The notes under the pieces are model-generated. The model saw nothing but the letters and a program-made list of their open reading frames with translations. It was not told the origin of the DNA and ran no database searches. From Eledone cirrhosa (Eukaryota): 64,000 nucleotides of DNA. How positions within the stretch are numbered: the stretch's first letter is position 1; each line of letters starts with the position of its first letter. The DNA is taken from contig OZ024745.1 of assembly GCA_964016885.1 (NCBI GenBank), positions 125,240,001-125,304,000 of the forward strand, read 5' to 3'. The translations under genes were made by a program, and so were the position numbers. Of the stretch, positions 1 through 64,000 are shown one piece after another.

Positions 1-439
1 CCAAATAGACATAAAAATATATATTAAAAATATGTGTGTGTGTATACATATAATTATATAAACGTATATAAATATACACACATAAATACGTATAAAACGC
101 GCCCACACACATACCTACATGTAAATACACATATGTTCGCTAAACTACATCAACCAAAACACAAAGTACACATATACACACACCCTACATACGTATGAGC
201 CCGCATACTCACATAGACGCAAACCTCACGTATACACATAATCATATGCACATGTACCAGTATATATAATAATATATACGCCTATAACATATACAAGCAA
301 ATATACGTACGAGAAAGTATACGTACTTTCACAAAACATACAGGTAATATATACTTACCTATACAAATAAGTAATGGTATAAACATAAAATATACTTAGC
401 TACCACATCAAGACGTAATATATCCGCGTATAGTTCGTA

Positions 440-1075
440 CTATCCGTTAGGGTATAATGTGGGGCTGTAATACAGGAAAGTTTTGTGCAATTTATGTTTA
501 CAAGCCGAAATCGCCTCAGATATTTTGTTTAAGATGTGGTCTTTGGCGTAGAGTATTTTACAGGGCCTCAGCGGCGCAGAGGTCACATGGTCTTTTATTT
601 CCGTTATACGATCTAGCCTTAGCTACGATCTCCCAGTGTAACTTATATTGGGTGCGGTTGTCTTTTAGACTCCAGATATAAGCTGAAAGTGACGTCATAT
701 TCCTTCTTAAAGTGTTAAGAAAAGAATAGGTATGCATGTAAAGACTCTGCTTGAATCTATTGGCGGTTAACCCTATGTAGGCCCTACGTGACATGGGTGT
801 TTCAACCTTACATTTGTAGACAATGTTACTAGAGAGGCATTTCCCGGATGGGGGTCAGTCAACCTGATTCCTACAATTACAGTTAGTACTAGCTACAAGG
901 TTGCACATGTTCCTACGGCTAGGTAATTTAGCTAAATTTTAAGCTGTGATGTTATGTGCAAGGTTTAGGAGTCGTAGAGTAAGAAATTTTAATGGTATTT
1001 CTATTAAAAATGTTAGTATATTTATGTGCTGGGGCGAAATGCTTCATAATAAGGGAGAAAGATCTTAGTTAATGG
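440..1075 (-). pseudogene. Penelope-like retroelement 3' coding remnant (thumb, Zn-knuckle, GIY-YIG endonuclease), with stops/frameshifts
   Basis: Minus-strand translation gives HFAPAHKYTNIFNRNTIKISYSTTP...NCNCRNQ...GKCLSSNIVYKCKVETPMSRRAYIGLTANRFKQ...TSLSAYIWSLKD...WEIV...CDLCAAEAL*ILY...LNKISEAISACKH. It is collinear with the ORF at 33345-34483 and is 5'-truncated beside the (TA)n at ~1150-1287. Confidence 0.85.
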
Positions 1076-1171
1076 TTTTATATATTTGATATATATTTAT
1101 CCTTATCGAGCCCTCTTTGGATTTTTGTCTTCAAATTTATTATTATTACTATATATATATATATAGGTATG

Positions 1172-1289
<118 letters not shown>

Positions 1290-2622
1290 AGAGAGAGAGG
1301 GTGAGATGTATATATGTCTCTCTGTATGTGTGTGAGCGCGCGTGTGTGTGTATGCATGTATGTGTGATTGTCTGTATGTGAACAAGGAAACATTTGTGTT
1401 AAGAAGCGTTAAGCGTATTTGAATTTCAAAAAGTCGTTAGTTTATTGTACGCTACTAAAATACACGATTACATATAATGTAGCCGAATAATTTTGGCATA
1501 GAAAACTATTAAGTGAATATGCATATGAAGTATCAAGGAGTTGCTACTAATAAAACAGCTAAAATCATCCATTAATAATAGACCAATAGAATAGACAGCA
1601 TATCTAAGAACGTGTGGTTGTGATATTTTATAAAACGGCAACTGTGTTTTTTTTTTTTTAGATAAGATCTAATATGTTTGGTTGTTTTTCAGCAAATGCA
1701 CTACGGGTGTGAGTGCAGTACTCTAACATATAAATTGCCGAAGATTTGTAGTAGCATCGTTGCATATGAAATGTAATGTTGCATTGAATGTTTTGTTTTC
1801 TTATACACCTTAGGAAAGAGAGATTTTTTCAACTAACTAATAATATTAATAAACACCAACTTTTGTGATGTCGATAGTAAAATTTGTAGAGAATGGGTAA
1901 AGTGAACTGCACTACATTGTTGTTTCCATTAACACTCTGAATTCAAATTCTGCTTTGGTCTTCTTCCCCTTAGATACTTCAATAATTGTTAAAATAAATA
2001 GCGGTCCTAGCGGCAGGGTTCATTTATTTAGACTTCAACCATCCCGTAAGATCTATGGTCTTCAAATATATAAGAAATCAGATTCAAAATATAGCATACG
2101 ATATTCAATAGAGCATGGAATAAAAAAGACTACCTTGAAATACGATTAAGAAAGGATTGAGAAAACTATTCCTGAAGTCACCAATCCGATAAAGATATCA
2201 ATATCTTTGTGCAATTTCGCTCAAATATGCTCTTTTATAATTGAGTATATTGATAGAGGGTGTGATTATTTCCAATGTAAATTCAAAATTCGTGTATGTG
2301 CCAGGATTTAACACATTTCCTCTCGTATACACACACACGCGCGTGCGCACACATATACAGACATGCACGCACAGACACGGTCACACTCACAAACACACAC
2401 CCACACACATACATACACACACACACACACTCACATAAATATATATATATATATCTATTTTCTTTATGTCGTTTTGGAAATCTCAACATCCGACAGATAA
2501 ACTTCCACACCCCATTGTTTCGCCCTAGGCCGAGGTATTTTGTCTTTAATGCGAAGAAATACGTATGACACCTAATAGACAACTGACGATGTATATTCCT
2601 GACTTCTAATTTCTTATTTTTC

Positions 2623-2683
<61 letters not shown>

Positions 2684-2880
2684 ATAGGGTACAGTGTATT
2701 TGGCAATATACTGAATGTTTAATTAAAAACATTTTGAAGACAATTCGCTGTTAGTTTTAAAGCAATGCCTATGTGACTTATTCTCGGCAAATAAAACAGA
2801 GAGTTATCGACAGACAGTCTGTTTCTCGCTTATTAACGTTTATCAAGACTACACACTCCGCATATATATATTTATGTATA

Positions 2881-2913
<33 letters not shown>

Positions 2914-3490
2914 ATGTATATATATATATTATGTAACTATATTTATCCCATTACAGAAACTAATTAGTTGGAGTGAAAATTTTAGTAAGTAAGTTGATTT
3001 TTAATTTTTAAAATTTTCTTATTTTACGTCTTTCATATAATTGTCCTGCATTCACCTGCATAGAACCACATAGGTACTAAGACATAACTTATATATTTGC
3101 TAGCATGTGTGTACATCTGTACACATATGTTGGTAGATGTACTAATTCTCTATATTTATCTCCAAATTATTTGTTGAGCAAAACTTGCCAAATTTACTGC
3201 TGTTTCATGGTAGTAGTAGGCTCTTGTCATAATACCACCCCGCTCCTAACTGATTAACCTCGGTGTCACGTGATTGATTCTTTAGAATCTGCCACTGACC
3301 ACAGGCAGTGAATTTTTTCAGTGCTCCGGAATCTAGTCCTCGCTAGCTTCATTCCATCTACTGAATTATTATTTGTATATGAGTTCCTAGTGTCCGCGCA
3401 TTGCCTGGGAACTTAGCTGAGAATAGACTCCCAGATGACGTAATGAATTCTCTATAGTTATATATATTATGTAAGCATTATATATTATGT

Positions 3491-3722
3491 AAGCATTTTG
3501 AAGACCGTATGCTATTGTTTTAGAATATAACATCAGTAATCTCAGTAGACAGGAGGGGTAGTTAGCCTTGATAAGCTTCAACAAAAGCGAAACAAGGCCT
3601 TGTCGGCTTATCTCCCCTGTTTGCTGAGATTAAAGTAAGTGAATTTGTCACTACTCTAAAACAATAGCATACGGTCTTCAAAATGCTTTTAATTAAGCAT
3701 AAAGTGTATTGCAAAATACATT
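3491..3722 (+). mobile_element. Miniature non-coding fold-back element carrying a hammerhead ribozyme
   Basis: Perfect 34-bp inverted repeats at 3491-3524 and 3655-3688 (aagcattttgaagaccgtatgctattgttttaga) surround an HHR. A ~34-nt unpaired 3' tail follows, ending in TA repeats. Confidence 0.75.
3564..3608 (+). ncRNA. Type I hammerhead ribozyme, U3-A8 core variant
   Basis: agcc-TTGATAA-gctt caacaa aagc-GAA-acaaggccttgt-C-ggct. Helices I, II and III all pair, helix III is palindromic, and the GUC cleavage site falls after 3604. Helix I extends across 3538-3631 with G-U pairs. Confidence 0.85.
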
Positions 3723-3782
3723 ATATATACATCCATATATATATTGCTATTTCAGAGCTCCAATTCTAATTTTTAATAGTGA

Positions 3783-3899
3783 AGGCGTGTGGCTGAGTGG
3801 TTAGAGTATTGGATTCACAATCGTGAGGTTGTGAGTTCGATTCCTGAACCAGGCGATGCGTTATGTCCTTGAGCAAGACACTTTATTTCACGTTGCTCC
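3783..3899 (+). mobile_element. tRNA-derived CORE-type SINE, 3'-truncated
   Basis: A box tggctgagtgg and B box agttcgattcc, followed by a CORE-like tgtccttgagcaagacactttatttcacgttgctcc. Confidence 0.7.
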
Positions 3900-4025
3900 T
3901 TCTACCTGGAGTTGCGACCGATAGATAGTATTAGCAATTGGAAAGACCAACGGAAACATAGTTTCCTCGGTCCGATTTGACGAAAGTCGATCGACTAGAA
4001 TATATATATAGTTTTAATATAGATG

Positions 4026-4076
4026 AGATTCTACAGGACTACGACTGTTTCATTCTTTAGAAATCATCAGGAATCT
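4026..4076 (-). ncRNA. Hammerhead-like motif with an insert after the cleavage site (degenerate)
   Basis: Minus strand reads agattc-CTGATGA-tttctaaagaat-GAA-acagt-C-(11 nt)-gaatct, just before a TA run. It sits at the end of a region with an imperfect ~195-bp tandem duplication (4113-4505). Confidence 0.5.
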
Positions 4077-4518
4077 GGCTTTCCAAAAATAAATGTTGTG
4101 GTATTTATAGCTTTTCAGGTGTTAGGAGAGGGTGGGGAGTTAATGGGTAGAGGTCATTGGTTGAAAGAAAAGGGAATTCATTAAAAGCTAATTCTTTAAC
4201 GCTATAATTTATATTTAGAGTGACAAAGGCAGAAAGAATTCTATAAACAAGTTCAGAATGGAGTGCCACTCCTTATTTTTAACTTTCTCTTAAGCTAACA
4301 ATGCCTATATTTCAGGTGTCTATAAGATCATTGGGGGTCGGTCATGGTTAATGGATCTAAAGAAAAGGGAAATTCTTTAAAAGCTAATTCTTTAAAGTTC
4401 TACTTAGAGTGACAAAGGCCAAGAGAATTCTATAAACCTGTTCAAAATATTGGGTGCCTATCATATCATTATCTTCAAATTTCTCTTAAGCTATATTCCA
4501 GGTGTCGACAGACACATT

Positions 4519-4550
<32 letters not shown>

Positions 4551-4939
4551 TATGTATGTATATATATATATAAATATATATATATACATATTTATATACT
4601 TATATAAATATATATATATATAGTATTAAGGATACTATTTATGGTTATGTATATAATAAAAACTTTTATGGTTATATATTTTTTATACAAACCCCAAATA
4701 GTGAAAGATAGTCATTCATTACTATCTTATTACCAGTAAGATAAATAGCTCAATGTAATAACATCGGTTGTTTTACAGAGCAGTTATATTTTTATTTTTA
4801 TCCTTTAACCTTCATATGTAAATTGCCGTGCTATATCATTATGATGGATGTCATCCCACTGTGGGTCAATATATGCATATGTTTTTATATGTCTCTTGTG
4901 TTGAAAAGGAGGTCAAGTATGTTATAGATCAGTAAATAG

Positions 4940-4988
4940 TTGCTCCGAAGAATCCAAACCTCGGTTTGGAGGAAACAATTGTAAGCAA
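4940..4988 (+). ncRNA. Hammerhead-like motif, C4 core variant (family shared with 30759)
   Basis: ttgct-CCGAAGA-a tccaaacc tc ggtttgga g-GAA-acaattgt-A-agcaa, followed by aataaa, a ~25-nt tail and the (TA)n at ~5018. Confidence 0.65.
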
Positions 4989-5014
4989 ATAAATGATTTA
5001 AACTAAACTTTGAT

Positions 5015-5092
<78 letters not shown>

Positions 5093-5107
5093 GTATAAAT
5101 ATATATG

Positions 5108-5138
<31 letters not shown>

Positions 5139-5151
5139 GTATATATATATG

Positions 5152-5202
<51 letters not shown>

Positions 5203-5370
5203 ATACATATACATACATATACATATATATATACATACATAAACATATACACACACATACACACACATATATATATATACATATATATACATATACACAC
5301 AGACACACATATATACATATATATATATATATACACACATACATATATATACACACACACACATATATAT

Positions 5371-5444
<74 letters not shown>

Positions 5445-5680
5445 GTGTGTGTGTATGTGTGTTTATATCTGTATTTTTGACCGTTGGACAGTCAATGATA
5501 AACATTGAGGCCCAAATGAATTAACTGTGGAGATATAAAAGATACAGAAGCGAAAACCTTCCAACAGTGAGTGTGTTCTGTTATTAGTTCTGGCAATTAA
5601 AAAAAAAAAATAAATAAATAAATCATTATTTCTGGCAATATTATTACATTACAACAATATGACCCTCCCCAAGTATAACA

Positions 5681-5750
<70 letters not shown>

Positions 5751-7793
5751 GAAAGAGAGGGTATAAAAGTAATAAAAATATCGACAGATGATATATAGCT
5801 AAAGTGAATTGAAAAAATTCATTGAATATCAGACTTAAATGTCAGTGATGAATAATTCGATATAAAATAAATATCAGTATATTCAAATAATTCGAAAAAA
5901 CAGATATTTCATTTATTTCTCATCGGTTAATCTCAGAAATGTCTAAATATTTATGTAATTAATGAATATATTTTGATTGCAACCACTGATATGGGCTACC
6001 ATTAGATTTTCTTGCATCTTAAGGAAGACAACAACTGGAAAGTTTGATTTTCTTCCTTGTGGTTGTTTCATGTTTATTTTATGTATATATATATATATGT
6101 CAGATTCTGCAATGGTTAGCACAGTAAAATGGTATATTGCAGGTGTGAATTTAATTGTATTAAAGCAGCTTATTTGATCTTTCGAAGGTAAATTGTTGGT
6201 CTTTTAAGAGAATGGGGATTATGTTTAACGGATGTCACACTTGTGTCCTTTAATCATTTATCGTAACTATGTTTTTCTAACATTATTGTAGTTTATGGCC
6301 TTGACATTTGGTTTTTATGGAATTAAAGGATTTCATAAGTAAGAATATACAACACATATAACCTTTCCAAAAATATTCTGATTTAATTTCAAACAACATA
6401 AAATATACATATCTACTTACAACATTGCCTATCACTACAGGTTTTGTTCAGTTAGAAAAAGAAAACGCTGCTTTGAGGGGTGTTATATGATGACTTCACA
6501 TTGTGTTGTTAAACAAACCATATTTTATTAAGTTTTATATTTCAATTGTACCCTTTCATTCAAAATAGTAACAAATTTGATGCCGTATATATTCCTTTAA
6601 ATGTTCTACTATATTTGCGTATTCATTCTATTGGATGCTATTTCTGTATAATCATTCATATTGATCTTGTATATTTAAGCTGCCCTAGGGTTTATTTCAT
6701 TCATTTTGAAGTAATATTCTCAGACGCAAATATAATTCGATTTCGAGTTATGTTTTTGCAGGGTAGGTAGTGATCGCGTTTTATATATGTGTGGAAGGAA
6801 AAATTCGTTCGTAAAAAATACACCAGACACAAATTCGTTCGTAAAAAAATACACCAGACACAAGCTCTAAATAGAAACATCTGAGTAACCAACAACACCA
6901 GTAAATATTCCTACCAACCATAGTCTGGGTGTAATATTAGTTTAGTATCCACCTGCCGTGAAGAGTAAAATAAAAACATGTTATCTGTCTGATACTTTAT
7001 ATAAAGTATACAAAATATATTACATCTCTCCATGTGTATAAATGCGTAAATACTGTTTCTCCAATCATTGGTTATTCGATAAGAAAGACATAAGACAATT
7101 CAAGTCATTTTAAAATACCGTAAAGACGTATTTAAAGATAACTTTATTTTTTTTTTTTTTTTTTTTTTTTGTATTTAAAGATATAACTCTAAACAGCAAC
7201 ACTTTCACCACCCACCACGAGTGGTGCCACAAATGTTTTCTCACCAGAAAAAGGTAAACATCTAAAGCAGTCATCATTTCATTAGATTCTTAATTAAATG
7301 AAAATGAGAACCAAATCAAAGCCTCTTAGTTAGATATCATACCATAACTTCAAACAATTTATATCTTCCCTGAATACGCTAAAAAGTATAGCACTTTTCC
7401 TTTCATAAAATCTATTTCCTTTATATGAAAATATTTTCATAATTTGCGGTTATTAGTCTTAATCGGTTACTAAGTATCCACATGATTGCCTCGTTTTAAA
7501 TTATCATAATTCGTGTTGTGTGTAATTCCTTGCAATTATTCCATTTTTAACATATTTCTTCATCAAAGACTTCAAGGTGTCTTGACTTGACTAATTTCTA
7601 ATTTTACATTCTTCTGAAAAGAACCGATATAAAAGGAAAAGTCATACCTTATTTATAATGCCAGACAAACTGGTGTATATATTTTCCCTGTTTGCGTGCA
7701 GAAATGGGAGCAAACAATTTATATATGAATACACATATTAGTTACCAAGCATATGTTTATATGTATGTATGTATGCATTTATCCGTATAGAGG

Positions 7794-7834
<41 letters not shown>

Positions 7835-7869
7835 GTGTGTGTGTGTGAGTGTGCGCGTGTATGTACACA

Positions 7870-7913
<44 letters not shown>

Positions 7914-8768
7914 AACGAGTAGGACCCCGACGGCTGAGCTCAAGCCGTTTCAACGGCTAATTCTACCCTACTGCTGCTATGCCCTCTGACCACCTCCCGC
8001 ACACACAGACACACAACACACCTTCAATTACCATTCTACCCTACTGCTGCTATGCCCTCTGACCACCTCCCCGAACACACAGACACACAGCACTCCTTCT
8101 GCCTTGACCCTCTTACCACTTCCTGTTCCGCGCGCACCCCACATCTCCCCTCTTCCGACCAATCTCTTCACGGATTACACATATGTGAACCTTGATCCAG
8201 AGAATCCACCGCATCCAAGGATTTTACTCAGCATTCCACCACATCTTTTTACGGAATTACCTTTATGACTCACCCCACACACACACCCAAACAAATTTTT
8301 TTTCCCACACGCCACCTACATCCACAACACGCATAAACACCACACACACACACACGTGCGTACCACCACATATTTACACATTCAGCCTCCGGAATCCTCT
8401 CCCCCACCCCTCTATCCACACACGCACACGCATTCCGACCTACACCCCACCCCACACACACACCTTCCTGAACACGCAACCCCGTTCTTCCCCCAACCCT
8501 TGCTTTCACATGCACACACACGTACACCTACACACACACACCACCTTCAGCCCTCCCCGCTCGGACACCCCGTCTCCCTCTCCCCATCCACCCACCACCA
8601 CCCCTACACGCCCCACAACCTTCCACCACCTGTTTTACCCCATTTTAATTTTATTTTGATCATGCCTTTATTTTTAATTTCATTTGCACCGTTTCCTCTC
8701 ACCCCCTTTTTGCTATATGTCTCTCCACCACTCCCCTACACACCCTTTCAACTCTCTTCCCACACACT

Positions 8769-8838
8769 TTTCACCCGAAGAAGGGCTTATGCCCGAAACG
8801 TCGTTCCCCACCATCACCCCACTCTCAAGAGCGTGAAA
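8769..8838 (+). ncRNA. Minimal hammerhead-like motif of the Penelope pseudo-LTR type
   Basis: tttcac-CCGAAGA-a gggc ttat gccc-GAA-acgt-C-(30 nt)-gtgaaa, followed by aataaa and the (TA)n at ~8894. A C/A-rich UTR-like tract (8260-8760) precedes it. Confidence 0.6.
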
Positions 8839-8889
8839 TTAATAAACCTTTGTTTGTACTGCCTCTCTGTTTTGTTCCCGTTCAATTTT

Positions 8890-8973
<84 letters not shown>

Positions 8974-8983
8974 AACCAGTAAG

Positions 8984-9077
8984 ACCCCGACGGCTGAGCT
9001 CAAGCCGTTTCGACGGCTAATTCTGGACTAAATGAAAATTTATCCTGGTATTTAAATAGCCGAGCTTCTCAAGGGGT
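8984..9077 (-). ncRNA. Hammerhead ribozyme, U3-A8 variant (mirror copy)
   Basis: Reverse complement of 11042-11135. Confidence 0.7.
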
Positions 9078-9799
9078 AATTCCATATATGGTCAAGGTGA
9101 TTGTCAAAAGTCAGTAGTAATTCTGTGATTGCAAATTAGTAGGGGAGATGGTGGCTAAACCTGCCAGTAGGAGAAAAAGGGGAGGAGGTGGAGTAGACCC
9201 AATCATGCGTTGGTAGTGCCAGCTACAGCTGGGCATGAGGTCAAAGAAGATACTGGGGAGGGGGAGGGGGAGGAAGTCGGAACGGTAGGTAGAACAATGA
9301 GGGGTAAAAATATATATATGAAGGAAAAAATACTGAGAGTGATGAAAAGCGAATAAGTGTAAAGAAAAATAAAGTAAAGCAAGTTCTACGACCTAAGTCT
9401 CTAGCTATTGTTAGGCTAGATAAATAAATAAATAAAGAAAGAAATAAATAAAGAAAGAAATAAAGAAATAACGAAATAAGTAAATAAACTAGGTGGGACG
9501 GAATAGGCAAGGACCCTTTTAAGAGGTATAAGTACGTAAATCATACGGTGACGGGTCAACAAATGGGGCCAAAAAGCTAAAGAAACTACCACGAAATAAA
9601 TAATAAAGGTGTCTAACCCGGCACAATGCCAGCAACCTAGTGCAGCAAAGTAAACTAGTACGAGATAATAATTCTGAGTCCCGAAAAAAAAATATACTAA
9701 TGCTAACTCAAAAAGATCTTATACAAGCTACATGAAAGTTCGTACGGAGTAAAGGTAGAATACGGAAAAATAAATTCAGAATCCCCCCCACCTTTATAA

Positions 9800-9925
9800 A
9801 TGGTGTTTTCGACGGACCAACTCCTAAACAAGAAAGATGAACTGGTTACTGCATGTAAACATAGATTGCGTAGGACTTACCTCGCCCTCAAACCCCATAA
9901 TGACCCGGGGGGGGGGGGGGGGTAG
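9800..9925 (+). pseudogene. C-terminal fragment of a Penelope-like GIY-YIG ORF
   Basis: MVFSTDQLLNKKDELVTACKHRLRRTYL matches LLNRKSEIFSSCPH (~34377) and LNKISEAISACKH (~500, minus strand). Confidence 0.7.
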
Positions 9926-11041
9926 ATTAGGGCTATAACACCCCACTTGCCGATTTTGCAATGGGTAACCCTTGCTTGCCAAGGGAGACGTAAGATCTTC
10001 GTTTTATTCTTTTATCGCTTCCTTTATGTCCTTCTTCCCCCACCCCTCCTTAGTCCTTCTACCCCAGTTCTTCTTCTTTGTCGGCGTCTTTTCTCGCCCA
10101 CCCGAGGCTGCCCTTTGGCCCCTTGTAGCCTCAGTACCCCCACCCCCTCCCCTAGTCTATGATAGATTTGGCGGACTCCGCATTTTATAGCAGTTGTGTT
10201 AGACCTCGGATACTTTCCCCCTTTTTCCGACCGCTCCCACTATTTTCCGTGCCTTCTATATTTCTTAGTGGCACTTATGCCGTATTTTCTCGTTTCAGTA
10301 TTTCTTTCATCTCTTTTCTTTTGGCGGGGTGGATTCTGAATTTATTTTTCCGTATTATACCTTTACTTCGTACGAACTTTCATGTAGCTGTATAAGATAT
10401 TTTAGAGTTAGCATTAGTATATATTTTTTTCGGGACTCAGAATTATTATCTCGTACTAGTTTACTTTGCTGCACTGGGTGGTTGCTGGCATTGTGCCCGG
10501 GATAGAAACCTTTATTATTTATTTCGTGGTAGTTTCTTTAGCTTTTTGGCCCCATTTGTTGACCCGTCACCGTATGATTTACGTGCTTATACCTCTTAAA
10601 AGGGTCCTTGCCTATTCCGTCCCACCTAGTTTATTTACTTATTTCGTTATTTCTTTATTTCTTTCTTTATTTATTTATTTCTTTATTTATTTATTTATCT
10701 AGCCTAACAATAGCTAGAGACTTAGGTCGTAGAACTTGCTTTACTTTTTTTTTTCTTTACACTTATTCGCTTTTCGTCACTCTCAGTATTTTTTCTTTCA
10801 TATATATATTTTTACCCCTCATTGTTCTACCTACCGTTCCGACTTCCTCCCCCTCCCCCTCCCCAGTATCTTCTTTGACCTCATGCCCAGCTGTAGCTGG
10901 CACTACCAACGCATGATTGGGTCTACTCCACCCCCTCCCCTTTTTCTCCTACTGGCAGGTTTAGCCACCATCTCCCCTACTAATTTGCAATCACAGAATT
11001 ACTACTGACTTTTGACAATCACCTTGACCATATATGGAATT

Positions 11042-11135
11042 ACCCCTTGAGAAGCTCGGCTATTTAAATACCAGGATAAATTTTCATTTAGTCCAGAATT
11101 AGCCGTCGAAACGGCTTGAGCTCAGCCGTCGGGGT
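11042..11135 (+). ncRNA. Hammerhead ribozyme, U3-A8 variant with a large loop II
   Basis: acccc-TTGAGAA-gct cggcta...(~35 nt)...tagccg tc-GAA-acggc ttgagctca gccgt-C-ggggt, with the predicted cleavage after 11130. Confidence 0.7.
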
Positions 11136-11225
11136 CTTACTGGTTCCTATTACCCACTCTACTACCTAAGTATTTAGTACTTTGGTGCGTTATGGTCCAC
11201 CTGGTTCCTTACCACATTTCCTTCG

Positions 11226-11372
<147 letters not shown>

Positions 11373-11417
11373 AATAAGATAACAAGGACGATTGGTTACT
11401 CATTCATTACGTTTATT

Positions 11418-11506
11418 GGTTGCTGACGCGCGTTTCGTCACTGATCAGCTTATGGTTCGATCTGTATCGATCTGACCCGACTCTGTAAACCGCTGCTCAT
11501 CAGACC
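11418..11506 (-). ncRNA. Hammerhead-like motif with an expanded helix II domain
   Basis: Minus strand reads ggt-CTGATGA-g...(~58 nt)...c-GAA-acgcgcgt-C-agca acc aataaa, then ~45 nt to the (TA)n at 11228-11368. Confidence 0.55.
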
Positions 11507-12811
11507 CCTTGTAATGTTAATGGAAAAATGAATACAAGCTGTATGATAAAGTCAAAGGTTTCTATGGTGGTCAGTAAAGTTTGTTTTGATTGGTGGATTA
11601 CTTCATAGGGATATTTTTGCCTGTAGTGTATGTAGGTTGGGGGTGATAAGTTGGTAGTAACGGTCGCAGATTGAAGTGGGCGGTGAGGTGGGGGTGCTGG
11701 TCGTCAGTAGATAGTTTGGCATGTAGATGTGGCTGATTTGTGTGTGTGCTGTGGGTGTGGTGTTGTTGTTTGTGATTAAGATGTATATATATATATATAT
11801 ATATATATCCAGGGAGTGTAACAAACGACGACCACAATCATCACACCACCATAAACACCGCAACCTTTCATCTTAATCTATATATAATATATATATGAAT
11901 ATATGTATATATATATAGTATATATATATTAGAGCTACCAATATCATAACATCCAGTCAAATGTCTCAATTTTCTATATGGTCATCGCTACACTTATTTA
12001 TAATTTACTTTAGATATTTTTCTCTCTGTCATTATGAAATTGAAATACATCGTATAATTTTAAATAAAAGTTATTGACAATTAAATTTCAGCAAAGAAAC
12101 TAATAAAGACTTTTTATGAAGCACTTAAAAATATTTTTTGTTTAAAATTTATATTTCTATTACTTTGCATGAAGAGGTTTGATTTGGTCTGTCATATATA
12201 TTATTGTATTGTTTCTTGTTTTTTTAAGATGATATATTAGAAAGACATACATCACATTTGATATTCCTATTTAATTTCTAGCTTTCGAGAAATGATATGG
12301 TTATATGTGTATTCCTTTATAAGTGTTTTACGTGAATGTTAGCGTCTGTATAATTGTGTGTGTGTGTGTGTGCACATTGTGTTGTCCATGAGTTTATATC
12401 TTCAACAACTGAGAACATATATATATATGTGGGGGGGGGGAGTCCGTGTGTGTGTGTGTGCGTGTGTGTGCGTGTGTGCGCATATACATATATATTTTCA
12501 GAAGAATAATATTATATGTGTATATATGATTTCAATATTTCAAATATTGAAAAAGTCTATGATATCAGAAAATACTATTGCAATACCCTGAAGGGAATCA
12601 AATTAATTCATAAATGAATCCTTACGTCGATGGTACGTTGATATCACTCTCATATGGAAGCTTTATAAAAGGTTATACATATTTTAATCTGATTTAAATG
12701 GGATCTGAATATGCATAAAGCTTCAAAGAATAACCATTGTATTAATTCACTTCACATAGCTATGTTCATATTATATATATGTATATATATATATACGTAT
12801 CTATATATACG

Positions 12812-12854
<43 letters not shown>

Positions 12855-12861
12855 GTATCTA

Positions 12862-12928
<67 letters not shown>

Positions 12929-13748
12929 ATATATATATAAATTAATAAATACAATGAATAAAAACAAAGAAACAGTTCCTTATATTAAAAAATTCATCAT
13001 TTTACGATCGTTTCTAGGATATATATGTGTGTGTTGGTATGTATATCATATAGATCTATGTAAACATTTTACAAACTATCAGAGGGAATATACATACTTA
13101 CACATATATATGCTGTCTTCAGAAATAATGATATTTGTTTATTGAAAAAAACCAACAAAGATTTAATATAATAGGTCTGTTTGGGAAATTGATGATTCCT
13201 TACATAATCTTTCACTTTTCACGCCTACAATTGTGTCTCTTATTTCTTTTATATTAAATCTTTTCCCTCGCTTTGTTTCTCCATAAACCACCAACTCATA
13301 TACTTCCAAAGAGAACACCAAACAAAATACGATCGTTCGTTTACGATTCTACAAGAGAGTTCCAAAAGGGTTTTTTAGCTAGGCAGAATTTTCCACTAAT
13401 TTTCCGTCACAAAACGACCCTATAATTGTATAAAGTAGACAAGTTTTGGGCGCACTATGTAAGTAGAAAACGTAGGGAGTTTTCTCATAGAACTTTAAAC
13501 AATTACTGGTCGACTGAACTTGCGCTAATGTTAATCAACAGCATCACCCATTCATAATTATCCACCGCTATTAAAAGAACTTCGATTATTGCAATTCAAA
13601 CAACATAATAAATATCTTAAACTTTTTATTTACATAAAAATATATCAAAAGTAATCATAATTATTTTTATTTCCTTACCGTCTGAAGTATATTCAGCAGT
13701 CATATTCCAAAGTTTTAAATAAATGCAGCTTTTCCTTTCCAAATAATT

Positions 13749-13934
13749 GTTTCTACTTTTGGCACAAGACCAGCAATTACTCAGTACGTTATTGGTACTT
13801 TATTTTAACGACCCCGTAAGGATGAAAGGCAAAGTTAACCTCGGCGGGATTTGAACACAGAATGGCAAGGGCCGTAACTCTATGCGTCAAAGTATGGCGT
13901 CCGACCCTCTACCGATACTGCCAATCTACCACCC
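13749..13934 (-). mobile_element. tRNA-derived SINE with a Meta/MESC-like central domain
   Basis: Reverse complement of the window consensus ggattggcagtatcggtagag...gttcaaatcccgccgaggttaactttgcctttcatccttacggggtcgataaaataaagtaccag...ccttgtgccaaaagtagaaac. Confidence 0.9.
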
Positions 13935-14899
13935 TTTCCAAATAATGCAGTCTAGCCAGAAGCAAATAATTCTGTATATTTTTAATTTCGTGTTGCATTA
14001 CGAAGAAGTTTATTTGCTAAGATATCAAAGTTTCATCCTTAGCTCACAAATCATGTTTCTATTTTATTTGTTGGATTTCTTTTTGCAGAACTGACATATG
14101 TTGTTTATAACTAACATTAGGAAAAGTTTTGTTTACAAATACTATCATCAAATCGTACAGCTTCTTTTGTTTCTTTTCCTACTCATTAATTGACTAGACA
14201 GATTGTTCCTATTCATTTGAATTCGACAAATATTTTCTTGATACACGCCACTATCAATGGTGTACAAAGCTATTTTTTAGGGATATATTTCCACTTTTCC
14301 CTCGTTACTATTTCAAATTTAATCTCTTTCATCTATTTCTGCTTTTCATTTTAACAGGAGAAACTATTATACCCACATAATTGATTCATAAATCAAACAC
14401 AACCATTAAATTTATAACGGCAAGGGATGTGGTTGTGAGGAATTATTATGTTGACCAGATCATATCTGATCGAGTAGAGATATGACCAAAGACATTCCAC
14501 CATATTTCACATAGCCCCAGTTTGATGCGAATACATTATTTTTACTGTTGTATTGTATCGTGTGATACATTATAAATTGTTCAAATATAACTTCATACGG
14601 TATATTACGTAATAGATAAAATAAGGAAAATTGGCTACGCTCAAAATACTGAAGACTCTATGGAATTCACACCGTGGTGACGCGTGTTTAAAAATGCCCA
14701 TGCCAGTATTCCGGACTGCAACAAGCTGTGACGTCACACACTTCATAATTCATGAAGTATTTGAATTTATCACAGATAGTCAGGGCTATGAGGATGAGGT
14801 AAATTTACTAAAACATACCTACATTAAGCTAGTAAATGGGGATTCCGCGTAATATTGACATGTGCCTAAACAGTTAATTCCATCTTTGGGGCAATTTCT

Positions 14900-16350
14900 T
14901 GACTCCTTATGGAATGCAATTTCAAAGAAGCATCGTTTATACAGTGTCATCTGAAGGTGAAATAAAACAAAGGACATAGGAACAACAGAACGAAGAACCA
15001 AAGAGCAAGACACAGCTTAAAATAAAACTAGATTTTATTATCAATATATATTTGTTAATAACACATAAAACGATTTCCGTGACTGAGCAAGAAATGACCA
15101 AGTTTAAGAAAAATTCCATTTTATTGGGATGAGCAAATGCAATGATAAAGTAACAACTTGCGCATCTATTTCTTCAACTTTACTGGAACGTCGTTATTCT
15201 GGCCACTCATTATCATTGTGATTTGCAATCAACTTATATGAAATTAAGTTGACAGGAATAATACTGACAATATTATTGGAGCCGATATTGCTCGTAGGAT
15301 GCGTTCATCATTATATCATACAGAGACAAATTTGCTATGTCATCAACACAACTGCATTCCAAGAATACTAGTAAACGTGATGTTGACATTCAATACGATA
15401 AGCTGAAGAGTTGTACAAACACACTCTGTTCGGCTGGAAAATTTGGGACTTGGGATTTTGATTAAACAATATTCAATTCCATTTACGGTTAATGAAACAG
15501 AATCCGCACTAGTGTTATCAAATGTTGCTTGCCTGAAGACCAACCTGTCTGTAACAGTCTCTTTAATTTAACTCCAAACATATAATCTTACTATTCTGTG
15601 ACCGTCTCAAATTCGTAAATCATGCGATTAATGACTTAAACTAAAACGCTTTCATTGAATCGAGTAATTCACCGTGGATAAGACGATTTGTAGTAATAAG
15701 AAATAATACACACTAAATCTTGTCATTTATTTCTCAACGAATATCAATATGCTTATTCTTCTCGAAGATTTCCCAGTGCCTCTCATTATATAAGATGATA
15801 CATCTACCGTCTTTTATTAAATATGTTCGTAAAATATGTTACAAATTTCCAATATACTCCAAACAAAACCTAAAATTACAATCGCCTGAAATTGCAAGAT
15901 TTTCTAACACAACAATGAAATTTGCAAAGCAGAAACATTCATTCCACCTTTAGACGTGATGAATATTGCGCGCAAAAACTAACTAGACAATGTTTCACCC
16001 TCTTATACGACTAGCTTTAAGAATGTCATTGTTTGCTCCCTGCGCTCTACTTCTACCAATGAGGCTCCTTATCATTGTCTTTCTATTTACAGACTTTAAC
16101 TTGGTAGACCTCTTTCTATATTCATGGATAATTTCTTTTGGTTCAGTTCTTAGAATAGAAAAACAATCGAGTATGAAACTTCAAATCATTTCTATGAAGG
16201 AGAAGTCGAACAATTCAGATGTGATGACAAATTTGGTTTTGTTCAGGATAAGAACAGCGTATCAGACACAGTCCCATGTCGTGATTCATTACAACGCCCG
16301 ACAATTGGAGTGATTAAACCTACGGGATCAAGCTCATCAATTGCTGACTC
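14900..16350 (-). pseudogene. Possible very old hAT (SPIN/GTF2IRD2-like) transposase remnant
   Basis: Only weak motifs are visible, such as LLFGSSFCC (~15000), which resembles FGSTYLCE of the hAT dimerisation domain. No continuous frame. Confidence 0.3.
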
Positions 16351-17802
16351 AATACCGGACTGCAATGACATTTCTGCCTTCTACACTTTGTTCAACCACA
16401 ATAATATTTCTCAAGAGAGAAACTAGTTAATTTATAGTAATAGAGCAATATTTTCACAGAGCCTTGTTAAGCCTCCACTTTTATTTATAAAGCTCGGCGT
16501 TTAAGGAAATCTATCAAACCAACGGGAATATTTAATTTATGAATTTATTACGTTATATTATTCCAATATAAAATCTAATTCTATATTGGTGTTATGTTAT
16601 TGCTGCAAAAGTTTTCTAATCTCATGGCTCATTGTATTGTCATTAAGGAGCACAAATATTGTAATTGATCTTTCATTTAGTAATACTATAATTAAATTAA
16701 TTTAATAACGTTATATATCCTAAGATGACATATTTTTCCTCCACTTAAAACTGAAATTTAGTTCTTAAAGTGAAGTATTGTATACATTTTACGTATGACC
16801 AACCACATTATAATATGTGTTTCCTGTGAGGGTAAGGTGTAATTCAATAAAAATGTCAATGTTATATAAGTATTTCTGTATAAGTAGAAGGACCGATTGC
16901 TAGATAGCTATAATTCCAGTTGGCAGTTCTGAGATTTTAAATGAAATTTTTTAAAGCAAAATATGCTTCATATCACCCAGTAAAGATTAGAATAATTTTA
17001 AAAAACGTATATTCACCCATTTTATAAATCATAGCCATGATGACATATAATGTATATATGTAACAATTTATGTATAGGTATTTTTACTTATTCTGCTCGA
17101 TGAAGCTTTTCAAAATATTAAAAAATCCAAATGGCAGCGTATAGTAGCAACCTTCGCAAATGTTATTTTGACATTTATGGAAACTAAAAAAATATCAAAT
17201 TAAAAAATAACTATGCAGAAAAGTAAGTATAAAAGAATACAAATTTAGCTCCCCCAAACAATTATATCGTTAAATCAACGTAACATCTGACAGGGTCTTC
17301 TTGGAAATTTCTTCTGACCAAAGGGACAGTGAATGTTTTTAAAGCATGCTTTATTTTAGTACTGATAAAGACTATAATTCAATGCGCGTGAGGGAGGATA
17401 TGTGTGTATGTGTATATATACCTTGGTAGCTAAACAGAGAGGCAGATAGATAGGTGGATAGATTATCAAATGGATAAAAACATTGTGAGATGATTGAGGG
17501 GAATGAAAATAAAAATTAAAAACGGTAAACGGTGACATTGAGTGAATAAATAATATAGAACTATTGAAACTTATTTTGTTTTTCCTTCAATCCTTCACGT
17601 CCTCCGATGTCGTCATTTCATTTTACTTTATTTGTTGCTGTTATATATTACTTTTTTCCAAATTGGTGAGTTTCAACCAGAGAAAGAGATAAGGAGATGA
17701 AGAAAAGAGAGAAACCAGGAGTGAAAGAAATATATAATTATAGTAAATAGTATAGTTAATACGAAGTATTGTGAGTTATATAATAAAAGAATGATAATAT
17801 TT

Positions 17803-18156
17803 AAAAAAAACAGTACTATGCGGTAGAAATATATATAAAGGACAACGGATGAAAAAACAAAATAATGTTTTACCCAGAATATTTCAACATGATATTTCAG
17901 GGCTAATACACCCATTTCAAACGTGAAGCTAAAACAATTCCTAACAAAAATGAACGATCGATGTATTTTTCCTCCAGTTAAAGAAAAACACATCACTGAT
18001 TCGTTTTTATTTTGAACTGATTCAGTTTCACATTTGAAACGAAGGTGTTAGCCCCGAAATATTGTTTAAATGTACTGCGTAAAACATTACTTTGTTTTTT
18101 TTTTATTTGTCATCCTTTCCTTTTATATATTTCCAACACATTGTATGGGCTTTTTG
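17803..18156. repeat. Old long imperfect inverted repeat (MITE-like fold-back)
   Basis: aaaaacaaaataatgttttacccag...atatttcagggctaa...tttcaaacgtgaagct pairs with agtttcacatttgaaa...ttagccccgaaatat...ctgcgtaaaacattactttgttttt. Confidence 0.6.
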
Positions 18157-18395
18157 CAAGCTGAGCTGTCTTTTATTGTAATTGTAGTAGCTTTTGCCTT
18201 CATCAGTGTTGCTATTGTTGATATATATATATATTGTTTCAGAAGAAGACGGTCTGATAATATACAGTTATATAATTGCTATACATCACACAATATGTCA
18301 ATATGATCAACGCGCCGAAACGATTGTAAAACAATGATATGAATAGGTAAAATAACTTGACTTTGTTGTTATTTTCATTGGTAACTTAATACCTA

Positions 18396-18427
<32 letters not shown>

Positions 18428-18457
18428 CATATATGTTTTTGTGTGTGTGTCTGTGTG

Positions 18458-18489
<32 letters not shown>

Positions 18490-18492
<3 letters not shown>

Positions 18493-18557
18493 ATGTATGA
18501 CCTCGACGGCAGAGCTCAAGCCGTTTCGACAGCTATTTCTTACCACAACTTCTTCGT

Positions 18558-18560
<3 letters not shown>
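18490..18560. mobile_element. Internally deleted member of the gaccccgacggc HHR-pLTR family
   Basis: The inverted arm gacctcgacggcagagctcaagccgtttcgacagct is fused to the tail end taccacaacttcttcgtta, between two (TA)n tracts. Confidence 0.7.
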
Positions 18561-18647
<87 letters not shown>

Positions 18648-18729
18648 TATGTGTGCGTGTGTATGTATGTGTGTATGTATGTGAATACATGTGTGTGTAG
18701 ATACACAGAGAGTGGCAATTCTGTTTATG

Positions 18730-18918
18730 GGAGGTCAGCAGTCAGCCATGCATACCTGTCTACCTTCTTCACACTAGTTATGTTGTCCAAGGAAAAGACA
18801 ATGTTCGATACAATTTAGCACAAATGACGTCGCAAATAATTTCTACCTCGACAATCCGGTCCGGGAATCGAAGTCACAATCTTACGATTGCAAGACCAAC
18901 GCTATAACCACTAAACTA
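18730..18918 (-). mobile_element. Diverged tRNA-derived SINE
   Basis: The minus strand starts with a tRNA-like tagtttagtggttatagcgttggtcttgcaatcgtaagattgtgacttcgattcccggac, followed by a non-tRNA body. Confidence 0.55.
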
Positions 18919-19099
18919 TATAATTACGTATATAATTACGCATGGCAAATAAATAGGTGTATCTATGTGTATGAGTGTTTGAGTCACTGCGTGTGTATAC
19001 CTGTGGGTGTGTGTGACTTTGAATATATATATATATATATAGCTCGATCGATTTACCATTGTCATTCCGTCTACTTCGTATTTCATTATATTATCACTC

Positions 19100-19830
19100 G
19101 GCAGTATCGGTAGAGAGTCAGGCGCCATGCTTTCTAGCATAGTTATGTCCCTTTATGATCTGAGTTCAAATCCCGCCGAGGTTAACTTTGCCTTTCATCC
19201 CTACGGGGTCGATAAGATAAAGTATCAGTCACGCACTGGGGTCGATTTAATCGACTTTCCCCTCCCCCTAAAAATTGCTGGCCTTGTGCCTATATAAGAA
19301 ACCATTATCACTCTAGAGGGCGGTGGATTGGCAGTATCGGTAGAGAGTCGGACACCGTGCATTGCAGCATAGAGATACGGTCCTTTACGGTCTGAGTTCA
19401 AATCCCGTCGAGGTTAACTTTGCCTTTCATCCTTACCGGGTTGATAAAATAAAGTACCAGTAACGTACTGAGGTCGATTTAATCGACTTTCCAAATTACT
19501 GGCCTTGTGCCTATATAAGAAACCATTATATTATCACTCTAGATTCTTCTGTTGAAGCATTCTTCGTCTTTTTACAATAATATACTCTTGTAATTTAAAA
19601 TTATTTATTATTAAATATGTATATGTGAATGTATTATGTACGTATGGGCGTATATATGTATTTATGTATGTATTTATGTATTTATGTATGTATGTATTTA
19701 TGTATGTATGGATTGGCAGCATTGGTAGAGGGTCGGACGCCATGCTTTGACGCATAGAGTTACGGCCCTTGCCATTCTGAGTTCAAATTCCGCCAAGGTT
19801 AACTTTGCCTTTCATCCTTACGGGGTCGAT
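19100..19830 (+). mobile_element. Cluster of three SINEs (19100-19303, 19318-19524, 19709-19830)
   Basis: Match the window SINE consensus. An attatcactc repeat flanks the first two, like a target-site duplication. Confidence 0.9.
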
Positions 19831-20896
19831 ACAATTCAATCCGAAGAAAGGATTGTCCTGAGAATAAAAATATATAATGCTGCAATTTTATTGGGTGAAT
19901 ATGCATACATATGATGATTACAGGTGACTATTCCAGATAAAACCCCAATAAAATGCAAACATATTAGGCCAGACATAGTGACGTAGGACAGATTACAGAA
20001 GACCTGAACAGTAAAAGAAATCAATTGCGCGCAAATATAATACTAAAGATTAGCGAAAAGATGAACATTCACACTGTTCTAATAAGGAATCTGCAAATAC
20101 TCCATCCTGACTAGACCTTTAGACTTGTACGTGCAATCATCTGAGCTCTTGGGCGTGTTAGGAACTCAATCCTCCCGTGTGTTTGACAATATGACTTGAT
20201 TACAGAGACGACTTCAAGCACAACCAATATATACCCGTCAAGTTAAATGCCCTACCGAAAAACAATATTTACCATGCAAATATAAAGAGTATCAGTTCCT
20301 TCACGATAAAACAAATATCGACTTCCAGGTATTAGATCTTTTGCCATTTCCAATATCACCGTGACCAGATTCAGCACCATGCTAAATTAATTCAGAAGAC
20401 AGCTATACTTACCACAGTGACGACAGAGATTAATGTAAACTAGATTTCAGCAAATACGACTCCAAAACAAGCCGTCACGTACGCAATGCCAGCTCGACAT
20501 AAGACAAGAGCCAGGCATGCGCAACGTATGCTTTAGATTGGGATTTATGTCAGCTGATTAATACTGCGAATAATTATTGGGCAAATCAATAAACAGTGTG
20601 AAACTTGATCTACTTATTTTCGTTTTTATTTGCATGACCATTTTTATTTAAGCTTGGTGCAAAATGTTCTCAAAGAAGCTTACGCTTCGGTATCATATTA
20701 CATACTAGTCAACGATGAAAAGATACTAAAAAGAATTAATGGTTCAAAGGTGTCATGGCGTCGTTCAGATTTCCGGTGAAATGGCAGGCAAAGATCCGGT
20801 CACGGGGTCAAGATGTGGACGCACAACAAAGATTATTGCTTCGATCTCTTAAGGGAAATAATATCATCTAATAAAAAAAATATATATTATATACAT

Positions 20897-21074
20897 ATTG
20901 GCAGTATCGGTAGAGGGTCGGACGCCATGCTTTGACGCATAGAGTTACGGCCCTTGCCATTCTGAGTTCAAATCCCGCCGAGGTTAACTTTGCCTTTCAT
21001 CCTTACGGGGTCGATAAAATAATGTACCTCTAATGCACTGGTTAATAGCTGGCCTTGTGCCAAAAGTAGAAACA
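20897..21074 (+). mobile_element. tRNA-derived SINE
   Basis: Near full-length match to the window consensus. Confidence 0.9.
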
Positions 21075-22949
21075 ATTATTATTAGATATATATTATATAA
21101 TATATTTATGAGTATAGTACAATACTGTTCAAATAAAGTATTATTGTGTTAAAGATGACGTCATAGACTGGATGTTAACAATATCAGTATATTGAATGTT
21201 GATATCCAACGTGGATGACGTCATAACCGGCAATACTATTGATTAACATGTGACTAAAACAAAGGTCATGACATCACTGACATCGAAAAACTTATAGTGA
21301 TATGGAAATATAGCATAGGCACCACATCAAAGGGACCACATATCATTGCTCTTGCCGAGAGAGGGGGTAACAAATCAGCAGACCCCAACACCACCACCAG
21401 TCGAGTCATTGGGTGTTCTAACCTTAGCTCGGGCTTATAAGTAAACCTTGCTGTCGTCCTGCTACCTCTTCACTTCCTCATCTCTTTCCTATTTCCTCGT
21501 CTTCCTTTTCTTCGTCTTCTTCTCATCATCCTCCTCCTCTTTCTCCTTCGTCTTCTTTACAAACTTATTCGTGGGAGGATAGCAGAGGCAGTGTTCTGAA
21601 GTATGCCTTCCGACAAGTCAGGCACAAATGTCGGAGGCAGCTATCCCTAATTGATCTAGCTCGACACCCCCTACCCCCCACCCCCCAAGCGAAACTTGCA
21701 AAGCTCATGGATGTAATCCAACACCATCTTGCTCGAAATCTAGATTTTGAGTCTTCCGTCGGCTAGTTTTTACCTGTGAAATATGTCAAACCGTCTCATG
21801 ACAGACGGTTTTAGAATCAGTTGGCTGGAATTTACAGACGGCATGGTACTCCTTCACTCGTCAGAATGTGATCACTGATATTCCTGGTATAGGCTTGACA
21901 TAGGAAAACCTTAATTTGCTATAATATAAAATCTTTAATTTGCGGTAAATATTCCCTACCGATTTCATCCATAGAACACAGAATTTCAATATTCGTTTTC
22001 TTGTTTAATATTGTCATTTTATGTCTCTTTTCGAAAGTAAATTTCATACATAAATTAATCTCGGATATATGATATTTTAACTATTTGTACTCTTCAATTT
22101 CCCAGGATATGATAGTTGTATTATCATTTATAATGTCGATGTTGATTTGTAACGTGGCTGCAAGATATAGCATTCGAGGTAATGTCTATCGTGACTCGTA
22201 TTGCCAAATTTGTTTCCGTCATGGCTGTTTCAAGCGACTTGATTATTGCTGATGTTTGTCATGAATGATCGGTCTGGTTAAGAGTAACAGGGCAATTTAT
22301 ATTGACACGTCTTGATTGCATTTCTAATCTACATAAATGTTTATTAGTGTTGTTACCTAGAGAGGTTTCAGAATTTCATTACTGTTTTTATTAATGTTTA
22401 AGTTATTTTTACGTTCGACAAACTTTGTTTTGTCGGCATAATTGTTTGGTGGTGAAATCACATATACTCTAGGTTGTATCCGACCCATTGCTGCTTTATT
22501 CTGTTCAATAAATAGGCCGTTACTGAGTCCGTAACACGAAGAAAAATGTGATTTATAGTTTCGCTTCCTACGGTAACTACTATTACTTTTCGCGTTGTTT
22601 TTCCTTGATTTTTCATTAGCGTTTTTGACGTTTACGTATGTATGTATGTATGTATCTATCTATCTATCTATCTATCTCCAAAATCACAGTGAGAGATGAC
22701 CCCTTAGCCTTTGTCAAGGCAGAATTCTGGGAGAAGGAAAACTCTGATACATCTGCAACACTGATGGTATCCAATGATGTTGACTTGTTCTTCTTTTTGG
22801 TAAATATCATCTTGGTTAAGAGAGTGGGACTGGCTTTGTGCAGTGCCTTTGCTCACTATAAAAGCCTTCACGGCACAGGCATTGCTTTATATCTGGAGAT
22901 CCCTCTGCACTTGTCGTCACATGGTACCATGGGCCTAGCACTATGTGTC

Positions 22950-23098
22950 AATAATTGTCACAAGTGTAGTGTTTATACCAGAGTTTTCAAGTCGCTGGCT
23001 GGACTAAAATGTCACACTCGTTCAGCGCATCGGTAGGGGTTCTCCTACGTGGATATAAAGTAGTGGCGGTACTCGAAAACTAGTTGGCAGCCACCATG
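22950..23098 (+). mobile_element. 3' end of an RTE-like LINE (C-terminal C2H2 finger plus short UTR)
   Basis: HKCSVYTRVFKSLAGLKCHTRSAHR* resembles the C-terminal C2H2 motif of RTE-clade ORFs and ends in a microsatellite. Confidence 0.45.
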
Positions 23099-23123
23099 TA
23101 TATATCTAGCTAGCTATCTATCC

Positions 23124-24033
23124 AAGCAGAAACGGCAATCAGCGGAGACTCCACTTCGACATTCTATAGGGGATTAGTGGAGGATAAATGCGACGACGTT
23201 CTCGGGGAAACTCTAGGCATCGAGGAAGACGAACTGACCAGTCTGTTCGGGAGGACTTTCCGTCCAGGGCCTATGGATAAATTCCAGAGGTCTCTGGCCT
23301 GGCAGTGCTACCGAGGAGCTCTACCAGTTCGAGACAAAATCTACAGGCACGGACGCCCTAGCAGAGATCCTGCCAAAAGGATCTGTCCAAGATGCGAGCA
23401 GGACATCGAAACCGTTCTGCACGCAATTGTTCAGTGCCCAGGGGTGACCGACCTGTGGAATTATGTCGAACAGCTACTGTCACATGGAGAACGCATCCAG
23501 TTGTCAGCCGAGTCCATTGTGAGGATCACCCCGCTGCCTTCATTTAAGAATGAAGGAGAGGCGGTCTTCCTCTGTCTGGTGGCTATGGTGAAAGAGGTAA
23601 TATGGTGGACGAGGTTAAAAGGACTGAGGGCAAGCACCTTTCTCTCCGGACAACAACTCATCCCCTTCTTTAAGTACCAATTCAGAAGGAAGGTGAGTGT
23701 GGAGAGAGAGGTGCTACACCCCAGTAAATTCGCTGACTGGTGGGTGAATGTGGCGAAAATGGCCCGGGTGAATGGGCCTTCTCTGTATACAAACCTGTAG
23801 GTTGAGGAAGATAAACAGAAGGAAGACGGGAACACCTACAAAACGTGTTCCTGGTGTTGAGGGTTGTTCTATCCACGGGCTGTAAAACAACCCCGCAGTA
23901 GCGTTACCTCCCCCACCTAATGGGGATTTCAATTGTTTTATTTTTATATAGTTTATTGGTATTTATCATTGTTAAAGATTTTATGTAAAACCCCCGCCTT
24001 CACGTCATTTTTGTAGGCCCCTGGGGCAAATAA
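23124..24033 (+). mobile_element. 5'-truncated Tx1/L1-like LINE (zf-RVT C-terminus plus 3'UTR)
   Basis: ORF 23177-23800 contains LAWQCYRGALPVRDKI...CPRCEQDIETVLHAIVQCPGV..LW (CCHC zf-RVT). The UTR ends in ggggcaaataaa. Confidence 0.85.
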
Positions 24034-24034
24034 A

Positions 24035-24828
24035 CTCTGTTGGGTAGGACTTTCCGCCCGGGACCTATAGACAACTTCCAGAGGTCCCTGGCCTGGCAGT
24101 GCTACCGAGGAGCTCTACCGGTTCGTGACAAGATCTACAGGCACGGACGCCCCGGCAGGGATCCTTCCAAGAGGACGTGTCCAACATGCGCGCAGGACAT
24201 TGAAATAGTCCTGCACGCAGTTGTACACTTCCCGGGCGTAACCGACCTGTGGAACTATGCAGAACAACTGCTGTCGCTTATGGGACAAATCCAGTTGACT
24301 GCCGAGTCCATAGTAAGGATCAAACCGCCAGCCTTTTTCAAAACGAAAGAGAGGCGGTTTTCCTCTGTACAGTGGCTATGGTGAAAGAAGTTATATGGTG
24401 GACGAGATTGAGAGGTCTGAGGACAGATGCCTTTCTCTCCGGACAACAATTGATTCCCTTCTTTAAGTATCACTTTAGAAGGAGAATCAGAGTGGAGAGA
24501 GAGGCACTGCACCCCAGTAAATTTACTGAAAGGTGGGTGAATGAAGCGAAAATGGCCCGTGTGATTGGGTCTTCTCTGTTTATAAGCCTGTAGGTTAAAG
24601 AAGAGAGCAAAAGGAAAAAAGGAGCACTTGCACAACACGCTCCTGGAGTTGAAGGTTATTCTATCGACGAGGTATTAAACAACCCATTTGTGGCGCTTCC
24701 TCCCTATTGGGGATTTCGATTGTTGTAATTATTTGTTTTTATATTTTTTACACGACTGTATGAAAAATCCCCGGCATGTCTTTGTATTGTCCCCTTTTCT
24801 TGTGCGCCCTTGTGGCATATAAAGAAAT
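24035..24828 (+). mobile_element. Second, diverged Tx1/L1-like LINE 3' end (frameshifted)
   Basis: ORFs 24040-24384 and 24249-24593 together reproduce the same zf-RVT protein. It ends in gcatataaagaaat followed by (ctat)n. Confidence 0.85.
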
Positions 24829-25239
24829 CTATCTATGTATGTGTGTATATAAAGATATCTATGTATGTGTGTATATAAGCATTTCTTTTGGTGTGTATGT
24901 ATGTGTGTGTATATATCTATGTAAGTGAATGTATGTACAGTGGCGCACTGGGTCTAACAATATTGGCTGTCAGGAGATAAAGAGCACCCACCCAGATATA
25001 AAATGCTATCATTTAATTTTTATAATGAATAAATAACATTTTCAAAACATACATAAGTGATAACAAAACAGTGCAATATAATTTGTAAGAGAAAATGTAT
25101 ATTTTTTACTATTTATAGTGTACTAGCTGGCCCGTCCGGCTGGCGTCTGGGTACCATTTTCGTGTTCACGGTATCCAGATATATATATATAGCTGACGTA
25201 CCTAGCTTCGCTTGGGTAAACAGACGATAAGCCGTCTGT

Positions 25240-25915
25240 GTAGTATAGTATTACTGTTGAAATAGTATAGTATAGTATTACTTTCGAAAATATAGAGTAT
25301 AGTATAGTGTTACTGTTGATAATATATAGTACAGTATTACTGTTGAAAATATATAGTATAGTATTACTGTTAAAAATATATAGTACAGTACAGTATTACT
25401 GCTGAAAATATATAGTATAGTATAGTATTACTGTTAAAAATATATAGTATAATATTACAGTTAAAAATATATAGTACGGTACAGTATTACTGCCGAAAAT
25501 ATATAGTATAGTATAGTATTACTGTTGAAAATATATAGTATTGTATAGTGTTACTGTTGAAAACATATAATACAGTATTACTGTTGAAAACATATAGTAT
25601 AGTATTACTGTTGAAAATATATAGTACAGTATTACTGTTGAAAATATATAGTATAGTATTACTGTTGAAAATATATGGTATAATATTACTGTTGAAAACA
25701 TATAGTATAGTATTACTATTGAAAATATATAATATAGAATAGTATGGCTGTTGAATACATATAGTATAGTATTAATGTTGAAAATATATAGTATAGTATG
25801 AAATATATAGTATAGTATAGTATTACTGTATAGTATTACTGTATAATAATATATAGTATAGTATAGTATAGTATTACTGTTGAAAATATACAGTACAGTA
25901 TTACTGTAGAAAATA
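25240..25915. repeat. Minisatellite with a ~27-37 bp unit, (tatag)n-tattactgttgaaaata
   Basis: About 20 directly visible tandem copies. Confidence 0.95.
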
Positions 25916-26022
25916 TGTACACGAATATATAATTATATATATATATACTGCATTAATATAATTAAATGTTGGTTAGAAGCGGAGTCAAAGCAGACAGGCA
26001 GCAAGACAGACAGATATTATAA

Positions 26023-26208
26023 GGGCAGCGGATTGGCAGTATCGGTAGAGGGTCGGACGCCATGCTTTGCAGCATAGAGTTACGTCCCTTTACGGTCTGA
26101 GTTCAAATCCCGCCGAGGATAAACTGCCTTCATCCTTATGGGGTCGATAAAATAAAGTACCAGTAATGCACTGATATAATTGCTGGCCTTGTGCCAAAAG
26201 TAGAAATA
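26023..26208 (+). mobile_element. tRNA-derived SINE (tail partly duplicated at 26300-26360)
   Basis: Matches the window consensus. Confidence 0.9.
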
Positions 26209-26481
26209 ATTTTAAGCGCGCGACATTATAACTATGTATCTATTTAAAAAGACAGAGTAAGAAAAAGAGAAGAATGTCATATTATATATATATTATATAT
26301 AATAAAGTACCAGTAATGTACTGGGATAATTGCTGGTCTTGTACAAAAAGTAGAAACAATTATATTTCTTTTTTATACAACTGTAAATAACATGTGTATG
26401 TATGTATATATACGTATATATACGTATAAATGAATGTTGTAATAAAATGTACAAATTAAACTGTCTCTTATTTATGATACT

Positions 26482-26585
<104 letters not shown>

Positions 26586-28911
26586 TATATGTACATATAC
26601 ACACACAGATAGCGAAGTCAATGTACAGAATGGTTTTCATAATGCCGACAGCCAGACATATAGAGATATTATAAAGGGGCGACATTATAGCTATGTATCT
26701 ATCTAAAAAGACAGACTAAGAAAGAGAGAGGAATGTCGTATAACCGGAAGTGTTGACATTTGAAAATTTTAAAGAAGTGAATATTTAAATAAACAATAAC
26801 ATATCTTTAATCTTTTAACGAAATTTAGTAGACAAAAATACCCTCACTTTTTTACTTGAAAAAAGTTACATCTACGGTGCAAATTTGATGATGTTTGGTC
26901 CAGCTGTTTTGTCAAAAGGTTGTTACACACATACGGCGGTCAGCTTTATTAATATAGATATATATACTCTACATATTACTGGCAGTATACAGTAATACCT
27001 GATGTTAATACAGAATGTTATGATTGAATTTAAATAATTGTGAATGTACAGTATATTGTTATTTAGAGCAAAGTATGCAATTGACCGTTCTTACCTTCTC
27101 CAACAAAAATAAATAAATAAAGCACCTTGGATGTGTGTATGAATGAACGCAGTAAGCACTATCATGTATTTTGGTTTCTATTAATTCCCTAGAGAATTGT
27201 TTGACCAAATACTTTGCTTATTGTGTATTTATTTTTTAAAAATTTTTATTCTTTGTCTAAGACTTTTTTTAAAGATGTTTTTTTAAAGCAAAGCATTGGC
27301 CCTTAAAATGCCACTGTGGGCCCCCTGGGGGCCACTTGCCATTGGGAATCCTGGCAACCTGACCAGCCCGCCATTGTGTATGTATGAATTTATGCATAAA
27401 TCGGTGTCAGTGTCTAGGTATGGCGACATGGACACAAAACCATTAGCGACAGAGGCAGTACAAAATTAACATGAATATTTTATTGATAAATGAAAATGCT
27501 ATGCTTAATATTCTATGATTCTCATTAATTTTCTTTGCATTGAATATTCGAGATTTTAGTCGCCTTGTTTATTTTGCTAATATTTAGATATCTACCGTAT
27601 CTAATTGTGTGCATGAACAGAATTATACTGGCAGCATCGGGTTGGAGTTGAACGTTGAGCAAATTAAATCTAGTTTTAAATTGCGATTTGTATTCTAATT
27701 TATCATTTTTGTGACGATGTAAAACAAAACCCCAGACAAATGTTAATACGCGTAATAAAATATATTCTATACTATTCTGTAATCTATTGTTCCATATTCA
27801 TTTCGTTTTACCATCACCTTCTAGTTTGTTAAAATATTGATTTCTTACATTGGTACAATGCAACACAGCGACATGATGTTTAGCGTCAATTCAATCAATA
27901 ACTATACCTTCACTGATACATACTTTATCGATTATGTTGTCACTTCAGGAGAGAGGATATTAAGAAATAAAACAACTAGATTCATCTTTTATACATTTAA
28001 AACGCGAGAATCTGAAGTTATTCTTCGTCGATAAAAGTAATAGATTAGTCCAAAGGGCGGTGAAAATGTTTACGTCAAGAAAGACAAGCGAAATCTAGTG
28101 TTATGGTCAGACAATATCGGAGGAGATTAAAACATATCAAATAGTTTTGAAGGTTAAATGTTTTTAAATACATGTGTTATATCATAATGACAAGAGAGGG
28201 AATAAACAAATAAAGAGAAAGGGAAAACGTAGAAGATATATGATGGGCCGGTATAATCATGTGGACGAAATATCTCAGCTGTACGCAGCAAAAATTATGG
28301 AAAAACATTACCGAGGAAAAACATCAGCCTTTCTACATAATCAAGCGCCTTCAGCAGGTGTGATGTACTTTCCTGATTACCTGGAAGAAACAGCCGTCCG
28401 AATTTGAGGACATCGAATCTCAAAAGAATAATTGTGTTCAATGAAGATGACATAATAGATAAGGAATGGATAAGAAATGAAATAGAGAACAACATTTATA
28501 AATCTTCAGTACATATGAAAATGTTAAAAATATATAAAACCACAAACGCATACCATACACACAGGAAAACGCATACATATCTGTGTGGGTGTGTATGTAT
28601 GTGTGTGTGGATGTGTGCGTGTGTGTGTGCGTATGTGTGTGTGTGTATGTACATATATGTGTTCACATTTGTCCATGTCATAATTTAATGCTTCAAAAAA
28701 ATAAAAATAAATAGATATAATAGGTAGAAGTGTTAATTAGAGAAAAAGTAGGGACTGAGGTCTACAAAATCGACTAAAACCCATCAAGTCGGGGCCACGG
28801 CATGGTTAATTTCTATTGGTTAAGACAAGCAAAAGGACATACTTATAGGCATACGCATGCACATGCATGTTTTTATATTGAGAGAGAAACTTGGTGGTGT
28901 TTATATTTACA

Positions 28912-29636
<725 letters not shown>

Positions 29637-29806
29637 ATATATATATATATAAATTAGGTAGTAATATGTGATTACACCGTATTTTAACTAAGTAGAATTA
29701 GTCTGTTAGTTGGGACTTTAAAAAAAAACTCTGAATGTAGAAAAGGATGAGTATTGACGTGCATGTGACACGTGATTTGTAAGGAAACTCTTAAGGTTTT
29801 TAATGT

Positions 29807-29886
<80 letters not shown>

Positions 29887-30475
29887 TTAATATACATATA
29901 TATTTATTTAATATAGAAATGGCTTCTACAGGACTAGAACTGGTTCATTCAGGAGAAATCATGGTTTCCTGATATATTTAATAATATATATAATATATAT
30001 TATACTAATATAGTTACCAAACATTCAGACAAATAGAAACTTTATACTTCTAAGTATACCTCGACACTCCGTTATATATGTGAAACAAGCACGGAAAAAT
30101 CCTAAAAATTGTTTCCAATTGTGCATTGTAGCATCGGGCTTTCAGTATTCAATATACAATGAGCTTCCTATTTTTATTAAGTACCCCCAGCTAGTAAATC
30201 ATTGCCAGATAAAGTCTATGTATTACAAACATTTCTCACTTTTACTTTTATATTGATTTATTTTCAAATGGTCGAAAAACAATTAGAAAGATATTTCTGT
30301 GCATTAACTGTGGATATATTTGTTGTTTTTGCTGCTATCGAGCCTCAGAAATAAATGCGTTTGTTTATATTTTGTTTTGTGTATGCAAAAATATCTGCGC
30401 ACGAATAAAATAATTATATATATATATATATATATATGTATATTATATATATATATGTATATGCATATATATATA

Positions 30476-30579
<104 letters not shown>

Positions 30580-30758
30580 GAAAAAGAAAAATCAGTGATG
30601 CATCTGAACTCAATTTATTGTGTGTTACAATTGTTTCGCCGGCGTACAGCTCGAGACGTGATCACTGTGTGAAACTGTTGTCCACAACATCAATATATAT
30701 GTATCTGTTTGATTCTTCAGTTGAATAGGAGGTTAATTATATGTACAAACATTGATAA

Positions 30759-30805
30759 TGCTCCGAGGACACCAAGCTTAAGTTTGGAAGAAACAATTGT
30801 CAGCG
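30759..30805 (+). ncRNA. Hammerhead-like motif, C4 variant (family of 4940)
   Basis: tgct-CCGAGGA-ca ccaagct ta agtttgg aa-GAA-acaattgt-C-agcg. It shares the tail aaatgatttaaac..aactttgat, then (TA)n. Confidence 0.55.
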
Positions 30806-30844
30806 ATTAAATGATTTAAACATAACTTTGATACTTATGTAATC

Positions 30845-31161
<317 letters not shown>

Positions 31162-31257
31162 CATATATATATATATATGCATATGTGTTTGTTTCTATAT
31201 ATATTGTTATATTTGGGGAGGGTCATATTGTTATAATGTTGCCAGAAATAATAATTA

Positions 31258-31375
31258 TTTCTACTTTTGGCACAAGGCCAGCAATTAACCCAGTGCATTA
31301 CTGGTACTTTATTTTATCGACCCGTAATGATGAAAGGCAAAGTTAACCTCAGCGAGATTTGAACTCAGACCGTAA
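31258..31375 (-). mobile_element. SINE, 5'-truncated
   Basis: Matches the 3' half of the consensus. Confidence 0.85.
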
Positions 31376-31864
31376 ACACACTCATTGTTTGGTTTTGATT
31401 GGTTTTCGCTTCAGTATATTTGATATCCCTATAGTTAATTTAGCTGGCAATCAATGTTTATCTTTGTTCACTAGTATGTATTTAAGTGTGGTTGTTGTTA
31501 TTGTACCTGTGTATATTTATTTATATTTATCTTAGTATTATGTGTTTGTTTATGGTTGTTGTTGTTGTTGTTGTTATTCCATTCATGTTTTCTTTTCAAC
31601 TTCGGTTTTCTTAATATCATTTCAGTTGCTTCTCTGGTTTGGCTGCCTGTGGAGTCATTTCTATGTTTAGATATTATTTTAATTCCTATTATGACTATAT
31701 TACCATCATTTCTTCGCCTGACTTTTCATATAGACCGAACCGTCTTTTTGTCCTTAGTTCACCGCCTGGATTGATCTATTCTCTCCACTATGCCCTGAGC
31801 TGTCTGTGAGCATTGAGGAGAGAACACATCAGAATGGATGCAGTAAAATCCAGTTAAGACTATT

Positions 31865-32012
31865 ACTTACCAGAGTGCTCGACACTTTTAGCAGTAGAGT
31901 GGGTAATATAAAAAATTCAGGACCCCGACGGCTGAGCTCCTGCCGTGTCAACAGCTGGAATCCAGCTGTTGAAACGGCAGGAGCCCGGCCATCCGCATCC
32001 CGATTTTTTTCA
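31865..32012 (-). mobile_element. Diverged fold-back member of the gaccccgacggc family
   Basis: Tail-like cagagtgctc...gtagagtgggtaata, then the hairpin ggctgagctcctgccgtgtcaacagctgga a tccagctgttgaaacggcaggagcccggcc. Confidence 0.7.
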
Positions 32013-32062
32013 TATATATATGTATGTAAATATATATATATATATATTCAGATACATACATG

Positions 32063-32156
<94 letters not shown>

Positions 32157-32357
32157 TATGTATACTTACATACATATATGTATACAGACGCACAGTAGTA
32201 TGTATATCCATACAGGCACACACATATATATATGTACGCATGGGTTTACCGAACATTTATTATAGAACTCGGTTTGTTTGTAAATAAACAACCCGAATTA
32301 TTAGCCGTACAGTGTTCGGCAACCATCGTTGCCATTTTGTTCAACACTGAGAAAAGA

Positions 32358-32400
32358 ACGATGTAGTAGTTTCTAGCTTATTAGCTGTCATCACCACCGT
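32358..32400 (-). ncRNA. Hammerhead motif, mutated copy (G3)
   Basis: acggtg-GTGATGA-cagc taataa gcta-GAA-actact-A-catcgt. Confidence 0.55.
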
Positions 32401-32819
32401 ATACCTTCCTGTCAGTTGATTGAACGCTTGAAAGTATATACTTTCCTTATGCATATTAACGGCTGAGCAGCCTAATTTGCATATCGAGTGAGTTAGTCGG
32501 CCGGGCATACCGAAAACGATAAATGAAAAAAAATAAGGTTTGTCTACAATCAAACCGAGCATTGTAATAAATGTTCGGTAAACCCATATATATACATACT
32601 ACTGTACGTCTGTATACATATATGTATGTACGTATACATACTTATATATAAGTATCAGCCGTACTAAGAGTGAGAAATGAAAGTTCATTTTTTCCATTTA
32701 TCGTTGTCGGTATGCCCGGCCGACTAACTCACTCGATATGCAAATTAGGCTGCTCAGCCGTTAATATGCATAAGGAAAGTATATACTTTCAAACGTCCAA
32801 TCAACTGACAGGAAGGTAT

Positions 32820-32862
32820 ACGGTACTGATGATAGCCAATAAGCTAGAAACTAGTTCATCGA
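32820..32862 (+). ncRNA. Hammerhead motif with a canonical core
   Basis: acggta-CTGATGA-tagc caataa gcta-GAA-actagt-T-catcg, with a palindromic helix III. Confidence 0.7.
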
Positions 32863-33128
32863 TCCTTTGTCAGTGTTGAACAAAATGGCAACGATGGTTG
32901 CCGAACACTGTACGGCTTAATTCGGGCTGTTGCTTTACAAATAAACCGAGCATTATAATAAATGTTAGGTAAACCCATACGCACATATATATATATATAT
33001 ATGTGTGTGTATATATATATATATATAAATGATTATAATATAAATTATTCCTAACAAGCTCATATGTCCCAAGGCTCTGATACCTTCAACACTATAAACA
33101 CAGAGCTGGCATATTTAAGAACTGACTA

Positions 33129-33184
33129 ACTGCGTGATGAGGCCATAGCCATTCAATGGCTATCATCGAAATATATATAGCAGT
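33129..33184 (+). ncRNA. Hammerhead motif, G3-mutated (family of 63596)
   Basis: actgc-GTGATGA-ggcc atagccatt c aatggctat catc-GAA-atatatat-A-gcagt, then aaataaa, ~40 nt and (TA)n. Confidence 0.6.
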
Positions 33185-33229
33185 AAATAAAGGATTATGA
33201 GTTCATGCAATTGACTGATGTTTCGTCAC

Positions 33230-33288
<59 letters not shown>

Positions 33289-33290
33289 TA

Positions 33291-33344
<54 letters not shown>

Positions 33345-33347
<3 letters not shown>

Positions 33348-34483
33348 GAGGCGTATCTGAACCCACCCATAAGTTATCCCACCGGACTCGTAATAGCAAA
33401 TATAATACCTCTAGGAGACAAGTCGAGCCCCCTGTGCGCTCACGCATTGGTGTTGGTTTGGCTGGATCTTATTCTAGTAATGTTGCTCCTACTGATCCTA
33501 TCATTGGCCTTAATCCTCTTGTAGGGATTCTGGACAACAGCGGATATACTGGAGGTAGAAACTATAATAGGCATAACGAAATTATGGCTGATTCTATGAA
33601 TGTGGCTTCAACTATTCCCGATAGTAACCCTAGTCTCGACGGTGGGACATTTGATAGAGGTAGGGTCGATAAGAATAAAAATAAAAATAGAAGGCGATTA
33701 AATACTTATTTCAACCCGCCATATAATCAGGATGTATCAACTAATATCCCTAGGTCTTTCTTTACTATCTTAGAGAAAAATTTACCCCCTTCTCACAAAT
33801 ACCATGGTATTTTTAATAAAAATGTTATTAAACTCTCATTCTCTACCACCCCTAATATTAGTTCTCATTTAGCTAGCACTAATAATAGGAAAATTAGGGA
33901 TGGATTCTCCTCTCTACATACTACTAGTCTGAATGCATCGGACAATGCTTTACCACCAGAACAGTCCTTATCTAATAGAGGTCCTACGTGTAATACATCA
34001 CCGCTCGAGCCAACCAATAACACCCGGAAGTGCAATTGTAGAGTGAGTGCTAACTGCCCTCTAAACGGTAACTGCCTTTCTAAGAACATTGTCTATGCTT
34101 GCGAGGTTATAATTAATTCCTCTAAAAGAACGTATATAGGATCTACTTCAAACACTTTTAAGACTAGGTTTAACTCCCATATCTCTAACTTCAAACATGT
34201 TAGGTTTAAGAATTCTACCTCTCTAGCGCATTATATCTGGGATCTTAAGGGAGCTTATATACCATATAGCCTTAACTAGAGTTTAGTAGCACGATCTAAC
34301 CACCTTTCTGCACATAGTAAGTTTTGTAATCTCTGTATACTTGAGACACACTCTATTATTTCCTCTAGCGTACCCTTACTGAATAGAAAGTCTGAGATAT
34401 TCTCTTCTTGCCCCCATGCCATTTCTAATTCTTATTTTTATTATAAACCCAAATGTTCTAGTACTACAAATTGTACCCATTAG
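33345..34483 (+). pseudogene. Penelope-like ORF C-terminal half (linker/thumb, Zn-knuckle, GIY-YIG) with one premature stop
   Basis: YFNPPYNQDVSTNI...HKYHGIFNKNVIKLSFSTTPN...CNCRVSANCPLNGNCLSKNIVYACEV...TYIGSTSNTFKTRFNSH...TSLAHYIWDLK. The TAG at 34277 is probably a mutated Trp codon. The frame then continues CNLCILE...LLNRKSEIFSSCPH to a stop at 34481-34483. Confidence 0.9.
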
Positions 34484-36132
34484 CAGATATATTCCATTAC
34501 TTAGTTTTTTGTTTGGGTTCTTTTGTTTGCCAACATTAATGTTATCATTGGTTTTTGATGACTCTTCATTCTAGCTCTCATAATCATTTGGCCACTGTAC
34601 CATATCTATGTCTTCACTATTACACCTTGTTAGTATACATAAGATTACACACTTTACGCCACTTACGTTATTCTATTATTATCTTTATATTTTTTTTTTA
34701 TTATTATTAACTTTAATTTTAATTTTAATTTTATTTTTATTTTTAATTCTATTTTTATTTCTAAGTCTATTCTGATTTATCTATCGACAACCCCCCCCCC
34801 CCTTTCTCCCCCCCCCCACGCACACATAAACTTATTGTCAACCCCTCCAGATTGAATATGATTATATTTAACCCCCCCCTCTTTTGTGCTCCGTTCTATT
34901 ATTTATTATAGTATATCGAATATATTTTATGCCACTTCGCACCCTCCATATATTTTGTCAATTCTGTCCCCATTAGCCTACCTTAACTCTACTTAAGTCA
35001 GTTTTTTAGATATCGTTGCGTATATGATAGTATAGTTTTATTCCTTTTTGTAAACATTTGTAACGATACATTAAAGTTTATATACTTTAATGACTTAAAC
35101 TACAGCTAATATTATACTACCTTATTGGACGGGTTCGATATTTTTAATATTAATTTATCAGATAGGGTTTGGAGTCATTTAAAATGATCGCTTTCCTTGG
35201 TGTTTACCTAATTTCTTAAATACACGCGAGGCCTAAATGTGTATACATTTGCTTTTGTTTTGTAATTTCCGGTTGATTGTATTTATTTGTTTTATTCTAT
35301 ATTCTATTTACTATTCACTGTCTGGCTTCGCTCACTCATCCACATATGTCTGTCTACTAACCTTGTAATTATAAGTATTTATATATTTTATGCCAATTTT
35401 AAAATATATTATATTATATTGTATGTAATATAGATCCTTATTGCTTACCGTTCATTGTATGTAACATTATGATATTTAAACTTTATATATCATGTAAGAT
35501 GTCTGGATTTTTTTAATATTGTAATATGTAACATTATGATATTTAGACTTTACATATCATGTTAGATGTCTGTATATTTTTTTCTGTAACATCATATTTT
35601 TTTCTGTAACATCATAATTTTTCCCTGTACCATTATAGTTTTTTTTAGTATTATATGATTTATATTTCCTCATTTATTATGTAACCCAGTATGAATCAAT
35701 TTGTATATAGTGTTTATGGTACATGTTAATATACTGTTAACATTTTATCATTGTATTTCATTGTGATATTGTTTCTGTAAATTAACCGGGGATTATCTAT
35801 TCTATTTTATTATATTATATTGAATTATATTATTTTGTTGTTTATTATTTGTTATATGTGTTTCTTGTAATTATATCATATTATTGCCTCATGTATATTG
35901 GGTAGATGTATTAGTATTATTTTCACTATTACCATGCTTATTTTTAATATTCAAACTTCTAATAGGGCTTAATTTCTGTGTAGTCGAACATAGATATGTG
36001 CATTGTTATATGTGTGTGTGTGTGTGTGTGTGCGCACATATATACATGTATATATTGTACCTTTTGATTTTTAATTTGGAATTTTAATGTTGGTAAAAGT
36101 ATATTATTATTATAATGTATTATAATAATAAT

Positions 36133-36318
36133 AGGGCGGTGAATTGGCAGTATCGGTAGAGGGTTGGACGCCATGCTTTCTAGCATAGTTACGTCCCTTT
36201 ACAGTCTGAGTTCAAATCCCGCCGAGGTTAACTTTGCTTTTCATCCTTACGGGGTCGATAAAATAAAGTACCAGTAATACACTGGGTAATTGCTGGCCTT
36301 GTGCCTAACGTAGAAACA
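36133..36318 (+). mobile_element. tRNA-derived SINE inserted in the Penelope-like 3' region
   Basis: Full match to the window consensus. Confidence 0.9.
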
Positions 36319-36580
36319 ATTATAATGTATTATATTGTGTTATATATAATTCCTGCTCTATATAACCAAATTTGTTTAGATTTAGGTTGGTGGCTTTGGA
36401 CTATATTTGTAATATGGTTCTTAATGTTATCTACATCCTTAGTTATTATATATTTTTATTATTTTTATCTTTATTTTCATTTTTATTATCGTATATCTTT
36501 GTAAGACATTAGTGTATGTACACTCCATATTCTTCAGAGTTTCTGGCTTGTATCTGCCGATATTACCTCTTGTTGTTTTG

Positions 36581-36625
36581 ATTGCCCTGATGAGTCCTTA
36601 ATAGGACGAAACATTGTCGGCTAAT
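36581..36625 (+). ncRNA. Canonical minimal type I hammerhead ribozyme
   Basis: gcc-CTGATGA-gtcct taat aggac-GAA-acattgt-C-ggc followed by aataaa, with the GUC cleavage site after 36618. Confidence 0.9.
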
Positions 36626-36768
36626 AAAAACTTTTTTTGTATTAAAGGATTCTTTGTTTTACTCTCTTAATTTTTTGGCTCTGTTTAACTGCATTGAGCT
36701 ATACCTTTTACTGTCATTTCTATAATACGAAGAGGGTGTTTGACTCAAACACGCTCCAGTATTCTAAT

Positions 36769-36815
<47 letters not shown>

Positions 36816-37265
36816 ATATACCCCATGTATTTGTATACAAATATCGTGCCAGGTTTTTAAACATACACTTATATATAGGCAATTCAGTGGTTATTTGTTT
36901 TATTCTATACTAAATAGTAAATTTGATTTTCTTTGCACAAGAATTATGTGTTTATCTCTTATATTTGCCAGATTAGTTGGAATATGACCTTTCTGTGTAT
37001 ATATATGTCTGACTTTAAAGATTTTAATACATGCGGTAGACATTTTTACAATTCAGTCCAAACAACAATCTGAAACTAAACTTTAAATTCTCATTTACAT
37101 TAACGTCTTTGTATATATAATGTTTTATATGTATATAAGTATATAAGTTTTTACTTATGTATGTATACATATATTTATGTATGTATGTATCTATGTATCT
37201 AAGTATATATATATATACATATAGAAAAAAAGATGAAATCGAAAATGCAACTGGAGTATATATAC

Positions 37266-37367
<102 letters not shown>

Positions 37368-37673
37368 CGAGAGAGAGAGAGAGAGAATGAATATATGTAT
37401 GTAAAGACAGAGAGTAAGAAAGAGAAAGAGAAGTAGTAAAGATGTAATCATTTCGAAGCAAACATATCGCGAGCAAATCAGTAGTAGAGTTTGACATAGC
37501 AGGTGCTTTTGAAATGGCAACACATTAAATATTAAAAGCAACTATTGCATAAAATGTTTAATGCCAGATTCTGACCTTTCACATTGGCTGGGATGCGATT
37601 TTAGTTGTACTGCGGAGATGATTAAGCTTGTATTATACACAATTATCACATTCACTCATCAATCGAAACTCAC

Positions 37674-37705
37674 CTTAGGCAAGACAATGAGGGCTGACAG
37701 GTGTT
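37674..37705 (-). other. Candidate 32-nt exon of a host gene
   Basis: ttatttaacag|AACACC...CCTAAG|gtgagt, followed by a 64-nt intron-like gap ending in ctccgcag at 37610. Confidence 0.35.
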
Positions 37706-38366
37706 CTGTTAAATAAGACTCAGATATAGCAAATATATTAGCAACTAAAATGTTCAATTTTTTAACTTAATCTTTTCGTGGACAACATACACAAAACGAA
37801 AGTTATATTAGTTTATTATTCTCGTGTATAAAATAACTTTATTTTGCATTTCTGTTACTGTGGCTAGCTATCTGTTACATTATCCTTTAGAGCAGAAATG
37901 CCTATTACTATTTTTAAAATACAAGCAATAAACAAAGGTTGATTTCATTTGCAAAATAACTATACCCAGTGATACACGCTACTGTGGGAAAAGGAAAGCA
38001 ATTGGTATAGGTTTTCACTCACATATAGACACTCACATATGAATATATATATATATATAAAGATAAAAATACATAAACACATGCCTACACACACACTCAC
38101 ACACACACACGCACACGTATATGAGTGAGTTTGTTTTGAAACAGCGTGCGAGTTTGAAGTTAGAAATAGAAGCTTTCGCCACATTTTTGACTGAAGAAAC
38201 TTTATGCTGATAGCGGGTTTATTTAGAAACCTATAAGAAATGGAAAAAAGATGTGTATTGACATATAGTAATCTTTTTTCTATTTCTAAGAGGTTTCTAA
38301 ATTCCACTATCAGGATAATATATGGTTATAAAAGAATAAAAGAATTATATTTATATATATATATAT

Positions 38367-38760
38367 ATTGTTATACTTTGGAAGGGTTATGTTGCCAATA
38401 AGAAACACACGCACCAGTTGCTTTCACTTCAATTTATTATAATAAATTTATAAATTTAGGAATTTGTGACACAAAAACAAGATGGCGTAGGACAGAACAA
38501 AGGAGAGGCACAAAAAAAGAGGTCACAGAATGTGTAACGAAAGAACTTTGACAATATATAAACAACCATCTGGTTGTGGAACCAACCAACCGGAAATTTA
38601 TAAATTCCTAAATTTATAAATTTATTATAATAAATTGAAGTGAAACAACTGGTGCGTGTGTTTCTTATTGGCAACATGACCCTCCCAAAGTATAACAATA
38701 TCGGTTTCAACACACTTTTTCAGATAAAGAATCTTTCTAAACAAATTCAGAAACGAAATA
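38367..38760 (+). mobile_element. Fold-back element with ~100-bp inverted repeats and a ~58-nt 3' tail, in (TA)n
   Basis: 38367-38465 pairs with 38602-38700. The terminal motif gaccctcccaaagtataacaata recurs at ~5661 and, inverted, at ~31203. Confidence 0.8.
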
Positions 38761-39474
38761 TATATATATATATATACATGAAAAATTAATTCTTACAGAG
38801 AGTGATAGTGTAAAGAATGTAAAATACTTTGACCCGGCTACTAGTTTCATTGTTTATAGTGTAACGTATTAAACGCGATGTGCAAAAGGTTCATATTCAA
38901 TACAATATGAGGTCATTGACAGTTGCTATGCAACAGATTAATGATACTTTCATAATAGTAAGGATATTAAAATTATTTTATTAACTTCAAATCAATATTC
39001 TCCGACATATTGTTAAGCTTCTTTTTATGCTAAAAGAATGACTTTAAAAACTGAAGGTCAAATCTAGCTGCCATAGTTCCTCTCGATGACCTTTATATGA
39101 GATAGGAATCCATTCAAAGAGCTGCTCACTGATACTCGAAAATGGTGCATTATTTTCAGATATTTACAGCAAATCGGGGGAAAAGGGTAAAACTATAAAA
39201 ATAAAACTTACTATAGCAACGTGTTTGTAACATGTAATTAAAATAAACTTAGTGATTATCCTAATATAGGCAGAACTCGAATATTACATTATTCGTTAAA
39301 ACAAGATTCACATTCATCACCTACTTTTTCTAGGAAAGCTTTATAATGTGATACGTTCCCTCCAGCTACCACTTCTAAAAGCATCTTCCTGCATCAATCA
39401 CTTTCGTGACGCATCAAATGTTATGTTATTGCTCCATAGATCTCGAGGCCTTCCACTAACTTTTCTGCCATTTA

Positions 39475-39985
39475 TCTCCGAGGAATCAGAAATCTGGTAA
39501 AATCTAAGGAAAATCTGGTAAAATCCGAGGAAAATCTGGAAAAATACGAGGGATTAGGAATCAGGGAAAATACGACGATAATCGGAAAAAATTCGAGGAA
39601 TCGGGAATATGAGAAAATTCCAGGATTTGGGAAACGTGGAAAATCCATCGAAAATCTAGGAAAATACAAGGAAAATCGGGGAAACCCGAAGATTTTGAAA
39701 TCTGGGAAAACTCGAAGATCTGGAAAATCCGGGGAAAATCAGAGAAAGTCGAGGAAAATCCGAGGATTCCGGAATCTGGAAAAAATCCGATGAAATCGGG
39801 GGGAAACCGAGGAAAATCTGGGAATATCCGAGGATTGGGAATCTTAAAAATTCGAGGGGAATACGAGAAAATCGGGGAAAACCGAGGAAAATCGTGGAAA
39901 TCCGATGATTAAGATATCTAGAAAAATTCGAGGAAAATCTGGGAAAATCTGGGAAAAACTGGGAAAATCCGAGATTAGGGAATTA
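39475..39985. repeat. Degenerate short-period GA-rich tandem repeat (ggaaaatc(c/t)g-like, ~10-11 nt)
   Basis: Directly visible. It continues at 40320-40485. Confidence 0.85.
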
Positions 39986-40636
39986 GGTGGTTTCGGGGTT
40001 CGCTATTCGTGGTTATACTATACATATATATTTATATATATAGTATACCCTTGTATTCGTGGTTCGTTATTCGTGTTTATTCGCGGATTTTCCCTTATAA
40101 TCTAATAATCTGCTGTTTATATAGAATGTACCCCCGCATATTAACGGTCGCCGTTCTTTTGTATATAGAAAATTTGAACCTAACTACTAATCTGTTGTAT
40201 TTAGAGAGTGCATCCCCACGTTTTTCTCAGATTTTCTTACAACCTAACTAATACTCTGTTGTATATATATTTAGAAAGTACCGATTTTCCCTGAGAACAT
40301 AACTATTAATCTGTTGGGAGAAAAATATGGGAAAATTTGAGGAAGCGTAAATTTTGGAAATTCCGTGGAAAATATGATAAAATCTGTGAAATTGGGAATG
40401 TGGAAAATCCGAGGAAAATTTGGGGAAATCCTAGTTTAGAGTGTTCAAGCTGTTTCGGGGGTTTATGTGGTTTCGGGCGTTTAGGCAAAATGGTGGATGA
40501 GAATGACAAAGCAATTCAAATCCAAGAAACTGTATACTACAATTACAGATCACAATAAAAAGCTCTCTTTCAATTGATGGATCTATCCCCCCAAACGAAA
40601 TTTCATCTATCAAGGAAACGGAAAATGCATCCAAGT

Positions 40637-40768
40637 GTGTCGTTGGTACTTTATTTTATCGACTCCATAAGGATGAAAGGCAAAGCCAACCTCTGCGATA
40701 CTTGACCTCAAAATGTAAAAGGTCGCACCTCTATGCCGGAAAGCATGTGTCCGTTTCTCTACCGATAC
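40637..40768 (-). mobile_element. Diverged SINE
   Basis: ggtactttattttatcgac...ggatgaaaggcaaag...ctctaccgatact. Confidence 0.75.
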
Positions 40769-41107
40769 TTTAAAATGGCTAAATTAGATGTTAAAAAGCT
40801 TGTTGTGTGGGACAAATATTTCATAGAAACTATGATGTGAGATGGATGGCATTATAAAATGCCAAAAGTAGAAACAATTATAAAATAAAAGCAAAGTGAA
40901 CTAGAAACAACTATAGATACATCATACAAGTGATACCTATAACAACGTTTTCCAATTATTTAAGCACTATTCCATGCAACCTGTCCGCCGCCTTTATAAT
41001 TTTGCCTACTTACCATATTAAACAATAAGAAACGTTTATATATTAAATAAAGAAACAAACATAAGGGAATTAGGCCAACCACAGATTTGTAAATATTAAT
41101 TTAATGA

Positions 41108-41400
41108 GCTTCTTCTTTTCGTATCTTCGAAGCAGGTGGTCATATGACAGTTTCCCACTTCTTTACACAGTCCTTTGTATTATTAATAAATTCTGCAGTC
41201 TTTTAAGCTGCACTGGTTGGGTAGTAGAGGGCAAACAAGGCAGTGCTGCATCGTATGGTCCTCCTCTTCGCCTTCGCAGATGGTTGAACTGGTTTTGTAG
41301 CTCCATCTGGCCATAGCAGCTTTTGATCACCCTATTCCTGTTCTCAGGCGGTTGAGTGTCTTCCACTGAACCCATAGAGTGTACAGCACACAAACCAAAG
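41108..41400 (-). mobile_element. 3' end of an RTE-X-like LINE
   Basis: A frame not shown in the ORF track reads WKTLNRLRTGIG*SKAAMARWSY...CEGEEEDHTMQHCLVCPLLPNQCSLKD and ends acgaaaagaagaag. Confidence 0.7.
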
Positions 41401-41788
41401 AACAGTTTAAGAAATAGATTCATAGGCATATTAGATTAATACTTAAAATTAAGCGAAATGACAAAGATGAGACAATGTTTATAATACTGTAGCTGTTTTG
41501 GACGTAGTTATAATAGTTATTGTTATAATATTCCAAATTGAACGCTAAGTAAATTAGCAAGCAAAACTAGACGGTAAAACAATAAAATTAATGAATGCAT
41601 TTAGAATACAGTAAAACAACCGTGAAGTAATTTGAGTGGGGTCTTCTATGACCAGACAATTACTGTTATTTACTGTAGATTTATCAAATCAATTATTCCT
41701 CTTGTTACCAAACTTTGCATTAAGGTCACAACCAATGATTTTCAAATACTCAAAAGTTGAAGTGTTTTACTAAACTAATGTTATTATT

Positions 41789-42301
41789 GGTGAATTGGCA
41801 TTATCGGTAGAGGGTCGGATTATGCTTTCCAGCATAGTTACGTCCCTTTACGATTTGAGTTCAATTCCCGCCGAGGTTAACTTTGCCTTTCATCCTTACG
41901 GGGTCGATAAAATAAAGTACCAGTAATGTACTGGGATAATTGCTGGCCTTGTGCCAAAAAGTAGAAACAATTATTATTAAGCACGTGTAGAGTGGTGGAT
42001 TGGCAGTATCAGTAGAGGGTCGGACACAATGCTTTGCAGCATAGAGTTAAGGTCCTTTATGATCTGAGTTCAAATAACTTTGCCTTTCATCCTTACGGGT
42101 CGATAAAATAAAGTACCAGTCACGCACTGGGGTCGATTTAATCGACCCCAGTACGTTACTGCTGCTACATGTTATCGACCCAGTAAGGATGAAATGCAAA
42201 GTTAACCACGGTGGGATTTGAACTGAGACCGTAAAGGGCCGAAACTCTATGCTGTAATGCATGGTGTCCGACTCTTTACCGATACTGCCAATCCACAACC
42301 C
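41789..42301. mobile_element. SINE cluster: 41789-41969 (+), 41992-42146 (+), 42172-42301 (-)
   Basis: Match the consensus. The last two are tail-to-tail around the palindrome ctggggtcgatttaatcgaccccag. Confidence 0.9.
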
Positions 42302-42389
42302 TAATAATATCAAATAATACAAGAAATAAGATAAAAGACAACTATTAGGAGGCTGGAGAAAAACTATTTCCCCCGAAACAACGTAAGCC

Positions 42390-43092
42390 AACCGCAAAAC
42401 CCTGAAAACCCGGAAGAACTTGAACCCCCGAAACACCTAAAACCTCAATATTGCTTAAACCCCCTAAACTTTAGAAACCACCTAAATCCCCTAAATTTCC
42501 GAAACCATTTAAAGCCCCGTAAACAACCTAAAACCCCGTAAACCACCTACACCCCCGTAAACCAGCTACACCCCCGTAAACCACCTAAACCCCGTAAACC
42601 ACCTAAAACCCTGTAAACAAACTAAATCCCCGTAAACCACCTAAATCCCCGTAAACCACCTAAACCCCTATAAACAACCTAAAACCCCGTAAACCACCTA
42701 CACCCCCGTAAACCACCTACACCCCCGTAAACCACCTAAACCTCGTAAACCACCTAAAAGCCCGTAAACCACCTAAACCCCGGTAAACCACCTAAAACCG
42801 CGTAAACCATCTAAACCCCCGTAAACCACCTAAACCCCCCCCCCCCCCCGTAAACCACCTAAACCCCCGTAAACCACCTAAAACCGCGTAAACCACCTAA
42901 ACCCCCGTAAACCACATAAACCCCTTAAACCAACTAAAACCCCGAAACCACCTAAACCCCGGTAAACCACCTAAAACCCCGTAAACCACCTAAACCCACG
43001 TAAATCACCTACACCTCCGAAACATCCTACCCCCCCCCCCCCCCCGAAGCCGCCTAAACCTCCTAAACAGCCTAAACCCCCGAAATCCCCGA
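42390..43092. repeat. Minisatellite with a ~19-20 bp unit, aaaccacctaaacccccgt
   Basis: About 30 visible copies. Confidence 0.95.
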
Positions 43093-43099
43093 TGTGGGT

Positions 43100-43880
43100 G
43101 TGTACCATCTCGTTTTACTGTTGGTATTTCAAAATGTCTGCATATCTTCCGGTTCCTGGAAATCCAACTGTATCATGTCTGTAGATATAATCACTTTTCG
43201 CTAAAACTGGGCAGCAAGAGATAATGTGGTTAAATGTTTCTTCCCCAACCGCAGATATTCTGCAGTTAGTGTGTTGACCGTCATTATGTACTTCTGGTAG
43301 GAAGGCTTTGATCTTGCGCTGCAAATAGACATCCTTCAGTCTCGGCTTTTCTTCTAGTGCTTTGTAGGCAGATTCGTGAGTTTTGCTTGTCTCTTTCAGT
43401 TTTTTTCAGCTTTTCCGAGTATGTAAGGAATTTTCTTGCCAAAGATTTAGCATGGCACTTTGGATGATATTGGATTGGCAGTATCGGTAGAGGGTCGGAC
43501 GTCATCCTTTGACGCATAGAGTTACGGCCCTTGCCATTCTGAGTTCAAATCCCGCCGAGTTCAACTTTGCCTTTCATCCTTACGGAGTCGATAAAATAAA
43601 GTAGCAGTAATGTACTGGGTAATTGCTGGCCTTGTGCCAAAAGTAGAAACAATTATGTTTTTTACACTTTCTGTTGTTGAATTTAATTTGTCTTCATATT
43701 CCACACAATTATCTGTCGATCATGCTTCTGTTTTGAATTTATTTGCATCCAGAAATCAATTTATTTTGTTTTGTTAATGTTTCATGGCTATTTGTATTAA
43801 TTTTTATAATTTCTCATCTCATATATATGTAGTCTACGACAGCTATTTTATGATAGTTTTCTACATGTGTTCATGGTAGG
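43100..43880 (-). pseudogene. R4/Dong-like non-LTR retrotransposon fragment interrupted by a SINE
   Basis: KAETEGCLFAAQDQSLPTR and CRI..GEETFNHIISCCPVLAKSDYIYRHDTV (CCHC and RHD motifs upstream of the RLE nuclease). Confidence 0.75.
43471..43651 (+). mobile_element. tRNA-derived SINE
   Basis: Matches the window consensus. Confidence 0.9.
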
Positions 43881-44119
43881 TAGAGTCCCTCAACCTCAGA
43901 TGTTGAGTAATGCACTACAGTTCAGGAAATTGAATAAGTATATTGATAATAAAATACAACATACACAAGGAAACTATTGTTTTGCTAAGCCAGCCAGAAC
44001 ATAGCATCGGGGTCCATGGTTTACGCATGCAAAAATTCTAAACCCGAGTGTTAATGAGACAAGAAAGGTAACCCATTCAAAATTTGAGTTTGCCAAACTA
44101 ACCAATGAAACAAGCTTAC

Positions 44120-44155
44120 CTCAATGCCTTTAATAAAGTTGAAGGATCTCTCGGA
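44120..44155 (-). CDS. Candidate 36-nt exon (SERSFNFIKGIE)
   Basis: ttgcttttccgtttcag|TCCGAG...ATTGAG|gtaagc, with strong splice sites and a frame-preserving length. Confidence 0.45.
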
Positions 44156-44224
44156 CTGAAACGGAAAAGCAAGTATATTTTCTTCCGTTGAAATTTTCAC
44201 ATAGATTAGAAGACGTTTTAGTAC

Positions 44225-44317
44225 CGGATGGACTCTGACAATGTTATCGTCGCGATTTCCCTGAAGAGTTTTGGCTGTTTGATTCTGAATATCTCCAGAT
44301 GTGGTTGCTACATCAAT
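44225..44317 (-). CDS. Candidate 93-nt exon (IDVATTSGDIQNQTAKTLQGNRDDNIVRVHP)
   Basis: atattttcatag|ATTGAT...CATCCG|gtacta. The frame is open and joins the 36-nt exon in phase 0 across a 69-nt intron. Confidence 0.4.
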
Positions 44318-44390
44318 CTATGAAAATATGTGAGTTTGTGTGTGTGTGGGGGGGGGGGGGTGCGCGCGTGCGTATGTGTCTGTGTATGAA

Positions 44391-44425
<35 letters not shown>

Positions 44426-44621
44426 AGGAGACAGAGAGTGAAACTGCGAGGTTACTTTCCAATGTATCAAAGCTGCAGGCCTCATGTATTTATACATATA
44501 CTTAGTTTTGGACAAAACTGATCTGACAGAGAGACTAGCATTGATTTTTGTTTCTCTAAATCCTACACAAATGTTACATCTTGTTGTTTTTTTGGTATGT
44601 TCTAATGAATATTATCATTGT

Positions 44622-44733
44622 TGAGTTCAAAGCCCGCCGAGGTTAGATTTGCCTTTCATCCTTACGGGGTCGATGATATAAAGTACAAGTAATGCACTGG
44701 GATAATTGCTGGCCTTGTGCCAAAAATAGAAAC
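44622..44733 (+). mobile_element. SINE, 5'-truncated
   Basis: Matches the consensus from the B box to the tail. Confidence 0.85.
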
Positions 44734-46158
44734 AGTATTATTGTTTGTTTCGTATTAATCTTTGCTAGGATATTAAGCAAAAGGCTTTGATCTAAAAAGC
44801 CTCAACTAATTAAATGATAAATTATCCACCTTTTTTTAGATTTCTGTGTTGATATATATTCTGACTGACATTAATCCACAAATACGAAATTAAACAAACC
44901 GTAAATAAGTTTTACCTAGTAGAAAACACTCTCAAACTAGACCACAGCAATTTTATTGAACCGTAGAAGTAATTACAAGTAATTGTGATTAAAACTTGAA
45001 AACAATTTACGTTAAATAGTTGTCTGTCACCAGTGGAGATTTCGGTTGTATAAATTCTATCATGAACAAATCCTTTTCTTTTTTCTCTGGGATATGGAAT
45101 GTAATTAAGAAGGTTATGATTTCATTTGTAAGGGATTCGGTAAATAGTTCAATAGAAAATTGAACCTACGTCACGGGTTTGCTTTCCTAGACTAGCTATG
45201 ATTATATGCCAGTTTCATCTATCGGAACTGAAGCAACTTGAAAGATTTACAATTGTTTCCCACTTTGAAGTTCAACGCAGTATTTGCTTTTAAATTATTG
45301 TTTTTATTTTACATTTTAGATCATTTCTAACACGTTTTTTTTATCTCATAAAAAAGAAACTTCCCATAAAAAACACCACATGTTGGCCATCTTTATTAGG
45401 CTTTGTCTAATAGACTTGGTTTCAATTCTTAGAAGAAATTTATAGTTTTTGTGTATGTCAGTGTTGTGTATATGTGCTTTAATTATGTGCATACATATTG
45501 GTTGAATGTATTGTCTTTGAGTGTGTGTGGGTGTTTGAATTGTTTTAACACTCATTTTTGAACTTCTGTTTTGAAAGAAGTTATAATGCCAGTATCTTTT
45601 GTATCTGGACAATCTCCTCTGAGAGGTGTTAAATTCTGTTACCATCAAAATATCATGTGAACTAATTCTTAAAATAAGATGGAAGAACAAAGACAATCAT
45701 AAAATGATCTAATCGTTTCTTCGATTTTAATTCCCTTTCCTTTATTATGTATGTGTCATTTCTCTTTGTTTTTACTAATTTTACAGTTCAATATAGATTT
45801 CTTTATATTAACAGGGGTTCGCTGGCTTAAAATAAGAAACAAAAACAAATAAAGAAATGAATGACTAGTTCTGCGATTCACATATATTTTTTTTTTTTAC
45901 ATGTAATATAAATTCTAACGAACAAGATTCACAGATAATGAAAAGGTGCATAAAATATGAAAACAAAATATTTTATGATAGAAAATCGATAACTTACATT
46001 TGAATGGACAAAAAAATCTTTGGAATTCCTGCTATAGGTATTTAATACAAATATAACCTATAAATAATTACTTCACGCGGTTACAGTATCTATATTTATG
46101 CATATATATATATATATATATATTTATATACACACACATATATATATGTGTGTGTGTG

Positions 46159-46280
<122 letters not shown>

Positions 46281-46453
46281 TGTGTGTGTATGCATAAATA
46301 TAAATACTTGTAACTTTAACCGTGTGATGTGATTATAGGATGATATTTGTATTAAATACCTATAGCAGGAAGTCCAAAGATTTGTTTATCCATTCAATAT
46401 ATATGCATAAATATATATGTGCATATATGTGTATATATGTGTATATATGTGTA

Positions 46454-46567
<114 letters not shown>

Positions 46568-46643
46568 TAAATATATATGTATATATATATATATAATCAG
46601 TGAAAAAATAATATAAAATACAACTAATATATTAAACACACAC

Positions 46644-46681
<38 letters not shown>

Positions 46682-46719
46682 TTATAATATTAGTTGTATG
46701 TGATTTTCTTTTTTCACTG

Positions 46720-46774
<55 letters not shown>

Positions 46775-47278
46775 TAATATTCTACTTAAATAAGAGAGTA
46801 GTTATAACGCTGATTGGTCTGATTGTAGCGTGGGTGTGAATATCTCATCGAACCGAGATGAAATCCATCTTTGTAGAAGAATTCTATATCGTATATGCTG
46901 TTCAATATTCAAAGTCCTATAAGGTCTGATATCCATTGTTTTACGATCGTTTTATAGGGCAAAATGAACAATGACAATATTGATGCATTGACTAATCGAT
47001 AGCAGTTATGTAATTACATAGGATTATACAAGACAAAACAATTCCACCACACCAGAGATAAAGTACGAATACAATTCCTATATATGTATGAGTATATATT
47101 TATTTTATTTGTCTATGTATTTATTAATCTATTTGGTTTTAAGCTTTATCACTCTTGTAATTATATTCCTCATCTAGGTAATTCCTGTACTATTTAGATA
47201 TTTCTAATAGAAATTCATGAAACATTATTTCTGATGATGTACGTTGAGAAGGATGTGTTTGCCAAGGCTAATAATCAT

Positions 47279-47452
47279 TTCTACTTTTGGCACAAGGCCA
47301 GCACTAACCAGTGCATTACTGGTACTTTATTTTATCGATCCTGTAAGGATGCAAGGCAAAGTTAACCTCGGCGGGTTTTGAACTCAGAACTTAATTCTAT
47401 GCTGCAAAGCATGGCGTTCTACCCTCTACCGATACTGCCAATCCACCGCCCT
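47279..47452 (-). mobile_element. tRNA-derived SINE
   Basis: Matches the window consensus. Confidence 0.9.
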
Positions 47453-47609
47453 GTTATGTCAAGGCTAATAATATGGAGTTAAAATAGCTGCTATAGATAA
47501 GTCAATATTATGATGGTAAATTTCATCCTTAAACATTGGATCAATTACACACTGAACCTGGAGTAGGGGTATCTATGCAGAGGTTTGGGTTCCTTGGGGT
47601 AATTTATCA

Positions 47610-47765
47610 TACTTTTTGCGGTTATTCTCTGATTTTGTTTAATCGAATCTTTGCTATAAGCACTTTATGGTCAGAGGTGAAATCACGGCTAGAGTTGTAA
47701 ACTACATATTTTACAACACTATTAATCCATTTACTGTTAATAAGCATGAAATGTAGCTACGTTGT
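47610..47765 (-). pseudogene. LINE AP-endonuclease C-terminal fragment
   Basis: KWINSVVKYVVYNSSRDFTSDHKVLIAKIRL (SDH motif). Confidence 0.55.
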
Positions 47766-47934
47766 AGAACCTTCTGATTTATTATGTTAGAAGCTTTCGT
47801 CTTTTCGTCCATTCTCTTTTATGCATTCATCTATGTAATTTCGGTAAGTGAATATGTTATGTATCTGTACGTAAGATGATTTCTATTATGTGCATTCATA
47901 TCTCCACCAACTATTTTGTGATTATGTTTGCGTA

Positions 47935-48180
47935 AGTCTACATTTCTTTTGCAGTCTTCAAAAAGACAAATGACCGCGTTCCATGGGACCTGCTGTGGAA
48001 GGTTCTGCAGGAGTGTGGGATCGATTATCAACTTCTTGCTGCCTCCTGATGTCTCTTTATGAATGTCCAAGTATTTGTATTTGAATAAATTGTGTTAATC
48101 GAAACCATTCAATGTGGGAGTCGGATTCTATCAATGATCTGTACTGTCACTTCTCCTGCTCATAATTTTCATGAACAGGG
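47935..48180 (+). pseudogene. RTE-like reverse transcriptase fragment
   Basis: DRVPWDLLWKVLQECGIDYQLL and SKPFNVGVGF...VLSLLLLIIFMNR. It is homologous to 60370-60540. Confidence 0.7.
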
Positions 48181-50778
48181 CTGCCATGCGCAGTCAGGGT
48201 GGAAGGGTTATAATGAGTCACATGTGTAGGATCAGTTGACTGGAATTTGCAGACGGCATGCTATTACTTAACTCGTCAAACAGTGATCTTCAACCTCCAG
48301 CTCCATAGGAACTGGTACGCGGTAATCAAACGTGTATGCACTCTCACTCGGAAAGGGGTACTGTCCCGGTCATAAGTTACCGGTTGATGGTCATCCCTTA
48401 CCCAAGTTCGTGTGCCACAAGACAAGAACTCCTGCTCTTTTACTGCTTTCACTCGTCAGGCGGTCTATATGCTGCCGACATCTTTTGCGCAGAAGGCTCG
48501 GGCTGCTGTGCATGAATATATGCAAACATTCGCTGAAGCTAAGATATTTTCAGATATTCCAAAACGGTGAGCAGGTGTTCTCGTTTTTTATCACATGCGA
48601 CGATACACTGCTCCCCACTTCAACTCTGGTGTATTCTTGATTCACTCAAAACCAAGATTGGGCATCTGGCATCTGATGTTTGGTCAAACGCTCACATACC
48701 TCTACCAGTCTGGCAATGCGCTCAATGGAAATTCCACGTAGGCCTCCTGGAGGTGATTAGTTCGTTGTGGTTAAAAAAGACGACATAGAAAAGCTCTAAG
48801 TGTTGACGAGAACAAACTATCCAGTCTAATCCGGAAGAACTTCGGCCTGGGAGCTATGAACTATTTCCAGAAATTCCAAATTTGTATGATACGAAGTAGA
48901 GAGGGGAGATAAGCTAATGTACTCTAGGGAAAATGAGATGCTAGTAATGAATAATACAGTGTTTGTGTGATTTTGTATATAACCGTTGGTCTCTGGGCTA
49001 ACTGACAAATTCCTCTCTGTAGTGGTCGGTAAACCAGGTCGAAACAGCCCCGTCAATTCTTTTGATGATAATAGTGTGCTGGAAGCTATAATATTTGCAG
49101 GAATTCTATCCGCCTATAATCTTCAGAACATGGCGAAAGAGAAGAAAGTATTTCCTCGTGATAGGTATTCACCATCTTCCTCATCCTATTCTCACTAAAT
49201 TACATTAATATTCTGAAGCCACGTACTCATTGTAAAGATTGGAGTGCTGTTCAAAGTAAATTGAAACATGGATCAAATATTTGTATCATTGATCACATCA
49301 TTGCCATACACTTGCTAAACCACATCAATAACAAGATATAAATGTCAAATTTGCAAGTATATATTTATGTGCATGTGCGTCTCTTTACCTAGTTGTGTGT
49401 ATGTGAGTCTCTATGAGTGTGTATGTGTGTATGTGTATGTGTATGTGTACGCATGTGTGTATGTGTCTGTATGTGTATGTGTGAGTGTATGTGGTGTGTT
49501 TGTGTGTTAAGTATATACAGATTCTGTTTAATAGTAAACAAAAGTAATATACAAACATAATTCAACAGTTTTGAACCCGTGTGGAATCTTCCATTGCTGA
49601 AAAAAACTTTGTTGCTTTTCTGAAAAAAGAGTGAATAAATAACTTCCTGCTATAAGTATTGGGCACGAGGGAAAATATGAAATGAACTACCCACAGTATT
49701 ATTTTGAAATGTTCTCGACGGGTTCTATATTATTTCCATCAGCATTATCTTTCATGACAAAATAATTTCTGTTACCATGACACCTATGCATTTGCTCAAA
49801 GTTTTATTTTGATTGGTAGCTGAGAATTGTCACGATATTTCTGCTATGCTATTAGTTGGTACCATCTTTATATATACCAGCACTTGTGTATGTATGTGTG
49901 TATGTACGTATGTACGAATGTACGTATGTATGTATGTATCTGTATATGTATGTAGGTATTAAGTCCGTATGATGTTTTCATGTATAAATGCGCACGTGTG
50001 TGACTACGTGTTTATGTATGAGAAGGTGTGTGTTTGAAAATTTCGGTGCATGGTACAATACTTGTATATATATATAATGGGTGTTTATGTGTGTGTGATT
50101 GTGTATGGGTGATTGTGTATGTGTGATTGTGTATGTGTGATTGTGTATGTGTGTATGTGATTGTGTATGCGTGGTTGTGTATATGTGATTGTGTATGTGT
50201 GATTGTGTGAGTATAAATGTATATGTACATATGTGGTCGGATGTATGTACGTCTCTTTTTCATGTGATAATGTTTGTGAGTAATCTTTATATTTTCTACA
50301 TCCAGATGAGTGTCTGTGAGCGGCAATCGTATAGAAAGGACAATGAATGTGCACTTGTATTGAACATTCTCTATGTATTCGCTTGCATGTTTATGTAAAA
50401 ATATGTTTAAATGCGTGCTTGTATATGTAATTGAATACATCAGTTTGGATATGTGAATATTATATATTATATATTACATATTATATTATATATTCATGGA
50501 AATTTACAAATGATTGTGTGGAATAAAAACTGTGAGATGTGAGATGTATATGTCTGCATGCTTAACTGAAAATATATATTATATACACCATATATAAAGA
50601 ATTCGAAAGCCACGACAATGCGTGTTTTGGCGGAGAAAAATTAAATCGTAAGAAACAGTGGTTGTTTTTTTACCATAATTTATTCATATGTCCTAATATT
50701 TCGAGAATAATATTCCTTCTTCCGAGGAAAATAAAGTACCAGCTAAGAGTACGGAAAACCGTTTCCTATCGTCTTACT

Positions 50779-50821
<43 letters not shown>

Positions 50822-50883
50822 ATAATTATTATAAAATGTGGAGAAGGAGCACACGAGTTGGAATATATATATATATATATATA

Positions 50884-52002
50884 TAAATAAAATATAATAT
50901 TACGGCTCCTTCGGTAGAGCTAATTTTTAATCCCATATAAACGGCTGTTATTTCTAGCGCCATGAATATGCGATTGCTAGTGAGCTGGAAAAACCGAGTG
51001 CAAAACCTCGTGCGTTTTGTGCTCATGAACCAGATCTTCAACATTTTTTCGAGGTGAAGTAACCTAATTTTTCTGGGTACCTGTTGATAAGCACAGAAAA
51101 TTGATTATTTCACATTTTATACTATCGTTTGCGAAACTTGTTTGGATTTTGAAGTTCAGATTGATCTGCGGAAAAGGTTTGGATTTTGAAATTTAAATTT
51201 GTCCAGGTACCACGGCTATTTGCCAATATGAGTTTGTGTCTATTGATTTATTATTTTAAATCGATACAGGCAAACTATATTTATTTGAATTAGTTTATTT
51301 CATTCTAGCTAACTTCGTCTTTTACAATTCAAACACTTACGTGTTTATCATATATTAATTTATATTAACTTGTATTTCACGGCTCAGAAATGCTTCTTTC
51401 TTTGAGCTAATTAATTGTAAATGACTGTTTGAGTTTAAAACTCTAAATAAAATATAATATTACGGCTCCTTCGGTAGAGCTAATCTTTAATCCCATATAA
51501 ACGGCTGTTATTTCTAGCGCCATGAGTATGCGATTGCTAGTGAGCTGGAAAAACTGAGTGCAAAACCTCGTGCGTTTTGTGCTCGTGAACCAGACCTTCA
51601 AAATTTTGTCGAGGTGAAGTAACCTAATTTTTCTGGGTACCTGTTGATAAGCACAGAAAATTGATTAATTCACTTTTTATACTATCGTTTGCGAAACTTG
51701 TTTGATTGTGATGTTCAAATTGACCTGCGGAAAAGGTTTGGATTTTGAAATTTAAATTTGTCCAGGTACCACGGCTATTTGCCAATATGAGTTTGTGTCT
51801 ATTGATTTATTATTTTAAATCGATACAGGCAAACTATATTTATTTGAATTAGTTTATTTCATTCTAGCTAACTTCGTCTTTTACAATACAAACACTTACG
51901 TGTTTATCATATATTAATTTATATTAACTTGTATTTCACGGCTCAGAAATACTTCTTTCTTTGAGCCAATTAATTGTAAATGACTGTTTGAGTTTAAAAC
52001 TC
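50884..52002. repeat. Near-identical 560-bp head-to-tail duplication between (TA)n tracts
   Basis: tacggctccttcggtagagc occurs at 50901 and 51461, with only scattered substitutions between the units. Confidence 0.95.
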
Positions 52003-52010
52003 TAAATATA

Positions 52011-52071
<61 letters not shown>

Positions 52072-52252
52072 ATAGGGGGGAAAAGACGATTATTAGGAAG
52101 AAAAATATTGTTTCCCCCTTTTAATTTTTTCTCTTTTTTCTGAGTTAGAAAATGTTTAAAACAAAATATTTTACTTTGTGTTAAGGTATTAGTTAATTTA
52201 AATATTAATTAACAATGGCATTTATTTATTTATTTATATATTCAATAACTGT

Positions 52253-52290
52253 CTATTACCGGTTTCAGCATTTTATACATTATCAAATGG
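52253..52290 (-). ncRNA. Degenerate hammerhead motif with a U3-A8 core
   Basis: ccat-TTGATAA-t gtat aaa atgc t-GAA-accggt-A-atag, downstream of the minus-strand Penelope-like ORF and ~190 nt from (TA)n. Confidence 0.5.
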
Positions 52291-52465
52291 GGGAATTTGT
52301 ATTGGTGTAAAATGTTGATGTTGAACATGTTAAGGAAATGGTGAAGAAAGAATAATGTTATTTACAAACAAGGTTTTTGAAGTGAAAAAAAAGAAAAAAG
52401 GGGTGTAATGTGGAACATAATAAGGTAATGGGAAAGAAAGAATTTTATTATTTACAGGCATACAC

Positions 52466-52651
52466 GGTGGTGGATTGGCAGTATCAGTAGAGAGTCGGAC
52501 ACCATGCTTTGAAGCATAGAGTTACGTCCCTTTATGATCTGAGTTCAAATCCCGCCGAGGTTAACTTTGCCTTTCATCCTTACGGGGTCGATAAAATAAA
52601 GTACCAGTAATGTACTGGGTAATTGCTGGCCTTGTGCCTAAAATAGAAACA
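52466..52651 (+). mobile_element. tRNA-derived SINE
   Basis: Matches the window consensus. Confidence 0.9.
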
Positions 52652-52940
52652 ATTATTTACAGGCATAGTTCTTGAATATAAGCAGTTCAAAATGTGTTAT
52701 TATGGCAAGAGTGATTAGTTGATTCATGATGGAGGTAAATGGTAGTCTGGGGTTTGATATGATTTCCCTTTTTAGAGAGTTAATATGCAGGGGGGGGGTA
52801 ATTCAGCGTGGTTAAGTAGGGGAGAGAGAAATGATAGGGGGTAATTGATTTATATAAGAAAAGGGATTAGGTAGGGTGTTAGGGAGGTAACTCTTTAGAG
52901 AACATAAGGATTTGGTTTTGGTTCATTGTTCGTTCCAGTT

Positions 52941-53760
52941 TTAGTTTAGTCCGAAGTTTAGTCCATTAAGTAGAGGTTGGTATTTGTTAATGAAGTACGT
53001 TTCCTTATTGGTAGGATGGATGAAAGAGGCGTTGTCTAGGAATTTGTAAATGGGGAACATTTTAAAGTTTGGATGTTGGTTAGGTGTACAATTGGCGATA
53101 TGTTCACTAAAAGCAATCTTTCTGTATTCCTGTATTTTGATTTGTGATATATGGCCGGTCATCCGTTGTCGGAAGCTGTTTTTTGTCTGTCCTGTGTAGT
53201 GCTCTTGATAATCTGAGCAGGTCAAAACATAGATTAGGTTTTCAGATGTAAAGTTGTGTTTAACCAGATTTCGGTCTGTGGTATTTGGCATCGAATTCGA
53301 ATTCGAATTGATGACATCAAAGGTTACTAGTAGGGTATGTTCATTATTAAGTTTGTTGGGAGGTGGTTGAGCATGTCAAGATCATCCCTTATGAAGCGTT
53401 TTATGTGTTTGAAGAAAGGTTTAAGCAGAATATCTAGGAAGTTGCTAAGGCGGTGGGTTTCACATATGGTACCTGCTATTATGGGTCTTAATTTAAGGTC
53501 ATCAGGAGGAGGTATATTGATGTAAATGTATGTGGCTTGTTTACAAGCCCTGCCTATTCGCTTTTGTGTGTCTTTGGGATACCGTAGAAGAGGCTGGTTC
53601 TGCTTTTGAAATTGGTGATGTAGTTGTATTCCTTGTCGGTAAGGCCTTCTTTGTAAAGGGGTGTTAAGGATTTTAGGTTTCTCATTATTTTCTGCTGTGT
53701 GTAGTGTTGGTCCTTTTCGTAATATGTTTGGTTTTGAGTTGAGAGTACTAGAGTCCTGTA
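52941..53760 (-). pseudogene. Internally deleted Penelope-like element: RT N-terminus joined to GIY-YIG
   Basis: SLFYGIPKTHKS, then LKLRPIIAGTICETHRLSNFLDILLKPFFKHIKRFIRDDLDMLNHLP...VTFDVI (53310-53760). GIY-YIG follows: SENLIYVLTCSDYQEHYTGQTKNSFRQRMTGH...ETYFINKYQPLLN (52941-53291). Confidence 0.85.
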
Positions 53761-54859
53761 TTTTATATATATTTTATATATATATATATATATATACCAG
53801 GTGTGCTTTTTGAACCCTATTAATTATCATTTTCCTTATATAACGTGATCTGTGTAGAACGTTTTCAAACGTCCACACTTTTTTCACTATATATATATTA
53901 CATTCAAGTAGACGACCAATTACGGCATTGTATCTAACACTCCTACTAGTTGATCTCAAAGTATCCTTAGATAAACACTCAACTGCCTGAAGCATCCCAG
54001 ATTACATTTAGGGGTCCAGCTGGAGTATATACACTGGTGCTTAGGGAATAGCATCCCTACAATGCTATAAATAGTTATTGACGTGGTCACTAGCTTATAA
54101 CAGAGCTGATATTGAGAAAGGGGAGAATGAAGTTTGTCAGTTCCCTTATCTTTCTACTCTCGATTCTCCAGAGAAACATATAGGATAATAAAAGAATGTT
54201 CGGAAGACCATCTAAAGATGCCGGATTAATGCTATGTAACCAACACACTGACAACTCGTCAAACCCTTTGAAACATCTGTAATGAAAAATGTCTCTCCGA
54301 ATATTTTTCTTTTAACTCCATGGGGCATTTAGAATCACGGTGATGATGTTTAATTGAGAAATAAAGTTGTATCAGTGACAGAATTTCGAAGATGTTGTCA
54401 CATAAATATAAAAGGAAATGGAAAATAAGCATTTTGTGCGTATTAAATATCATAGCGTAGAGTATAACATATTTAGAGTATACGTTTTGCAGTTACCATT
54501 TATAGTAATGACTTTCACGAGCAAATTTTGTAGTAGTAACTCTGGAAAGAGTGCATATGTAGGCAAGAGAACGGTGAATAACTTCATTTCATCTACTGAT
54601 TCAAGAAGATGCATTTCCTGAAAGTATAATGAATAATGGCTTCTTCTTGATGAAATTTTGAATAGTTTTTTCTGACCAATGCTTTATCAAAGTTAATGTG
54701 GTCTGTATTGTAATTCTCTTCTATTGCCTTGATATACCAGAAACAAACATTGCATAAAATTACTATATAATTGAATATATCGCATCGACAACTGTTTGAA
54801 AAACAACCCGCTCTTACCTTATTTTTCTTCCTGACAATATTCGTCATCATATATATTTT

Positions 54860-55170
54860 ATAGATGATGCTTCAGAATTCAATGAATTGAAAATTAAGTC
54901 CTTTTCTCATCTATATCACTGCCAAAACCTCTCCTCGGAGCATTTATAATTTTTCAAGAACCTTGTCAATATAAGCCCAATAAACATTTTCAAAAGCAGA
55001 CAACCATAGAATATATCTCTAAAGAATTCATTGATTTGAGAAATACTGATTTCTACAAGATATGAATATATAATCGAATTAGTTACAAGCCGTCAAAAGT
55101 ATATTGAATCAAATGATGGTTACGTAATAAAACACCATTTTCAGCTATACTTTATTGACTTTCAAATTTG
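54860..55170 (+). pseudogene. Decayed mariner transposase C-terminus
   Basis: Fragments resemble YHFFKHLDN and EFIDLRNTDFY...QKYIESNDGY. Confidence 0.45.
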
Positions 55171-56328
55171 CTTTGCCATACTAATATGAAAATTACGACA
55201 GCCAAAATACCTCCTCACATTTTCTATTTATAAATAGACAGACTAGCTGAATGGACATAATGTAACACCAGTGGAGAACCATGAATACTTGATCTGATTT
55301 ACCAAGCTGGCCAGAATGCATGATTGGATATGATTAACATACCTATTTTCTACACTGATGTACGAAGGTATGCTATTGTGGTGTAGCAACACAAACTGTT
55401 ACTTATCTCTAATATTTCTTAGTAAAATGACCGAACACAAAAAACTGGAGGGAGAATGAAATCCATCATTATTATATAGTCAACTTTGTTGTTAACTTTT
55501 GTTTGATAATTACCTACCCCTGCATACACGCACACTTACATATATATACACATTTTAGACATGTCTGAACATATGTATAGATGTGTGCGTACGTGTATCG
55601 AAATATATATACGATTACATCCATACGGAATTTAGGGATACAAGATTATGCACGTAATACATGTTTTGTTTTGATCGTATCATCAAAGGTCAAGCCGTAT
55701 TCACCACTCTTAGGGAATTGCAGGTTGGTGAGGCTATTTAACCCGTAGTTGGCGCGACGATCTGACCCGATATTTCGGCCCCACGTGGCTGATTATGGCA
55801 ACAGATAGGAAGTGGGGGAGATCAACCAGAGAGATGGTCCTCCAAAACAAGAGAGAAGGCTTTGACTATGTATTTGTATTTGTAATACATGTTGAGTTCT
55901 TGCATTATTTCTTGATAACATGTATATCTATTCCAGAGCTATAGATCATTTGCTTAATATAACACACTTCATGTGTGCAGTTTAATTGGTAAAGTATTAA
56001 TTGCTGTAGCGTCTGTAATATTTAATAATTCATTTGTTTCTATATAGCTTCCTTATCTACTCTTCTAAAATGTACTTTACCTTTTAATAATGTATTACGA
56101 TAGGGCATTGAGAGTGCAGTCACACAACACGAAATGAAAAACATGTATCTCTAAGAACAATTATATTTACGGTTGACGTATACGTAAAATATTGTGGATA
56201 TGTGCAAGGGTAGAATGGAATTCTTGGATAGACGTGTAGTGGCGGGAAAGTTGTCAATTGAATTGATTATTGTACATTTTGTAGGATGTAAAATAGCGTG
56301 AGAATAGAAGGTTATTGCTTCACGTCGA

Positions 56329-56406
<78 letters not shown>

Positions 56407-56526
56407 TATATTATATATATACATATATATATATAATTATATATATATATATATACATACATATATATATATACATATATATATATATATGTATGTGTGT
56501 GTGTAAATGTTTGAGATTATATGTAA

Positions 56527-56562
<36 letters not shown>

Positions 56563-56629
56563 ATATAAATAATATATATGTGTGTTGCGTATGTATGTAT
56601 GTGTGTGTATATGTGTTTGTGACTATATG

Positions 56630-56681
<52 letters not shown>

Positions 56682-56798
56682 TTTCTACTTTAGGCACAAG
56701 GCCAGCAATTACCCAGTGCATTACTGGCACTTTATTTTATCGACCCCGTAAGGATGAAAGGCAGAGTCAACCTCGGCGGGATTTGAACTCAGATCGTA
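56682..56798 (-). mobile_element. SINE, 5'-truncated, in (TA)n
   Basis: Matches the 3' half of the consensus. Confidence 0.85.
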
Positions 56799-56805
56799 AA
56801 TATAT

Positions 56806-56837
<32 letters not shown>

Positions 56838-57804
56838 ATATACGTGTGTAGGGAGAGATATAAAAGCAAAAAGAGGAAATATAAAATAATCGCCAAAAAG
56901 AAATATCGCCACGTATACACTATCAATAAATAGATAATAAATTTGAAGTGTATAAGTCAATAAATATATATTTTTTAATGATTATGTAAAAATAAAATAT
57001 AAATTGGCATGAATTATTAAATAAAAGGAAATATTGACAAAATATATTTAGATATGAGAAAATATTGATTCCTGCCATTTGGTTCATTGTGTTCTTTGCA
57101 AATGTTAATATATTTCAAGTATATGAATGAGTACTGAGCAGAAATAATCAGAGTAAATTGTTGCTGTTTCTTTGCTTTTCTGAATATCAGAATTTGCACC
57201 GAACAACTCTCTTATCTGCAGGTTACAGTTTATGAAAAGCGAAAAGGATGAAGCCCTACGCAATGATTCAATGAATATTCATTTTAGTTTGTGTCAAATT
57301 TTATCAGTGTTTAAAACTAAAATCGTATAGTGTGTGCGTTGTGCTGTTATTTAGATAAGTAAGAATTATGAGGAACATTATCACATGATACTATTGAGTA
57401 TATCTGTTTGTATTAACACATATATCTTTGTGTTCTTGTGCGGTTGTGCTATCATGCATGTAATGGTGATTAAGGATTCACACTAGTATGGATTGCAATG
57501 CAGTGTAAAAATATATTGAAGTAAAGTGGAATAATATTTGTTCAATCCGGGTTGCATCAGTCGTTTTTCCCGATCTTCATGTCTTCTACTTGTACTTATA
57601 CATATATATATTGAAAACTGCTGATACCCTCCCTGGCTACGCAGAGTATCTCGCGTGTGTACGGCTTTTTGAGTAACAAAAAATAGAATATTCAATTTAT
57701 TACGCATAGAAATTAGAAACCCGAATGTCTAAATAAAATCTACCTATCGAAAACGTATTTTATGCTACAGTAAATATTACTTCCTGGGTTCAATTTTTAA
57801 TTCA

Positions 57805-58420
57805 TTTTGGTGAAGCCCTATTTGTCCTCCACACACTTAGCCCATTGATTCTTCCACTGTTCGAAGCAAGCATGGAACGCTTCTTACGAAATGGCTCAGG
57901 GATGCACCGTCGTAGTCAGCAATATGTTCACACAGCTCTTAAAGCGGGAGGCTTTTAGTAGTATCTTCATTTTTGTGAACAACCATAAGTCAGAAAGAGC
58001 TATATCTGGAGAGAAGCGAGTGCGGGGAATAACAAAGTCCTTTCTTTGATACAAAATATCATTTAATTAATTGTGACGAATCAGCCATCGTGTTGACATG
58101 ATGCAGCTGCCAGTGTAATGAGGTGCACAGATCTTGTGCCAAATGGCGGCGCGAAGCCATCAGAGTACTTCCTGATGTACTCCTTTGTAATATTTTGTCC
58201 TTCGAGTACGTCTATAGTCTACATGAAAAACAGTCAGATTCGCCTAGATTTTTCTCCAGGCGTCATATAAATTGGTGGGCTTTGACGAAGTTGTATGTTT
58301 CCACTCTAATGACTGAGCTTTAGTTTCTGTGTCATACTCACACACCCACGTCACATCTCTAGTTATCGGATTATTCAGGAACTGAGGATCTTTGCAATAT
58401 TTGGTGAAACAAGTACAGCA
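57805..58420 (-). pseudogene. Mariner transposase catalytic-domain remnant
   Basis: ITRDVTWVCEYDTETKAQSLEWK, WQLHHVN, FSPDIALSDLWLFTKMK and FHACFEQWKNQWAKCVE appear in the canonical order. Confidence 0.85.
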
Positions 58421-59791
58421 CAACATACGCTGGATACCTGAGACGACCGACGCATCCAGCGAGATCACCAAACCTACGCCTGGACACTTTTCTCTCCTTA
58501 TCTTCATTATTTGCCAAAGGAAGAAAATATATTCGAATATTTTTTGACGCACATCATATGTACAGCATATCTCTTGTTATATATATCGCTCTCAGAGTCT
58601 TGCATCAAATTTTGATAAATAATAATAATGACAGATCCTAGTTACTTCACACTCATAATGTGCAACGAAGCGAAGACAAATAAATTGATACGAAAATTTG
58701 AGGAAGAAATATTACAGATATAACATAACATAATTTGAATTAATATTAAGTGAAAAACTAATACGATTTCTTGCAAAGGAAATGAAAATAACCAATCAGT
58801 TAAAACTTATTCTGTTACAAACTGTCGACCAGAAACTTGCGAAATATTTTTACTCACATCACAGCAATTTTTCTGGATAGACGTATATGAAAATATCTCA
58901 AGGCAATTTTAGTTTGCAAATAAAAGAATCCATCGTGTTACACAACACACAGTATGGTTAGAATTAAAACCCTAACCGTAGAAGACAGCATAATCGACGT
59001 GAGCCTGAGTCAGCAATGACATCATAACATTTCGAGAATTGCTTTAAAACAAAATCTAAAATTCTGCACGTTAACTTAAATTTAACTTCCCTTATTAATC
59101 TAATCAGGGAATGTTTGGAGAAAGAATGGGCAGACTGTTTTCGTCTATAGGGAGAAAGGTGTTGTATGCTGATGATCATGAAATTGTTGCAATGATTATA
59201 GATAAGACTCTATCACATCGATGAAGCTGTCATGAATCTCTTCAAGTTCAATGTGAAGTATAAGGTGAGTCTAAAACATGGAGATGCTTTACTCGAGTGA
59301 ATTTGATGTAAGGTAGGTTCACATGCAATAACGATGGTAAAATAGAGTCATTTATTGATTTCTAGGTAGAGATTGCAGTCGGAAGGAGGAAATCTCTTCT
59401 GATAACAAAGTAGTCAGTAACTTAGAATGCCCTGATCTTCTATTGATGACAGTTTCCCCTATATGGGTTCTATTGGTAAATATTTTAAACGTATTTTTCA
59501 TGTTTTATATATTTTCATATGCCTCTTATTCCGTTCATCTAGACTCCTGCATGCCTGTTGCAATGATTTCATATTAGATATTCAGCATATCGTTGGGAAT
59601 TATATAGCCGATAAAGAGAAATATATTATTAAATAGACAAGTACTTTTTTCCGAACAATTTTTCACCCAGAGACTATGGTCAAATGCCAGAAATTACTGA
59701 CCTGGACAAAGTATCGGAGATGAATTCTTAATTTTGGACAAATCCTGCAGACATGCTAGCATCGCCAATTGATGGTTATTATTTATGATAT

Positions 59792-59986
59792 GGGCGTGGG
59801 TTGGCAGTATCGGTAGAGGTTCGGACGCCATGCTTTGCAGCATAGAGTTACGGCCTTTTATGATCTGAGTTCAAATCCCAACGAGGTTAACTTTGCCGTT
59901 CATCCTTACGGGGTCGATAAAATAAAGCACCAGTAATGTACTGGGGTCGATTTAATCCACTTTGGTCCTGTGCCAATACTAGAAAT
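59792..59986 (+). mobile_element. tRNA-derived SINE
   Basis: Matches the window consensus. Confidence 0.9.
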
Positions 59987-60049
59987 CTTTATTTATGATC
60001 TGGGAGATTTATGGAGAGATTACATCTTACTCTAAAAATACTAGGCACA

Positions 60050-61413
60050 TTTGGGAAAAAAGCCCTTATTGAAAAGTGGTGAAATGATTTACATTATCAA
60101 AGCATATATACCCTAATGGGAAACTTCAATGCACATGTTGGCACTGAGAACCTGTCATGGAAAGGAGAGATTGCAAGAAATGATGATCTCGATCTAAATA
60201 CAAATATAGAGGCCTTTTTAGACATTTGTACTAGAAATGGCCACTATATTATGAACACGTCCTTCCTGGACAAAAACATTAATAAATACACATAGTATAA
60301 TGGAAATAAGGGATAAAGATCAATAATTGGTTTTGTTATTGTCTCTGATCTCTTCGATCTTCAGAGAATATTATGCTAGAGTATGGGATCGATGGACAGC
60401 TTCTTGTTCTCTTGAAGTATTACTAATAACCTAGTATTTATGTTCGGATAAATGATGCTAGATCGAAACCATTCAATATAGCTGTCGGACTCGAGAAGGG
60501 TACTGCCACAGCTCTTTTTTATAACCTTCATGAGTAGCATTGACATGTGTAGGTGGGTTGGAAATGCTAACTAGGTCGGTGTGTGTAGAATCATTCGGCT
60601 GAAATTAGCAGAGAAGATACTAATTAACGCGTCGGAAGGTGATCACCTACACGCACTTGATACTTTCTGCTGCCGTGTGCTGCACGGTGGGAATATATTT
60701 CAGTGTCATGAAGACTAAGACACTCACGCTCTTAAGGAAGCCTGCGTAGTACAATCCAGAAGGGAGTGGAGATCCACTGAAGCAGATGGAGATGTTCAAG
60801 TATCTAGGGGCGATTTTAATGAGTGATGGGATGCAGAACGCTGAATTAATTGCAAGAATTAGTGGAGCTGATGCAGTAATGCGCCAAATTTATCATTCGG
60901 TCACCAGAAGATGAGACATAGATGTCAAAGCTAAACTCGCTATCTTCAATTCAGTATTTGAGTTAAAACTTATCTATGGTCATGAACTTTGGATAATGAA
61001 TGAAAGAATACAGTCGCGAATACAAGCGGCCGAAATGTGATTCCTTTGAAGGGTCTTTTTAGTAACGTTACTCAAAGAAGTTCGTAAATTGGAGATCAGG
61101 GAGCCAGTCCAGTTAAAGTCGTTATTTCTCTTAATTGAGAGATCACATCTTCAAAACTGCTCAAAATAACTAAAGAATGAAAATCTGGACAAATTTCACA
61201 GTCAAAACCAAGCGGTAGAACATCTCGAGCATAATGGCTTAATAACATTCATGAGCTTAACTGGTTTCGCTTGAGAATCTACCGGATGAGTTGTAGATGG
61301 TTGCTTCTGACACGATTCCCTGGAAGGGGTGTTTAAAAATTCTGATCCCACGACCCTCCCAGAAATAATTGGAAGAAGAAGAAGAAGAAGAAGAAGAAGA
61401 AGAAGAAGAAGAA
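60050..61413 (+). mobile_element. Decayed, internally deleted RTE LINE with a (GAA)n tail
   Basis: FNAHVGT, IMNTSF, EYGIDGQLL, and LKQMEMFKYLGAILMSDG...KAKLAIFNSVF..KLIYGHELWIMNERIQSRIQAAEM. The (gaa)n tail is at 61372-61413. Confidence 0.85.
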
Positions 61414-62032
61414 AGTATCTCTTGAGAAATTGTATGTTTCTTTATAGATTAGACTTATGACATTCTTCTATGTCACCTGTTGAAGTTTTTACAGAAATAG
61501 TCGTCTATCCTTCCAGTTGTACTAATTAGAAAGTGATTTTACAAGACATCTATTAACTGCCATATTGTATTTAATTCAATGGCTAATACAATCTAAGTTT
61601 AACACTTTTCAGTCCGATTCTACATTATTTTAAAGATATTTTGAAAATGCTATGTTGATTATCATCACGTTATTGTCATTTTTATAATGAGACATTTTGC
61701 CAAGCTTATTATAAGCTATTTGATGTTCTGTCTGTAGATCACAGTCGCACAGTATTCTTGCATTGTCATTTTCTAACAGTAATTCAATTCATTGTATTCA
61801 TTCCTTACACGTGTGGACTTGTGCCAAAGAATTATATCAGTTGACTTATTGTTATGGCGTGATATCACTGCAATACAATACTTATCTCGCTGCATTGATA
61901 CATGCAGAGTTTATCTTTCATTTATGTTTCTCTGTTAAAAGTTCTCTACATGAAATTTACAATGCCTAGCAGTGTTATTCTCTGTGGGTTATGTATTTGC
62001 GTTCGTAATTATCATTATTATTATTATTTTCA

Positions 62033-62618
62033 AGGTGGTTTGGCAGTAATCGGTAGAGCACATACACCATGCTTTGCAGCACAGAGTTCTGGCCCTTTGC
62101 GGTCTGAGTTCAAATCTTGTCGAGGTTAATTTTGCCTTTCATCTTTACGGGGTCGATAAAATAAAGTACCAGTAATGCACTGGGATAATTGCTGGCCTTG
62201 CGCCAAAATTAAAAACAATTATTATTCGTTTAAAGTGCGGTGGATTGGCAGTATTGCTAGAGCGTCAGACACCATGCTTTGCAGCATAGAGTTATGGCCT
62301 TTTAGGTTCTGAGTTCAAATCTCTCCGATGTTAGCTTTGATTTTCATCCTTACGAGGTCAATAAAATAAAGCGCCAGCAATGCATTGGGGTAATTGCCAA
62401 AAGTAGAATCAATTAATATTATTTTTGTATTGACCGGTGGATTGGCAGTATCGGTAGAGGGTTGGACGCCATGCTTTGCAGCACAGTTACGTCCCTTTAC
62501 GGACTGAGTTCAAATCCCGCCGAGGTTAACTTTGCCTTTCATCCTTACGGGGTCGATAAAATAAAGTAGCAGTAATATACTGGGATAATTGCTGGCCTTG
62601 TGCCAAAAAGTTGAAACA
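62033..62618 (+). mobile_element. Three tandem SINEs (62033-62217, 62237-62410, 62436-62618)
   Basis: Consensus matches with differing divergence. Confidence 0.9.
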
Positions 62619-63082
62619 ATTAATTTTGTATTGGCCGTCGGACTGAGAAGGTTAATTTTCAAGATTTTGCATTGAATTAATTATTGTAGTTTTTGGAGAC
62701 AAAGCGTTCATAAGATATCCGTCTTTTTCCCGTGTAAAGGTGACCCCACAATATTTGGGCTTTTCGGCCCGAATATTTGAACTTTATTATTTTTTTTTAA
62801 AATATATTTTCCTTAAAAAAAAACATGGACGAGACACACACCCTCAAGTTAAGTCACAGCAACTTAAACGTCGAGCGGAGTGATACCGCCCCTCCACAAC
62901 CATTACAAACACCAGCACAAACAACAAAATCAATGACAATAACAATACCAACAACAGTGAAAACACTAATGAGAACAAAAATGACAACAACACCAACAAC
63001 AGCAGTAACAGCGACAAAAACACCAACTTGAACAACAACATTATGCATATATGGAATACACATTCACACACAGATATATATA

Positions 63083-63119
<37 letters not shown>

Positions 63120-63595
63120 GGAATAGAATGAAACGAAATTTCATGTCTGACTCTTAGTACGGCACTTACTTAAATGTAAGTATGCATGTATGTATACGTA
63201 CATGCATATATGTATACAGACTACAGTAGTATGTATATACATACATGCACACATATATATATGCACGTATCGGTTTACCGAACATTTATTATAAACAAAC
63301 AGCCCAAATTACGCCGTACAGTGTTTATATATATTTATTATTATTATAGATATTTATTAAAATAACAGATTAAAGTTTAAACAAAGAATCGCTGCTTTCA
63401 CCCTTAACGGGATCTTCTGAAACTAACAAAGTCAATATATATATAAATTTTGAATATTTGTTGGTTGTATACCAATACCTCAGTATGCAGATTAGAGCAC
63501 TCGACGAGATGCGCAGGTTGGTTTGGTTACTCCGGAGTAATGTAAAATAAACTAAAATAAATAAGTCAAATATTTAAAATTTGGCTTCGTTTATT

Positions 63596-63650
63596 ACTGC
63601 TATATATATTTCGGTTACAGCCACCTTTGGCTGTGACCTCTTCAGGCAGT
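63596..63650 (-). ncRNA. Canonical type I hammerhead ribozyme
   Basis: actgc-CTGAAGA-ggt c acagcca aagg tggctgt a acc-GAA-atatatat-A-gcagt followed by aataaa. Confidence 0.88.
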
Positions 63651-63740
63651 CCGAATTAGTGTGGTAGAGACGAGTACACATGTTGTTGAGGTGTTTAACT
63701 TTGTCAATACTCTGATATGCCCAGTTCCTGGTTGGGTTAT

Positions 63741-63803
<63 letters not shown>

Positions 63804-63808
<5 letters not shown>

Positions 63809-63906
63809 AACCAGTAAGACCCCGACAGCTGAGCTCAAGCCATTTCGACATGAGTACTTTGGTGTGACATGGTCCACCTTGTATCTTACCACATGCCCTT
63901 TGTTAT
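63804..63906. mobile_element. Internally deleted member of the gaccccgacggc HHR-pLTR family
   Basis: aggaaccagtaagaccccgacagctgagctcaagccatttcgac is fused to the tail agtactttggtg...cttaccacatgccctttgtta, between TA tracts. Confidence 0.8.
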
Positions 63907-63930
63907 ATATATGTATGTGTGAGTGTGTGT

Positions 63931-63961
<31 letters not shown>

Positions 63962-64000
63962 CGTGCATGCGTGCGTGTGTTTATTCTCGTTTATTCTATA

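Follow-up and report, generated by a model that had tools for sequence, protein, structure and literature searches.

What kind of element encloses an intact hammerhead ribozyme in a short, perfect inverted repeat? The question arises at positions 3491–3722 of the window (the whole 64,000-nt stretch of Eledone cirrhosa DNA analysed here), which the first-pass annotation had read as a MITE-like unit of ~230 bp, bounded by inverted repeats, with an unpaired 34-nt tail and no coding sequence. The repeats are present as described: 3491–3524 and 3655–3688 match perfectly over exactly 34 bp, with no extension inward or outward. The lack of coding sequence was borne out as well, because no open reading frame of at least 120 aa in the window overlaps the element. 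Comparison with other copies moved the outer bounds: the element actually runs to 3770–3777, 89 nt beyond the right repeat; the supposed tail (3689–3722) is ordinary body sequence with a hairpin, and the 34-nt tail typical of the family lies at 3737–3770. We conclude that this is, in all likelihood, a 5′-truncated and partly inverted copy of a 317-nt retrozyme-type repeat, inserted in trans by a Penelope-like element (PLE).

A 31-mer from the body of the element has 799 exact matches in the 3.0-Gb genome (reversed control, 0), and a 29-mer over the inversion junction has one, at this locus, which removes the ground for a repeated unit bounded by the inverted repeats. The first-pass annotation had itself considered that a single copy with these boundaries would mark a one-off inversion of a long PLE; the one-off inversion stood, and the parent proved instead to be a 317-nt non-autonomous unit. 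Searching with the element gave 158 matches among the 40 scored of 1,421 candidates; most cover the part from 3514 onward, and a 317-nt spacing between them is frequent. The family is a non-coding tandem unit of 317 nt (GC content 32.5%) with one hammerhead motif per unit, and its arms hold up to three units, mostly one to three.

To describe the insertions, we mapped the 67 distinct loci behind the first 100 of the 799 31-mer places, all on one contig (C1). Two arms stand head to head at 40 loci, 24 have a single orientation and 3 are arranged otherwise. The 3′ ends are strikingly uniform: 104 of 115 segments end at one of two sites 34 nt apart, 51 at a short site (around unit position 132, window position 3736) and 53 at a long site (unit position 166, window position 3770), with 11 ending elsewhere. 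Among the 40 two-arm loci, 33 combine a short with a long end and 7 have an end at some other site; no locus carries the same end twice. TA runs follow in most of the listed 3′ flanks. Arms measure ~50 to 800 nt. The 5′ breaks of the 115 segments are scattered over the whole unit, with enrichment just downstream of the predicted cut (14 of 115 at positions 1–15, p 0.001); only two of these lie within 1–2 nt of the cut site, and the others might reflect stalling in helix I.

The locus fits this pattern. Its forward arm (3522–3777, + strand), 98% identical to other copies over 3514–3777, is 0.8 of a unit and runs from unit position 235 to 173 (3605 being position 1); it is truncated at its 5′ side, ends at the family's long 3′ end and holds a single ribozyme, with 61 nt of the unit missing. 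The tail at 3737–3770 (+ strand), defined by segment ends and end sequences, spans the distance from the short (~3736) to the long (3770) family end. The inverted arm (3491–3524, − strand) is a copy of 3655–3688, a 34-bp perfect match with a unique junction, and AGA at 3522–3524 is common to both arms. Given that the forward arm has the long end, the inverted arm would be expected to continue ~50 nt further, to the short end. Comparison with intact arms in other copies, which do so, marks it as the remnant of a longer arm. An 18-nt exact direct duplication (3461–3496) lies where the arm meets a neighbouring 540-nt repeat, which is also cut short at the join and continues differently at 19 other loci. 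A later deletion therefore likely fused the arm to its neighbour, leaving 34 bp of it and the 18-nt duplication as a scar. No flanking duplication longer than 5 nt is present at the locus, where the rearranged left flank makes for a weak test of target-site duplication. Directly after the long end, 3779–3900 (+ strand) resembles a tRNA-derived SINE by eye.

PLE insertions are described as inverted, 5′-truncated copies with a 30–40-bp tail at one end and a bias for microsatellites (Craig et al. 2021, PMC8557442). For a PLE, AT-rich DNA is reported to be cut and extended on both strands, with tail length equal to the distance between two internal reverse-transcription starts (Frangieh et al. 2024, PMC11167929); on that basis, the true tail would be 3737–3770 and the inverted repeat the overlap of two cDNA arms. 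From the rule of one short and one long end, we infer that each arm was primed from one side of the break. We propose that tandem loci are transcribed, and that two ribozymes could pair through their palindromic helix III and cut out a unit-length RNA, which would then be circularized. A PLE protein would nick AT-rich DNA, and on each side of the break reverse transcription would begin at a different one of two internal RNA positions, which are separated by 34 nt. Joining of these cDNAs through their 5′ ends would yield divergent arms, one with the tail and one without, and thus an inverted repeat of arbitrary length. The earlier suggestion of a non-coding PLE passenger gains support from this insertion signature (TA targets, head-to-head arms and two 3′ ends), and the comparison then drawn with retrozymes holds up in the 317-nt tandem non-coding unit with its type I hammerhead.

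An alternative that we consider possible, although well short of probable, retains the same family and PLE helper but makes the template an uncut linear multimer, the ribozyme being kept for another step (for example, freeing the RNA from read-through transcripts) and no circle taking part. Consistent with this idea, pooled rare variants are shared more often by same-rank units of the two arms (29 shared, 228 different) than by units of different rank (7 shared, 354 different), a test confounded by the few loci of rare subfamilies, with matched sites split 2 to 2. At one locus (L028), two variants are confined to two adjacent units, and the main substrate of an anole PLE is reported to be uncut RNA (PMC11167929). 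Against it, arms longer than one unit are still common (51 of 115 segments), and a sister family, D, carries a locus-private variant in every covering unit in 4 of the 15 loci drawn from its best matches, two of which have it in both arms. These all-unit variants (5/5, 5/5, 4/4 and 3/3 units) fit the copying of one monomer. Family D also has three arms with variants in alternate units, the first unit excepted, and one locus with a variant in two of three units, which would fit later duplication or assembly error. In the 317-nt family, divergence is 3.1–3.4% within loci versus 5.3% between loci, and young copies have mixed variant patterns. Contigs of unknown kind from four sequencing runs, aligned to one unit, include a head-to-tail join across the cut site in two runs (X1 and X6), which is accounted for by genomic tandems; for the other two, low-depth contigs on the unit numbered 3 (X4) and 1 (X5).

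In the anole PLE, insertion in vitro is reported to be independent of ribozyme cleavage (PMC11167929), and 8 of 9 Xenopus retrozyme dimers are reported without cleavage (bioRxiv 10.64898/2026.07.22.740005), so the circle step may be dispensable. Tentatively, we extend the preferred reading, a retrozyme-type repeat inserted by a PLE, to a young, diversified lineage of circular-RNA PLE parasites (317-nt U3-A8, 312-nt C3-G8 and 540-nt families) whose insertions might preserve every step of the cycle, from ribozyme cleavage gated by dimer formation, through rolling-circle reverse transcription of a single monomer, to paired priming from two fixed starts on the two sides of one break. If true, this would be the first direct genomic record of retrozyme circles as a transposition template, with a PLE protein as the motor. 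The best material for the rolling-circle question is offered by the very young arrays of family D, a 312-nt unit with a C3-G8 core whose copies are 97–100% identical. Family D aligns along the 317-nt unit and ends at 132 and 165–167, the same two ends, in a four-family alignment from which the comparison draws on rows A and D alone, the other two being out of phase. Its arrays reach 6–7 units per arm (for example, C1:412429371-412433476; loci L227–L256).

If PLEs supply the enzyme, the genome offers candidates, with long open frames of 915 and 777 aa in PLE families. A young PLE family (L317–L346) with many near-identical endonucleases and 777-aa frames is a candidate helper; judged by motifs, this and some other families would be Neptune-like. 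Sampled PLE families carry hammerheads in their pseudo-LTRs (pLTRs), several of them U3-A8, and end in TTCAT and then TA runs, as the 317-nt family does; in those labelled Neptune-like, U3-A8 ribozymes lie 144–203 nt before that end, a geometry close to that of the 317-nt family. The 915-aa family has a C3-G8 pLTR ribozyme. Within the window, 33215–36700 (+ strand) is the 3′ part of a young PLE family, with a GIY-YIG domain and a pLTR hammerhead at 36587, and other copies of this family (L152–L159) hold the 915-aa frames. A degraded PLE, presumably Neptune-like, lies at ~52100–53773 (− strand), and the 3′ region of its family carries a U3-A8 hammerhead, here at ~52286. Among 128 PLE loci of the sampled families, covered by blastn of 60 PLE loci and 8 full-length loci and by a profile scan of 60 additional 3′ flanks, no helper with homologous ends was found; the matches were only separately inserted copies of the 317-nt family. 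Given this lack of sequence homology, we infer a helper PLE rather than name one.

Could the copies instead be leftovers of an autonomous PLE, truncated pLTR fragments that never moved as elements in their own right? Genomic PLE hammerheads are reported to be mostly solitary motifs derived from truncated PLEs, and some form pairs on opposite strands, 100–700 bp apart (Cervera and de la Peña 2014, PMC4209133). By contrast, arms that continue beyond one unit here return into the unit and not into coding sequence, PLE frames near some copies are set off by TA runs or face the wrong way, and no reverse-transcriptase or GIY-YIG open frame occurs in the element or the mapped loci. The multi-unit arms largely refute this explanation, which we consider improbable.

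The ribozyme is a type I hammerhead with an extended helix I (3538–3631, + strand), recognized from its sequence, covariation and folding and from a weak Rfam match. All core parts of the complete U3-A8 hammerhead claimed earlier were found: the core TTGATAA (3568–3574), helix II (3575–3588), GAAA (3589–3592), a 12-nt, self-complementary (palindromic) helix III (3592–3603) and C17 at 3604, after which the cut is predicted. Rfam has nothing in the window at gathering level; the best match in 2600–3900 is Hammerhead_HH9 (3554–3625, E 0.0033, 23.9 bits against a gathering score of 52). The proposed ~16-bp extension of helix I, G-U pairs included, is real (3538–3553 with 3616–3631), with a more stable fold for the + strand (−43.1, z −6.4) than for the − strand (−33.5, z −4.2). 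Across 14 distinct rows, which represent only 3–4 subfamilies and were themselves the basis of the hand-drawn structure, 92% of the cells are paired, and both partners vary in 14 of the 28 pairs, with such changes in each of the four helices; none of 500 shuffles did as well, and slid controls pair at 32–43%. The basal pair of helix II is unpaired in 9 of the 14 rows (family C, A-A). In sister subfamilies the helices are maintained through compensatory changes, and the earlier suspicion of selection on the ribozyme and its long helix at the RNA level is supported. Intact cores number 84 among 92 distinct cores picked by flank pattern.

Folding energies, which leave out tertiary contacts, predict that a lone ribozyme misfolds and works as a dimer. 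The best monomer fold pairs the 5′ flank of the core with helix III (−42.4, versus −37.6 for the active fold; predicted active share ~1e-4), whereas the lowest-energy fold of two copies is a double hammerhead (−95.5, versus 2 × −42.4). PLE hammerheads are likewise reported with a U3-A8 core, a palindromic helix III, dimer action and low activity in vitro (PMC4209133). Given the predicted misfolding, the single window copy is unlikely to release a circle, and with one ribozyme and 61 nt of the unit missing, a unit-length circle from this copy alone is impossible. These predictions bear on the idea that a self-processing small RNA of rod shape is made from this locus alone, which we regard as very improbable: 3491–3688 does fold into a long rod and the core is intact, but there is only one cut site, the monomer is predicted to be inactive and the copy, ~1.5% from its relatives, has no sign of special conservation. 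The rod itself is a by-product of the inversion; the fold of 3491–3722 (z −14.75, versus −6.2 for 3525–3777 alone) owes its strength largely to inverted DNA.

A MITE-like DNA transposon with 34-bp terminal repeats and a ribozyme passenger has next to no chance of being correct, since the resemblance (a short, non-coding sequence with a perfect 34-bp inverted repeat) is confined to this one locus, whereas the junction is unique, arms vary from ~50 to 800 nt between copies, flank duplication does not exceed 5 nt, the ends are of retrotransposon type and the element continues 89 nt past the right repeat. PLE inversions are open to mis-annotation as MITEs.

Among known systems, the metazoan non-LTR retrozymes come closest (Cervera and de la Peña 2020, PMC7229834, for the features described there): a ~300-bp tandem non-coding unit, here with a low GC content of 32.5% and a 317-nt period within their ~150–450-bp range, one type I hammerhead per unit, a dimer-type helix III and PLEs in the same genome. 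Unlike them, the family has a U3-A8 core, as PLE ribozymes are reported to have, mostly one to three units rather than long satellites, and head-to-head arms with two fixed 3′ ends, and it is known here from genomic sequence. PLE pLTRs and insertions, as far as these sources describe them (PMC4209133, PMC8557442, PMC11167929), share the U3-A8 variant (Schistosoma), palindromic helix III, inverted 5′-truncated copies (40 of 67 loci here), a 30–40-bp tail at one end, AT-rich or microsatellite targets and opposite-strand hammerhead pairs; they differ in having reverse-transcriptase/GIY-YIG frames, and the family differs in its full 12-nt palindromic helix III, its long helix I and the lack of a homologous autonomous parent in the 128 PLE loci. 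Non-autonomous Chlamys elements such as MRC1 are also non-coding, multicopy, head-to-tail PLE passengers, but the Chlamys clade is reported to have no canonical hammerheads, and the 3′ ends of its passengers are similar to those of their helpers (PMC8557442).

Judged on genomic features, those of non-LTR retrozymes all appear here together with PLE-type integration, and we would place the family as a new member of that known class with unusually clear mechanistic footprints. Repeat libraries and supplements aside, we found no literature description of the 317-nt family or of a two-end rule in retrozymes. Passages of an octopus repeat annotation (PMC13282606) and of a squid genome paper, which counts 235 hammerheads (PMC6962438), describe neither. 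A PLE origin of animal retrozymes has been argued (Li et al. 2026, bioRxiv 10.64898/2026.07.22.740005), in a main text that contains neither ‘tail’ nor ‘head-to-head’, and ‘inverted’ only in a reference. The motor enzyme and the use of circles as template have been proposed, not demonstrated (PMC7229834; bioRxiv 10.64898/2026.07.22.740005, as far as their text goes). The value of the family lies in the direct link that it makes between retrozymes and PLE integration: one genome combines a strict rule of one short and one long end with sister arrays of very recent origin and with intact PLE frames, and offers defined RNA templates, predicted starts and candidate proteins.

Around the element, four hammerhead families lie within 2 kb of sequence. 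A copy of the older sister subfamily C, with a U3-A8 hammerhead, occupies 2680–2862 (− strand; 74% identity over 113 nt, assigned from the family and its flanks), and this subfamily is homologous along the unit. The 540-nt neighbour (family B, 2923–3478, + strand) is, by family comparison, a separate tandem hammerhead unit and not part of the element; its copies are 95–97% identical, and the ribozyme is broken in the window copy. Elsewhere (loci L208–L226), the hammerhead of family B is of the C3-G8 type, and its helix III is palindromic and its helix II very long. The arms of this family stand head to head and stop at sites ~115 nt from each other, with CT repeats often following the long end, and some variants are common to all units of one locus. 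A further repeat at ~4000–4490 (− strand; loci L258–L286) carries a hammerhead-like motif of C3-G8 type at its very 3′ end; its copies are 97–98% identical and terminate in TA runs.

PLEs are known to retain 5′ introns. Thirty nucleotides past the cut, GTAAGT (3635–3640) resembles a splice donor, and an acceptor-like CAG lies past the tail at unit position ~207 (locus L006); both are kept in subfamilies A and C, as is a 28-codon ATG frame spanning the tail. An 829-bp inverted repeat (8969–9792 and 10323–11150, 97% identical) is possibly another PLE-type inverted insertion, and a ~200-bp repeat recurs many times in the window, both as tandem copies and as inverted pairs (13741–13946, 19100–19543, 41788–42302, 62023–62625 and others).
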